This document shows positions 1 to 64,000 of a stretch of 64,000 nucleotides of DNA, piece after piece (position 1 is the stretch's first letter; each line of letters opens with the position of its first letter). This stretch comes from Malacoraja senta. Lineage: Eukaryota. The stretch covers positions 14,880,001 through 14,944,000 of the forward strand of contig CM075989.1 in assembly GCA_038087875.1 (NCBI GenBank), read 5' to 3'. The notes beneath the pieces were generated by a model that had not been told where the DNA came from, did not search any database, and saw nothing but the letters and a program-made list of their open reading frames with translations. The position numbers and the translations under genes are program-made.

Positions 1-67
1 GAAGTATTATAAATCAGAAAACAGCTATATTTACAGATAACAAGGTTCCACAAACATCAATGTTATA

Positions 68-196
68 TCTAAAAAAGGGTCTCAACCCGAAACGTCACCC
101 ATTGCTTCTCTCCAGAGATGCTGCCTGTCCCGCTGAGTTACTCCAGCATTTTGTGTCTACCTTTGATTTAAACCAGCATCTGCAGTTCTTTCCTAC
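68..196 (+). mobile_element. Short Penelope-like terminal-repeat insertion with 14-bp TSD
   Basis: acatcaatgttata at 54-67 and 197-210; body matches the repeat found 3' of GIY-YIG fragments elsewhere in the window. Confidence 0.8.
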
Positions 197-339
197 ACAT
201 CAATGTTATACTGAAGGGTACGGTAGATCAGATAGCCAGGAAAAAAGTAGGGGCATTAGGAACAACAGGGGCAATCTGTGTGTGTAGCCAGAATGTCTGA
301 AACGAATAACATTCACAAAGGAAAATAATGTTGTTGCTG

Positions 340-850
340 TAGAATTCAGTGAAAGGGTAGGTTCAATTGTAGCACGTCTCCATAAATAAAGATGATTTAC
401 TCAAATCTTTAATGCGCTATATGGAGGATAAATCAGGGTCAGATGGGATATATCCCTGGCTGCAAAGTAGATATGATCGAGGTACAGGAAGTTATGAGTG
501 ATATAGATAGGGTACACTGCAGGAAACTTCTCCCATTATCAATGACAAATAAAGCTACAGGCAAATAAGGACACTGATTTAGGGTAAGGAGTAAGAGAAT
601 TTGATGAGATCTGAGGGGGAACCTTCTTCATCCAGAGAGTGGTGATTACCTGGAACAAACTCCCAGTGAGAGTGATGGAAGCAGTGGCATTGACAGCATT
701 TAATGGCCTAGATATTCGCTTAGGCATAGGACACTTTGTTCTTTTTTTCTGTTTGAATTTCTGTTAGAAATGGGATTAATCTGCATGGGTGTCCATTGGT
801 TGGTGTGGAATTGGTGGGCAAATGGCCTGTTTCCTGCTGTTGACTCAGTG
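340..850 (+). mobile_element. Degenerate CR1 LINE 3' fragments
   Basis: Similar to the 3' part of the LINE at 13117-15977 (e.g. ttcatccagagagtggtg...tggaac, ggcctgtttcctgctgt). Confidence 0.6.
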
Positions 851-2933
851 ACACCATGAACATATTATATGATCGATGTATCTGATTAAAATCACAATAG
901 CAAACAGCATTCGAGCCCAAAATTAACTGCAGCATTTCACTTGAAAAATCCATCAGCGCATTTCAGCCACAAGCCAAAGTTAATCTAATGTTTGATGTAT
1001 GATTTCTTTTCATTGTCTAATATGATTTTGTTTACTTGACAGGTTCATTTCCCCCTAAATGTTGTCATTCATCTGTCATAATAGCTGGAAGATAGAGATG
1101 GGTTAAGGTGACGGGAGACAGCTTTGAGCACAAGAAACGTGGGCAAATATGTTCCTTCAGGTGACGAGAAGTCTGGAGGAACAGCATTGTTTGACTCAAT
1201 TTCCGGTCAGTCAGGCTGACTTCTCTGTCAGGCAGCAAAGACCAGACATAGTTAGGGAGCAACACGGACATAGAAATGGAGAGAGAGACCGGTAACCATG
1301 TTTGGAGATGGGGATGGAGGTCGTGGATGTCGGCTGCGGAAAATTTGGAAGAGTAGTGAACATCTGGTGAAAGGGAACGGAGGAGTCATAGGGACATCAG
1401 AAGATCCATAACTAGCTTGTCAAAATATCCCATTCCATCTCAGTGCTGAAATTGCTGCCCCAAACCTTTAATCTTTTAATAGGTATTTTCAGAGCAATTA
1501 CTTTCTTGCATAGCTGAGATAATTGTACATCCAGCAGGTCGGTCCCTGGTGAGTTCTGTGCATTCACTTGGCCCTAGTTTTCTTAATCTCCTTCATGTTG
1601 AGAGGCTTATCTTACTGTTTCTACTGCTCTGTTTCTAATTGGGAAAGCTTATTGTGTTAAGGCATGCATTGCTCGATGGGCGCTGGGGAACATTCCATGA
1701 ATTGTGTTTTATTTTTGTAGAATACCATGAATGTCGGGTTAATCTCCTCTTTCCTGGTCAGAATTCCCTTCTCTCCTTTAATTATGTATTTGTGACAATG
1801 CTGCATTTTTTGAACAGATATTTCCCTTCTATTTATCAATGAATGTAAGTATGATTACTAAATGCTAATTTCAATTTAATGAATTAAATCCTCCGTATAA
1901 AACACAACCCACTTAACACAATGGAATAATCTGCCTTAATGGTACTATGCATGGGAGATGCAGAATTATGCTTTTCAGCATAAACAGCGAATCAAAAGTA
2001 TCTAGAAAATGTATTGTTATTACCTATGTAGATGTGACTTTATACCTATAACAATAAAGGAATTTAAGAAGGTACCACGGGCCTTTATATTAATAGAAGT
2101 GTTAAGAATTTAAAGGAAAATACCTTCGGGTTCCAAGAATTCCAAAGAGGTGAAGGTTTGTAGGTTTATTGGCTTCTGTAAATTGTCCCGAGTGTGTAGA
2201 ACAATGTGGGTGGGTGATCGATGGTTGGCATGGACTTGGTGGGCTGAAGGGTCTGTTTCCATGCTGTATCCCTAAGCTAAACTAAGCTGGTACTTCAATC
2301 CATGTCTGTTAAATTTACATTTTATATTTTGTACATTTGGTGACTCTTGATTACCAGGTAAAATGCTTAGTTTGAAAGAAAATTATCTACATTTCCAGTC
2401 CAACAGTATTGGCATTGACATTCTCTGGCTCAGTAAAAAAATTAATCGCACCAGGCTCGCTTCTAACATTTCACTCAAATGTTTGTGAGTGAATGTGTAT
2501 CTAACCATCACCCTCATCTGAAACTATAATAAAATAATGAAGCAGCTACTGGAACAATCTGTGTGGCTTTGATTTGGTGTTCATACTTGGCAGCTACAGG
2601 TGCAGAAGTTGAGGTAGTTAAAGTGGAATACTGGTCTAAAGAAGGTCAGAAGATGAGAAGGCACGCAGCAGTAAAGGTTATGTCCCCCTTTGTGCGTTTA
2701 CTGTTTTTGTTATGAAGATTGGCATTATGATCGGATTACTGTTCAGGATGCATGAACGGAGGGATGCTATAGGGCCATGTCGATACCACAGTGGGGTGCT
2801 CTGCAGAGAGTCTGCTAACTCAATTACAAGTCCACTGAATTAGCTTCACTGCTGACAGATAAAGGAAGGAAAAGTCAGCTTGATGTTCCAGATCTTACTG
2901 CTATTCACTGCCCTAGTTTGCAGTGCCGAACTC

Positions 2934-3060
2934 AAGAGTTAAGAGTGTTTTATTGTCATATATCCCAGATAGAACAATGAAATTCTTACTTGCAGTAGCA
3001 CAACAGAATATGTAAACATAGTACTCTGTAAACTATATAATAAACAAGCAAAAAAGTTGT
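2934..3060 (-). mobile_element. Rex1/Babar-like LINE 3' end
   Basis: tttattgtcat...aacaatgaaattcttacttgcag pattern; related pieces near 36920-37050, 43250-43420 and 51760-52040. Confidence 0.45.
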
Positions 3061-3701
3061 GTGTGTGTGCGTGCGACAACCCAGGGGCCTCACCATAGCT
3101 TTCCCCCAAGAAGTGAACCTTTTTATGTATGACATCATTGCTCAATTAGATCTACCAGGGTGAAACATGGATTGGATCATTAAGCTGTTTATTCCCAGTG
3201 AGTTTAATAGAAAATGTAGGTTCATTCAGATATACATTTGCATGATAATGTAACTATAGGGATATTCAATATTTCCAGAATTGAAGAGTCATGTATCTCA
3301 GTTAAAGAGATTTTCCAATAACCTCCAATATTTTTAATCTCTGTATCAGCAATTGCCTTTATAATTTTTCCTGCACTTGCAGCTGTACTTTGGGTGACAA
3401 AGACCTCAGCCTTCTTCAATTACCATCTCCTAGCAAGAAACCAATTGCCAGGTTTTCCAACACAATGTCACAGTGATGTTTGCTGTTCACACAAATGAGA
3501 TGAAAAATGTGCTTTGTTCAGTCTCTCGGTGAAAGAAGTTCCTTCATTTTTGAAACATGTAAGGGTAAACACTGCTGTTAAATACCCAAGACTGGTGGAA
3601 ATGCAAAACCAATTCCCAATAATTACTTTTTTAATCTGATTTGTAATGAGGGGACCAAATTTAGTGGCAGCACCATGTACTGAACGTCATCTCAGATGAG
3701 T

Positions 3702-3715
3702 CCACTAGATGGTGC
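3702..3715 (+). promoter_or_regulatory. CTCF core motif
   Basis: CCACTAGATGGTGC is a close match to the CTCF core consensus and lies in non-repeat sequence. Confidence 0.5.
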
Positions 3716-3907
3716 CATGATCTGCCACATCTATCCACTAACTCTCACACACATTACACACAATGATAATGGCCCAGAACTGGAGGCTTTAAAATAGAGA
3801 AACTACCAGCATTATTTTGTGGAATTAACAGGAACTCAGGCATTCATTTATGTTCATATAAATATAGAAATCCCAAAACTGTTATCGGTGACACTTATTA
3901 GTTATAA

Positions 3908-4222
3908 GTGGCAGCACAGTGGCACGGCTGGTAGAGCTGCTGCCTCACAGCACCAGAGATACGGGTTCGATTTTGACCTCATGTGCTGTCTGTGTGGAGT
4001 TTGCACGTTCTCTCTATGACCGCGTGAGTTTCCTCTGGGTGCTCTGGCTTCCTCCCACATCACAAAGACAGGCGGGTTTGTTAGTTAATCAGCCTCTGTA
4101 AATTGCCCCCAGCGTGTAAGGAGAGGATGCGAAAATGGGATTACATAGAACTGGTGTGAACGGGTTGACTCAATGGGACGAAGGACCTATTTCCATGCTG
4201 TATCGCTAAACTAAACTAAACT
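3908..4222 (+). mobile_element. HE1-type tRNA-derived V-SINE, full length
   Basis: tRNA-like head with B box (gggttcgatt), central gtgtggagtttgcacgttctc...ttcctcccacat domain, CR1-like tail ending (CTAAA)n. Confidence 0.85.
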
Positions 4223-4469
4223 GATATTTAAAGCCGTGTTAGCAAAGGAAAGTAGTGCAGAATTAGTCAAACAAGTAGGACTTCAACACTTATATTCTGA
4301 CAGCAAAGTTCCACTGAAATGGTAATGCCTAAGAATTTATCTCAAGTCAGCAGTGCTAAATGTAGCAAATATTATACCGTGGTGGCAGCCCATAGAACGT
4401 TGCTCTCATCAGTCATGATTTTTATGAATGCTATTGACAGGTAATGGTTTTCAATGGAACTGAAATGTA

Positions 4470-4650
4470 AATACAAGAAACTGAGATGCTGGTCTACAAA
4501 AAAAGACACAAAGCGCTGGAGTAACTCAGCGGGCCAGGCACCATCTATATATGTGGATAGGTGACGTTTTGGGTCAGGACCAGAAATGTTGCCAGCCATG
4601 TTCTCCAGAGATGCTGCCTGACACGCTGAGTTACTCCAGCACAGTGTCTG
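4470..4650. mobile_element. Penelope-like terminal repeat, inverted pair
   Basis: gctggagtaactcagcg ... cgctgagttactccagc arms. Confidence 0.7.
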
Positions 4651-4903
4651 AAATTAATGTAAAGTAGAATACATTATTGTAAAGAATCAGGATGGATTTC
4701 ATGGCTTATGCCTTATAAATGGGGTATAAAAAAGTTTTTTAAACTGCATGCTGTCATAATAATTACTGAACAACTATAAAGGAATGTTTTAATGTGTGAA
4801 GACTTAACTTCCTCAGATTTATTATTTTAAACTGTTGTAAGTGTTAATATAGTCAGGATTTTACATATATTTTGCCTTCTACCTTTATACATATACATGA
4901 TCC

Positions 4904-5200
4904 TGTGCCTGTGCCTGTGCCTGTGCCTGTCAGTCCGTGTACAAGATGGCGGTCGGAGGGGAGAGTGGACGCTGGCGCGAATTGGTCGCCGCTGCTCTCT
5001 CCTCAAATTGTGTTTCTTATTTTCTTTTGGTGCTTTTGAAATTGAATTCTGTCCTTGATTTGTGTACTGTGGTGTTTTTTTATTTAATTTATTCCGATTA
5101 TGTGTTTTTTGTTTTGTTGTGATTCTATGCATTGTAAGGTGTCCTTGGGTTTTAGAAAGGCGCCAGTAAATAAAATGATTATTATTATTATTATTATTAT
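4904..5200 (+). mobile_element. Short L2-like non-autonomous element with (ATT)n tail and 5' (CCTGTG)n
   Basis: CAAGATGGCG head (4942-4951), tail gtgtccttggg..tagaaaggcgc..taaataaaatg(att)n, and atgatcc at 4897-4903 and 5199-5205. Confidence 0.6.
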
Positions 5201-5879
5201 GATCCAATCATTATTTCCCTCTCTATAACATATTTTAAATGTACTAAAAATTGAAGCTTACACAAATGAAACAACACAGCCGTGCAAGCATGCTGCTTAA
5301 TCAATTACAACGCAGAAGAAATAATCATCTGAATGAAGTCACAACTAGACTCTTAAAGCACTTTATCTTGATCGTATCAATATGCTATCCAAATACCATG
5401 ATGTTTCTACATTATTTTTCACGCACAAGTTTCTCCAAATCCAGCCCTCGATATTCAGATTGTTTTATTACTAGGTCCGACAGATCTGCTGTAGATGGGA
5501 AAGCAGTGATCAGTGTCACAGAGCCTAGTTGCATGAAATTATTCAAGATTAGTGGCACGTGTTATCACTGTGTAACTGATCGGGGAATGTACAGCACTGA
5601 AACAGGACATTAAATCTGCAGCATTGAAATAGGCCAAATGACCCAACTGGTCCATGCCAATATTTCCAAATCTCCACCTTCAAATTCCTGTGTTATACAA
5701 ATCAAAAATGACTAAAATGTTCAAACATACATCAAAGCTGCAGGAATCAGTCTTCTGGCTATAAAATGTAATGATAGGTAATCAGACAACCTTACCCATT
5801 GTTTCCAAAGCTCAAGTATTTTTCATAATCTTTGATTAATTTGCTTGTGGAATGCAATAGTTTGACTGTAATATTACAA

Positions 5880-6240
5880 GAATTTCCCTTTAATCCCCCA
5901 TCTTTCCCCTGTTCCCTTCCACCTTTATCCTCTCTCTACTTTACATTTCACTCCTCTTCCTCCCATATGTGGCACCTTTCTCTCCATTTCTCCTCTAACA
6001 TTTGTCACTATCTCCACCTATCTGCCCATCAACCCTCCTTGCCTGTGTCCACCTGTCACTTGCCAAACTTGCCCCACAGCTCAACTCTCTCCTACCAAAT
6101 ATCTCCCCTCTACTCCATTAGTCCGAAGAAGGGTACTGACCCAAAGTGTCATCTGTCATTTCCCTCTACATATGCTGCCTGCCTCGCTGCGTTCCTCCAG
6201 CCTTTTGTTTTTTGCTCAAGGTTCCAGCATCTACAGATCC
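5880..6240 (+). mobile_element. Degenerate Penelope-like 3' region/terminal repeat
   Basis: Pyrimidine-rich tract followed by a decayed agtc.gaagaaggg...gaccc unit. Confidence 0.55.
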
Positions 6241-6600
6241 TAGTTTCACCAATTTCCTTTTCCAGTCCTTGAGGCGGCTGCAAAAACAACTTAGGTGGTG
6301 GAAGGGGGTGGAAGGGGGTCTGTGGATGTTCCTACCCCAGTTCCTTTGGGAAAGTACTCCTTTTTTGTTCCGTGCCCTGTTTTTGGTTCAAATTACATCG
6401 TGTGTACACACCAGCTGTGGGACTGTATTCATGAATATGTCTATTATTTTGTGACACAGCTCTGCTTAATATTGCTCCATTCAGGTGATAGAAATCAAGA
6501 CATTTTGTGTTGTATTTTACCATTGCTATCAACAAATTGGAAGGCCTTGATGGAAGCTGCCTCCATTTTCCTTCTGCAGTCTTCATATGTCATATGTCAA

Positions 6601-6845
6601 AGATAGACAGAAAAAGCTGGATTAACTTAGTGGGTCATGCAGCATCTCTGGAGAAAAGGAATAGGTCGGATTGAGATCTTTCTCCAGACTGAGAGTCATG
6701 GGAAAGGGAAACAAGAGAGATAGACGGTGATATTGAGAGATATAGAACAAAATATATGCAAAAATGTAACAATGATAAAGGAAACAGGCCATTATTAGTT
6801 GTGGGCTAGGTGAAAACGAGTTACAGACAATGAAAGTCACCAGGA
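6601..6845 (-). mobile_element. Penelope-like terminal repeat fragment
   Basis: Reverse-complement similarity to 10400-10640 and same-strand similarity to 33100-33330. Confidence 0.7.
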
Positions 6846-6934
6846 TGACCACATCATCTCCATGCTGCAACTTGGCAGCCATTGGCCCGCCGTCACTGCA
6901 GCACCATCAGACAATTCCCTGTGAAAACACATAA

Positions 6935-7470
6935 GGTAATAAGTGATAGGATAGAATTAGGCCATTCGGCCCATCAAGTCTACCGTCATTCAATCATGGC
7001 TGATCTATCTCTCCCTCCTCTCCTGCCTTCATCCCATAACCCCTGACACCCGCACTAATCAAGAATCTATCCAAGATGGGCTTTATAATAAATGTTGTTT
7101 GCAAGGTAGAAACATAGTAATTAGATTTCCCACCTTAAGGACATTAGTGAAACAATTGTTTTTCCTATTATCTGGCCATTTCTGCCTTAAAAATATCCAT
7201 TAACGGCCTCCACAGCCTTATGCTGCAAAGAATTCCGCCGATACACCATCCACTGACGAAAGACATTCCTCCTCATCTTCTTCCTAAAGGAACATCCTTT
7301 AATTCTGAGGCCATGACCTCCAGTCCTAGACTCTCACACTAGTGGAAACATCCTCTCCACTTCCACTCTATCCAGGCTTTTCACTATTCGGTAAGTTTCA
7401 ATGAGGTCCCCCCTTATTCTTCTAAACTCCAGCGAGTACAGGCCCAGTGCCGTCAAATGCTCATTATATG
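6935..7470 (-). mobile_element. CR1 LINE 3' fragment (interrupted)
   Basis: ggccattcggcccatc...ttcaatcatggctgatc and ctagactctc...ggaaacatcctc are the reverse complement of a CR1 3' end. Confidence 0.75.
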
Positions 7471-8325
7471 CTATCATAGCACATCTGAAAGTGGTCCTTC
7501 ATTTCATAGATGCGAACTGGTCACCATGTTTTATAACTTAAACTTTCAAAAAAAGACTTTCATTTCTATGGCACTGAACAATATCTCAACACCACAAAAT
7601 TCTTTGTGATGACCTCCTTTGGATTACTACAGAGCAAAATCTTTTGTGTGTAATGAAGCATTGAACAGTAATTAATGTTGATGCATGAATCATCTGGTTG
7701 GTTGAATGTTTAACTATTCTGCAGATGGATAAGAACTTCGTAAAACAGGGGCACCATTAGGCATTCCAGAGGATCATAGGTTCAACACTAGTTATCAGGG
7801 TTAGTAAGCTGATACAAGACTGAGTCCTAGTGAACTGATAACAGGGATATTCAAAGCATCATCATCAATGCCATTGATACACAGAAAGGAAGCATTGCTT
7901 TTAAGAGATTAGCAGCCTGATTGTCTCCTGTGATCTTTCACAGAGGTCATAATTGAGGTGAAGTGAAAGGCCACTGAAGAGGAGTTATATTTAACACAGA
8001 AAATAAACCTACAGCTGGCTTCAAAACCGCTCTAGCACAGGTCACCTCTAGTGCTGTTGCCAGGTCAGCTGCATCACTTTCATCACTGGGACTTATTGGG
8101 GAGCTCAGGCATGGAGCAATTTAAAGAGGCTGGTGGTGGGATGATAACTGATAAATGCACTGGCATCCCTGCTTATCTGGAGAGAAAACGCACAGCAAAG
8201 GCAGATGTCAGTATCCAAATAAACCTCCTTTTGTGCATTACCCGTGTGAGGTGCCATACTGCTTTGAAGTTCACAGCTTTGAGTATTTGTGTGGTTGTGA
8301 CAACAAGTTGAATTCTGTTTCATTC

Positions 8326-8522
8326 AGTTTCGTTTAGAGATACAAGGCAATTGACCGACAAATCTGCACGTCTTTAGAATGTGGGAACGAAACCAGAGCA
8401 CCATGAGAAAACCCACACGGTCACAGGGAGAACGTGCAAACTCCGCACAGACAGCACCCGTACTCAGGATTGAACACAGGTCTCTGGTGCTGTAAGCTGG
8501 CAACTCTAGCGCTGTGCCACCC
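8326..8522 (-). mobile_element. HE1-type V-SINE (internally deleted)
   Basis: Reverse complement of the SINE head and central domain. Confidence 0.75.
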
Positions 8523-9332
8523 TGTAAGTGACAGGACTGTGTTCTGTCACTTACACAACTCTACCGCTGTGCCACCCTGTAAGTGACAGGACTGTGGGAT
8601 ATAATGAAAATAAAGTTTGATTTTAATATGACTGTCTTTGTAACTAACAGTTCTTGATTCATGTGTAGAAAGGAACTGCTGATGCTGGTTTACACCGAAG
8701 AGAGAGGCAAAATGCCAGAGTAACTCAACGGGTCAGACAGCATCTCTTGAGAAAAGGAATAGGGTGACGTTTTGGGTCGAGACCCTAGGATTCATGCCAC
8801 TCTGCCAACCAGTTCCTTTGGAGCGGTAGGTTGCTCTGTCTACTTGTCCCCAGTTATGGCACAGGGAAGTATCTGCTCCATCAGCATCTGGGAGGGGTTT
8901 TTCCTCACTTGCTTCATGGTATTCAGATTACCATCATTTGCATAATGGTTGCTTACTCTTGCACCCTCTACATGCACAGTTACATAAATTACAATGCAGA
9001 ATCTTCACATTTAGTGTCAGAGTAAATCAGCACGTGTTCTACAAATTGCAAAGACCAAAAGCCGCCGGTGGGATTAAGGTTGGCAATGAGGCAAAAACTT
9101 AAGTTGGCTGCAGTTCCTGGTTGTCCATGACACATTGAAAGTATTCTCCCACTTGGGTGGGTTGGCTGGAGTAAAGCATGTCCCATATCAAGAGGAAGTT
9201 ACTGTGGCTGCATTTTCCCCTCACCCCCTCCCCCAGTCTGCAATCAATGGGAGAAATTTCCATCCTCTATTGTGTGTCTCGTCCCACACTATCATCACAC
9301 AGCAAGCAGGCCTCAGACTGTCTGAGCGCAGA

Positions 9333-9345
9333 GGTCAGCCTGACC
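9333..9345. promoter_or_regulatory. Perfect palindromic estrogen-response-element core
   Basis: GGTCA-gcc-TGACC, with extra GGTCA half sites within the next ~25 nt. Confidence 0.35.
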
Positions 9346-9547
9346 AGCAGGGTCAAAAGCCTGGTCAAAACTACAGCTGTACAATCAGATTTGCTCCAAA
9401 TTTTCAGCTGCTTACAATCAAAATCCCCCCTTGGTAAATTGTAGAAATTAACTTGTGATGTGATCTGAGGGTAAAACTTTCCAACTCTTGTTGGTAACTT
9501 TAAAAAGCTCCAAATCACCGTTCTCCTTTCACTGTCATTTGTGGACA

Positions 9548-9551
<4 letters not shown>

Positions 9552-9585
<34 letters not shown>
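9552..9585. repeat. (GT)n microsatellite
   Basis: About 17 GT units. Confidence 0.95.
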
Positions 9586-9589
<4 letters not shown>

Positions 9590-10269
9590 CATTGCGGTAA
9601 TGTGACACCATCTCAGGGGGAAGACAGGGCTAACAAAACAGTACCCAGGTCTGCTCCACCAAATGACTGGGGCTACAGTCAGTGTAAAGCCCGCGTCTTA
9701 TCTGCATATTCCTTGTTCAAAGAGTCATGAGGAAGTAAAAACAGAAAAACAACACTTATCAGAGCCCAGGACAGAAATATTCACAGCTCCTAACCTGGGT
9801 TGCTATATGTCACAGGAACTATTTAAATTATTTATTACTCAATTTGAAGTTTTTATAAGTTAGCAACAAGACTTGGAAATTTTCACAATATTACAGACAA
9901 GACCAGATCTTTGAAAAATGTTCAACATAAATCTTGGATCAATATTTAGTTCTGGGACTCGCTAAGTAAGGCTGGAATTGTTTGCTAAAATTATTTCTGT
10001 TCTATTAATCTCCTTACATTGATTCAGGCCGTTCTCTGATGGAGGCCTGCCTTGATATGTATCCTAAAACCTATAGTACTTACAGATCTCTGAAAGCTTA
10101 GTACCATAGTTATTTTAACATTTAAAGCACTGGTTTTCTTAACATGAAGAAATTAAATTAAATTAAATGTCAATCCTTCCATTGTCATATTCTTCTTGTG
10201 TCTCTAACCACCCCAGAGTTATCCGGGATCTCCCCATTCCTCCAGTTCTGGTCTCCAGTGGTCATGGTG

Positions 10270-10640
10270 AACTTCACAGCAAATTGAAGGAACAGGATCT
10301 CACATTTCGCTTGGGCAGCTTACAGACCAGTGGTATGAATATTGATTTATCTAACTTCAGGTAGCCTTGGCATTCCCTCTCCATCCCACCCAAGTTACAC
10401 TAGCCTCTCATTTTCTCCCAATAAACATCTACCAATGGCCTGTTTCCTTTATCATCGTTACTTTTTTGCATATCTTTCATTCATTGTTCTTTATCTCTCT
10501 ACATCATTGTTGAAATCTCGTTTCCCTTATTCCCCAAACCAGTCTGAAGAAGGGCCTCGACCCGAAACATCACCCATTCCTGTCCAGAGATGCTGCCTAT
10601 CCCGCTGAGTTACTCCAACATTTTGTGTCTATCTATCTTC
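10270..10640 (+). mobile_element. Penelope-like element 3' end (GIY-YIG C-terminus + terminal repeat)
   Basis: Encodes KLKEQDLTFRLGSLQTSGMNIDLSNFR*, typical of a PLE endonuclease end. Followed by the CTGAAGA...GAAAC hammerhead-type unit at 10544-10571. Confidence 0.8.
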
Positions 10641-11419
10641 GTGTTACAAAACAACATGTGCTGCAAGAAAGGTAGCATGGAGCTGTTGAACACCTCATGT
10701 ATAGTGTAGGTTCAGTGGGATTTAGCATGCTGTGTAAGCTTACAATGATTTCACATTCTTGGTGATCTGGTGGAAATGGTAGAAAGTTGGGATTTGGTAA
10801 TGGTGGAGATGTCCAGGCAGTTATCCCTTCTTTGATACGAGACATCCTTCATTCCAGCCAACCCACACCCAGTTTCTTATTGTACAGATGTGTGAAATCT
10901 CTTACCTTTAGCTCTCAGGACCGTTTCTTCTGAGAATAGATGTGATCCAGGGTGGAAAATGAGAACCCTGAGCAATTCACATTCATCTTATTCGAGATAC
11001 CACTATGCATTCATGTTAAAGTTATTGTCCACATAGCAGAGTGGCTCTAATAGTACTTGTCATGGAACCAAAACCCGCTGAGTACAACAACAGCAGCAGC
11101 AACATGCTGTCTTTTGTTTTGTAGGAGTCATGCGCATCATAATATTTTAAGAAACTTTACACACGTTAAGTCTGGGCTTGCCTGTAATTGCTCTCTGCCT
11201 AGACTTTAGAGGCTTTACTAAAAGAGCACAGACCCGATATGTTATGATACATGGTCAGCAGCATTTTAAAAAGTTATTCCACCCTTGTTAAATCAAATTA
11301 AATTTCTTACCAGAAAACCTCTGCTCACTCCCACACCTTGTTTTGGTTTATTGCTATTGTCATGTGCATCAAAATACAGTGACAAAACGTTGTTTTGTGG
11401 ACCACCCAGGCAAAAAAGG

Positions 11420-11810
11420 ATTAGAGAAGGGCAATAGATGTAATCAATATGAACTTTGGCAAGGCCTTTCACAAGCTCTCCCATGGTAGGCCGGATAGAA
11501 GGTTAGATCACATGGAATCCATGATGAGCCAGCCAGTTGGATTCAAAATTGAAGAGGTCAAAAGAATAATTGTGGAGAGTTGTTTTTTCGATTGGAGACC
11601 TGAGCCCAGTGGAGTTTCGAAGGGGCTGGTGCTGGGTCCACTGTCGTTTGTCATCTACATCATCAATTCAGTTGGCAGTGCAGTGAAAAATGTTAGTAAA
11701 TTGACAGATTACATCAAAATTAGTGGTACAGTGGACAGTGAGGAAGGATATCAATGTTTACAACAGGAGATCAGTTGGGAAGGAAGGAATGACAAATGGA
11801 ATTTAATTCT
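11420..11810 (+). mobile_element. Old CR1 RT fragment
   Basis: Degenerate FGKAFHKLSHG, SGVSKGLVLGPLSFVIYI, KLTDYIKISG motifs. Confidence 0.75.
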
Positions 11811-12269
11811 GAATACACGGCCACCAGGGGCAGTGTGATTACATTTGGAGGCATCAAGGGAGCATGATTGGAGGAATACAGAGACCTCAGATGTCACCAG
11901 GCTGAGCCAGTTTACAGAGAGGAGAAGTTAAGATCAAGGAGGGATTTGTCCAAATCCAAATGTCTTCAAATGACTTCACAGAAAGTGTGGATGAGAATCT
12001 TATTATTGTCAATTTGCTTAACCAAGACCAAGCAGGGCTCCAAGTTCAGGGATAGTGGGCAGATGGGACATAATGTAAATTCTGTCTTGGGTAGTAACAT
12101 TATGAATGACTTGAACTTTACAAAGGTTAGAATCAGAGCATTCAACCAGGAATACATTGTCTAGAGGTAACAAGATGGAGATGAGTATTTTAGCAACAGC
12201 TGAGTTAAGTCAAATAATATCTCAGATGGCACAGATAGTGGTCAAAAAATCGTATAGACATAGACCCAA

Positions 12270-12490
12270 GCAGCATGTAAACAGGCCCTTGGGCCCATTG
12301 AGTACACACCAACCACCTGTCTACACGAATCCTACAATGATCTAATTTTTCAACTCCTCCAGATTCCCATCAACTCCACCCAGAAGCCACCACTCACCTA
12401 CAAACTCAGGGCAATTCAGTGTCCATTTAACCTACCAACCCGCATGTCTTTGGAATATGCGAGGAAACTGAAGTACCTGGGGAAAACCTA
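12270..12490 (-). mobile_element. HE1-type V-SINE 3' half
   Basis: acaggccctt...attaacctaccaacccgcatgtctttggaat-type sequence. Confidence 0.7.
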
Positions 12491-12690
12491 CATTTTCTTG
12501 GTTCTTGGTCCTCTAAAAGATCCCAAATGGAATTGAAACTGGAGGTGGCGGAGGGTGGACTTAAGCGACACACACTCGCTGACTCACACGCACACTCACT
12601 GACTCTCACTCACTGACTCTCTCACCTCCTTCCCTCCCATACTCCCACACAGGCCGCGCTAGGCCGCCTGCCGGTTGTTCACCCATTAAT

Positions 12691-12989
12691 GAGGCACAGC
12701 TGGTAGAACTGTTGCCCCACAGCACCGGAGACCTGGGTTCTATCCTGACCTCAAGTGCTAACTGTGTGGAGTTTGCATGTTCTCCCTGTGATTTCCTATG
12801 GGTGCTCTGGTTTCCTCCCACGCACCAAAGACATGCGGGTTTGTTGGTTAATTGGCCTCTGTATATTGTCCCTAGTATGTAGGGAGTGGCTGAGAAAGTC
12901 TGCATAGAATTAGTGTGAATGAGTGATCAATGGTCAGCGTGGACTCAGTGGATCGTGGGGCCTGTTTCCATGCTGTATCTAAACTAAAC
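12691..12989 (+). mobile_element. HE1-type V-SINE
   Basis: Head, central domain and ctaaactaaac tail, similar to 3908-4222. Confidence 0.85.
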
Positions 12990-13160
12990 ATGCAAACTCT
13001 GCATGGATAGCACCCAAGATCAGGAGTGATCCTGGTTCACTTGCAAGCTGCACCACTGTCCCGCCCTTGATGCAATATGACAAAAAGGCAGCAAAGATCT
13101 GGTTTACTTTCAGACAAGGAATTGCAAAGGCAAGTGAAATTGCAAAGGCAAGAAGACACT

Positions 13161-13297
13161 TCTTCTTCTTTCGTGTGGCGTGCACAGCCTAAAGTTGTTA
13201 GACAACTTGTTCTAGTTGATCTTCTGTTTGTGCACGTCGAGTTGATTGCATTAGTCGAAACACGGCGGACCACGTGAAGGTTGCAATCTTCCACCCC
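13161..13297 (-). mobile_element. 137-nt non-autonomous retroposon with 5' HDV-like ribozyme, 3' hairpin and (AAG)n tail, inserted in a CR1 LINE
   Basis: Flanked by aagaagacact (13150-13160) and aagatgacact (13298-13308). Interrupts the LINE reading ...CKGKKTLIGVIYRPP. Tail AAAGAAGAAGA. Confidence 0.85.
13244..13297 (-). ncRNA. Minimal HDV-like (CPEB3-like) self-cleaving ribozyme fold
   Basis: GGGGUGG-AA-GAUUGCA-ACC-UUCACGU-GGU-CCGCCGU-G-UUUCGA-CUAA-UGCAAUC corresponds to P1, J1/2, P2, P3, L3, P3', P1', P1.1, mini-P4, J4/2, P2'. Confidence 0.82.
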
Positions 13298-16200
13298 AAG
13301 ATGACACTAATTGGTGTTATCTACAGACCCCCAAATAGTAGCCCGGATGTAGAGTGTAAGTTGCAGCAGGAGTTACAACTGGCATGTAACAAAGGTAATG
13401 CCACTGTGGTGATGGGGGATTTCAATATGCAGGTAGACTGGGAAAATCAGGTTGGTTCAGGACCCCAAGAAAGAGAGTTTGTAGAATGCCTCCGAGATGG
13501 ATTCTTAGAGCAGCTTGTAATGGAGCCGACCAGAGAAAAGGCAATTCTGGATTTAGTGTTGTCCAATGAACCAAATTTGATAAGAGAACTCGAGGTAAAG
13601 GAACCGCTTGGAGGTAGTGATCATAATATGATTAGTTTTAATCTGCAATGTGAGAAGGAGAAGGTTAAATCGGAAGTGTCAGTGATGCAGTTGAACAAAG
13701 GGGATTATGAAGGCATGAGAGAGGAGCTGGCCAAGGTAGACTGGAAAGGGATACTAGCAGGAATGACGGTGGAACAGCAATGGCAGGAATTTCTGGGCAT
13801 AATCCGGAAGACGCAGGATCATTTCATTCCAAAAAGGAAGAAAGATTCTAAGGGGAGTAGGAGGCAACCGTGGATGACAAGGGAAGTTAGGGATAAAAAT
13901 AAAACGAAAAGAAAAGATGTATAACACAGCAAAGAGTAGCCGGAAGCCAGAGGATTGGGAAACTTTCATAGGACAACAGAAGGAAACAAAACGAGCAATA
14001 CGGGCTGAAAAGATGAAGTACGAGGGGAAGCTGACCAGGAATGTAGATATGCTAGAAGGACAGTAAAAGCTTCTTTAGATATGTTAAGGGAAAAAGAATA
14101 GCAAAGTCAAATGTGGGTCCCTTGAAGGCAGACACGGGTGAAATTATTATGGGGAACAAGGAAATGGCAGAAGAGTTGAACAGGTACTTCGGATCTGTCT
14201 TCACTAAGGAAGACACAAACAATCTCCCAGAAGTACTGGAGGACAGAGGATCTAAGGGGTTCAAGGAACTGAAAGAAATTTTCATTAGGCGAGAAATAGT
14301 ATTGGGTAGGCTAATGGGACTGAAGGATGATAAATCCCCTGGGCCTGATGGACTGCATTCCAGGGTCCTCAGGGAGGTGGCTCTAGATATAGTGGACGCA
14401 TTGGTGATCATTTTCCAATGTTCAATAGATTCAGGATCAGTTCCTGTGGATTGGAGGATAGCTAATGTTATCACACTTTTCAAGAAAGGAGCGAGAGAGA
14501 AAACGGGGAACTACAGACCAGTTAGCCTGACTTTGGTGGTGGGAAAGATGCTGGAGTCAATTTATTAAAGAGGTAATAATGGGTCTTTTGTATAGCAGTA
14601 AAAGGATTTGTCCAAGTCAGCATGGATTTATGAAAGGAAAATTATGCTTGACTAATCTTCTGGAATTTTTTGAGGATGTGACAAGTAAAATGGATGAAGG
14701 GGAGCCAGTGGATGTAGTGTATCTAGACTTTCAGAAAGCCTTTGATAAGGTCCCGCACGGGAGACTGGTGACTAAAATTAGAGCACATGGTATTGGGGGT
14801 AGGGTGTTGATGTGGATAGAAAATTGGTTGACAGACAGGAAGCAAAGAGTAGGAGTGAACGGGTCCTTTAATGAATGGCAGGCAGTGGCGGGTGGAGTGC
14901 CGCAAGGATCGGTGTTGGGGCCGCAACTGTTTACCATATATATTAATGATTTGGAAGAGAGGATTAGGAGCAACACTAGCGAGTTTGCAGATGACACAAA
15001 GCTGGGTGGCAGTGTGAACTGTGAGAGGATGTTAGGAGGTTGCAGGGTGACCTGGACAGGTTGAGTGAGTGGGCAGATGCGTGGCAGATGCAGTATAACA
15101 TAGCTAAATGTGAGGTTATCCACTTTGGTGGCAAAAACAAGGGGGCAGATTATTATCTCAATGGGGTTAGGTTAGGTAAGGGGGAGGTACCGTGAGACCT
15201 GGGTGTCCTTGTACACCGGTCACTGAAAGTTGGCGTGCAGGTACAGCTGGTAGTGAAGAAAGCTAATGGAATGTTGGCTTTCATAACAAGAGGATTTCAG
15301 TTTAGGAGTAGAGAGGTTCTTCTGCAATCGTATAGGGCTCTAGTAAGACCACATCTGGAATATTGCGTACAGTTTTGGTCTCCTAATTTGAGGAAGGACA
15401 TCCTTGTGATTGAGGCAGTGCAGCATAGGTTCACAAGATTGATCCCTGGGATGACGGGACTGTCATATGAGGAAAGATTGAAAAGACTAGACTTGTATTC
15501 ACTGGAGTTTAGAAGGATGAGGGGCTATCTTATAGAACATATAAATTTATAAAAGGACTGGACATAGAAAACATAGAAAATAGGTGCAGGAGTAGGCCAT
15601 TCGGCCCTTCGAGCCTGCACCGCGAGCCTGCACCTGGACAAGCTAGATGCAGGAAAAATGTTCCCAATGTTGGGCGAGTCCAGAACCAGGAGCCACAGTC
15701 TTAGAATAAAGGGGAGGTCATTTAAGACTGAGGTGAGAAAAAACGTTTTCACCCAGAGAGTTGTGAATTTGTGGAATTCCCTGCCACAGAGGGCAGTGGA
15801 GGCCAAATCACTGGATGGATTTAAGAGAGAGTTAGATAGAGCTCTAGGGGCTAGAGAAATCAAGGGATATGGGGAGAAGGCAGGCACGGGTTATTGATTG
15901 GGGACGATGGTGGCGCTGGCTCGAAGGGCCGAATGGCCTCCTCCTGCACCTATTTTTTATGTTCTATGTTTCTATGTAAACATCATGGAGCAAGGAGGAG
16001 ACAGTGGCAAGGGAATGGGAAAAGTATCAGAGAACAAGGCTAATGGCTTCAATCTTCCCAGCGTTTAGTGACAGTAAATTACGGAGTATTTCCTGATAGT
16101 CTAGAGGTGGAGGGGGCTCAGTAGAAATGGTGAGTTAGCAGATACATAAAGAAACTGATGACGGTGTTGTTTCAGGTGGTGCTGCTGAGGGATGGGTCCG

Positions 16201-18069
16201 TTTTGCATTGTAGCTCTTCCAAGGCAGCAACTGGTTGAACCCAGGCTGACTTCCAGCTGCTGCACACGGTGAAGGCCTTATGCTTAATGAAATGAAGAAA
16301 GAGGCATGCAAGATTGCTCAATGTGTCACAATGTGGACAGTTTCGTCAGCATTCCTTCATGGTTGCAACAAGTCTCAGACATTTTACTACCGTATGAAAT
16401 CATTGTCTTTACACAAATCATTTTGTTTTTAAATGAAGCTAAATACAGTTGGTAACTCACTTAAATTGAATAAATCCCCCGTAAAAAGGAGCTGAATAAG
16501 ATGCTGATGGCTACACGTGTGCATTCATTCATGTCTTTCCAAATTGGCTTCCATGGCAATGACCTATCACAGCAGGACCTCGGCTTATTGTTATGGAAAT
16601 CATTCTTAGCCAATCAGAAAATTATTATCCCAGCTCAATGAGTTACCATGTCCCCCTGTCCTCTCACACAATGCAGACTTATAAAGCAAATGTGTGAGGA
16701 TGGAATTATTGTTCAGCTGGCTCCAAACAGAAACATCAGAAACACACAAATGGCAACAAGCTGGGCCAGTGCAGCAACTGAAAACATTCAGATGAAAAAC
16801 CCAATAACCTACTGGAATTATCACAGCAACACAAAGCAAACTGCGAACTGAACTGGTGATCCGACAAGAGCGGACTTATCTTCCACAGGGAGGGAATTTC
16901 CAGTGCTTGGCTGAAAGAAGTCACAGCCTTGTCCCCATTCAAACTCTCCCCACATTAAATTACTGACCCAGCGTGACAGGCACATATGTGGAGCAACGCT
17001 CCTGCTCTCATCCTTGTTTTGTTTGAAGGAATCTGCACTGCACAATGAGCAGCCGTCTCCATGCCTGACCTGTCAACACTAATTATCTGCTTAGCTTACT
17101 TTGACTTTTATTCACCCTCATCTAACTCTGCCGACCTGTTTGTTCCTTCCTTTCCTCCCCCCCCCCCCCCCCCCAACTTTTATTAATTTCTTCCATTTAA
17201 GTTCTAATTCAAACAACGGTGGTTTTTACTGGAACCATTTACAGCATTCTGCAGGAGCTATTGTACAGCATTTGGTAAGAAGGATTGACCTGGATGTTTC
17301 ATCAAGTAACATGCTTATGACGTTAAAGAGGGACTGACTGCATTCATGATAAAGTCTGTGCTCTTCCTGCCAGCTCATCTGACCTGTTAATTACCCCCCG
17401 AACAGATCACAAGCCAAAGAGTCTGGAACTGGGGACTTGCCCTGGGGATGTTCTCCCAATTAAATTTATACCTTGTGATGGCTCTCCCTCCAGCCACCAC
17501 CCCCCCCCCCTCCCCTCTCTTAGTGTTAACCGCCACATTTTCAATCTGATCAGGGCCTCCCACCACCCATCCTTCAACTGCTTGACCTGCTAACGTCTGC
17601 TAACCTTTTCTAAAATTCTATAGTATACGAGGTCAAAGTGGTGCTCTATAATTTCCATTGTGAGTCTGGGTTGGGGGTGGGAGATGAGTTAAGGAATAGG
17701 GCAGCGATTTTACATATGATAATGTTAGGGAAGGCAAAGTATAAAATGATACGTTTCTACTTAATGCTTCCAGTTAATGTGGAGAACGTAATGTTGGAGG
17801 TGGGGTACTGTTCAGCAAAAATGTTTGCGAATCTCTCCTCTATAAAATAGGCTTTGCTCATGAAAATGCAATTGCAGAGTCCTCGAGGGGAAGTTAGGTC
17901 ACAGCTCGCAGGTGAAGGGTCAGGGGTTAGGGGCCCAAAATGGGTGAGTTAGGTCAGAGTGATAGATGGAGGGAGTAGGGTTCAGAACAGCAGGGTCATG
18001 CAGCAACATTGGGAGGGGTCCTGTTCTCATTTGGGTATTGGAAAGCTTGGATGTGGAGCAGTTAATTAC

Positions 18070-18480
18070 ATGCGATTCAAGGTGAGCTAGCTAATTGGAT
18101 CCAAAATGGGCTTGGTAACAGGAAACAGGTAGTGATAGAAGGATTGGAAATATGTGACTTGTGATGGACTACAGTGATTAGTGTTGGGATCTTTGCTGTT
18201 TTGTGACAACATAGATAAGACGATGAAGATGACATTATGGCATGCTTGCCTTCATAGATCGAGGCATAGAATATAAGAGTTGGAACATCAAGGTGCAACT
18301 TTACAAAACACTTGTTAGACTATATGGAGTACTGCATGCAGTTCTGATCACCACTGATGTGATAGTGCTGGAGAGTGCAGTGGAGATTCATCAGGATGAC
18401 TGGATTGGAAGATTTTAGTCATGGGAGAGATTGGATGAGCTGGGCTTTTTTTCTTGGACTGAAACAGGCTGAGGGGGCTG
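18070..18480 (+). mobile_element. Old CR1 fragments
   Basis: ggcatgcttgccttcat...ggcatagaatataagagttgg...gagtactgc resembles CR1 ORF2 3' sequence. Confidence 0.6.
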
Positions 18481-21371
18481 TTAGTGATAGTGGAACATAG
18501 ATATATTTACGAGAGGCACTCCTCTCCGGACTATGAATCAAAAGGATGGAAATGCAAATATAGAACTGGCAGTAGTGGGTTAGCAGGAAGAGAAATAGAG
18601 CATCACATATTGGAAGGTCTCATAACTTTGCCCATGGTGTTAGCCCCAGTTATATACATGGAGGTGTTCCTGGTCTAGCTATTAAAAAAGTAAATTATTA
18701 GTAAATTTAAAAGCAAGAAGCAATCTGAAGTTGCTGGAGATCAGGCAGTATCTGCAAAGTAGGAAAACATTAATGCTGATAACCTGAAACATTAATTGTG
18801 ACCTTTCAAAACTCGTGGAAGATCATCTTGTTGATGCATTAACTGTTTGCACCTCCTCAAGTGCTGCCTGACATGATTAGTATCCCCAGCATTTCCAGTT
18901 ATTTGCTGACAAGTATAAGGTTTCACTCTCCACAGCCAACAAAAATAGTGTAAGCATGCCCGAGGCAGAAGATTAAAAATGAATGAAGGCAATTTGCCAA
19001 AAAGATTGGTTCAGCTTTTGTGAATGAATTAGTGTTCAAGCCATAGAAACAGGGCACACCAGAAAGATTTTGTGCATATGTGATTGCAAGAAGCAGTGAC
19101 GGCCACTAATATTTTCATTTCTTTATATCTTGCGTAAAGGTCCAGGTCCAAAACGAAACTGATTTGGCTGTTGCTCATTTCAAGTACCTGTTCAGGTCCT
19201 TTCACAGACTCAACCCTTCAATGAGTACTGAGTGTGTATACCATGCATATGGTTTCATTCAAGTGATGCCCAGGCAAAGTGCATCCAGGAACCAAAGCCA
19301 ATCTAGTCCTAGAAAGACTGTGCCTTTTGTGAGATTCATTCACTTTAACCACAGTCAAAAACCTCAGGCTCCATTTCTGAGCATCTTCTGGAAAGGATTT
19401 TGCACTCTGTTACTCCAGCTTTACAGAACTTCATTTCAGAGATGTCTTCAGTTACCTCAACTGTTTCACAACTATCTGATCACTGTCTAGACTAGAACAT
19501 AATCCTTATATCGAGAGGAACAGTTTCCTCAGCTGTCTTCAGCTGTCCACTTGCACAGAGTGAAGGACCTTGATGAATAGGTAAACTAGCACCTTAGTTA
19601 CTCACGCATACATTGTCTCAAAGCAGGTTTTAAATAGCTGCATGATGCTATTATATCGGCCTGAATTTTGCAACACCATTTTCAGTGCTCGCCATTACCA
19701 ACAGACAATAGACCAAACAGTCTGGCATCATGTGCACTGGGAAACTATGGATAGCCTACACAGGAATAAATACTCCGATATCGCTCCCCCTACACCACGT
19801 ATCCACAGGAAACAGTGGATACCTTGCTCTTCCCAGCCTAGAGAACCCAAAGCGTGCGAAATTGGAAATTTACACAATAGAAGCTTAATAAACATGAAAG
19901 AAAACAACAGCCCACTCACATGCAAGTGAATTTTGAATGATGTTGTCTCATTTATGGTCAAATCATTCTCAAGGCCCTGAAAGGTGACTATCACAAGTGT
20001 GGTTATCTGTTATTGGAGATTATTCTGCCATAACCTATCATTCGTTCTATCATTTTGTGTTCTGTATGTGATCGAGGTCGATGTTGAGATGTTTAACCAA
20101 GGCTCTTCTACAAAATGAGTAGTTAAAGAGATGGGCTGTTGCTTGGACTGACCAGGGAGACAATAGATCCTCCTTCCAACATGATGAGGAAAAAGATTTA
20201 TAATAAATGAAAGCCTGTCAATAAGTGTAATGAACTCTAAGTACAATTCATTTGCTGCTGAATGCATGCATTCATTCATTTATAGAGTAATATCCATTAA
20301 ACCAATACGGTGTGATTTTAGCTTAGAGTGGAATTATATTAGGGAATCTGGTTATCTTTAAAAAAAAAGATTAGAATGCACTCAGATGGGAGAAAGAATT
20401 GTTGAATGATGTGGAACTCAGCAAGAAGCCCTGTGTCAGGGAAGGTCAGAAGTACAGATTCTGAGCTTCTTAGACCACCCAGTGAAATTGCTAAGTATGT
20501 TAATGGAACATAATAAACTGCAACTTAATGTGAAAGTTAAGTCCAAGCTGATAAGAACCCATAGGTTTACATTTAACTGAAATGGACAATTAAAAAAAAT
20601 CACTTAGGCAGACCTTCCAACTTATTGAAAGGGACTCCCAATCATAGTTTGATGTAATGGACAATGCAAACCCTCAGTCCATTTCTTTACATTCATTTAC
20701 AACCTCACTGAGCTTAAGGGACCCACATCACTCCTGACTACAACCTTCTTTCTAATACAAATGATGCAGGTTGTTTTTATTTTGATACGTCTTATATGAG
20801 TGCTTATACAAACCCTTATGGTACTTCCTACTTTCTGTTTTGCATCTGCGAAGTCATACTTTTCATGTTGAATTTATGCTTTCAGTTCATTTGACCATCA
20901 AAGTCCATGTGTTTATAGTAAGATTACTTATTTGGGTCACACAAACTAACCTGCCCTGCTTCTGAAACATTTCATTCACACATCTTATTTATATTTTCTG
21001 GTTTAATCATTTCTCGTCGTTCAACTTTCCCTTTACCTGCGGCACACTCTCTTTTCTCTCTCCCTGTGTTTATTTTGGAACTATTATTATTATTCCACCT
21101 TGTTGGCTTTGCGAGTTTAAAGTTCATCCATTTTGCCAGGCGGAGCCTGTCCCGAGGACAAAATTCCGGACTGTTCCAGAACTTCCAACTGGGAAAAACA
21201 GGCAGTAGTATTTTGTTTTTAAATATATATTTTTTAAAACACTCATCTGGAGATACAGACACAAGCAGAACGAATCACATCCAAAAGGAGTTTAAATATC
21301 TTTAAGGAATTATCATGAAGATGTTTCCCCCATTCATTAAATGTGCCACGATAATGCATTTTATGGAAAAC

Positions 21372-21377
21372 TTTATT
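21372..21377 (-). terminator. Candidate distal polyadenylation signal AATAAA of PRTG
   Basis: tttatt on plus, at the distal end of the miRNA-site-rich block, with TGTA elements upstream on the minus strand. Confidence 0.55.
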
Positions 21378-22105
21378 TAAACTGTGCAATCATTCAAAAT
21401 GCAGACTATTTTACAACAGTTTTAAAACATTTTGGCTTTTTAGACTAGTTATATTTTTGGCATGAGTCAGCAAAATTACAGATCAGGCACCTGAGCTCTC
21501 GGCAGCATTCACTGCAATGCTGTTATAACATAGGAACACACAGTTTCTCAGTAAAAGTAGTTAAAGACATAAATGAGGTACATTCACAAATCAAGGCAAG
21601 CGTTTATACTCCTGCAGCACTGGACAGAAAGTGAAGCTGATCCCCTGAGACAAATAAAATTTGATATAATGCAGATTCACTGTCCAGAGCCGGGATCACA
21701 AACACTGCCTTTACAAGATCATTGGCAATTGAAGATAGAAGGCTCAGAACACCTGAGATATATTGGACTGCACCCTCCACTTCTTCCCTTTAGTTCACAT
21801 CTTATCAATATGCTCTAAATCAAAAAAAAACTAACACATTAATCATTCTCATCACAAATGAATAAAACACAGTAACCAAATAAAAGCAGTTTACAATGAC
21901 TTTTCTCCCACCCTTCCTAACTGTTATAATGAGTGGTCACGTGACATACTTCAGTACCTCCAAGGTGCAAGCAGCAAATGTCACGTAGATACCCGTTACT
22001 CCAGCAACACAAATTTTAAACATAATTAAAATGAAAATACAATTTCAGACAGTTTAACACATAATTCCAGATTAATGTGCATCAACAAATACTTAACTTA
22101 AAAAC

Positions 22106-22123
22106 GAGGTAGTAGTTTTAGTT
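22106..22123 (-). promoter_or_regulatory. Extended let-7 (let-7g/i-type) target site, also a miR-196 seed match
   Basis: Plus GAGGTAGTAGTTT equals let-7g/i nt 2-14 and is followed by TAGTT. Confidence 0.65.
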
Positions 22124-23251
22124 ATATTTCAATTAACATCTCCAATCTCAAAACCGCCATCAATTGGCCAGCATATTTTCCAGACTTTGCCTTTACTGGT
22201 CTTAAAAGGCACTCTACCATTCAAAACTGTGCTTACATTTCCAAATACATTGATGTTATCAGGCACCAATAATAATCAGGCCCTCCTAATAAATTTAAAA
22301 TGTAGTCACTTTAATTAATGTAATTACAAAATTTGATTTGCTGGAAATCAATGACGAGTTTCCTTAGCAACAGCAAGTGAGGTCCTTCATAAATATCTTG
22401 CTGTACTCTCTAATGATGTAGTGTAAACACCAGTTTCAACCTACATCATATCTGAAGCAGAATTGAAAAGCGTGGAAAAAATGCTGGTGAATCTACAACA
22501 GTTCCCATGCTTGAAGTACTGTACATTACATGGCAGAAGGTATTTTATAAAGATATATTTTCACTGTTTTTTGTTGCAGGGTACTACGGAAGTGACGATG
22601 ATATCAAACAGATTTTAAATATCTGGATTTCCATTATTCACCTGATTCATGTCCTGGACGGGGAATGTGTCTTAGCCAGCTAGTACACAAAGCTGGACAG
22701 TTACAAGGTGAACAGGGGATGGGGTGGTGTTCAATATTTTACAGTTGCCTTTGTCAAAGGAAAATTTAAATGATTACTGATGCTCCCCGCAGCACAAGGT
22801 GGAACATGTGCTCTAAGTGGGTGCAACTCTGTAAAATTTGGCTTTATGAACACACATTTTCAAACTTTTCAATAGCTCAAATTGAACACCAGACTGCCCA
22901 GAGTAGGAAGATGAACAGTAAGAGAGTAACAGTTGCACAAGTGTCACCATAATTGAACCTCAGCAACTGCTACCTCAATACTGTGGGAATGAGGAGATAG
23001 GACAATAAACAGCGTTTTAAACACACAATAAGAAAAGTCCATAATGATTACTATTCTATGACATGGTGTACAGTATTTCAAAATGACTGCTGTCTAGCAG
23101 TAAGATGCCAATTTTGATTTGGAATGTTAACCATCATCATTTGTTGCTGCATCAAAATAAGCAAGTCATTAAAACAACATTTAAAAGACACATTCCAGGA
23201 GCGAAGAACTAAACTCCTGTTGTTGATACACAAAGGTGAACAAAAAATAAA

Positions 23252-23290
23252 TCTTTGGTTTTCACGGACGGCTGATCTAGCTGTATTTGA
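23252..23290 (-). promoter_or_regulatory. Bipartite extended miR-9-5p target site
   Basis: Plus strand reads TCTTTGGTT-[14 nt]-ATCTAGCTGTAT-ttga; miR-9-5p is UCUUUGGUUAUCUAGCUGUAUGA. Confidence 0.8.
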
Positions 23291-25481
23291 AAACAAAATA
23301 TTAATACTGAATTTATTGGTTTTTAAAAATCTTTAGTTGTGCTCCTCTGCTCCCTGAAATTTGTCAAGGCATGAGACTGAACACTTTTATTGCTCAATAT
23401 TGATTACATAATTTAAAGCTATTACAAGTCCCTTTTCCCCCCACATACTCCAGAGCTGTTGTGGCGTTTGATTTACTTGTTAGGAAAGTAATGCAAACCA
23501 TGTAACTGTGAGCCACAAAAATATGCAGTTTTCTTTGGAGAAGGGCTCAGGCAATCACGTGATAGCAATTCAACTGAATTCTTAAAGGGAACGCACAGGC
23601 AACTGGAGTATTTTACTTATGTTTGTGTAGAAAAATCTGATATTTCAAAAATATTAGAATTTATTTTCATCACGAAAAGATGTCATTTGCCCATTTAAAA
23701 ATAGCAAATAACGAATGATGTTTTATGATTAGTTGGATGAAGAGAATCCTCTTATAATCAATAATATGAAACAATTATTGCAATTTGGAGAAGAATGTAC
23801 TTTTACAAAATTACATCTTGTTGCACAAGAGAATTCTCTACATTTCATTCATCGACTCTACTGCAGGTTTTATGAAAAGTGACACAGTTCAGACCTGGAA
23901 TTCAGATACTACATAGATACAGTGCCCCGTCAACATTAAATCTTTGGATATAGTTGCTTATCATTTACCTTTGTATACCGCCTTTACCAACAACACAATG
24001 GGATGACACTAATCTGAAAGACAAGTGCTAAACTGACTATAAAACTGATCTACACTATAAAGAGCAGAGTGCAGCTAACCAGAAGTCGTACTCAGTAGTT
24101 AGTATTAAGGATCTTTCATTGAGCCGATATTAGAACAGCATTCACACATTAAAATCTTTGGGATTTGGATAAGACAAAGAATTGGCTTAAGTATTTTTGG
24201 ACAATAAATCATTGTATATCTATTTACTATAATTCAATTTGTTTCCAGTTAGAGATTGGGTTTTAATAGCATTTGGACGTTATCACATCAATATAGCTCA
24301 TTCCCTAAATTAGGTTTCCAATTATTCTAGTGTAATATGGTATTAGAAAATCAATTCCAATTCGAGACACATACAAGTCACTACTTCTGATTGATTAGAA
24401 ACTATTATAAAATTAAGAAATTCAACAGTTAAATGGCCCAAAAAATCCTAGTAAAAAGTTATGTACATTTTCTTTGGTAAGCATATTTTAAAGTAGTTTT
24501 GATATATCGGCATCGCAGAGGTGTGAACATTTACTGGCACACAATTCTAGTGATCTGTTCTAACTCTTAAAAGCTACACAGTAACTATTTTAAAAGCAAT
24601 AATTCAAACAAGATACCCTGTCAGTACACCACACACTTGTGTGCAGCAGTTCAAACGTAACAAATATTTGATCCCTGAGGTTAGATAAAGAATAACACTA
24701 AAATAGGTTTTATAAAGAGGTAGTATCAAACAGGAGGTGCAAGGCTAGAGCACATGAGAGTAGCAGCTTCTATTCCCTCAACATTTTTGGTAACATGAAG
24801 CTCCATTTTGTAATGCAAGCAATTCTAAAAACAAATACAAATGGTGCTCTTTGGATTGGAACTCTGAAGGAGTTATTTCATTTAATACCGTTAAGCTGAA
24901 GTTGTTTTATAATCAGAAGGTTTATAAAAATTGTGGTGGAGATAGTTATTGAATATCCAAGCACAGTTATATTATTTAAAGTAACTCTACATCCCTTTCA
25001 ACTCGATAAAAACATTATATTCCTATTATTTTGAACATGAATTCCTTGAATAGTTTAGTTAGACTTAAAACTCTGCAGGACCTTTTTATTCCAGGACTCA
25101 ATTTAATTAAATCAATTAAGTGTGACATTACATAATTTTTCATTTTGCAGTTTGTTAAATGAAGGCATTTGATGAGTTCTGGGGGGGACTAGAGGGGTTT
25201 TATGTCAAATAGTTTAAAAAAAAAAAAACATACTGTTAATTAACTTAAAAGATGACAATGAAGAATTTATTGACATGGAACTGCCTATAATTAAATGTAT
25301 TTAGTCTACCGTGATAGGTGTGGATTTTTAGTGGAGGTTTTTTGGTTATGGCTAGCCAATACCACACACTTCAAAGCTGCAGGGAAAAAATTATAGGAGT
25401 CCGCTTACTAATTCGAACATGTCACCAAGTGGCACGGGAAATTCACTTGGAATATTTAACTTTAGATAAAGTTTAATTCAT

Positions 25482-25701
25482 AGGTAAACACAAAATCCTG
25501 GAGAAACTCAGCAGGACAGGCAGCATCTCTGGAGAGAAGGCATGTGTGACATTTTGGGTCGAGAACCCGAGTCTGAAGAAGGGTCTCCACCCGAAACGTC
25601 ACCCATTCCTTCTCTCCAGAGATGCTGCCTGTCCTGCTGAGTTACTCCAGCATTTTGTGTCTACCTTTGATTTAAAACCAGCATCTGCAGTTCCTTCCTA
25701 C
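25482..25701. mobile_element. Inverted pair of Penelope-like terminal repeats inside the PRTG 3'UTR
   Basis: ~85-nt inverted arms (25482-25568 / 25581-25666); imperfect 14-bp TSD at 25468-25481 and 25702-25715; hammerhead core at 25573-25600 on plus. Confidence 0.8.
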
Positions 25702-26973
25702 AAAGTTAACTTCATCTTTAGTTTGAACATTCTCATCAAGTTGAACTTTCCTCGGAGTCCTGCACTTACAGATAATAAACTCACTATACACTCCACAAGG
25801 TTTCCCTTTGAAAAAAGTGAACGCAGCAAACCAGAATGCTCAAGCACCATCCCACTGGATACAATTCTTGTTTGAAATGGACCAGTCACATAGTGTCCGA
25901 AGCATCTGTTAGAATGCATGAAATCAGAACTGAACCGGCGCAGCACAAGGCTGTGATAGGGGTCAACGCAGGAGGCATGTTTTCCCTAATTTCTGCATCT
26001 GCATTGTATTTTCCAGTTTCTAGAACAGGAAGCATCTAGGTAATCATTTCAGTTAACCCTGGCCTGCTTCAATTAGTCTGCTGTGCCTCCCAACAGATAG
26101 TCAATGAAACTGGATGTACTCATAGCTTTTCAGCTTCAGATTCAATGGGAATACATTCACTCTGCCTATAGCGCAGAGTTCAGATATCTTTCAAAATTAA
26201 CATTATGGACAAGCTCAATAAGAACATCAATGAAGCACAAAACTTCAACAGGCACCTCATTCAATCCAAAGCACTGCTTCTTTTCTCTAATCAAACCAGC
26301 TCTACAATTTTCCCTCAACAGCTTCATGTAAATGCACATTATAAATGTAGAAGCTGTGTAAAGTCATTTAAAATTTCATGGATTGAAATTATGAATTCAA
26401 AACCTTCCAATAACTTGACTGGATATCTTATTTTATATTAACAATATAATCAAGACAACTTCAGCTCAAAGGCACTGTGTATATGGCCCCTTTTCAGAAT
26501 CTCACTTGCTCATGTAAACAGATCTTTAGTCAAACACTCTCATGGCAACATCCTTGCAACCCCTACATCACAGCAGAACAACACCAACAAACATTTTTTA
26601 AATCAAAACAACACATCTCTGTAAGGAAGTATCAACTATTAGGTAATGGAGTCAAATCCTGTTAAATACTGGAGTTTATCATTAGGTAAAATTGAGGTAG
26701 ATTTTTTCAGCAGAAAACCTGAAACAGTATTTCTGCTCCAATGATATACCGTTCAAATTAAAATCAAAAGAAATGTAATGGTCCTTTTCACATTTTTTTG
26801 ACATAGACATTCATGGTGGGTAAAATAAAAAATATGGAACATTCATAAACCAAGTGTGTAAGAACCTGGAGTGACTAAAAAAATGACCCAGACTTTCTTT
26901 CCAGAGTGTTCTTTGGCTTACTGCACATTTGTCCATTGTACAGATAAATTATTGTGAAACTGGATCTGGTTGC

Positions 26974-27405
26974 TTAAATTGGAAATTGGTTGTTGGTGTT
27001 TTCACTTGTTGGTTTTGAAGACATGTGGCTTGGTCGAGGCAGCGCCAGTAGGTCAGAGGTAGTGGACTGAGAAACAACCAACAGACGTTGATCTTCCTCG
27101 GAGGTAGGCTGGACAGGAATGCTGGCAGTTTCCCCCTGGACAGACGATCCCAAGAAGGCAGGTGGATCACACGTGACAGAAGAAAGGTGCAGCATTTCCA
27201 TCTCCTCCCTGGAATCATGCGAATACCTGCCCGAATCTCCAGTTTCGTGGCTTCCATCACTGTTGTGAGAATATTCAGTATCTCCCATGGCGGTAAACAC
27301 AGCTGGCAATGATGTGGGGGGAATCAGTACCGAGTCTCCTGATTCCTCACGGCTCAGCCCAGTCAGCTGGTAGGGGCTCACGCCAAACTCGTTTCTTCTC
27401 ACTGG
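26974..27405 (-). CDS. PRTG: Protogenin terminal coding exon (PVRRNEFG...DTEYSHNSDGSHETGDSGRYSHDS...NNQFPI*)
   Basis: Contains the conserved SHETGDSGR(F/Y)SH motif. AG at 27406-27407, phase 0, TAA stop at 26974-26976. Confidence 0.94.
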   Translation of the reverse strand, partial: PVRRNEFGVSPYQLTGLSREESGDSVLIPPTSLPAVFTAMGDTEYSHNSDGSHETGDSGRYSHDSREEMEMLHLSSVTCDPPAFLGSSVQGETASIPVQPTSEEDQRLLVVSQSTTSDLLALPRPSHMSSKPTSENTNNQFPI

Positions 27406-28070
27406 CTGTTAACAAAAGAATGGTGATTTAGAAACAGTTTCAAATCCCAGACAATGCCCTTGGTTGGAATGAACATTTAACCTTTTTTCCCCACCCATAG
27501 AGAACTCAAAATATTCAAACTATTGTACAATAAACCAAAATACCTCCATTGGAAAACTAGGACCACACTGTTAGGCTTTATCCATAATTATTTAAAAAAA
27601 AAGACATCAGGCAGGCAGCCAATTGAATACATTTTGGCAAGTATGGGTCTAAATGAGGGAAAATAAGTGATTATGAATGGGGAGTAATTAAAGGTATTGA
27701 TGCCATCAATTGATGAGCAAGTGTGACTGACTGTGTAAAACTGCAATTGCAGGATTCATTCATCATGTTGAGTTAATCAGGTCAAGCACTTAAAGTAACC
27801 AAAAATAAAACTGATTGTAATTGACAAGTCAAATCAAGCCCAACAAATTCCAATTCTATTTCTGGCAGGAATTGCTCTCATTATATACTGTAGCAAGCAT
27901 CAGCTGATGCAAGAAATTGTCAAACAAGCCCATCGCAGTCTATGCAGCCCAACGACTAAAGTCTGAGACTACTTCCATCCTATTAAATCTCACCCCATCA
28001 ACAAATCTTACATTATCCTTCAATGCAAATGTATGATCACAACTACTTTAGCACTTGTTCCCAATCGTAC

Positions 28071-28181
28071 CTGCTCCTCCTTGAATGTATTTGTTGATCT
28101 CTTTTTTCTTCCAAACAAAAAGCATTTTTTGGACTTGTCTTTTCTGTGACCAGAGTTGCTAACGATCAGATCAGATCCACC
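28071..28181 (-). CDS. PRTG: Protogenin cytoplasmic exon (GGSDLIVSNSGHRKDKSKKCFLFGRKKRSTNTFKEEQ)
   Basis: Hand-translated; resembles GGTDLIINSYG...SKKKWFFF...VEQ. AG at 28182-28183, GTACGA donor. 111 nt, phase 0/0. Confidence 0.9.
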
Positions 28182-28459
28182 CTGTTGTAAAGAGTACATT
28201 CACCAAGGTTACTTTATGCTCACTTGCAGCCTGCTGCGCAGAATGTGCTCAAGTTGCACTTTGTGCTGTTGGCTTAGGTCACGACCAGAAATGTCTGTCC
28301 ATTCCCTCAGCAGATGCTGCCCGACCTGCTGGATTCCTCCAGTACTTTGTGTTTTCCTCCTTTCAGCTTGCTCTTAAACCAATTACTTCATTTGTTTTCC
28401 ACTGTTTAGAGGCCTGAAACTATTTTAGGCTTTAACAAGATTCCTCATCAAGAGTCAGG

Positions 28460-28915
28460 ATGTCATACAGCATGGAAACGGGTCCTTTGCCCCAATTTGT
28501 CCACCCCGACCAATGTGCCCCATCAATACTAGACCCACCTGCCTGCATTTGTCCCATATCCCTCTACCTTCTGAACCTTCTGAATGTTGTAGTCGGCAGG
28601 GCAGTACTCTGCATATCGCCAACTTGGACAATTTTACATTTTTATCAAGTCAATTAATCAAGCCAATTAACCTACAAACCTGTACGTCTTTGGAGTGTGG
28701 GAGGAAACCGAAGATCTCGGAGAAAACCCACGCAGATCACGGAGAGAACCTACAAACTCCATACAGACAGCACCCGTAGTCGGGATCGAACCCGGGCCTC
28801 TGGCGCTGCATTTTGCTGTAAGGCAGCAACTCTACCGCTGTGCCACCGTGACCACCCTCTACATTTATCCTATCCCATGTTAAATGTTTCTTAAATGTTG
28901 TGGTAGTACCTACCT
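28460..28915 (-). mobile_element. HE1-type V-SINE (~28625-28857) nested in a CR1 3' tail fragment
   Basis: Little-diverged SINE head and central domain in reverse complement, flanked by CR1 tail sequence. Confidence 0.8.
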
Positions 28916-29339
28916 CATTAGGATTAATGCCTACTTTTACATCACTAATCCCCTTCTTAAATATAACAAGTTTAACAAACGTACTCCTAAAATGCTTTTT
29001 GTGCTTTCTTCTGCTCAAAATAAGTTTCTATTTTTAAGTTAGAATTTCAGATTGGTATGTAAAATACTCGTCTTCAATTTTCTCTGTTCCTGGTTTCACT
29101 CTTCCTTTTACTTCTCAGCCCCCCGAACTATTTACACACATGTCCCCAAGTCATCTGAACTGATCTAATAACTGTAAGTGGCACTCTTCATGTCCACCCC
29201 TGGGATATAAAGGGTGAGCAGACCTTCATTAGGCAACACCAAATGAGATCGCTGCAAAGTACTTTGGAATGTCCTCAGATTGTGCAGACAAGATATAAAT
29301 GCAAATAATTTTCCATTATTAAGGCCAAAGATGCCTGAA

Positions 29340-29900
29340 GATGGGAGCACAGATGGATAACATAATAAAGGAGGCATGTGGGATGCTTGCCTTCATTAGC
29401 CAGGATATAAGGCGCAAAGAGGTCTTGATTAGGACGCAGCTGAAATGCTGGGAGCTGTTCTGTTCATCAACAATGAGGATATGGATATGGATTGCACTGG
29501 AGTGGGTCGAGGAGATGCAACAGGATATCATCTTGGGTGGAACATTTCAGTTAGGAAGAGAGATTTGAGAGGATTAGATTGGACTGGATAAAACTTAGGG
29601 GCTACTTGGTAGAGTTACACAGAAATATGAGAGGCATGGATAGAAACTTTACCTGATGATAGAGATGTCTAAGACCATAGGAAATAGGTTGAGGGGATTT
29701 AGAGGAAACCAGAAGAATGGTTTGTGACTCAGAGGGTGTCTGCAATCTGGAATGCACATCTGGATGTGGTGGTGAAGGCAGAGACTCTCACAGAAACATC
29801 TGGATGAGCACTTAAATCTCCAAGGAATAGTAGGGTATGATTCAAGTGTTGGTTAATGCAATTAGTCTGGGTAGGTACTTGATGGCTGAAGGGCCAGCTT
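29340..29900 (+). mobile_element. Old CR1 3' fragment
   Basis: Degenerate KEACGMLAFISQDI and CR1 3' motifs. Confidence 0.65.
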
Positions 29901-30013
29901 CTTTGCTAAGACAGTGCAAACTATTTACTATCATAAAGAAGTAGTGCCTTGTTTTGGAAGGAGAAGAGGCAAGCAACATAATAACAATATGAATAAAACC
30001 AAAATAAAATGAC

Positions 30014-30179
30014 CTTGGTGTCCAAGAAGGCATTTTCAGGCATCATTGGCATTAAGGTTTCCATATTTTCCCACTGTTCATCCTTACTCTTGTCAAGATG
30101 GTTCCCATTGACCAGTGGCCCCGTCACATGTGCTAACTGAACGTTTCCTTGTTGCTCAGCTTTGACAGCACTGGATTTC
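30014..30179 (-). CDS. PRTG: Protogenin cytoplasmic exon (KSSAVKAEQQGNVQL...ETLMPMMPENAFLDTK)
   Basis: Ends resemble mammalian KSSASK...ESLMPMIMPNSFIDAK. AG at 30180-30181, donor GTCATT. 166 nt, phase 2/0. Confidence 0.9.
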
Positions 30180-30525
30180 CTGGACAAACAGAAACATTCA
30201 CCATTTAAAGGAAACTTCAACAAAAATACTGACATCAGATTGTGCAGGTGCTGAATGTAGTCTCAGTTTATTCACTGGTGTAAGTGGAAATGGCAGAAAG
30301 CTAGTAAATGCTACCTTTTTCAAAAGATGACATTTTAGTCAAAAATGTTTAAATACAAATAATGAGTCTAGGTTGGGCTGGTGGGTGAAGATTTGCAGCA
30401 CCCAGATTGCTGAACATCTCCCACTCACAACAATTATATTCAAAACATTTAGATTACATTTCAATATAAATCTTTACCCATTATCTTTAACTGTCCGCAT
30501 GTTGTGCCCAACACTTAAACAATAC

Positions 30526-30649
30526 CTTGCTTTGCTTCTATAAAGGAGGATCAGGATGCAGATGATAATACAAGTCAGGGCAATGCAAACTCCAACGATA
30601 ATCCCAGTCATTGACTTTTGGTCCAGGTGGTAAAACACATCAGAGTTTC
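30526..30649 (-). CDS. PRTG: Protogenin transmembrane exon ([42 protein letters not shown])
   Basis: Hand-translated. [11 protein letters not shown] motif, hydrophobic TM span and basic stop-transfer. AG at 30650-30651, GTATTG donor. 124 nt, phase 1/2. Confidence 0.96.
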
Positions 30650-31698
30650 CTGTGGAACAAGCAAAGTGGTATGTTCATTAGAACCATAGAAACTGGTTAG
30701 TATGGCTTTGTGCAGAGGAGGTCAGTCACAACTTAGGCTTTTTTGAGCAGGTGTGAATGATGAGGATAGGGAAGCAGATGTTGACTATGTTCTAAATACA
30801 TTATATCCTTTTAGCTTTTGTTATTACTTTATCAGAAATCTCCACCATTAAATTCATTTTACTAGGGAATAAAAGTACTTAGAGTACAGGTTATTCTGCT
30901 ATAACACAACAGTTGAATTTCTAAGAAACCTCACGTTATATGCAATTGTGTTATAAAAACAATTATGTTAATGGGGAAAAAAAGGAGCAAGAGTGTTTCA
31001 CACTCTGATTAACAAACTATTTTTCCTGCAGGATTTTCAAATAAAGGTCTTTTTAACAAGTTTATTTTTGTTAGTGGAAGCTAAAAATACTGAAGGCTGC
31101 ATATTACTTGTTTAATAGACTGTCATTGCACAAGTGTCAGCAGAAGCAATTGCTTTCAATTTCAGGCACAACCAGTGATGTAACTGACAGACAGCGTTCT
31201 AAAGAGACAATGGTGTCTGATTACTGCAGGAAGGTAAAATGCAGGGGATTTTTAACCCCAGCCTGTTTCCTTCCCTCAAGTTTTTTTTTTCTGCTTGTCA
31301 AATTCCAAAGTAACTCTTAAGAGGTTCCCCAGATCCTGCTCAAAATTGCATTATAACCAACTCAGCATGCGTACCTCAAATAATGTTCCTTGATTAATCG
31401 TGTTATATCCAATTAGCTTTATGGAAACATGCATTGCTGTAGAATGTGGATTAAACAAGCATCTACTTCATACATTCCCAATTCACTGTTTCATCTCACC
31501 TCATTATAGACATGAACAACATATTAGAATTAGAATAGATTAAAAAGTACCTTGAGCAACAGTGTAAATTGCCCAGTTTATCTTTCTTTGTAGCTCAGAT
31601 CAGCATTTCACTAACAAGGGTGTTCATTTAATTTACTGCAAAATACATCTGTCAGTAAAAGATGCACAAAATTATATTGGTTTGGACTATGTATTTAC

Positions 31699-31884
31699 CT
31701 TTGGCATCTGCACTGCTGAGAGTGTCCTTTGGCCCTTGACTGAAGTATCCAGTCTCTGTAGCAGGGATCACCAGTTCTACAATGTTGGAAAAGGGTCCCT
31801 CTCCTACTTCATTTGTTGCAGATATTTGAATGAGGTATACATTTCCCGGATCAAGATTTTCCAACAAAGTCATAGTAATTGATC
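31699..31884 (-). CDS. PRTG: Protogenin coding exon ([34 protein letters not shown]...SSADAK)
   Basis: FN3 C-terminal half plus stalk. AG at 31885-31886, GTAAAT donor. 186 nt, phase 1/1. Confidence 0.96.
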
Positions 31885-32591
31885 CTAAAAACAACCATAA
31901 CATTAGTGGATTGAAGGCTAAAAACAAAAAGTGAAACAAAGGCATGATCTCTTGAAGCAAGCACAATGCATTATTTCAATATAACAATTTTGAAAATTGC
32001 AATGAATACATTTGGCAGGTCAACTTGCACCTGGCACACAAAGTGGAGTAACAAATTGGATTAAAGTTTGTTCCATGTATGAACACATGTGGAAGAGCCT
32101 GCTGAATTATGCAATGCCAGATACATTTCAATACGTTTGCTGTACAGGGATAATGGACTGGTCCTGGCTATGAGACCAGGCCTAACCCAACAGAACATGG
32201 CCACAAGTTCTGTGCTACCTGTGCCTATGGCAGTGAGAGCCAGGTGCTGATAAGCAACAAGCATCATTTGCAAAAGGCAATGGACACCTTCAACACAAGA
32301 GATTCTTCACTACATGACATTCATTGCTGTAGCTGCCATTGAGTTGACCACTGACCAGGCCTTGTTCATTCATAATCATCAGGCCGCATGAGTTTTCAGC
32401 CAGGATGTTGGATCACAAACATGTCGTGGGAAGCTGGGTACATTATGGACCACTTTGGCTTTAATTTACTGCACAATTCTCAGACTCTCATTTTCACTAA
32501 TTTCATGAAAGTTTAGTTAAAGTAGTTTGCAGCTTCCAGATTTAAAACTGAACAAATGCTCAAGAGTTCACACTTGCTGAGTGAAGCTCAC

Positions 32592-32762
32592 CTTCCCGAT
32601 GGAGCACTTGCCACTCGCCACCAATCCAAGCCTTCCTAGAAGCATACAGGATGGTGTAATGAGTGACAGCAGTATTGGTATTTTCTGGGGGCTTCCAAGA
32701 AATGAGAGCAGTTCCTTCTTCTATCAAAGTGGCTTTGACTCCTGAAGGGGGATTTGTTGGAG
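32592..32762 (-). CDS. PRTG: Protogenin coding exon ([26 protein letters not shown]...[18 protein letters not shown])
   Basis: Matches the first half of the last PRTG FN3 domain. AG at 32763-32764, GTGAG donor. 171 nt, phase 1/1. Confidence 0.96.
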
Positions 32763-33097
32763 CTGCAAGAGAAATTAATAACAGAGTGTCAGATTCATAG
32801 AATTCAGAAACAAGATATTTGGCCCAACTCATCCATGCTGACCAAGATGCTCCATCCAAGCTAATCCCATTTGCTTGCGCCTGGTCCATGTCCCTCTAAA
32901 CCTTTCCTATCCACGTTCCTGTCCAAATATATTTTAAAAGTTGTAATTGTACTCGCCTCAAGTTACTTCCACTGGCAGCATGTTCCATAACCCCAGAAAC
33001 CCTGTGTGCAAAAAATGTACTCCTCTGGTTCCTATTAAATCTCTCCCCCCCCCCCCCCCCCCACACTACCTTAAACCCATGCCCTCTAGTTCTTGAT

Positions 33098-33521
33098 AGG
33101 CACAAAAAGCTGGAGTAACTCAGCGGGACAGGCTGCATCTCTGGAGAGAAGGGATGGGTGACGTTTCGTGTCGAGACCCTTCTTCAGACTGGTTAGGGAT
33201 GAAGGAAATGAGAGATATAGATGGTGATGTGGGGAGATAAAGAACAATGAATGAAAGATATGCAAAAAAGAAACGATGATAAAGGAAACAGGCCATTGTT
33301 AGCTGTTTGTGGGGTGAAAATGAGAAGCTAGTGCGACTTGGGTGGGGGAGGGATAGAGAAGGAATGACGGGGCTACCTGAAGTGAGAGAAATCAATATTC
33401 ATACCACTGGGCTGCAAGTTCTTCCAATTTGCATTTAGCCTCACTCTGACAATGGGGGAGACCGAGGACAGAAAGGTCAGTGTAGGAATGGGAAGGAGAA
33501 TTAAAGTGTCCAGCCACCGAA
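33098..33521 (-). mobile_element. Penelope-like element 3' fragment inserted in a CR1 remnant (~32795-33560), 16-bp TSD
   Basis: ccctctagttcttgat at 33082-33097 and 33522-33537; GIY-YIG C-terminal remnants; hammerhead core at 33160-33187. Confidence 0.85.
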
Positions 33522-33693
33522 CCCTCTAGTTCTTGATTCCTCGATCATGGTAAAAAAAGACTAATTGTTGGCATGGATGTGGGGCTAATGCATTGATTCT
33601 TGAAGTTGCCCTCAAGTCATAGCCTGTTACCCTGAGAAGTATATTTTTCCTTCTATGGCTGTCAATCTGTTAGCCAACATTTGATCTATGTCA

Positions 33694-33787
33694 GAAGGCA
33701 CACAAAAATGCTGGAGAAACTCAGCGGATGCAGCAGCATCTATGGAGCGAAGGAAATAGGCAACGTTTCGGGCCGAAACACTTCTTC
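33694..33787 (-). mobile_element. Mini Penelope-like terminal-repeat insertion, 14-bp TSD
   Basis: tttgatctatgtca at 33680-33693 and 33788-33801. Confidence 0.8.
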
Positions 33788-34185
33788 TTTGATCTATGTC
33801 AATATATTATCCTCAATCTCATGTATTCATAAACACTTGCTATCGGTACAAAATTTGGGAATATTTTGTGGAGTAAGGCCAATGGCATCTGGAATTTCAC
33901 TGTCTAAACTTTTTTTTGTGCAGGATACTTCTATCCTAGTTTACTTTGGAATCGTCCATTCCTTTCAGATAGAACACAACTCAATTATGAATGGCCTATT
34001 GTTTTCAAAAAGTGTTTCAAATGTGAACATAAAATACCACGATAAACTCATGCCATATATTGAAATCTCTTCAATGACGGAATATGCCGTAACCATATTT
34101 GACACCGTGAAAATGAGAGGTTTCTAAGTAGATGTGATGGGGTTATTTGGGTTCTGAGCTGTGAATAGAGCGATTTTGTCCTTAC

Positions 34186-34313
34186 CTTCAGGCAAGGTCA
34201 GCTGATAAACCACTGGGCTCCAGGGGCTGGAGAGCTGGTCTGCATGAAGCCGCACTGCAAACTCGTATTTAGTGAAGGGTTGCAGACCATTCACGAGCAT
34301 GTGCGTCTCAGAA
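34186..34313 (-). CDS. PRTG: Protogenin coding exon ([42 protein letters not shown])
   Basis: Hand-translated (not in the ORF track); second half of an FN3 domain. AG at 34314-34315, GTAAG donor at 34181-34185. 128 nt, phase 2/1. Confidence 0.95.
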
Positions 34314-34503
34314 CTGGATAAATAAAAAATAAAAAAAGGATTATCAGAAGAGAAATTTATTCAGGGCTGATTTAATAGCTGAGCATTGTGCACTGTACAT
34401 TGAAAACAGGACTGAATAAAATGCATTGGTTTGTGGCGTTCTATTTGCATGTTAAGTACAACATTATAATAAAATAAATATGAAACAGTTTACTATAGTT
34501 GTA

Positions 34504-34600
34504 GGTAGACAAAAGTGCTGAAGAGACTCAGCGGGTGCGGCAGCATCTATGGAGCGAAGGAAACAGGTGATGTTTCGGGCCGAAACCCTTCTTCAGACTA
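34504..34600 (-). mobile_element. Mini Penelope-like terminal-repeat insertion
   Basis: Same subfamily as 33694-33787; tttactatagttgta at 34489-34503 and 34626-34640. Confidence 0.75.
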
Positions 34601-36031
34601 ATAGTTATTACTATAGTTTACTATATTTACTATAGTTGTATTGTATACTTGGACCATGCAGCTGCTTTGCCCAGGTAAAATCAAATATAGCAAGCTAAGG
34701 ATAACTAAGGAGTAAGGTAACTGATGACAAAGTGTGTAGGAAGGAACTGCAGATGCCGGTTTAAACCGAAGATAGAGTAACTCAGCGGGTCAGACAGCAT
34801 CTCTGGAGAAAAGGAATAGATGATGTTTTGGGTCGAGACCCAGAATGTTCAACTGGAAGAAATTTGCTCAAGAATAAAACCTCTTGTAAAAGCAAAAATA
34901 ACCCATTCATGATTGTATTGAGACTATTCTATTTTTGGTATATACATTTTCAAAATGATTAATTGTCGTTTATTTCCAAGTATTTGCAGTAATTCCCTCA
35001 TTATTCTGATGATAAGCAACGCAGGGTGACATTTATTGTGGCCTGTGTTTCCGACAGTTTATCAATGGTCCACTTCCATGAAAAGGAAGAATTAGGTTTT
35101 TCCCCCGTGTGAACTGCATGCTCGAAAAGCAAGTGGTTTAAAACAAGAGATTTAAAAAAACAAATAAATTAATTGTTGATTTTGGATCAGTGCATCAAGG
35201 ATAGGGTAACAATTTTGAGAAAAATTAAATATGTAATCTAAGATCTGAACCATTAACATTTTGCATTGGGCAATCCTGCAACACTACTGACCAAGCCACT
35301 TCACTAGAACAGGGTGAAAGAAAAGGAGGCCGAGTTACAACACAGCTCATTGCTTGCAATGTGACTTGTTAACTTGTAATACAAATAGTTCAGAATTGTT
35401 AAACAAAGAATGGCTTAGTGGCACATCACAATGAAAATCATAAGTAAAAGTTTATGGTGTTTGTCTATAAAACCTCTGTTTAGTTAAAAGCTTCAGCCTG
35501 TCTGCAGCTGCCCTTCCCCCCTCTGCACCTCTAGAGTAAACAAGTATCCAATGAGTCAGAGGTTTCTTTCACATTGCCCGACAACAGATGATACCAGGAA
35601 GGTGACCAGCATTTTTGCTATCTGGCATCCTTATTTACCTTGAGATAAGATGGGAGAAGTTCTCAATAGTGGATTGGCCCTGATCACGAGGGGCAGTTGT
35701 GGACACCCACAAGGTGTAACAAACTGACACATTTGTAAAGCCTAGAGTTAATTGAAAGCGAATCAGAGCCCGACTGCACTATGATAAACGATTGTAAATA
35801 TTGAATGGCTTTGTCAAATAGCTTCACAAGTACAGGGGCACAGGTTCACTTTGAAGGTAGTTACAGTAATAGCTATGTCAGGAATTATTCAAAGTCTGGC
35901 TCTCAACTTAATTTCCACGATACTGCAAAAAAAAATGGACAATTAAAAAAATGTGACTTTTCCTGCCACTGGTAATAAACACCATCATAAACACCTAGAG
36001 CTGTAGATTTACAGAGAGGGAATCAACTTAC

Positions 36032-36218
36032 GTTTGAAGGTACATGACAAGTGAAGCATTCTGCAGCCCCACAGGGTTACAGCGGACAGTATAGTTGATC
36101 ACTGGTGCTGCAGTGAAAGCCGGCTTCCCCCATTGTAAGGAAATAGAAGATGAACTATTGGCTTTCGCGTACAAGTGATGAGGAGGGGGTGGTGGAGGCA
36201 CCATGCGATCTCGAACAG
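36032..36218 (-). CDS. PRTG: Protogenin coding exon ([35 protein letters not shown]...[16 protein letters not shown])
   Basis: Diagnostic PRTG sequence [20 protein letters not shown]. Acceptor ttttttgacAG, donor GTAAGT. 187 nt, phase 1/2. Confidence 0.97.
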
Positions 36219-37766
36219 CTGTCAAAAAAGAACATACACATTATTCATCTCTAGTAGGTTTTCAAAATGTTTAAATAATGGCAATATGTTGAGAAATTAG
36301 AAATGCACTGAATTTTTATTTGAAGGCCAATACCATAAAATCTATATGCTCTACAGTTTTTTTTATCAACCTGAAAAGGGATAAGTATTGATGGTTAACA
36401 GCTGCATGCAAATTCTGTACTCAGGGGAAAAGTTGCTATTGAAAGCCCCAGATATAGCCAAAATAAATTGAACAAGACTGATCTTCAAAGCATCCGAATA
36501 TGGAACAACATGTACGTTTTTGTCAACATATTAATGATTCCTTTGGAAATGCAATGGACTGCAGATGCTGAAATCTTGAGCAAAAATAAACAAACTGCTG
36601 GAGGAATTCAGCGGTTGTCTTTTTGTTTAATTATTCCTTTATTGGGTTTGCAAAACAAGGATGTTGGATTCCAAGAATATATGATTAAGCTCTACAGGGG
36701 AATCAACGTGGTTAAATGATGTGCGAGGGGTTTAAAAAAAACCACACACACACATTTGGGAAAATTCTGATGTTTCACCAACCAGCTGAGCACTAGAAGT
36801 ATTGATTGAGAGGCACGCAAAGGGCAAAGACCAGGCTCCCCTAGAATTGCTATCCAATTCACCGAGTGACTCGGAGCATAGATCTATAGCTTGCTGAGAA
36901 TTTGGAATTTTTAGACTGTAGAATTAGAATTTTCTTTATTGTCATTCAGACCTTATGGTCTGAACAAAATTTCGTGCCTGCAGTCATACATATAATAAAT
37001 AACAAAACACACAATAAACACAAATTAACATCAACCACAGTGAGTTCACTTCCATTTTCCTTCACACACAAACTGGTTCAGAAAATTCAGTTTGCTTGGG
37101 ATTTTTTACTGCTGGACGAGAAGATTTTCCAGGCTATTAGGTGTTACTCTTAAACATCAAAATGTACCCATGTCATTTTATGTTCACATGGTACAGTGAA
37201 ATCAGTGAAAACGTTTTTCAGTGAAATCGCTGAGTTGAAAGGGAACAGGAAATATACAAACTCTGCACGCCCCAGGTCCAGCTGCAAACCTACCCATGTT
37301 GCTGACCCCCCAACTCCCCCATACACTTGGCCCCAAACTCCTGATCCTCTTCCCGGCTGCCCTCTGAGCCCACGCCTCCATTGAGTGAGCCGGATGCCCA
37401 GCAACCAAGATTTACAAGCAATCGGATACTGGATTATTGCAGTTTTACTGCCAATAGTTTGCCTTTATCTGTTGTGCAAGGTCTTGACAGAGTGAGAAAA
37501 TAGTTTATAAAACCCCAGAGAAAATAAAATCCAATTCACTATAAATCGGAAATGATTTACGGGAACCAGTGAAACTGTTGACTGCTTTGGCTGTGACTGA
37601 CAGGATGCTTTATTTTTAAAACAGCCACACCAACAGCATCACTATTCAATGGTTCGTTATTGGTGTTGAAGATTTAGCAGTGGACAACATTCTAGGAATT
37701 TTACTTAAAATATACACAACTTTTCAATATGAAATGAACATTATGAGACATTGGCTGAGCACTTAC

Positions 37767-37862
37767 ACACACATCCTGGGGTGCTCACTGTCTGGTCTGC
37801 CTGGTAGCCTTCACCCATAGAATTATATGCCAGTAAACGCATGTGATACTTCCTTCGAGGGT
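37767..37862 (-). CDS. PRTG: Protogenin internal coding exon (FN3 end: [32 protein letters not shown])
   Basis: Peptide closely matches vertebrate PRTG as I recall it ([15 protein letters not shown]...[13 protein letters not shown]). AG acceptor at 37863-37864, GTAAGT donor at 37761-37766. 96 nt, phase 1/1. Confidence 0.95.
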
Positions 37863-38169
37863 CTAAAAAGAAATAATATCCAGTATTAGTTGATAGTTTA
37901 ATTGTGATCGCATTCTTCCCCCACACTCCACTTGATAGTCCCTGTACATCCAGTCAGTGTATATCCACACGAATCATATTACAATTACTCAAATGGATCC
38001 TAAACCAGGCCAATGTAAAACAATAAAGTGGATGCTAGGAATTGAAAAAGTGGGAATCTAAATAAAATGGAATTAATAACATTTATAAAAATTCATGCAG
38101 ACATGACTGGTGGATGGATGGGCGATCAGGAAAGTTGCAAACAAAATCCCAAATTATTAAATCAATCAC

Positions 38170-38266
38170 AGTCTGAAGAAGGGTTTCGACCCGAAACATT
38201 GCCTATTTCCTTCGCTCCATAGATGCTGCCTCACCCGCTAGGTTTCTCCAGCATCTTTGTCTACCC
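38170..38266 (+). mobile_element. Mini Penelope-like terminal-repeat insertion
   Basis: gtctgaagaagggtttcgacccgaaacattgcctatttcc... Confidence 0.75.
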
Positions 38267-41200
38267 AAAATATTAAAATTCAATAGCATCCTCCCAGAGC
38301 AAAGAACTACTGCTTTATGTTTTTCCTGTCCTAGTATTGAAAAATTCCCTTTACTGATACCAAATCCCAATTCAGTGTACAATATCCCTCATTGTTTTGG
38401 ACTTACAGTTACTGTGGGCTATGGGCTTTATCTTTACCAGTATTTTTGCTGTAAATGCAGAATGCATCAACTTCACAGTTTGTCAAGAATATCATGATTC
38501 TTGAAATATTTCAAGCTGATGCAAGTGTGTAAAAAAACAAAAAACAATTCAAACACTTCAAACAATACTAAAACCAATGGGTTCGTAATCTTTCTGAATG
38601 AAAGCCCCATTTGTTTAACATTTGATTATCTAGGCAACCTCCCCCACCCCCATAAACACTTGATGACATCATGGGTCACTCCTTTTAAGGAATTGGGGCT
38701 GGCCAAGGGGTTCTTGATGGCTTCTCTCATTCCCACTGCCATGGGGGGATGGTGCATCAAGGAAATTTGCACATGACCTGTTTAGGTGTTAGCTAAAAGG
38801 CCCAGCCCTACCTCGGACATTGATGGAGGAGGCAAGTTGCTCATCTTCCTCTTCCCACCCGTAACCTTCTCAATCACCCACTCTCCACATCTTCACTGTC
38901 AACATCCTCAACACATCCCATCATCAGTGGTGCACCCACAACAAAGCAATGCCCACCATTTTCCTTCCCTCCTTCCACATCAATGCTAACTTCACTATGC
39001 ATCCTATTTGTAATCCCAGTCAAATGATTCAACTGAAAAAAAGTGGATGCAAATTCAAAGACTGCATTTGAAGGTACAAATTGGTATCAGTTATTAGCAG
39101 CTCCATTGATGCCTGCTAGTTAACGTGACAACGTGTGATCACATCAGCACTGGTGTCTCTTCCATTATCATTGCTGATATGAGACAGACCACTTATTGCA
39201 GCAAAAATAGGCAGAATTTTTGGTCTTGATGGAATCGGTTTGTCCCAGAAATATTCTGTCAGATATTTCTGTAAAGAATCCTTTTCCAACCATAATACAC
39301 TGTTGAGGGTTTCTTGGATTCTGAAGAAAGCCAACTTATTTGAAAATAAAACAAAACCAATTACTATTCGCAGCAATCAACATCAAACTAAGAAGAAACT
39401 TTTTTTTTTAAAGGTTGTGTACACTTATCTATGATTTTCAGTAAGCATTCTTCTGGAGAAAATACAAAATAAAAAACAAAATAAAAGGCCGTGGTAACTG
39501 GTTTAAGGATCCTTTTACAAAACGACTTATCTACATGGGACCCCTGCTGACCTGTTGAATGCCAGAGGAAGACCACACTAACCATTTATCATACTGTCAA
39601 GTAGCTTAAAATGTCTGCTGGCCTGCTGAGTGGTTATCCTGAATCGGTCATCGTTCCATTAAATGGAGACAAGCAAAGGTCTAATGTCAACATAGAATTG
39701 CCCTTCCTCAGTGAGAGATATTGCTTACAGCAATGGTTTACACAATGCATCTTAACACAGGGGGCCTCTCTTTGCAAATGCAACCAATTCATCACTCTAC
39801 AGTATTATAAAGGTTAAGATTTTCTTATCTAAAACTGCAACGCAACATTTTGGGGCATTTTGATAGCCTTCTTGCTCTATGCAATGAAATCTGTACGAAT
39901 TAAAGTTACCACAATGTCCAGTTCAAAATACCTTACAGAAAATTCAAAATGAATAGTCTCATTAAGTGACCACAAAAACAAAAGAGTTAACCTTATTAAC
40001 CGAATGAGGTCAGTAAAAACCAAGCCCTGATTTTCTCAAATATATTTCAAGTAGTCAAATGAATCGATTTAGCAAGTATTGTATGGTTATGTTCATGTTT
40101 TTTTAGGTACAGCTGTTGTAAAAAAAAAGCCAGAAATGGATTATGTAAGTAATAAAAAATATCTTCTGCACTCCATTCTTCAACCAAAGCATAACTTTAC
40201 TCTTTCTCTTTCAAAATGCAATAGTCTTGCAGTTCTAACACTGTTCTGGCAGAGTAAAGAGAGATGTAGGCAGCTCAGAGTAAAGAGAGATGTAAGAATA
40301 CCAGTGAATGAACACTTTCCAGCAGAGGTCACTAGATAGCAATCTAGAGCACAAAACTAGATGGGGGGTTTTCACTCTGGCCAAGAGGCACTCAAGATAA
40401 TTGTAGCCTAGCCCTCCCTCCACACCACCACTCCACTATCATTCAAGATAAGTCAACAATATAGTCTGTGTGGGTCAGCTCCATACCCTGGAGTAATCTT
40501 GAACAGATTTCTATGATATATCTATTAGTAATCAGATGTAGAACAATTAGGAAAGGCAGGATCATTGTGTGTTAAATGAGTAACTTCTGAAACTATTTGT
40601 CATTATAATTTGCCCATTCCAAAGGTTTACAGTTACAATTTTACAAAATGAATAAGATAATTAATGATTAATACACATTTCCACAAGGCAAGAAGAGCAG
40701 ATTCATTCCCATTGTGCAAGGAAAGAAAAATTGGGGAATGCATCATTGGGCAGCTCACTCTTTCATGGCCTTCGAGCAGACAAAACGTTGTTGTTTTTTT
40801 TACATATGGACTCCAAAGGTCTTAGAGAGGGCAAATGTTAGGAAAAGCTGAAGGCTTGTGCAAATTCCTTTTAGCGAAAAGGTTAAATAATTACATTGAC
40901 AAATTATAGATTCCATAATGCAAAGTACTTGTACTTAGCTTTTAGAGCAAATCATCGGATTATTTAAGGATTGTTATTGGCACATGAAGTGGATTGGTTA
41001 TATACGTCACTGAAGAAAACAACAGTACATTTACAGAAGGAGATTCAAAACAAAATTGCCTATCAACATATCATTATGTGCAAGAATAATATTGTGTTAA
41101 AATAGAATAGCAGAAGCTTCTTCACTATAATTTTAATTCCAGTGTTCAATGAAAATCCTCTACTTTAAGATGTTCCAAACAATTTAAAAACAAAGCATTA

Positions 41201-42359
41201 GTGAAAAGACCTACAAAAATAAAAACAAAATCTGGTAAAGCCAGTCACTTCCTCCCTGGATGGTGGAGCTCATATTTCACAGAATTATTTTTGCTGCTGC
41301 TGTTAATGGATCATCTAAAACAAAAGCACATCTTTTGCAGTTTTAATGGTTTCTGGTAACCAGATAACCTACAGGAGGCTCCGACGCAGAACACTTCTAC
41401 TGCGTTTAAATAATCCCCATAAAAGCTGAGAGCCACCACTTATCAGGAGATCCACTGCAGACCATAATTTATTATGCACCATTATTAACAATGGAAATAT
41501 TTACCTTAAAATAACAGAGAACCACAGAATTATTGCTGCACTATTGGTGTCTCCACCAAGATTGAAATAACTTTTGTTAACTCTTGCTAGAGTTGTTCTT
41601 CTGTCCCCTTATTTCTTTTTTTTAATTTTACTACTACAGCCGACACTTTCAAAGGAATGAACGTTACTTGCAATGGGTTGAAGTGGTCCAACATAGGTTT
41701 ATTTTAAGGAGAAGTACCAAGTAGCTAGTGGAATTTGTATTGTGTTTCATTCAGTATGAAGGGCTGGTTAGAGTAAAACAAGTAAAGTTGGTAAAAGTGC
41801 AGTTTGATATTCACTTTACAGAGAATAACAGATCATCTTCAGTGATGTTGTTTCAGCTCAATGAGCACAAACATTGAAAGGAAAGAAACTTGAAGTGGTA
41901 CTAAAGCTTTATTGGTGAAGTTACCTGGTTAGAGGTTTGAATTTGCTTGATCAAAGCCCTTGAATCCCAAGCGCATAAATGAAGAGTTTGAGTGAAACAG
42001 CAATTGTCAGAACAAAGTACAATTCCCATATAAGTGGCACATATTGTCAAAGAGTGCAGCCAAAATGAGATGCAGGACTCAAAGGTTATAAAGTAGAGTC
42101 ATTTCAAACTGCACAGTGGTAAAGGACAATTGATAAATGGACAAATGTGGATGGAATAGTGACAGAGCCTCATAGTACTGTAGTTGGACTTTGCTGTACA
42201 CTTGGCCTACGTAGAAAATTTCATGCGGAAAAATATCTTTGACCATAAATCCATTGGGCAGTGAACACAAGGACACAAGACAGGAGCAAGCCATCAGGCC
42301 CTTCAAACCTATGCCACCATTTAATATGATCATGGCTGATCTATGCAGTCCTCAATTAG

Positions 42360-42668
42360 GGCAGTCACGGTACCGCAGCGGTTGAGTTGCTGCCTTACAG
42401 CGAATGCAGCGCCAGAGACCCGGGTTCGATCCCGACTACGGGTGCTGTCTGTACGGAGTTTGTACGTTCCCCCCGTGACCTGCGTGGGTTTTCTCCGAGA
42501 TCTTCGGTTTCCTCCCACACTCCAAAGACATACAGGTTTGTAGGTTAATTGGCTTGGTAAATGTAAAAATTGTACCTAGTGGGTGTAGGATAGTGTTAAT
42601 GTGCGGTCGGCGCGGACCCGGTGGGTCGAAGGGCCTGTGTCCATGCTGTATCTCTGAACTAAACTAAA
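42360..42668 (+). mobile_element. HE1-type V-SINE, full length, nested in an antisense CR1 3' fragment (~42270-42835)
   Basis: Good B box (gggttcgatccc), central domain and ctaaactaaa tail. Confidence 0.88.
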
Positions 42669-44939
42669 TTCCTCACATGTCAGCTCTCCACACCCCTCCA
42701 TTCCTCGATCTATCAAATATTTATCCATCTCCACTTCAAATACATCTAATGATTCAGCTTCCACTACCTGCCATGGTAAAGAATTTCAGAGATTCACCAT
42801 CCCGTGGTAAAACATTTCTAGACACTTCAATTTTAAATTATTTTGTAGTTATATATTGGTTTATTATGAGTGAAGTACTCTATTGGCACGGATATTATAA
42901 TTCTTTCAGACCTTAATCATCAGCAAGGTGGCAAGTTGTTTCCAGAGCCAAGTGGCCACAACCGATCTCTGCAAGGCATTGTGTTATTGATGTACTATAA
43001 CCAAGAATTAATCTGTCACAAAAGACTCTCTTGGTCTTTCTAACAGAAGTTACAGAAATTTGCTACTATCAGTGCAAACACTACATTCCCCAACTTGGCG
43101 CATGTCGCCAACATGTCGACATGTTCAGTAAGTGTGTACAGCTCAAGGATTGGCAATGGATAGCACTAAGAATTTTATTTATATAATAAAAACAATAAAC
43201 TTTTACAATTATATCCAAATGGCACCACAGGATATTTTTATATGTTCATTCAAGAGTCAAGCAGGTTTACTGTTCTATGTACCAAAACAGGACAATGACA
43301 TTTTCCCATGCAGCAGCATAATAGGGTTATAAACGCTGTACTCGACCGATAAATTAAAAAAAAAAAAATTCTTAATAAGACAATCTAGTGCAAAACAATA
43401 AGCCCAAAGCCCCTTGGTTCTACTTAGTGACTTGCAAATTATTTATCATGAAAAACATAGTCCAACTTAGCTTCATTTTAGACTTGGTTAAATGGGCAAC
43501 ATTCATTTTTAAAATGCTTGAATTACTTTGTTTAAAAAAACAACTTGTTATGTGGATGCCGAGCGAATATATTAAATTCGGCAAAATTATTTGGCATTGA
43601 AGTAGCAGGTTTGAGAAATGCAGAATGAACCCACATGCTTCTACACTCCTCAGAGACGTCATTGGAGCATGCTGAATCTCTCAAACTAATGAGGCATCGT
43701 CTCAAAGGATTTTTAAAGAGTCTTTAATATTTTAATGCATGTCACAGTTCGTGAGACACAATCTTATACATGATTTGAATTGCCCAGATGCAATCTAAGG
43801 CATCAATGCAGCAGGGCCGATTTTAATTGCTTGTACAAGAAGCCTCAGGGGCCACTAGCTTTTAACGACAACTTAAATAGATTCACACAAGTCATTGGAT
43901 CACATTATCTATCCACTGTTGAACTCTTCCCAAACATCTAAAACTTTAATTAATACAAATTAGAGTGGAAATATTAATAGGATAGAAATATAAAATGAAA
44001 CGGTTTTGACCCAATCTACTGCCAACTCAACACCATATTAACCGCTCCAACTTAACTAACACCTGTGGCTTTAGTTGCATCTTTAATTTATCCAGCTCCT
44101 GCTCAAACAAGCCAATTTAAAATCCCTTCAATAGCCATGTTGTAATATATTCAATGTTTTTTAAGTCTATCATTATTTTTAGGCTTCCGGAGCCAGGCTT
44201 ACATTACGCCTACTTCTTACTGACTATGACCAGTGGAAATCATCTTTCATTAGCTTCTTTCTCAACCGCTTCCAAAGTGCATCTTTCCCCCAGCACCATC
44301 CTTCTTTTCATGCCGGGATCCTCAAACTGTACACCATCCTCCACTGGGGCTTGAAATAATATCCTTTATTCTGTGCAAGAACATCTCCCAGCTCTTTATT
44401 TACTCTATTTAAATATGAACCCAAGATCTCAGGTCCTTTCTTTGGCTACATTTACTTGTAAACCAATGTAGATATGCAAGTCAATCCTTGCATCTCTCAA
44501 GTCTTCTTCATCAACAATTTTTTTTTAAAGCACTATATTTCCATATTCCATTTTACAAAGTACAACGCTTGGTGTGAGCCAGGTAGCCAGCTGCTCATTC
44601 ATGGACAGAGCTTTCTTATAAAATATTATATTACTTTCAAAATGGTGCTGCCTTGTCCTGAATAAGATGGTTCAACAACCCACCAACACATGAAAAACAG
44701 CCCGTGGAAAATAATGGAGGGTGACTGTTACCATGTAGAGATTATATCAGGATATGGTTTTAAAGAGAGTAAGGAAATGAAGGGGAGAGTGTGAGGATAC
44801 GATTTAGGTTTGTAAACCAATGTAACAAACCTACTTTAACAAAGTGTGAAAAGTTTACTGCTGGGGTTTAAACCTGTGACATTTATGGCTTAATCCAAAG
44901 GCAAGAACAACCAATTGGCATATTCACTGAATTGGAAAA

Positions 44940-45720
44940 CAAACAAAACTGCTGGTGTTGGAATCTGAAATTAAACCAAATGCTGGAAGAACTCAGCCAG
45001 TCAAGCAGCATCTGTGGAAAGAGAAACCAGTCAACATTAAAGGTCAGGAACACTTCCTTACAACTGGGGTGGGAGAGTGAAGGGGTGTTTGTTTTCAAAG
45101 CAGAGCTGGGGAAGGAGATGTCAGACAAAACATTACAAGGGACAATAGATCAGATGATAAGGAGAAATAATTCTGACTATCAGGGAGGCACTTTATAGAA
45201 ACGAGGTGAGAAAGGAAAATGATAAGATTTAGGAGTAGCTGGTAAATTCATTGTTCATTGCCAGACGGCTGCTAAGTCTCCAGACAGAAGATAAGATGTT
45301 GTTCTAGTTTACTATGGTTGTGGAGGAGGCAGCAGACAGATAGGTCAGAATGGGCATAAGATTGAGATTTAAAGTGACTTGCAACAGGAAGTTTGATCAC
45401 CCCTGTGGACTGAGTACAGGGGCCTTGTAAAGTGATCATGCAATCTGCGTCTGGTTTCTCCAGTGTAGAGGAGACCCCATTGTGAACAACAAATGCTGTG
45501 ACTGGATTGGAAGTAAAAGTGAATCGCTGCCTCAAATGGAAGGGAATAGGTGAATGGACATACAGTGCCCTCCATAATGTTTGGGACAAAGACCCATCAT
45601 TTATTTAGGGCACTGTATGTTGCATCGTATCCAGTTGCATGGAAGGTGCCATGGGAAGGGTCATGGTGGTTTAGGATGGTAGAATGGACCAGGGAATCAT
45701 GAAGACAGCAATTCGTGTGA
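44940..45720 (-). mobile_element. Penelope-like element remnant (GIY-YIG endonuclease region)
   Basis: Frameshifted peptides CSQWGLLYTGETRRRLHDHF and LPVASHF...KLEQHLIFCL, followed by terminal repeat. Confidence 0.8.
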
Positions 45721-46119
45721 AAGGGAGGCCAGACATTAGAATCTAGAACAAAGATCAAACTACTGCAGGGGTCAGGCAGCCTCTGTGGAGTTGAAGGGAG
45801 GGAAGGAAGAAACAAGGAACTGCAGATGGTGTTTTTGCTCCAGCATTATGTGTCCCATTGAGGTACTCAAGCACTTTGTGTCCGAGTTGAAGGAATTGTT
45901 GATGTTTCAGGTCAAGACCCCGAATTAGGACAGAGTGTAAGGGGGCAGTAGTCAGTAAAAAGGGATGGAAGGGAGGGGTGAGACGGGGTGTGGCAGGTGA
46001 CAGGCAGAACCAGCTGAGGTGGGGACTGATGGTGCCAGGTGGGGGAGGGAAGATAGATTTGAGACAGGGCTGGTGGGAGATAGCTGGAAACAAAGGGAAA
46101 AAACTTGCCGGCTGCATCG

Positions 46120-46405
46120 GGATCCCAATATCATTGTCCCATCATCACCCCTTTCTGCAGGGACTACTCTCTACGTGACACTGGTCCATTCATCCCTCCC
46201 CACCCACCACTCCCTGCCCCATGGCACATTTCCCTGCAACCATAGGATGGGCAACACTTGGTCACACACCACCTCCCTCACCACCATCCAAGGACCTAAA
46301 CAGCCTTCCAGTAGAGACGAACAATCACATGCAACTCCTCCAACCTCCTCCACCGCACTCAGTGCTCCCAGTGGTGCCGCATCTACATGGGAGAGACCAA
46401 GTGCT
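46120..46405 (+). mobile_element. Penelope-like element remnant (Zn-linker/GIY-YIG start)
   Basis: LVHSSLPT...GTFPCNHR...TSLTTIQGPKQ and a degenerate IYMGETK. Confidence 0.7.
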
Positions 46406-46546
46406 GGTTCTACTGTTCCTCCAGCAGTTTGTTTTCCGTGGTGCGGTCATGGTGGAGTCGATGGAAATTGTAATTGATAGAACACAGAATGAGAAAGCTG
46501 GTAGGGTGCAGGCCCAAGAAACTCCATGTGTTGTGCTGGGAGAAAG

Positions 46547-46835
46547 GTGTAGGAAGGAACTGCAGATGCTGGTTTAAATGGAAGATGGACATAAAAAGCA
46601 TGAGTAACTCATCGGGTCAGACAGCATCTCTGGAGAAAAGGGATAGGTGATTCATAGATACATAGAAAATAGGTGCAGGAGTAGGCCATTCGGCCCTTCG
46701 AGCCTGCACCGCCATTCAATATGATCATGGCTGATGTTTTGGGTCGAGACCCTTCTTCGTCAACCCGAAATATCACCTATTCGCCTGAGAAGTTGTTGGA
46801 CCCGCTTAGTTACTCCAGCTTTTTGTGTCTATCTG
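46547..46835. mobile_element. Inverted Penelope-like terminal repeats with a nested CR1 tail piece
   Basis: tgtaggaaggaactgcagatgctgg... arm, catagaaaataggtgcaggagtaggcc insert, and opposite arm ...gttactccagctttttgtgtctatc. Confidence 0.7.
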
Positions 46836-46973
46836 GCGAAAGGTGGGTCAGAACAGATGTGCAGGGAGGAAGGGGAAGGGAGCATTATAGAGGAAGTCCT
46901 CGGTAAAGGAACAAATGTGACAGATGTAGAAACTCAGTGAAATGATTCACTGAATGTGCTGGCTAATAATTTA

Positions 46974-47270
46974 TTTACTTTAGTTTACTTTAGACATACA
47001 GTGTGGAAACAGTCCCTTCAGCCCACTGAGTCCATGCCGACTAGGGATCACCCTGCACACAAGCACTTCCCTATGCACTACGGACAATTTTACTAAAGCT
47101 AGTTAACCTACCAGCCTGTACATCTTTAGAGTTGGGGGGGGGGGGGGGGGGACTGGAGCATCCGGAGAAAATGTGGTCAAAGGGAGAATGTACAAACTCT
47201 GTACAGACAGCACCAAACTCAGGTCACTGGCGCTGTAAAGCAGCAGCTCCTCTGTGCCACTGTGCTGCCA
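46974..47270 (-). mobile_element. HE1-type V-SINE
   Basis: Reverse complement of tail through head, with an internal poly-G run. Confidence 0.75.
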
Positions 47271-48419
47271 TTGAAGATTTCCCTTGCAGATATTTCCTTG
47301 AAAAAGCATATTAAATGAAACACAGTATATTATTGGCCATAAAATAGTACTGTTGTACAGGGTTATGCCTCACTACATTATATTTTCAATTTCTCTGGGA
47401 GTGACAGAGAAACTGCAAGCATTTATAAAAAAAAGAAAAATCCAGGTTCCGATTCATCCACACACTAGTGTGAAATCTGCCATTCGAGATACCGCAAGCA
47501 ATACAAATTCACCAGCTTTAGTTTTTATTCCCAGCAAAAGTCACGCACAAGCAGACTGCAATATTTTCTCCACTACAACCATGACCACACATCAAACAAA
47601 TATTTCACTAGCTGTGAGAAGCTTTGAGAGGTTCTGAAAGGAATGCAAAACGCATGCCTCTAATGTTTTTTTCACAGCAAGTCCCTGATGTTAGCCAGAG
47701 CAAAAGTTTGCATTCTGAAATTGCGCAACACGCATCTTGGTTTGGCGAAGGGCAGTTTTTTTTTGGGTAGGGTGAGGAGGCAGTGGGAGCAGAAGGGAAA
47801 ACCATAAACACTGGGCAGAGCTTCCATTACTGATAATCACTCATTGACTTGTGTTTGATAGTTCAGATATGTTAATGTTGGACAGAGAACAGGTCTGACC
47901 TCTTTGACCTCACACTTCACTATCCCTGCTGCCAAATGGAGAGCAGCTAATTTGGCAGGAGGATGGAGAAAGGCTGGCACCCACTGATGTCGGTAAGAAC
48001 CAGGGGTTTCAGGAGCTGGAACGGAAACCAACGGGAGGCTTTGTTGGGTGCGAGTGTGAAAATGTGTTTTCACAACTACTGGCCCACCCAATGTCTGTCT
48101 GTGCCTGAACCATTGGTTACGATTTTTGTGACTTTGTCAGCAGCTACTGAATGCTGAATGGTTGGTTGCCATTGACCAGTAATTCTCTGATCAATGCATA
48201 GCTAAACACTGAACCTATTTGTCTTCAGTAATGCTCCCAATATGCCCACACAATGCCAAGCAGAAATTTAACCTCTCTTGTAGAAACTATGAACTGTAGA
48301 TACTGGTTTATGGAAAAAAAGACAAAGTGTTAGAGTAATTCAGCATCTCTGGAGAACATGGGGAGATCACGTTTCGGGTCAGGCCCCTTCTTCCTGCTCA
48401 AATGCTGAAGTCAAATAAC

Positions 48420-48802
48420 CATTGGCGCAGCAGAAGAGTTACTGCCTTACAGCACCAGGGACCCGGGTTCAAAACGGACTATGGATGTCCTGACTATGTA
48501 CAGGGTTTGTACGTTCTCCCCAAGGGCGGCACAGTGGTGCAGCGGTAGAGTTGCTGCCTTACAACGCGAGAGACCTGGGTTCGATATTGACTACAGGTGC
48601 TCGTCTGTACGGAGTTCGTACATTATCCCGGTGATGAGATTTCTCCAGGATCTCCGGTTTCCTCCCACACTCCAAAGACGCACAAGGTTTGTAGGCTAAT
48701 AGACTTGGCAAAAATGTAACTTGTCCCTAGTGTGTGTAGGATAGTGTAAGTGTGCGGCGATCACTGGTCGGCGTGGACTTGTTTCACGCTGTATCTCGAA
48801 CT
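48420..48802 (+). mobile_element. Two tandem HE1-type SINE heads / one near-full copy
   Basis: Heads at ~48420 and ~48524. Confidence 0.75.
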
Positions 48803-51630
48803 TACACTGTCAAAGCCCCAGAAACAGAAATCTAATGCCAAGTGAAAACATTTATTTAGATTTTTTTTTTTTAAAGTCACCCTCGTCTATTGACAAACCT
48901 TTCACCTCAACACTCCAATACTCAACACAGTGGCATGAATAGGAGGTCCAAGTGACGATATAAATGCCGCAGTGTAGCAAACATTACACTTTTACCACTG
49001 GCTCAGGAACATCTGGGGGACAACTAAGTATAATTGGTCATTTAAAAGTTGCACCAACATGTCAGTAAAGCATTGTGGGCCTCTTGCCAAATGCATCATT
49101 ACCAGCAAATGTTTACTAACCATTTATTTTCATTGACAAGCTGCAAATAGCTTCACTTCAAAAGAAAGGCAATTCCCTTCACTGTTAAAAATATTTGCAA
49201 ATATCGAAAGTTCTTCAAAAGAAACGAGCTCGCAGGTCACCAGCGAGGGCATGGGGGGGGGAGGGGGGGGGGAAGAGAGAGAATATGAATCAGAGGTCAA
49301 AACCATGGAGAAAATGTTTTTATTTCCTGAAGGGTCATTCCTTTCGTACTAACCTCCATTTAGTGGTGATAAAGACAAAGGCAAACCTACTGAAAAACCA
49401 GACCTCTCAATTCTAAAAAGGTCCCCTCTGGGACCAAGCAACAGATAAGGCCTGGCTAGACAAGACAAAAACAGTGCCTACACAAAATTTACAGCCAGTG
49501 TCTTTTAACTTTGACTACTTAATACAAGATGGGGCTTATCCTAGTTAGGCACATGAAATTCTGTGATCCAGGATAAAGTTCTGACTGAAAGCAAAAAGTT
49601 AATGCCTTCTGTGCTGTCCAGTTCCTCGCAAGCTCACCATATATTGTCCTGCAACAGTCTAGTGGCTAGCTTGCTGGGGTGAATAAGTGCCCCAAGCTCA
49701 TTCTCAGAATACAATAAAGCTGCTGCAATTATGCAGGAAAGAATCCAACCATGCTAGATGGTGACATCTGGGCCATGCCCTTTGACACGCTTAGAATCTG
49801 CCTTGACTAAAGCCTGCTTTTGAAGCAATTGGGAGACTGAGATCTGGGGGGACTGTAAAGGGAGTGGTGACACAACAAAGCCAAAATCAAGCTGTATGAT
49901 GTTACAGAGACCTCCTAAAAGGTAGGTTTTCTGACTCACAACAACCAGACTACAGATATTGTTGCATTTGTGAAACCATTGCATATACATTTAGGTGCTG
50001 ACTGTCAGAGTGCAAGTACAACAAAATCCTTGGTCTATTTAAAACATACTGAAACATTTCCACATCTTGCAGTAAAGTTAATATTGCATGGCTAACTTTA
50101 ATAAATTGATACCCATAACTGGTTATGTGTCAAATAGATCTAGGAGGTTAAAACTAACATTCAATTCACATTAGCTGCTGCCTACACTCAGTATTCAATA
50201 ATCAGTTTGAATCATATTGTTTTTGCATATATGGTGCCTGATGTGTAAACTCCCTGATGCTGCGAATCTCAGGGCTGGAAGCGGAATTCAGAGGTAGCTT
50301 CACAATACAAACCCCCTTCTAAATTCAAACCATTTATCCTGGATCAACAAACTGAAATTTGCAGTCGTAGTGTAAACCAGGTTGGAGAGATTTAATTGCT
50401 GCTCCTATTGTAAATCCTTCTACTTCTTCATGGTCACCTGATGTTTATGATTTATTTGTGTAATCCTGCCTATCTCAAGCCTTTGTTCTGCCCCTTTGAA
50501 GGCCTTCAGGTCAAACACTCCCCCACCCCACCCCCATCACCCAAAATAAATGGTTCCCTGTCTATTGAACAGTGTTCTTTAGTGGAAGATAAAACTGAAT
50601 CAAGACAGCATTACCAAAAATCATTAAGGGCGGTCAAGAAGTGACAGAATAATTTGCAAGGATATAGGAAACGTACCTAGTGTATGGTAATTGAGGACCA
50701 GTTAATACTTCAGTATGTAACATGAACCACTGTAAATAAAAGGGAGATTTCTGATTTGTCCAAAACATGCCTTCAGGCCTAAAAATACATATTCTTCCAG
50801 AATAAACATGGTCTATTAGTTTTTCATGGGTTAACTACCATTGTGACCTTGTAATAGAAAGAAAACTTACATTTATCAAACTGGTTAAATTAAAACAACT
50901 TTGCCCAACACACAGGACAAGACTATTGAAACGAGTATTCAAACCCAACAACATAACTTCATTAATTGCAATAGATTTCTCCTCAACAGTACCTCTGCTC
51001 CGCTGCAGCTGTGACTTATTTATTGGTTCAGCATTAATGATTTAGCACCAGTAAGAAATATTTTTTTGCTTTTCAGAATCTGTCGAGCATGTGCCTACCC
51101 CTATCTTTTCATTCATTATATTTTATACAGGAATCATTATTAAAGTTTGAGAAACTTAAAAAACATTCATTCTCCAAAAAAATTGCTTCTGGTATATTGC
51201 ATTTAATTTTAAATGGCATGATTCAAAATAACAATCAGCAACGTACAGGATGGTATTGGGTCAACTAGTGCAAGAGCAAAATAGTGTTTCTTTCATTTTG
51301 CTCTGAATTCGTAGCAGCCAAAGGATCTGTTCAAACAAGTCAGGGGTCATTGCTGTCACTCTATCATATACCTGGCCTGAAAAAAAAAGGACACAAAGTG
51401 CTGGAGTAACTCTGTGGGTCAGGCAGCATCCCAGGAGAACATGAATAGGTGACGTTTAGGGTCGCAACCCTTCTTCAGATACAGACCTTTCATTTTTCTT
51501 GCCTAACTGGTTAAAACTGAGCTTTCATTGTCCATGTTCCAATGGGCAGAGAAGACTAACTTTCCTGGTGGCCTAGAAGTAAAGTGCCCAAGGCTTGCAT
51601 TGCCTAACTTCTGTATAGATTTAACTCCTA

Positions 51631-51725
51631 GGTACACAAAAATGCTGGAGAAACTCAGCGGGTGCAGCAGCATCTATGGAGCGAAGGAAACGGGTAACGT
51701 TTCGGGCCAAAACCCTTCTTCAGAC
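51631..51725 (-). mobile_element. Mini Penelope-like insertion with intact hammerhead core, 10-bp TSD
   Basis: ttaactccta at 51621-51630 and 51726-51735; minus strand reads CUGAAGA-A-GGGUUUUGGCCC-GAAACGUU. Confidence 0.8.
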
Positions 51726-51759
51726 TTAACTCCTACCTGGCTCATTGTTTTGCTCTGCA

Positions 51760-52042
51760 TATTGTTTCACCAGATTCAGGGACAGTTTCTTCCCACCTGT
51801 CATCAGGCAATTGAACCATCGTACCGATAACTACAGAGCAGAACCGAGCTACTATCTCATTGGGGACCCTCAGACTATCTTTGATCGGACTTTATCATGC
51901 ACAAGATGCTATTCATGTTATTCCCTTTATCATCTAACTGTACACTGTGGATGGCTCGATTGTAATCACATATTGCCTTTACGCTGACTGGTTAGCACGC
52001 AACATTAGCTCGATACACATGACAATAAACTAAACTCAAACT
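51760..52042 (+). mobile_element. Rex1/Babar-like LINE 3' end
   Basis: TRFRDSFFPPVIRQLN-type C-terminus, then a 3'UTR ending gacaataaactaaactcaaact. Confidence 0.65.
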
Positions 52043-52169
52043 TTGCAAGCTTGGATTTAAGAGAGCAATTTGGAAGAGCAGTGGAGTGTGAAATATTTTT
52101 TATCAGCTCAATTCCAAATAAAAAGTGGATCTATTTAATTTTATATACTCCTTAACATAAAATAGAGAA

Positions 52170-53050
52170 GAGTACAGCATAGGAACAGGCCCTTCAGTCA
52201 ACGGTCGATGTTGACCACAATGCCAATTAGAACTAAATCCAGCAAAGCCAAATGGTCTAGCACATGGTCTAGATCCCTCCATTTCAAGCCACTGTGTGCC
52301 TATCTAAATGTCTTTTAAACATTGGTCTTGTATCAGCTTCCACCAGTTCCCCTGGCTGTGTATTGCAGGCACCTCTGACTCTACATTTTATTTATTATTA
52401 TTATTATTTTTTTTAAACTGGCCTCAAAAATCTCCTTTAAACTCCCTTCAACCCTCCCCATTTTAATATCCATGGACAGCAATGCCTTGTTCTATCCCCA
52501 TAAACAATAAACATTCAGAATTATTTCTCAATTGCTTGCCAATTTGGTTTCGAAATTATTGATCATCTCCATTTCTAGCAAATTCATGGGCAGCAAGTCC
52601 AAGCCATCACCTCTCACTATGTAAAGTTTCTTCTCCACATTCTACACCCCCACCCCGTCTCTCATGTATTTTCTGACTTAAATCTGTGCCCCCTCATCCT
52701 TATATTATCAGCTAAATAGAACAGCTTCCCTTTCTCGATCTTCCTATTACATTTGAATCTCCCCTAAATCTCCATGGCTCCAAGGCAAATAGACTAATCA
52801 TAGTTAAAGTCCTTCATCCCTAAAATCATTAGAGAAAATCTCCCCTTGACCTTTAAGGATTCTCACATGACATCCTAATGTGTGACGGCCAACATTGGAT
52901 ACCAATATTCCAGTTATGGCACAACCAAAGCTTCGTAAAACTTGAAGATAGTTTCCCTGCCTTTGTGCTCAATACATCTATTAATGAAGCCCCTGATCCC
53001 ATGAGTTTTGCTGAACACCCTTTACATACCTCAAGTTTTACAAAGTTTTG
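52170..53050 (-). mobile_element. Old CR1 3' fragments
   Basis: aacaggcccttcag...ctatctaaatg...gcttccacca and downstream ORF2-like remnants. Confidence 0.6.
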
Positions 53051-53200
53051 GCTGTGCCGTATCAGTCTGAAGAAGGGACTTGACCCAAAACATTACCTAT
53101 CCACCTTCTCCAGAGATGTCGCCTGGCCTGCTGACTTACTCCAGCACAGTGTCATTTTTGTAAACCAGCTACTGCAGTTCCTTGTTTCTACCCTCTGAAC

Positions 53201-53575
53201 CAGGTGTGGGGAACCTTTTCATGTTGGAATGCCGCATTAAGTTAGCTGTAATCTAATAAGGCCGCATCCAAGAAACCTCAATTAGAAATACTTTAAAATG
53301 TACATTATTTTGTTAAAATAGCCCTCATGACTTACTAATGTTTTAATTGTGGCCGTCAGTCAGTCAGGAAGGATTATTTTGTTGAATCTTCTTTTACTCT
53401 TTGGTATTTTAAATACGTTCATTTTAAGATTAAAATAAAAGTAATAAGACGAACAAAAACATATTAACAAAAAAAAAAAGGATTTGTTCTACAAAATTTG
53501 GATTCATTGAAAAGCCCATACTTAATGGCCTAGAAGGCCGCATGCGGCCTTAAGGCTACAGGTTCCCCACCCCTG
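53201..53575. mobile_element. hAT (Charlie-like) MITE
   Basis: TIRs CAGGTGTGGGGAACC / GGTTCCCCACCCCTG; 8-bp TSD ctctgaac (53193-53200) / ctctaaac (53576-53583). Confidence 0.85.
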
Positions 53576-54306
53576 CTCTAAACACTTCTTCCCCATCCCC
53601 TCCTCCGTGAATGAGCCATGCACCATGAATTCCCCAGGCCCTCCGGACCTTGAAAACTCTTTAGAATAATTATACCTCTCCCATCCTCTACCAAAATGCA
53701 ACGTTTCACACCTCTCCAAATCTGCCGTTGTTTTTACTTATTCTACCCAGTTTTAAGTTTATTCGCATTATTCTCATTGTTTACCACATCTCCATAGTTA
53801 AGCATCATTAGAACATTTTAAACTTTTTTTCATTATCTTCCAGCAAGGTGGATCGATGCACCCCACTTTCATAATTTAAAAATGAATCCTCAAATTATCA
53901 ATGTTAATCTTATGACAACATTTATCTCACAAATTTTTGAACTAGGGTATCAGGTCTCAACAAGTATATGCAAGATTTCTACAGCAAACACTAATAATTA
54001 CAGAATGTGAACTTCAAACAGCAAATAAGGAATTTCATATCTCACCACAAAAAATAAACAAAGGCAATCCAAAAAAAAAAATCAGTATTCATAGAGTAAT
54101 CCAAGACAAGGAGCTACTATGAAAATGAGAACTACGGTTAACAAAATTGGTTTGGAGGCATCTGTGCCACGAGCTACATAACTCAAATGGAACACTGAAA
54201 GAATGGTAACATTTAGTACCAATTAAAAATGTTACATTCATGCCCACATTTTATTGTTACATGCTATGGTTAAAATAAATTGGCTACCACATTACCCACA
54301 AGTAAA

Positions 54307-54889
54307 AGGCCTGTCTCACGAGTCTGCGGTCTATGGCGGCGAAACGGGAGGAATCTGCCGCCATAGACCGCGCACTCGTGAGAAAGTACAATTCCCGGGC
54401 CGTGCGGCGGTGCTAAAATAAAAACGACAATGTCCAAAACAAAATACTCACCGCACAACCTCCACCAGTGATGCACGAGTGCGCACGGCCGCTCGCACGG
54501 GCCGCCGCCAGTGTGGGTCGAGCGCCGTGCGTCAAACCTCCTCTGCCACAGCCTCCGCCAGTGACGCACGTGCCGCCGCCAGTGAGGCACGTGTGCTGCA
54601 CGGCCACAGTCACAGCCACCGCTACAGCGCCGCGATCAGGATGGCCGCCGCCACAGCCGCCGCGGGTGAGTCACGTGCGGCGGGCCGACGTCATCGCAGT
54701 CGGCCCGCCCTTTTTTTACTTACCGCAAGCACGTGGGACCCGCCGTGTTTGAATTAACTCGGCCCCCGCGCAACATCCGTGCAGCGCTCCGGTGGATAGG
54801 CTCGACGCTCTCGCCGTTGCCGCGCGGTCCTCGCTACCAGCGACGCCGCGCTTCACCGCCGATGACCGCAAACAGGTAAGACAGAGCCT
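54307..54889. mobile_element. GC/CpG-rich TIR element, probably a PIF/Harbinger-type MITE
   Basis: Imperfect ~40-bp TIRs (aggcctgtctcac..gcggtc..ggcggcgaa / ttcaccgcc..gaccgc..gtaagacagagcct), TAA-containing flanks, internal ccgccagtg repeats. Confidence 0.65.
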
Positions 54890-55447
54890 TAATAGAATAC
54901 TTCTGCAGTGTCATCACTCATGTTATGGAGGCAATTGTTGAAGCAACTTGGTGAATTTCCAAGTCTGATAAACCACAAATATATAACTAATTTGTTGTTT
55001 GATAAGGTAAAATATTGGCCAGGATACCAGACGATATACCAGGCAATATATCATGTTTTTCCATAGGGCAAAATATGAACTGAGGGGAGGCAAAAAAAAA
55101 AAAAAAGTTTTTCAAACTGTACAACACAAAGTTATCTTGGACAGTGAGGTACAAGAATGATCCAGGATACGCTTTTAATTGATAGTGATAAGTAGGAGTT
55201 CTGAAGATTCACAGATCATCAATACAACTGCATGAACACCCCTCTTTCAATAGTAGAGAGGCAGGATGGTGTTTAATATTTAGCAGTAGGCTGGGACAAA
55301 TTTCTCCCTTTTGTGCTGATTAAGATTTTCATCTTTGAAAAGACATGCTCAATTCAACTGGAGGATGATGGTTAGGAAATGTTACATGTTCCGATTTGTC
55401 CAAAGCTGACAGTGTTTGTACAGTCACAAAGTGCCATTGATACTGTA

Positions 55448-56168
55448 CAGTCACAGTGGGACAGCGGTAGAGTTCCTGCCTTACAGCAAAATGCAGCGCC
55501 GGAGACCCGGGTTCGATCCCGACTACGGGCGCTCTCTGTACGGACTTTGTACGTTCTCCCCGTGACCAAGCGTGGGTTTTATCAGAGATCTTCGGTTTCC
55601 TCCCACATTCCAAAGACATACAGGTTTGTAGGTTAATTGGCTTGATAAATGTAAAAAAAATTGTCCAGTATAAAATTGTCCAACTTCCAGTATAGTCCCT
55701 GGTGGATTCTTCAGAAGGTACAAGGTACAGAAACCTTCTCTACTTTTAAATAGATTGCTTCCTGACAAGCAATACTTGCAATATTTTGCAGGGATCATAA
55801 TTTTGCCATTTTAATGTTTTACAAATTATTACTAATTTTATCATAATGAAGTAGCTTTATTCTAGGCAAATATCTCAGGCTCAGTGGTAGAGTTGCCGCC
55901 TTACAACAGAGACTTAGGTTTGATTCCGACTATGAGTGCTGTGTACACGGAGTTTGTACGTTCTTCCCGTGACCGTGTGGGATTTCCCCGTGTGCTCCGG
56001 CTTCCTCCCACACTCCAAAGATACACGGGTTTGTAGGAAATTTGGCTTCAGCAAAAATGTTTAAATTGTACCTAGTGTAGGATAGTGTTAGTACACGGGG
56101 ATGACTGATCGGCACGGACTCGTTGGGCCAAAGGGCCTGTTTCTGTGCTGTATCTTTAACCTAAACTG
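55448..56168 (+). mobile_element. Two HE1-type V-SINEs (~55448-55681 truncated; ~55878-56168)
   Basis: tRNA heads and central domains; the second copy has the tail. Confidence 0.8.
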
Positions 56169-56633
56169 AAATGCATTAACATTTAAAAACAAATTAATTG
56201 AAGAGAAGTTTTGCATTGGAAGGATGTGATTACACAAGAGAGAAATTGGAGAGAATGGGTTTGTTTATCCTGGAATGGAGGAGGCTGAGGGATGACCTGA
56301 TAAAGATATACAAAAATGAGAGCGATAAACAGGGTAGAATGTATAAATCTTTTTCCACTAAAGCTGTTCCAGCTAAAGCACCCACTCAAAGTTTTGCTCC
56401 TTGAACTTAGCAGTGCCTTGACGGACATTTTGAAACAGGGAACTTCTTTCAATGATCAATAACTGGCCTTTCAATTTGATTAACTGAAGAGAAATTATAG
56501 TAGTTCAAGCTTCACATTTACACGACCTCTCAATCGTGAGCAATGATCAAAAACAATTTTAAAGTTGTTCACAATATCTTTGAAGCAGTCCTATATAATA
56601 TTTCTCAACATAAATTACGAAGCTTTGACAATA

Positions 56634-56850
56634 TGTGTAGGAAGGAACTGCAGATGCTGGTTTACATCGAAGATAGACACAAAATGCTGGAGTAACTCAG
56701 CGGAACAGTCAGCATCTCAGAAGAACGTTTCGGGTTGAGACTCAAAATGTCACCCATTCCTTCTATCCAGAGTTGCTGCCTCGACCTGAAATGTCACCTA
56801 TTCCGACTTGCTGCTTGTTTCTGCTGAGTTACTCCAGCATTTTGTGTCTT
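56634..56850. mobile_element. Inverted Penelope-like terminal repeats, 13-bp TSD
   Basis: agctttgacaata (56621-56633) / agctttgataata (56851-56863). Confidence 0.75.
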
Positions 56851-58164
56851 AGCTTTGATAATAGCTTTGAATATGTATCAACAGGTTCCAGGTTAAAAAA
56901 AAACCTCTGAAATGCTAATAAAAAAGCCACTATTGCATCATGTATAAATGTATGATATAGTAGCAAATGCAAGTTGCACCTTACTTCCAAAATTCGACTA
57001 CAAAGGAAAAAAATTGTGGAAGAGACGACAAAGGGCAGATGTGACCACCACTGATAGGAGTGGATGAAATCCTACTCCAAATAGTCCAAAGCAGCAGTGT
57101 TTTGTTTCTTATGTCTTGTCTTTCAAAAATAATACAAGAACAGAACAGAGAAGAGGGATCTACGAAATGCAAATCATTGTGGACAATTGTATCATTGCAG
57201 AAACCATTTCTTTCTTCTGATTATCTAGAATGGGTACTTTACAAACAGTTTTCACGAGAATCTTACAGGAATTTGCACACGTGTACTTTAAAGCTGCAAA
57301 GAGGATTAGTTTCTTCACCAAAACTATCTCTATAATTTTCTGATTATGTCCACATCTATTTACTGACATTAACTATTCACTTTCGTTCATAAAGTGACAC
57401 GCAAAAATGCTGGCGATTACTGAAGGTTTAGAATAACACGAGTACTTGAAGGGCATTAACATACATTAGCCGACTGGCATTTAAGTCACTTCAAAGAAAA
57501 GTGCATTGAACTAATCATTTACAAAAGATAAATATGGCAAGCCATTAACCATGTTTACAAATCATTCTAATATTTACTTATATCATTACTTGCTCATCTG
57601 CAGGTCTTATCTTTCATTTATTCAAACAAAATTGTGCATTTTGACTGATAATTAATCAGATAAATTTTGGCCTTTTTTGATCTCACTGCACTGCGATAAA
57701 ACCTTGAACTATATTAGTTTGGAGATGTTCCTTCATTAACTGATTGTTACCTTTGGATTTGTCACAAACACGTGGCATCACTTTTGAAGAAAATGGCTTT
57801 GATGATGCATTTATCTACAAACCGCCACAATCCACAATGATACCAGATCTTGCATTATTTTCAAAGAACAGCTACTATTGTTTGACCATGCAAACTCCGA
57901 CGATGGCTATCATAACTTTTGTATATTCGCAAGCACCTTAAAGCCAATGACGTAGAACTTTTGAGCATTATCCCTGTTGTAATTTAGGAATTATAGCAGC
58001 TAATCTGTACATAGCAAAGTCCCGTGAACAGTAATGGAAGAATTAGTTTTTCCCCTGAAAGGTAAACCAGCATTAGTAGAGATACCACAAGGAACCAGGT
58101 CCTTCAGCCCACAAAGTCCATGCTGTCCTTTAATCATCCATCCATCTATCAATCAATCAATCAA

Positions 58165-58745
58165 TCTATATCTAATCTTATATATATTATATATTTATAT
58201 TATATTACTAAAACTCTCTTGTTTCTATATTTCTGCGACGGCTGCAGTCTACAGCCAGGAATGGGATGAGTACGAGAACCAGGCCAAGTAGGCGGTGCTC
58301 TAGGACTGGGTAGCTGGGGTTGCCTCCCAGGTTATTCACCCCCCCCCTCCCCCACTCGGGTTATTCACCCCCCGGTTATTCACACACCCCCGCACCCCCA
58401 CCCCCCCTGCCTCAAAAAGGCAGTCAACACCCCCCCTCCCTCTCTACCGTCTCCCCTCCTCTCTATCCCCCCCTCCCTGCCCTCCTCCCTCTCTGCACCC
58501 CCTCTCCTGTGATGCCACGAACCCCCCCCCCCACAATCTCTACCCTCCCTCCCCTCACCCTCTCTACTCCCTCCCTCTCTCTAACCACACCTGCGCAGTT
58601 GGGGGCTATGCGTGAGTGGATACGGCGGGGGATGGGGGAAAAAGGAGCAAAAGAATAATATTAATATATCTGTGTGTGTGTGCGTGCGTGTGACGCCGCA
58701 GGACGCGTTGGGGTGATGGGACCCGACGGGTCCCACTTGGTCTAG
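58165..58745 (+). mobile_element. Non-autonomous Helitron
   Basis: AT-rich 5' TC start, subterminal hairpin TGGGACCC-gac-GGGTCCCA (58717-58735), CTAG end (58742-58745) followed by T. No TSD-type flanks. Confidence 0.7.
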
Positions 58746-59570
58746 TATATTACTAAAACTCACATCTTGTTTCTATATTTCTGTATTTGTACGTAACTAT
58801 ATTTGTGCAAAAATGGTACACAATAGCGCTACAATTTTTGCACCACCTTACTCAGCATTGTCCTGTGATCTCAATTAAACAAATTTTGTTCAGATTGATG
58901 GTATATTTTACATTACTGACATTTAAAACACTTTAAAAAATAAAAATAAAAAAAATAAAAACTTGCCCTGCCCATCGCCAGTGCCCATTTAAAAAAAAGC
59001 ATAGTGATTTTCATTGTGGGGGGTGGGAGGGGGATTCATTTGGAAAAAAAAAGTGATTTTCATGGGGTGGGGGGTTCCAATTACATTTTTAAAAATCACA
59101 AACGAAAAACTCCAGTTTTAAAAAGAACATCGTCATTTTAATTTTGGGGTTGTGATTTAAAAAAAATGCAGTTTTCATTGTGGGGAGTGGGATCGGGGGG
59201 TGGAGAGGAGGAGCAGGGGGGGGGGATACAAGGAGAGGAGGCCACAAATACATTAAATTTACCATTATCTGTCCATCCTTAGCCGTAACCTTTTAGCTCA
59301 TGGTCCTACGATAACAGATTGTATTTAAGAGTTGTCATTCCATCATAAATTGAGTGCTCCCCGAGATAAGATTTTTCAATGGCTTTCTCTTTAGCTCGAA
59401 CAGTGAGCCACTCTTGTCTACAAACAGAATACATGCATGCCTTTTCAGCAATTAAGAAAGACAAAATCCTCTTACTTGGTAAGAAGAGCCTCTTACTTCT
59501 TCTAGCGCGGAAAAGCGATAACAGCTGACGGTCCCCGGCCCGTTGGGGAACGGGATCCTCAGGAGTAGGA

Positions 59571-59790
59571 GCAGAGTTGAGCTAGAGTTAGCGGTTCTTC
59601 TCCGTGCTGGATTTAAGCCTGGGGTCACCACTGCTCCAGGCCTGTGTCCCGTCAGTCCAGGGCTGTCGGTTAACCGGCCGGGCAGGCAGAGTTGTGCTGG
59701 AGTTAGCGCTTCTTCTCCGTGCTGGCTGTACGCCTGGGGCCACCCCGACTCCGATCCGGTGTCCCTGTCAGTCTAGGGTTATCCCGGACA
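59571..59790. repeat. Two diverged ~115-bp GC-rich tandem copies
   Basis: gcagagttg.gct.gagttagc..ttcttctccgtgctgg at 59571 and 59686. Confidence 0.7.
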
Positions 59791-62274
59791 TCTCTAGCCG
59801 CCCCCCCGGACAGGGATGGGACACTCGGGAGGGGACGGGGACAGTCCAGTAGCAATTCAACAGCACCGGAGACCCGGTTCGATCCTGACTACGGATAAAA
59901 CGCAGGATGCCTCTCCGCCGGTCCAGTCCCTCCCCGTCTCCCAATCTGACCTCTCTCTCGCTGTTACACCCCGCTCTCCCACTACCTGGCACCCCCGTTC
60001 CTCAGATTAAATATATTTTTACACATAAATTATGAATAAAGGTAAAAATGTATACAGTTTATACAGCCAGCACTTTGTTCGCTTTTTCTTTATCACGAAT
60101 GACCTTTGACAAATCCCATGATTCCTTGTGTTTTTCGGAATACTGAACTCACTTATTGGCCGCTATAAATTATCCCTCTTCTGTAGCGAGAAGAGGAATC
60201 TGGGATTAAACTGACGGGAATGTAAACATAGGAACACAGAAAATAGGTGCAGGAGGAGGCCATTTGGCCCTTCGAGTCTGCATCGCCATTCAATGTAATC
60301 ATGGCTGAATGTAAGGAGAATAGGTTACTTGGAAAATTAGCGGGAGAATAAAGCTACTCTGTAAGTGTGCACAGAGTAGCCACTTCAGGCCATCAAGTCT
60401 CCGCCATGGGGAAGTACGAGGAAAACATGAACCACATGCACAGTTATGCCAAATCATTATCCCCCAATCACTATTAAATGTGAAATTTTCAAGATTATCC
60501 TATGTGAATTATACATTCCACAAAATACTAGTACGTTGAACAATAATCAAAAATGTTTTTAGATAGAATACAATGATATGGGAATTAATAAAAGTGCTGA
60601 TGCATGGATTATTTCAGTTCAATAAAAGAATATTTTTATTTAAAAGCTATTTGTTGTCACTTCAATAGGATGATCACTTAAAAAAAAAAAAACATTTTTT
60701 TTTAAAGCTAGCCAAAAGAGCAACAGCATTAACTATAACTTTACATTCAAATAATTTTTAAAAATCCAGAATTCATTGTGAAAAACACATACCTCGATAC
60801 TTTTTGAACTGAGCTTTCAGAAACCTGTCATAATGGTTTGTGTCTCATAGTAAAATGGCACACTTCTGTACAGGTGTTCTTAACTTTATTACGCTTTCAC
60901 ACCTTGTTAACGCACAGCAACTATTTAAACACAAACAGCTAGTAAAAGACTCCATTTCCTACCAATTTGCCTCCCCTTTTCATAGTACTTAGTCCAATTT
61001 GGGTTGTCTTTCAGGCCCACCCTGGCCTGTATAATTTTATTGCACCCCGGGAGACCATCATTAAAGCAACTTTCCCATGCATGGGCAGAAAATACTGGGG
61101 GGAAAAATTAGCTCCACTCCAACTCTTACTCAGCTGTTGTTGTTCCCTCCCACTGAAAACTGATCGCAAAACTCTGTATTGGCAAACTAAATCTGGACCA
61201 AAACTTAGTACAGTGTAACTCATAATTAGCTATTAAAAACACACCTCTAACTGCAGCATTTGCTTTCTTATGTGTTTTCTCCATTAACCCTCCTGCCTCC
61301 AAAAGCAACTGAGTATCTTTTACCAGCCTTGGCAAAGCTTAATTCTGAAAGTGACGTTCCTCGTGAGGGCTTCCTTTTCCTATTTGTTGTCATCAGTCGG
61401 GCATCAGAGCCAAAACCAATCCTTCCAATTATGTCAGCCTAATTTTCCAGCAGCAGATCAGGCGAGTCAAACTTAAATGTGTATTCCACAGATATCTGAA
61501 GGGTAAAGTTACAACCCATTTTAGGCCACTCCATTAAATAAACAGTTTATGCTGTTGTTCTTTGGACAAGCTTGATTTAAGTTTTTTTAATATTTCGATC
61601 ATCCCATTGAAATGGGAACAAATAGCCTTTAAATAAAAATATAATTATTTTATTAAACTGAGATAATTGATTGCATCAGCACTTTTATTAATTATAATTA
61701 ATTGTATGGGTCATTTTGGTAACTGGACCCAAGGAAAATACATTGTCCTCAGTGGGAGTGTAAAATGATCACAGGACAAGGATTTAAGTAAAGGGATTCA
61801 ATTAAGGATTGCATAAATTAGGAATTTCTTGGTTGGCTTTTTGTAGGTTAAGAACTCATAGGATAAAAATTTTCAGGATAACATAATAGAAAACGACAAA
61901 TTAATTTTATTGGCTGGAGGATCTAAAACTAGAGGGTATAGTTTAAAAATGAGTTATGCTTTTCTGAGTGGAGTTAGGAAATACTTGTACATGTAAACGA
62001 TGTTGACAGTTTGGAACAATCTTTCGTTTAATTGATTGATTGAAAAATTATTACGTTTGGGGGTAATGATTCCTCTTCACAGCATATAACGTAATATTCG
62101 ATAGTAAAGCAGTAGTATGTGAAAATAATGGTATTTTTCAATAGAAATGATTTGCACCATGTAATACCTTTCCTCTTCAGTTAGGTTTGCCAAGTGAAGT
62201 GTGTTTTGAAACAAGATATCTAGATCTATTTTTAAAATACAGCTGAAATCTGAATAATTCACACCCTGCCCAAT

Positions 62275-62578
62275 AGTTTAGTTTAGAAATACAGCACGGA
62301 AACAGACCCTTCAGCCCACCGAGTCGGCACCGGTGGGCTGAAGGGCACTATCATACATACACTAGGGACAATTTTCATTTCTACCACGCCAATTAACCTA
62401 CAAACCTGTATGTCTTTGGAGTGTGGAAGGACCAAAGATCTTGGAGAAAACCCACATGGTCACGGGGAAAATGTACAAACTCCATACAGACAGCACCACA
62501 TTCGGGATTGAACCCGGGTCTCTGGTGCTCAAAGCGTTGTAAGGCAGCAACTCTACCGCTGCGCCACTGTGCCACCCC
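62275..62578 (-). mobile_element. HE1-type V-SINE
   Basis: Reverse complement full-length copy with a (TTTAG)n tail. Confidence 0.85.
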
Positions 62579-64000
62579 TAGTTTTTTTCAGTTTTTTTTA
62601 TTCAATAATTTGATTCATCAGTTACTATTTCCACATTTTTGGAAGTCCCATTGAATAGAAATACAACAATCTCACACATTTGGATCTCATTGTTATCCAC
62701 TTGGTCAATAACCTCAGTCCATGGAACATCTGAGATAGGCCCTTATTACTCGACGAGGTTGCAATTAAACTCGCGACAATCAATGCTATTATTGCAAATG
62801 TCACGGCCGATCAAGCATTTTTCACAAAATGGATTAGAGCTGGAAAACAGTTGCATTTATAAATGGGCATAGTCTGCAAGAACAGAGACAGAACTTATCT
62901 CCATCCACCAGCAAGAGAAACTCCTGGGGTTCCAGAGGTCAACAGGCAGTGACTCGAGCAAGTGCCTGAAGCAATCCATTCCATTTAACCCCCACCTGGA
63001 ATTTTGTGAAAAGACTGAGGGAACCAACTGATTTGGCATATAATAAACCAGCTTAGATTTTATACACGGAAGGCAAATTCCCAATAAAAGTTTATCCAAG
63101 GTAAAATCAACAATTTATAGTAGGGGGAAAACCCCACCCAAATAAGGTCAAAAGCAATTTAAACAATTATCAATAAATATAGCAAATTCTGCAGCATGCT
63201 CTTCAATTCTGGTGACCATTCTGAATTCTGGCCATTCTGGTGACAAAAGCAGAAACTAACTGAATATTAACTTTGACCCGTTATTATCAGACAGGGAAGT
63301 GAGGAAGCTAAAGGACAGGAATGCTTTATTTATTTATTTATTAGCCATTTAATTTTTGTGTTTTCATAATTATCTTTTCTTGTTTTTAATAATTTTCTAA
63401 CATGATAATCGCACCACTTTGCTGCTGATCCATTTAAATTACAACTCCAACATCTGTATTTTAAAGTTTTACACATTCGAATGTTACCATGTGAAGGAAA
63501 AACATTTTAAAAATGTGGACAGCCATTTATTGACAGGTATTCTGTTTATTTTAATTCTTTTGATTTGAAACTATCTTAACATTAACAGTGTGAAGAAATG
63601 AACCAGGTGAAAAGGAGTCAGGTGATGGAGGTGTGATATGAAATGAAGGTCTAGGTACAAATGCATTAATTTTAGCTTGTTATATTAAATTAAACTTGTA
63701 GCTGTTTTGTTTCTGCTACAAGACAGGCATCAAGAGGAAATAAAGCAACAAAAAAAGATGCTGGAACAGAAACAGAACCCAATCAATGATTAGGTTTAGT
63801 TCCACACTCGCGTTCATTATCCTGGACAGTATTTTGCCTGGTTAAATGGTCAGCTGCCAGCCACCTGCTATGGCTGGAATGGCCACAGATGGTCAGTTGT
63901 CCAGTTAGCAGTTAAGAATGTGCTGTTGTTCCCACCTCACATGGGGATTGGGGCCATTGACAGGGATACGTGCATCTCAGCTCATCACCAAGCAACAGTC

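What the first reader, a model, noticed from the sequence alone, without database searches (positions are those of the whole stretch)
13161..13297. Ribozyme-headed mini-retroposon: a 137-nt SINE whose 5' 54 nt are a complete minimal HDV-like ribozyme
Seen: the minus strand from 13297 reads GGGGUGG AA GAUUGCA ACC UUCACGU GGU CCGCCGU G UUUCGA CUAA UGCAAUC. This maps element by element onto the HDV nested double pseudoknot. P1 is GGGGUGG/CCGCCGU, with the G1-U wobble and one G-G mismatch at 13263. P2 is a perfect 7-bp GAUUGCA/UGCAAUC and P3 is ACC/GGU. L3 is UUCACGU, followed by a single-G P1.1 and a vestigial P4 (U-UUCG-A). J4/2 is CUAA, with the putative catalytic C at 13254. The 11-bp TSD abuts G1, so the element begins at the predicted self-cleavage site (1-nt ambiguity). 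The 3' half is a nested hairpin (CGTGCACA 13179-13186 / TGTGCACG 13229-13236 enclosing AAGTTGT-tag-ACAACTT) followed by an (AAG)n tail. No tRNA A/B box is evident. Known: L3 UUCACGU is, from memory, the L3 of the mammalian CPEB3 ribozyme. HDV-like ribozymes process the 5' ends of R2, RTE and L1Tc retrotransposons and their short derivatives. Inference: this is a promoterless SINE family that cuts itself out of read-through transcripts and is mobilised by an RTE-like LINE. I do not know of such a family described from cartilaginous fish, and dispersed copies could cleave host pre-mRNAs.
Basis: partly seen in the sequence, partly recalled or inferred. Interest (0 to 1): 0.92.

Follow-up and report, generated by a model that had tools for sequence, protein, structure and literature searches.

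The report
Ribozyme-headed mini retroposon, high copy
This 137-base insertion is one slightly damaged copy of a very abundant short jumping element in a cartilaginous fish; its first 54 bases fit a stripped-down HDV/CPEB3-type self-cutting RNA, a known trick of LINE-dependent elements, though cutting itself is untested.

Summary
On the minus strand, 13297-13244 reads exactly as described and fits every part of an HDV-like double pseudoknot. The element has a 10/11 target-site duplication, a nested 3' hairpin and an (AAG)4 tail.

New evidence from public reads:
- The element is hugely multicopy in at least nine coded organisms.
- Copies stop at G1 and at the tail, and run into unrelated flanks.
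- The only polymorphisms above 30% in the head lie at the two unconstrained linker positions.

A structure descriptor finds only this site in the window. The chance rate is 0.005 per 128 kb for the majority form.

The L3 loop and the G37/U38 junction match the mammalian CPEB3 ribozyme, as checked in papers.

Against: Rfam gives only an 11-bit HDV-family hit. No compensatory covariation was seen. Poly(A) RNA reads run through the cut site with no pile of 5' ends. The partner LINE is not in the window, so RTE is unsupported; untested notes from this scan point to a Vingi-like LINE.

Best reading: a bipartite non-autonomous LINE (SIDE-like). This scan already found the family many times elsewhere in this genome.

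The parts
13298..13308 (-). Upstream copy of the target-site duplication (reads AGTGTCATCTT on the minus strand)
   Evidence: It matches 13160-13150 at 10 of 11 positions. Joints 13160->13310/13312/13313 in contigs of other copies of the host LINE skip the element plus about one TSD copy (short sides, so weak).
13291..13297 (-). P1 5' strand, G1-G7. G1 at 13297 is the predicted first base after the cut and the first base of the family.
   Evidence: Loose ends pile at 13297/13298 with flank agreement about 0.33-0.38 in six runs.
13289..13290 (-). J1/2 linker (AA). Position 8 (13290) is A/G polymorphic in the family at 43-55%.
13282..13288 (-). P2 5' strand, GAUUGCA
   Evidence: It forms a perfect 7 bp with 13250-13244.
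13269..13281 (-). P3 (ACC/GGU) enclosing the 7-nt L3 UUCACGU. C22 is the proposed P1.1 partner of G37.
   Evidence: aligned to P3/L3 of RF02682. L3 is identical to the mouse CPEB3 ribozyme (primer GTTCACGTCGCGGCC; residue numbering). P3 is identical to the Drosophila R2 core.
13262..13268 (-). P1 3' strand, CCGCCGU. The G at 13263 is this copy's private mismatch; the family majority is C.
   Evidence: At 13263 the + strand reads G instead of C in 95-99.7% of depth in X1, X3, X16, X15, X4 and X38. The change lowers P1+P3 from -7.1 to -12.4 kcal/mol and makes it the MFE.
13260..13261 (-). J1/4, G37 U38. Proposed P1.1: G37-C22 plus U38.U21, as modelled for CPEB3.
13255..13259 (-). UUCGA, a 5-nt linker in the place of P4 (effectively P4-less)
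   Evidence: a 20-nt model insert is replaced by 5 nt.
13251..13254 (-). J4/2, CUAA. The putative catalytic C44 is at 13254. Position 45 (13253) is U/G/A polymorphic.
   Evidence: 13253 A>C is 8-9% in DNA contigs and 41% in RNA reads of organism M. 13254 G>A is only 1.2% in X4.
13244..13250 (-). P2 3' strand, UGCAAUC; end of the 54-nt head
13171..13243 (-). 3' domain: outer 8-bp stem (13236-13229 / 13186-13179) around an inner 7-bp hairpin (13208-13192), then CCACACGA. This is the presumed recognition module for the partner LINE's reverse transcriptase.
   Evidence: The family-majority differences at 13200/13199 fall in the inner triloop.
13159..13170 (-). (AAG)4 tail; the last AG overlaps the TSD
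   Evidence: Loose ends before 13159 end in CTTCTT, so other copies carry longer (AAG)n.
13150..13160 (-). Downstream copy of the target-site duplication (AGTGTCTTCTT)
13298..15064 (+). Host of the insertion: a 5'-truncated LINE fragment with endonuclease and reverse-transcriptase ORF pieces. It is not the partner.
   Evidence: Pfam Exo_endo_phos_2 (13298-13924) and RVT_1 (14579-15064). It has no similarity to the element's tail.

Best explanation
This is one recent, slightly damaged copy of a very abundant short non-autonomous non-LTR retroposon. The best label is 'bipartite non-autonomous LINE', as for Drosophila SIDEs or trypanosome NARTc/RIME. It is not a Pol III SINE.

Its RNA has two modules.
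- The first 54 nt are a minimal, P4-less HDV-like double-pseudoknot ribozyme with a CPEB3-type core.
- The last roughly 80 nt are a structured hairpin plus an (AAG)n repeat.

Inferred mechanism:
1. Source copies have no promoter of their own, so they are transcribed as part of longer transcripts.
2. The head cuts just 5' of G1 and frees an RNA that starts exactly at G1.
3. The tail is bound by the reverse transcriptase of a stringent-type LINE.
4. The (AAG)n anneals to a nicked target, and target-primed reverse transcription makes a full-length copy flanked by an 11-bp duplication.

Shown: family size, sharp ends at G1 and at the tail, the TSD, the fit of the fold, the repair of P1 in the family majority, and the lack of a tRNA head.

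Inferred: catalysis, read-through transcription and the identity of the partner. The partner is possibly a Vingi/Ingi-like LINE, according to unchecked notes of this scan.

The window copy itself carries a G2xG35 mismatch next to the cut site and is probably a weak or dead ribozyme.
For: (1) Family. Summed word depth over 13164-13295 is 0.6-1.9 million in X1/X3 and up to 11.7 million in X4. The low-copy flank 13044-13139 reads 0-25. Words of the 137-mer are held by runs of organisms A, B, C, E, G and L, and reads by M.

(2) Ends. Loose ends pile at 13297/13298 and at 13159/13161. Flank agreement is only 0.32-0.44, so the flanks are unrelated. There is a 10/11 TSD.

(3) Fold.
- The descriptor hit is unique in the window. 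Chance rates are 0.14 and 0.005 per 128 kb.
- The only Rfam match on the 71-nt stretch is an HDV family. It spans exactly 13244-13297 on the minus strand and aligns P1, P3, L3 and J4/2 as proposed.

(4) The family majority has C at position 35, which restores G2-C35 (95-99.7%). P1+P3 then becomes the MFE.

(5) Pattern of variation in the head.
- The only polymorphisms above 30% are at position 8 (J1/2) and position 45 (the N of C-N-R-A). Both positions are free in HDV-like ribozymes.
- The other variants are CpG transitions.
- C44 changes in only 1.2% of DNA depth.

(6) The head has about 2-2.5 times the depth of the tail in X4. This fits a conserved module, or one shared between families.

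(7) The core matches known active ribozymes.
- L3 UUCACGU and the G37/U38 numbering match CPEB3.
- P3 ACC/GGU matches Drosophila R2.

(8) Precedent. Ribozyme-plus-tail non-autonomous elements are documented for R2/R1, L1Tc/NARTc, RTE and Ingi.

(9) There is no tRNA and no B box.
Against: - No cleavage data exist.
- The Rfam score is far below threshold: 11.3 bits against 44, E = 3.1 on 71 nt. The CPEB3 and HDV models gave no hit.
- No compensatory double changes were seen. The P1' variants keep pairing, but any transition opposite a G/U-rich strand would.
- In poly(A) RNA of organism M, 93% of reads run on into flanks and no pile of starts appears at G1. Reads crossing the 5' junction (252) are as many as those crossing the 3' junction (242). 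Most transcribed copies are therefore not visibly cut at steady state.
- P4 is missing and P1.1 has only one Watson-Crick pair. Both are expected to slow an HDV-like ribozyme.
- A sharp 5' end would also follow from an internal promoter.
- The partner LINE was not found in the window.
Confidence: 0.72

Rival explanations
1. The head is a relic. The element descends from a LINE 5' end that once carried an HDV-like ribozyme, but the P4-less 54-nt version no longer cuts usefully. The sharp G1 start comes from transcription initiation at an internal promoter in the same sequence, as in Pr77 of L1Tc/NARTc.
For: - No pile of RNA 5' ends at G1, and there is free read-through in poly(A) RNA.
- The Rfam score is weak.
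- P4 is absent and P1.1 is weak.
- Pr77 shows that one 77-nt head can be both promoter and ribozyme (abstracts of PMC3383444 and PMC8190864).
Against: - The family majority keeps all helices perfect and repairs this copy's P1 mismatch.
- High-frequency variation avoids every constrained position.
- No promoter motif was identified, and there are no A/B boxes.
- Standard size-selected poly(A) RNA-seq is a poor detector of a ~140-nt processed RNA.
Confidence: 0.15
2. One reading: a promoterless SINE mobilised by an RTE-clade LINE.
For: RTE elements are known to carry 5' HDV-like ribozymes, to produce bipartite non-autonomous derivatives and to end in short repeats.
Against: - No RTE sequence is linked to the element here.
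- The window's only LINE next to it shares nothing with its tail.
- Several unchecked notes of this scan report a Vingi/Ingi-like LINE in this genome with a CPEB3-type head and the same 3' terminus.
Confidence: 0.12
3. Chance resemblance: an ordinary short retroposon of unknown head origin that merely happens to fit an HDV-like descriptor.
For: - Loose descriptors hit random sequence at 0.14-0.62 per 128 kb.
- There is no covariation and no Rfam hit above threshold.
Against: - The fit begins on the element's first base.
- The majority form has a chance rate of 0.005 per 128 kb.
- L3, J1/4 and J4/2 match active ribozymes letter for letter.
- The sole Rfam match among 4227 families is an HDV family with exact boundaries.
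Confidence: 0.04

Closest known systems
R2 SIDEs and R2/R1 hybrid SIDEs of Drosophila (Eickbush & Eickbush 2012, PMC3414825)
   Same: - Short, ORF-less, not Pol III.
- A 5' HDV-like ribozyme joined directly to the 3' end recognised by a LINE's reverse transcriptase.
- The P3 sequence is even the same (ACC...GGU).
   Different: SIDEs sit in rDNA at fixed sites, are few in number, have a full-size ribozyme with P4, and are shown to cleave. This family is dispersed, very abundant, lives in a vertebrate, has a P4-less 54-nt head, and is untested.
NARTc/RIME and other L1Tc/Ingi-clade derivatives with the Pr77/L1TcRz head (PMC3185411, PMC3383444, PMC4035085)
   Same: Dispersed non-autonomous derivatives that keep the LINE's first ~77 nt, an HDV-like ribozyme at the exact 5' end. 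Vingi is the sister clade of Ingi.
   Different: These are trypanosomatid, have poly(A) tails, and their head doubles as a promoter. Here the tail is a hairpin plus (AAG)n, and no promoter function is known.
Mammalian CPEB3 intronic ribozyme
   Same: - Identical 7-nt L3 (UUCACGU).
- The same G37 U38 junction, with no J1.1/4.
- The same residue numbering up to position 38.
- J4/2 is C-G/U-A-A.
   Different: CPEB3 is a single-copy intronic element with a real P4 (67 nt), and its P2 and P3 sequences differ. The Rfam CPEB3 model does not hit this sequence. This one is a mobile-element head.
Minimal HDV-like ribozymes of bacteria and phages (e.g. the Rfam HDV-F-prausnitzii family)
   Same: A compact double pseudoknot. 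It is the only Rfam family that aligns, with P1, P3, L3 and J4/2 in register.
   Different: The score is 11.3 bits against a threshold of 44, and the setting is bacterial with no retroelement link. Whether the published human-microbiome and phage 'theta' minimal forms lack P4 in the same way rests on my memory and was not checked here.
Bipartite non-autonomous RTE/Vingi elements in Repbase (Kojima 2018, PMC5786205)
   Same: Internal-deletion derivatives that keep only the LINE's 5' end and 3' end. That paper links the pattern to 5' ribozymes.
   Different: [quoted passage not shown] It names no cartilaginous-fish family. Repbase and Dfam could not be searched here.

Membership tests
HDV-like double-pseudoknot self-cleaving ribozymes | 7-bp P1 starting at the cut site with a G1.U wobble | tested here: met
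   6 of 7 pairs in this copy (G2xG35). The family majority has 7 of 7 (C at 13263 in 95-99.7% of depth).
HDV-like double-pseudoknot self-cleaving ribozymes | P2 pseudoknot between the segment after P1 and the 3' end | tested here: met
   Perfect 7 bp, 13288-13282 with 13250-13244.
HDV-like double-pseudoknot self-cleaving ribozymes | 3-bp P3 with a 7-nt L3 that runs straight into P1' | tested here: met
   ACC / UUCACGU / GGU followed directly by P1'.
HDV-like double-pseudoknot self-cleaving ribozymes | P1.1 between L3 and the junction after P1' | tested here: inconclusive
   C22-G37 plus U21.U38 is possible, the same as the CPEB3 model. That is one Watson-Crick pair only, and no structural test is possible.
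HDV-like double-pseudoknot self-cleaving ribozymes | Catalytic C at the start of J4/2 (C-N-R-A) just before P2' | tested here: met
   C44 U A A. C44 changes in 1.2% of DNA depth, while N45 varies freely.
HDV-like double-pseudoknot self-cleaving ribozymes | P4 helix | tested here: not met
   Only a 5-nt UUCGA linker. From established knowledge, P4 is dispensable for HDV catalysis, so this alone does not exclude activity.
HDV-like double-pseudoknot self-cleaving ribozymes | Match to a curated covariance model above its gathering score | tested here: not met
   Best is RF02682 at 11.3 bits against 44. The HDV and CPEB3 models gave no hit. These models cannot score the pseudoknots.
HDV-like double-pseudoknot self-cleaving ribozymes | Compensatory covariation in the helices | tested here: inconclusive
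   Only single-sided, pair-keeping transitions appear in P1'. No P2 or P3 variants are among the 40 best-supported differences. No individual copies could be fetched.
HDV-like double-pseudoknot self-cleaving ribozymes | Site-specific, Mg2+-dependent self-cleavage 5' of G1 | not testable with these tools
   Needs a bench assay. RNA reads show no pile of ends at G1.
Bipartite non-autonomous LINE / SIDE | Dispersed copies with TSDs, a LINE-type 3' repeat tail and no ORF | tested here: met
   10/11 TSD, variable (AAG)n, 137 nt, huge depth and unrelated flanks.
Bipartite non-autonomous LINE / SIDE | 5' end and 3' end shared with an autonomous LINE of the same genome | not tested
   No such LINE is in the window. 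Leads to a Vingi-like LINE come only from unchecked scan notes.
SINE in the strict sense (Pol III, tRNA/5S/7SL head) | Small-RNA-derived head with A and B boxes | tested here: not met
   ARAGORN finds nothing in 13050-13400, and no B-box match within one mismatch lies in the element.
CPEB3 ribozyme family | Conserved single-copy site in a CPEB3 intron, matching the Rfam CPEB3 model | tested here: not met
   This is a dispersed repeat with no CPEB3-model hit. Only the core letters match.

The most novel reading that the evidence does not exclude
Heads of this kind, a CPEB3-type minimal HDV ribozyme carried by a vertebrate LINE lineage and its mini derivatives, are the evolutionary source of the mammalian CPEB3 intronic ribozyme, whose origin is unknown. 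On this reading, the mammalian ribozyme is an exapted retroposon head. The thousands of sense-oriented intronic copies in cartilaginous fish are a natural pool of co-transcriptional pre-mRNA cutters.
Probability: 0.2. Interest if true: 0.8.

Novelty: new variant of a known kind. Interest (0 to 1): 0.6.

Why it matters
HDV-like ribozymes are known to trim the 5' ends of several LINE clades and of a few short derivatives, mostly in insects and trypanosomes. This family would extend that picture in three ways.
- It is a vertebrate case with a very high copy number.
- It has the smallest head so far tied to a retroelement: 54 nt with no P4.
- Its catalytic core matches, letter for letter, the mammalian CPEB3 ribozyme, whose ancestry is an open question.

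If the majority sequence cleaves, it would be a compact natural ribozyme for engineering RNA 5' ends. It would also be a model for how promoterless retroposons reach huge numbers, and a concrete candidate lineage for the origin of CPEB3-type ribozymes.

If it does not cleave, it would be a well-preserved relic that marks which LINE clade once used the trick.

Tried and rejected
- **Rfam scan of 2.5 kb:** no HDV or CPEB3 hit at E<=10. The 71-nt rescan gave only a sub-threshold HDV-family hit.
- **Other copies or a partner LINE in the window:** none found by blastn, by a 3-mismatch pattern search, or by a scan for (AAG)n and GTGCAC.
- **Collection scans for the head:**
  - Metagenome contigs gave 0 hits.
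  - Viral contigs gave 0 hits.
  - Bacterial and archaeal genomes gave 4 hits. About four are expected by chance, and the hits lie in unrelated sequence with no P1 or P2, so I rejected them.
- **Fetching more host DNA through the neighbouring LINE's RT fragment:** this gave 27 kb from two ENA contigs with no copy of the element. The route was too low-yield and I dropped it.
- **Searching the protein database with the element's open frame, to fish out ORFs that span other copies:** no candidate.
- **DNA raw-read runs X22 and X23:** 0 reads laid, so they are no test.
- **RNA raw reads as a test of in vivo cutting:** no pile of ends at G1. I report this as no support, not as refutation. The library is poly(A)-selected and size-selected, from another species, and most copies are old.
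- **Copy number:** the tool's summed word depth is not a copy number. I give only the ratio to the flank, 10^4-10^5.
- **Literature:** no paper was found that describes a ribozyme-headed element in cartilaginous fish or a ribozyme in Vingi. Ruminski 2011, Kojima 2011 and Chadalavada 2010 are not held. Repbase and Dfam cannot be searched here.
- **tRNA-derived head:** rejected.

Full report
**What is in the sequence**

Counting from G1 = 13297:
- P1 is 1-7 and pairs with 30-36. It has a G1.U36 wobble and a single G2xG35 mismatch, at 13263.
- J1/2 is AA.
- P2 is 10-16 and pairs perfectly with 48-54.
- P3 is ACC/GGU around the 7-nt loop UUCACGU.
- G37 U38 follow P1'.
- Five nucleotides (UUCGA) stand where P4 should be.
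- J4/2 is CUAA, with C44 at 13254.
- The head ends at 13244.

Downstream lie an 8-bp outer stem (13236-13229 / 13186-13179), an inner 7-bp hairpin (13208-13192) and (AAG)4 at 13170-13159. The flanking duplication is 11 nt with one mismatch (13308-13298 versus 13160-13150). ARAGORN finds no tRNA, and there is no B box within one mismatch.

**Is the fold more than chance?**

I wrote an HDV-type descriptor with these rules:
- G1, and a 7-bp P1 with at most one mismatch;
- J1/2 of 0-6 nt;
- P2 of at least 5 bp;
- a 3-bp P3 and an L3 of 6-8 nt with a C for P1.1;
- a G after P1';
- a P4 region of 0-60 nt;
- C-N-R-A before P2'.

On both strands of the window it hits only this site. Dinucleotide shuffles give 0.62 loci per 128 kb, or 0.14 with P2 of at least 7 bp. 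For the family-majority form with perfect P1 they give 0.005. So a lone hit would be unremarkable. A hit that starts on the first base of a TSD-flanked insertion is not.

Rfam gives nothing on 2.5 kb. On the 71-nt stretch, the single match among 4227 families is an HDV family (RF02682). It spans exactly 13244-13297 on the minus strand, with P1, P3, L3 and J4/2 aligned as proposed. It scores only 11.3 bits against a threshold of 44. Covariance models cannot score P2 or P1.1, so this is a pointer and not a membership.

**The family**

Laying public contigs and reads on the stretch was the most informative step.

- *Abundance.* In DNA contig sets of organisms A, B and C, the summed word depth over the element is 0.6-1.9 million (X1, X3) and up to 11.7 million (X4). 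The low-copy flank 13044-13139 reads 0-25. The tool warns that this is not a copy number. The ratio of 10^4-10^5 shows only that the family is very large.
- *Spread.* Words of the 137-mer occur in runs labelled as at least eight organisms, and reads in a ninth.
- *Ends.* Hundreds of contigs stop matching at 13297/13298 and at 13159/13161, then continue into sequence with no consensus (agreement 0.32-0.44). So copies end at G1 and at the tail in unrelated places.
- *Tail.* The letters beyond 13159 end in CTTCTT, so other copies have longer (AAG)n.
- *Empty sites.* A few contigs from other copies of the host LINE join 13160 to 13310-13313. They skip the element plus about one TSD copy. The sides are short, so this is weak.

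**The family majority repairs the fold**

At 13263 the family reads C on the element strand in 95-99.7% of depth in all six informative runs. With that one letter, P1+P3 drops from -7.1 to -12.4 kcal/mol and becomes the minimum-energy fold of the 54-mer. The window copy therefore carries a private mutation next to the cut site and is probably a poor ribozyme.

**Pattern of variation in the head**

- Only two positions are polymorphic above 30%. One is position 8 in J1/2 (A/G). The other is position 45, the N of C-N-R-A (U/G/A; CGAA, as in HDV and CPEB3, is common in organism M).
- Both are positions that HDV-like ribozymes leave free. That rule rests on established knowledge of the family.
- The other listed variants are CpG transitions (24/25, 31/32, 41/42) and U36>C.
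- C44 changes in 1.2% of DNA depth.
- The three P1' variants all keep a standard pair. Any transition opposite a G/U-rich strand would do so, so this is not covariation.
- No P2 or P3 variant is among the 40 best-supported differences, but 19 rows were not shown.
- The head has 2-2.5 times the depth of the tail in X4. This fits a better-conserved module, or one shared between families.

**RNA**

In a poly(A) paired-end run of organism M, 855 reads match the element.
- 93% run on into unlike flanks.
- Both orientations are present, at about 1:2.
- No place passes the test for many molecules beginning or ending.
- Reads crossing the 5' junction (252) equal those crossing the 3' junction (242).

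So most transcribed copies are passengers in longer RNAs and are not visibly cut at steady state. This counts against widespread efficient cleavage. It does not test the source copies, because the library is size-selected, comes from another species, and mostly samples old copies.

**Comparison with known systems**

Several comparisons were checked in papers.
- A structural preprint numbers the CPEB3 loop as U21 C22 A23 C24 G25 U26. It pairs U21/C22 with U38/G37 and has no J1.1/4.
- A mouse CPEB3 primer reads GTTCACGTCGCGGCC. So L3 and the junction are identical to this head, with the same numbering up to position 38.
- Primers for the Drosophila R2 core read ACC-TCCTCGT-GGT, the same P3.
- The architecture is that of R2 SIDEs and R2/R1 hybrid SIDEs: a ribozyme fused to a LINE 3' end, not transcribed by Pol III, and shown to cleave.
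- The same architecture is seen in NARTc/RIME.
- Kojima 2018 notes that bipartite non-autonomous LINEs are reported only from RTE, Ingi, Vingi and R2. [quoted passage not shown]

I found no paper on such an element in cartilaginous fish. Repbase and Dfam could not be searched.

**Partner and setting**

- *Setting.* The element lies, in opposite orientation, in the 5' part of a truncated LINE. That LINE has endonuclease and RT ORF pieces and shares nothing with the element's tail. The RT piece is closest to ENA contigs of unknown origin (up to 85% identity). Its closest named relative is Callorhinchus milii (73%), with turtles near 60%. This is consistent with a cartilaginous fish.
- *Earlier finds.* This scan had already noted the family more than fifteen times elsewhere in the genome, with several follow-ups reaching the same reading. 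Unchecked notes report a Vingi/Ingi-like LINE with a CPEB3-type head and the same 3' terminus. I could not test that.

**Verdict**

The best explanation is a ribozyme-headed bipartite non-autonomous LINE whose source copies free their own 5' end by an HDV-like cut (confidence 0.72). The design is known. The new points are the vertebrate host, the abundance, the 54-nt P4-less head and the CPEB3-identical core. Catalysis, covariation and the partner remain open.

Noticed in passing
window 13298-15977 (+): The element sits inside a 5'-truncated LINE fragment with Exo_endo_phos_2 and RVT_1 ORF pieces. A short (CTATGTTT)n array at 15950-15977 may be its 3' repeat tail. This family is itself high-copy in the same runs (depth 10^5-10^6).
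   Followed up: partly
window 28782-28793, 42422-42433, 55509-55520 (also 59876, 62504): There are three exact B-box-like GGTTCGATCCC sites, plus near matches. In total 14 matches were found against 5.2 expected by chance. They probably mark tRNA-derived SINE copies elsewhere in the window.
   Followed up: no
window 12900-12995: Another repeat family, with depth 2x10^4-7x10^4 in X1/X3. The window copy differs from the family majority at 12952-12957. Its sharp loose ends at 12903 and 12951 have fairly consistent continuations (agreement 0.62-0.68).
   Followed up: no
window 13223-13250: A subfamily of the same element reads differently between the head and the outer stem (loose-end consensus with agreement 0.78-0.81 in X16 and X38). 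Other contigs share only 13225-13298 and then diverge (X4, X15). The head therefore seems to be joined to more than one downstream sequence.
   Followed up: partly
window 13160-13297, RNA run X38: Read pairs whose first mate lies on the minus strand are about twice as many as those whose first mate lies on the plus strand. If the library is of the usual dUTP type, RNA antisense to the element is twice as abundant as sense RNA. The library type is not known.
   Followed up: no
window 12569-12625 and 17157-17174: A CACT-rich compound microsatellite lies at 12569-12625. A run of 18 C lies at 17157-17174.
   Followed up: no
L003-L006 (bacterial MAG contigs): The 21-nt degenerate core pattern occurs four times in bacterial genomes. 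Three are in the same conserved stretch of Acidobacteriota/Pyrinomonadaceae. About four hits are expected by chance, and none has a P1 or P2 partner.
   Followed up: yes

What the first reader, a model, noticed from the sequence alone, without database searches (positions are those of the whole stretch)
23252..23290. Near-complete bipartite miR-9 complementary site in the PRTG 3'UTR (TDMD-trigger or super-site candidate)
Seen: plus strand TCTTTGGTT (23252-23260, miR-9-5p nt 1-9), then 14 nt (ttcacggacggctg), then ATCTAGCTGTAT (23275-23286, nt 10-21), then ttga. The minus-strand mRNA therefore carries an 8mer seed plus 12 contiguous 3' pairs split by a 14-nt target-side bulge. Twenty-one matching nucleotides in order on the correct strand is very unlikely by chance. 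The bulge retains two CpGs in an AT-rich UTR, which hints at constraint. Known: seed plus extensive 3' pairing with a central interruption is the architecture of ZSWIM8-dependent TDMD triggers (Cyrano/miR-7, Nrep/miR-29b). PRTG marks early neural progenitors and has been reported as a miR-9 target. Inference: PRTG mRNA may not only be repressed by miR-9 but may also destabilise or titrate it, forming a double-negative developmental timing switch. The bulge is longer than in classic triggers, so it may instead be a very high-affinity 3'-supplementary site.
Basis: partly seen in the sequence, partly recalled or inferred. Interest (0 to 1): 0.85.

Follow-up and report, generated by a model that had tools for sequence, protein, structure and literature searches.

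The report
Split miR-9 site in skate PRTG
The 3'UTR of the skate PRTG gene carries a real two-part binding site for microRNA miR-9; the second part is kept in the elephant shark but is absent from the bony vertebrates sampled, so it is a credible extra-strong miR-9 site and only a long-shot candidate for destroying miR-9.

Summary
The gene on the minus strand is PRTG, closest to Leucoraja, so the window comes from a skate. The site lies 3.7 kb into a 5.6-kb 3'UTR. RNA libraries of a related skate cover that UTR, while the upstream intron is silent.

The 8mer seed match is invariant in all seven jawed vertebrates compared: skate, elephant shark, gar, sterlet, frog, bird and rodent. The 12-nt block complementary to the miR-9 3' half is kept 11/12 in Callorhinchus, at the same 14-nt spacing. 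Five of the 14 spacer bases differ there, including both CpGs. The five bony vertebrates lack the block. Predicted 3'-pairing energy is -16.7 to -16.9 kcal/mol in the cartilaginous fishes and -3.5 to -6.6 in the others.

Best reading: a conserved miR-9 site specific to cartilaginous fishes, with extended 3' pairing across a long bridging loop, that strengthens PRTG repression. A TDMD trigger is not excluded but is less likely. The loop exceeds the 3-11 nt of validated triggers, changing loop length cut ZSWIM8 binding in vitro, and miR-9-5p is not reported as ZSWIM8-sensitive in mouse.

The scan noted the same site on another piece of this genome (s1-172316, s1-172390). That is not independent support.

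The parts
23252..23260 (-). miR-9-5p seed match AACCAAAGA: an 8mer plus a pair to nt 9
   Evidence: The core ACCAAAGA is invariant in skate, Callorhinchus, gar, sterlet, Xenopus, bird (alignment A1) and rodent; the base opposite nt 9 is T in Xenopus.
23261..23274 (-). 14-nt bridging loop (mRNA sense CAGCCGTCCGTGAA), unpaired to miR-9
   Evidence: Its length is kept but 5 of 14 bases differ in Callorhinchus, including both CpGs.
23275..23286 (-). 12-nt block ATACAGCTAGAT complementary to miR-9-5p nt 10-21
   Evidence: It is 11/12 identical in Callorhinchus, and the only change lies opposite nt 10. It is absent from the five bony-vertebrate orthologs. Predicted 3'-pairing energy is -16.7 kcal/mol.
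23287..23293 (-). Conserved 5' flank TTTTCAA, part of an 18-nt run identical between skate and Callorhinchus
   Evidence: exact run starting at window 23293.
21350..26973 (-). PRTG 3'UTR of about 5.6 kb, from the stop codon at 26974-26976 to the conserved AATAAA at 21377-21372
   Evidence: Collinear conserved islands with Callorhinchus, gar, sterlet and bird. The poly(A) signal sits in a 21-nt run identical in Callorhinchus. RNA contigs of a related skate cover 27408 down to 21438.
26974..27405 (-). Last coding exon of PRTG (cytoplasmic tail and stop codon)
   Evidence: 94% identical to residues 1066-1207, the C-terminus, of Leucoraja protogenin P0050. The acceptor AG is at 27407-27406. RNA contigs stop aligning at 27408.
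24471..24478 (-). Second miR-9 8mer, ACCAAAGA, without 3' pairing
   Evidence: Conserved in Callorhinchus at +2445.
23941..23947 (-). One of five further miR-9 7mer-A1 matches (CCAAAGA). The others start at 26916, 24854, 24161 and 23538.
   Evidence: Seven CCAAAGA in the UTR against 0.5 expected.

Best explanation
This is a functional two-part miR-9-5p binding site in the 3'UTR of PRTG (protogenin) of a skate. The 8mer seed match is an ancient site shared by all jawed vertebrates sampled. In cartilaginous fishes, an 11-12-nt block 14 nt upstream also pairs with miR-9 nt 10/11-21. AGO-miR-9 would dock by the seed, loop out the 14 unpaired target bases, and zip up the 3' half. That adds about -17 kcal/mol of predicted pairing energy, so this site should bind more tightly and for longer than the other six miR-9 seed matches in the same UTR. 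The expected result is an especially sensitive shut-off of PRTG as miR-9 rises in neural progenitors. Shown: the sequence, strand, gene, UTR membership, transcription in a related skate, conservation pattern and predicted energies. Inferred: that skates have the canonical miR-9-5p, that the 3' pairing forms inside Argonaute across so long a loop, and that its effect is stronger repression.
For: Sequence. PRTG identity and strand. UTR limits and collinearity. Transcription: organism A RNA contigs cover the last exon and the UTR at an even depth of about 7-9. The intron at 27534-27927 is at or near 0 in the three RNA runs but 11-22 in the DNA run X9. Chance of the 3' block is 6e-6 per seed site. 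Skate versus Callorhinchus: the 18-nt and 11-nt runs flanking the loop are identical, the spacing is identical, and the loop is changed at 5/14 against 1/21 in the paired blocks (Fisher p = 0.03). The single block change lies opposite nt 10, in the central region that Argonaute keeps unpaired. 3' pairing energy is -16.7 and -16.9 kcal/mol in the two cartilaginous fishes and -3.5 to -6.6 in bird, frog, gar and sterlet. Loops up to 15 nt between seed and supplementary pairing still gave more than 10-fold higher affinity and measurable extra repression (bioRxiv 10.1101/476960). A 'positive-offset' mode that includes pairing to nt 11 gives large affinity gains (PMC8940178). PRTG is a published target of miR-9, let-7 and miR-125 (PMC3848287; PMC3760135). 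The skate UTR holds 7 miR-9 seed matches against 0.5 expected.
Against: No binding, repression or CLIP/CLASH data exist for any cartilaginous fish. The offset of about +14 is far beyond the optimum of +2 to +4. Counted from t8 to the g13 pair, the bridge is about 18 nt, slightly above the longest loop tested (15 nt). With six other miR-9 seeds in the same UTR, the extra benefit of one stronger site is unclear. Ordinary supplementary function needs only 4-5 pairs, so keeping 11 pairs for the whole time since skates and chimaeras split hints at a function that needs the whole block. The neighbourhood is a conserved island in amniotes too (GTACTT..ATCAGCAAAT in bird and rodent) without miR-9 complementarity, so part of the constraint may come from another factor. 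Only two cartilaginous lineages were compared, because no shark sequence could be fetched.
Confidence: 0.5

Rival explanations
1. PRTG mRNA is a TDMD trigger in cartilaginous fishes. Seed plus 11-12 bp of 3' pairing pulls the miR-9 3' end out of the PAZ pocket. ZSWIM8 then ubiquitylates Argonaute and miR-9 is degraded. This would give a double-negative timer between PRTG and miR-9.
For: The site has an 8mer seed, 11-12 contiguous 3' pairs and -16.7 kcal/mol. This lies within the -9.6 to -17.1 range, and above the 6 bp or more, of validated triggers (PMC10899785). Conservation of the whole extended block rather than only nt 13-16 is the feature by which triggers such as Cyrano were recognised. 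The same review notes that triggers with longer loops would be missed by current searches. Drosophila miR-9b has an endogenous trigger, Kah (bioRxiv 10.1101/2024.12.11.627053).
Against: The loop is 14-15 target nt against 3-11 nt in validated triggers. [quoted passage not shown] The rodent ortholog lacks the block anyway. No small-RNA data were examined for tailing or trimming.
Confidence: 0.25
2. The upstream block is conserved for a reason unrelated to miR-9, such as a binding site for a protein or another RNA or a local structure, and its complementarity to the miR-9 3' half is incidental. Only the seed acts as a miR-9 site.
For: The whole ~90-nt neighbourhood is a conserved island. It ranks only in the top 7-12% of windows in a UTR that is 64% identical overall between skate and Callorhinchus. 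Bird and rodent conserve a non-complementary block at the same place, and ATCAGC is shared with the skate.
Against: An 11-12-nt exact complement to the same miRNA whose seed lies 14 nt downstream has a chance of about 1e-5. The substitutions fall in the loop and opposite nt 10, exactly where miR-9 pairing does not need them. No conserved intramolecular structure was seen: the skate hairpin of -9.6 kcal/mol is absent in Callorhinchus at -1.6. There is no Rfam match at the site.
Confidence: 0.15
3. The 3' complementarity is neutral. It arose by chance or as a remnant, and persists only because cartilaginous fishes evolve slowly.
For: Skate and Callorhinchus UTRs align over almost their whole length, and 22 exact runs are longer than the one at the site. 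Closely related skates differ by only about 3%, so they say little.
Against: Substitutions are frequent in the 14-nt loop (36%) but nearly absent in the flanking 39 nt. The chance of the match itself is about 1e-5.
Confidence: 0.1

Closest known systems
Validated vertebrate TDMD triggers (Cyrano for miR-7, NREP/libra for miR-29b)
   Same: An 8mer seed, long contiguous pairing to the miRNA 3' half, an unpaired centre, predicted 3' energy in the same range, and deep conservation of the whole site.
   Different: The loop is 14-15 nt against 3-11 nt. The host mRNA is itself a multi-site target of the same miRNA. There is no ZSWIM8, tailing or miRNA-level evidence. The block is restricted to cartilaginous fishes among the taxa sampled.
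3'-supplementary and 'positive-offset' extended 3'-pairing sites (let-7 in lin-41, lsy-6 in cog-1, miR-122 test targets with 1-15-nt bridges)
   Same: A seed match plus 3' pairing that includes nt 11 and nt 13-16, joined by an unstructured target loop. In vitro, loops up to 15 nt still raise affinity and repression.
   Different: The offset of about +14 is far from the optimum of +2 to +4. Pairing is 11-12 bp rather than 4-9. No need for family-member discrimination is known for miR-9-5p.
Published miR-9 targeting of PRTG in chick chondroblasts and mouse retinal progenitors
   Same: Same gene and same miRNA. The seed match here is orthologous to an 8mer present in bird and rodent UTRs. let-7 and miR-125 sites accompany it.
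   Different: The amniote orthologs have no extended 3' complementarity (predicted 3' energy -6.6 kcal/mol in the bird ortholog; the rodent ortholog was not scored). The extended block has not been described in the papers searched.
Drosophila Kah trigger for miR-9b
   Same: An endogenous transcript proposed to control a miR-9 family member through pairing beyond the seed.
   Different: It is in an insect, in an unrelated transcript and for a different family member, and it was experimentally validated by the authors. There is no sequence relation to this site.

Membership tests
Canonical conserved miRNA 8mer site | Match to miRNA nt 2-8 plus A opposite nt 1, on the mRNA strand, inside the 3'UTR | tested here: met
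   ACCAAAGA at 23259-23252 on the minus strand. It lies inside the UTR as defined by the stop codon, the conserved poly(A) signal and RNA contigs.
Canonical conserved miRNA 8mer site | Preferential conservation of the seed match in orthologous UTRs | tested here: met
   Invariant in 7 jawed vertebrates at collinear positions.
Canonical conserved miRNA 8mer site | The cognate miRNA exists with this sequence in the species | not tested
   No miR-9 locus lies in the window or in the fetched loci. Inferred from the invariance of miR-9-5p between insects and mammals (from memory).
Seed plus 3'-supplementary or extended 3'-pairing site | Contiguous Watson-Crick pairing to the 3' half that includes nt 13-16 | tested here: met
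   12 pairs (nt 10-21) in the skate and 11 pairs (nt 11-21) in Callorhinchus.
Seed plus 3'-supplementary or extended 3'-pairing site | A bridging loop within the range shown to work (1-15 nt) | tested here: inconclusive
   There are 14 unpaired target nt if nt 9-12 pair, but about 18 nt from t8 to the g13 pair. This is at or just above the tested limit.
Seed plus 3'-supplementary or extended 3'-pairing site | Higher affinity or repression than the seed-only site | not testable with these tools
   Needs binding or reporter assays.
TDMD trigger | Seed pairing plus at least 6 contiguous 3' pairs, with 3' energy of about -9.6 to -17.1 kcal/mol | tested here: met
   An 8mer, 11-12 bp and -16.7/-16.9 kcal/mol, against the ranges in PMC10899785.
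TDMD trigger | A short central bulge or internal loop (3-11 nt in validated triggers), whose length affects ZSWIM8 recognition | tested here: not met
   The loop is 14 nt in the skate and 15 nt in Callorhinchus, outside the validated range. Changing loop length reduced ZSWIM8 binding.
TDMD trigger | ZSWIM8-dependent loss, or tailing and trimming, of the cognate miRNA | not testable with these tools
   No data exist for cartilaginous fishes. miR-9-5p is not named as ZSWIM8-sensitive in the mouse studies read, but the rodent ortholog lacks the block.

The most novel reading that the evidence does not exclude
PRTG mRNA of cartilaginous fishes is an endogenous TDMD trigger for miR-9 with an unusually long 14-15-nt loop. 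It would be kept since skates and chimaeras split and would form a mutual-repression timer for the exit from the early neural progenitor state. This would extend the accepted architecture of triggers and give vertebrate miR-9 its first trigger.
Probability: 0.22. Interest if true: 0.8.

Novelty: new member of a known kind. Interest (0 to 1): 0.5.

Why it matters
miR-9 is a key timer of vertebrate neurogenesis, and PRTG marks the early progenitor state that miR-9 helps to end. A site that keeps 11 contiguous 3' pairs across a 14-nt loop in both a skate and a chimaera is a natural test case for two open questions. The first is how far seed and 3' pairing can be separated and still cooperate inside Argonaute. 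The second is whether long-loop sites can trigger miRNA decay. If the site only raises affinity, it is a clean, evolution-validated example of long-bridge 3' pairing. If it triggers decay, it widens the search space for TDMD triggers. It also dates the PRTG/miR-9/let-7/miR-125 circuit to the common ancestor of jawed vertebrates.

Tried and rejected
1. I tried to fetch orthologous DNA through the spurious ORF that spans the site. It gave no hits.
2. Shark and further ray UTRs could not be obtained. For Hemiscyllium the file was too large. For Rhincodon the gene range was too long. Leucoraja and Narcine proteins were not on record. A skate-related contig from SRR089296 also had no DNA.
3. A degenerate miR-9 gene on the plus strand was rejected. 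There is no 23-mer with 3 or fewer mismatches and no Rfam miRNA match at the site.
4. The loop CpGs as a sign of constraint were rejected, because both are absent in Callorhinchus.
5. A proximal poly(A) signal (AATAAA at 23317-23312) that would cut the site off is not conserved (AATGAA in Callorhinchus). A 3.2-kb RNA contig also runs through it.
6. A skate hairpin that sequesters the seed (-9.6 kcal/mol) is not conserved.
7. The exact letters of the seed in the closely related skates could not be read, because the difference tables were truncated. No difference is listed at 23269-23377 in three RNA samples. At about 3% divergence this says little either way.
8. My first guess that the bird site at +2438 was the ortholog was replaced by +2932 after flank alignment.

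Full report
**Observation.** The plus strand reads TCTTTGGTT at 23252-23260, then 14 nt (ttcacggacggctg), then ATCTAGCTGTAT at 23275-23286, then ttga.
- On the minus strand this is ATACAGCTAGAT, a 14-nt loop, then AACCAAAGA.
- Against the canonical miR-9-5p sequence (recalled from memory; identical in fly miR-9a and human) this gives an 8mer seed match, a pair to nt 9, and 12 contiguous pairs to nt 10-21.
- The window holds no contiguous miR-9-like 23-mer with 3 or fewer mismatches. Of the ten miR-9 seed matches on both strands of the window, only this one has a 3' block longer than 5 nt.

**Gene, strand and transcript.**
- The minus-strand ORF at 26974-27402 finds 'protogenin-like' of Hemiscyllium, 'protogenin A' of Chiloscyllium and 'Protogenin' of sterlet.
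- This ORF and five fibronectin-type exons upstream are 94-98% identical to Leucoraja erinacea protogenin. The ORF ends exactly at that protein's C-terminus. The window is therefore from a skate, and the stop codon is at 26974-26976.
- The last exon starts at 27405, behind an AG at 27407-27406.
- Downstream of the stop, the sequence is collinear with the PRTG 3'UTRs of Callorhinchus, gar, sterlet and a bird. The last conserved island ends at about 21360 and holds an AATAAA at 21377-21372, inside a 21-nt run identical in Callorhinchus. The UTR is thus about 5.6 kb, and the site lies 3.7 kb into it.
- In the RNA libraries of a related skate (organism A, about 3% divergent), contigs cover 27408 down to 21438 at an even depth of 7-9. 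One 3,223-nt contig runs through the site.
- The intron at 27534-27927 is at or near zero in the three RNA runs but is covered in the DNA run of another skate.
- The two contigs that reach 27408 (X1, X3) carry 30-185 further letters that do not fit the intron, as expected of spliced mRNA.

**Chance.** With flanks simulated from the UTR's own dinucleotide make-up, a 12-nt or longer contiguous complement to miR-9 nt 9-23 within 40 nt upstream of a seed occurs at 6e-6 per seed site, and 11 nt or longer at 2.3e-5. This is negligible for this UTR. It is not negligible for a search over all miRNAs and a whole genome, so conservation has to decide.

**Conservation.** I fetched six orthologous UTRs and located the orthologous site from its conserved flanks.
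- The ortholog lies at Callorhinchus +3841, gar +3183, sterlet +2178, Xenopus +3233, bird +2932 and rodent +2976.
- The 8mer is invariant in all seven species, and a GTTACC motif downstream is shared by most of them.
- The elephant shark reads ATACAGCTAGAA where the skate reads ATACAGCTAGAT, and the distance to the seed is the same.
- An 18-nt run (TTTTCAA plus 11 nt of the block) and the 11 nt AAAACCAAAGA are identical between the two, whereas 5 of the 14 loop bases differ.
- The single change inside the block lies opposite nt 10. This is in the central region that Argonaute keeps unpaired in the published structures.
- Loop against paired blocks is 5/14 versus 1/21 changed (Fisher p = 0.03).
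- The caveat is that the whole UTR is well conserved: 64% identity over aligned columns, with 22 exact runs longer than this one. The site's island ranks only in the top 7-12% of windows.
- In gar, sterlet, frog, bird and rodent the block is not complementary to miR-9.
- Bird and rodent conserve a different block, GTACTT..ATCAGCAAAT, at the same place, and it shares TAC and ATCAGC with the skate.

**Energetics.** Predicted pairing of miR-9 nt 11-23 with the sequence upstream of the seed is -16.7 kcal/mol in the skate and -16.9 in Callorhinchus. It is -6.6 in the bird, -6.1 in the frog, -3.5 in gar and -3.8 in sterlet. A skate hairpin that could hide the seed (-9.6 kcal/mol) is not conserved.

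**Context.** The skate UTR has seven CCAAAGA matches, two of them 8mers, against 0.5 expected. It also has let-7 and miR-125 matches, several of them inside runs identical in Callorhinchus. This fits the published circuit in which let-7, miR-125 and miR-9 repress Prtg in mouse retinal progenitors (PMC3760135) and miR-9 targets PRTG in chick chondroblasts (PMC3848287).

**Mechanism.** Two readings fit the anatomy.
[quoted passage not shown] Pairing that includes nt 11 with a positive offset defines a second, stronger binding mode (PMC8940178). Here the offset is about +14, well beyond the optimum of +2 to +4 and at the edge of what was tested.
- **(b) TDMD trigger.** The seed type, the 11-12 bp and the energy fall within the values of validated triggers (at least 6 bp; -9.6 to -17.1 kcal/mol; PMC10899785). 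However, their loops are 3-11 nt, and changing the CYRANO loop length substantially reduced ZSWIM8 binding and ubiquitylation (PMC13083262).
- miR-9-5p is not named among ZSWIM8-sensitive miRNAs in two mouse knockout studies. No paper in the library links PRTG with TDMD. The mouse-lineage ortholog lacks the block, so these negatives bear only weakly on skates.
- I put (a) at about 0.5 and (b) at about 0.25. The rest is shared between an unrelated conserved element and neutral persistence. Keeping all 11 pairs, when 4-5 suffice for ordinary supplementary pairing, is what keeps (b) alive.

**Novelty.** PRTG as a miR-9 target is known. The extended, long-loop, cartilaginous-fish-specific form of one of its sites is not described in anything I could find. 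I class it as a new member of a known kind, namely seed plus extended 3' pairing.

**Earlier notes.** The scan has already noted the same site and the seven seeds on another piece of this genome (s1-172316, s1-172390). I could not see that DNA. It is probably the same locus represented twice and is not independent evidence.

**Limits.**
- No shark or second ray UTR could be fetched.
- The seed letters in the close skates could not be read from the truncated tables.
- No small-RNA data were examined.
- The skate miR-9 sequence is inferred, not seen.

Noticed in passing
window 24723-24717, 26700-26693, 22112-22106 (let-7); 24679-24672, 21649-21643 (miR-125), minus strand: The PRTG 3'UTR carries let-7 (CTACCTC) and miR-125 (CTCAGGG) seed matches. 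Those at 24723, 24679 and 21649 lie inside runs identical between skate and Callorhinchus. This fits the published let-7/miR-125/miR-9 control of Prtg.
   Followed up: partly
window 25337-25730 and 28125-28912: Two very high-copy repeats, with depth in the hundreds of thousands to millions in a DNA run. One lies inside the 3'UTR and one in the last intron. The UTR copy gives a sub-threshold Rfam hit to MIR2118 (42 bits against a gathering score of 85), which is almost certainly a repeat artefact.
   Followed up: partly
window 23269-23270: In two independent RNA samples of the related skate (X3, X4), contigs start at 23269 and 23270, inside the loop of the site. In a third sample (X1) a contig runs through. 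The cause could be a polymorphism, a coverage gap or an assembly branch. Extra depth in the bin around the site was also seen.
   Followed up: no
L003:17260-17310 (bird) and L007:104200-104260 (rodent): Upstream of the orthologous 8mer, bird and rodent share a conserved block GTACTT..ATCAGCAAAT that is not complementary to miR-9. ATCAGC is also present in the skate loop. This may be a second, unidentified cis-element next to the seed.
   Followed up: partly
L002:38440-38475 (sterlet, +1806 after the stop): A different miR-9 8mer in sterlet is preceded directly by TCATCTTGCTAG. This could pair with miR-9 nt 12-16 and 20-23 with a 3-nt bulge on the miRNA side. The gar ortholog is degenerate (GCCAAAGA, block decayed).
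   Followed up: partly
window 23312-23317, minus strand: An AATAAA lies about 20 nt upstream of the site in mRNA sense and could in principle give a short isoform lacking the seed. It is AATGAA in Callorhinchus, and an RNA contig reads through it.
   Followed up: partly
window 14001-16000: Strong GC skew (+0.35) in a 2-kb stretch downstream of the PRTG 3' end. It was not examined.
   Followed up: no
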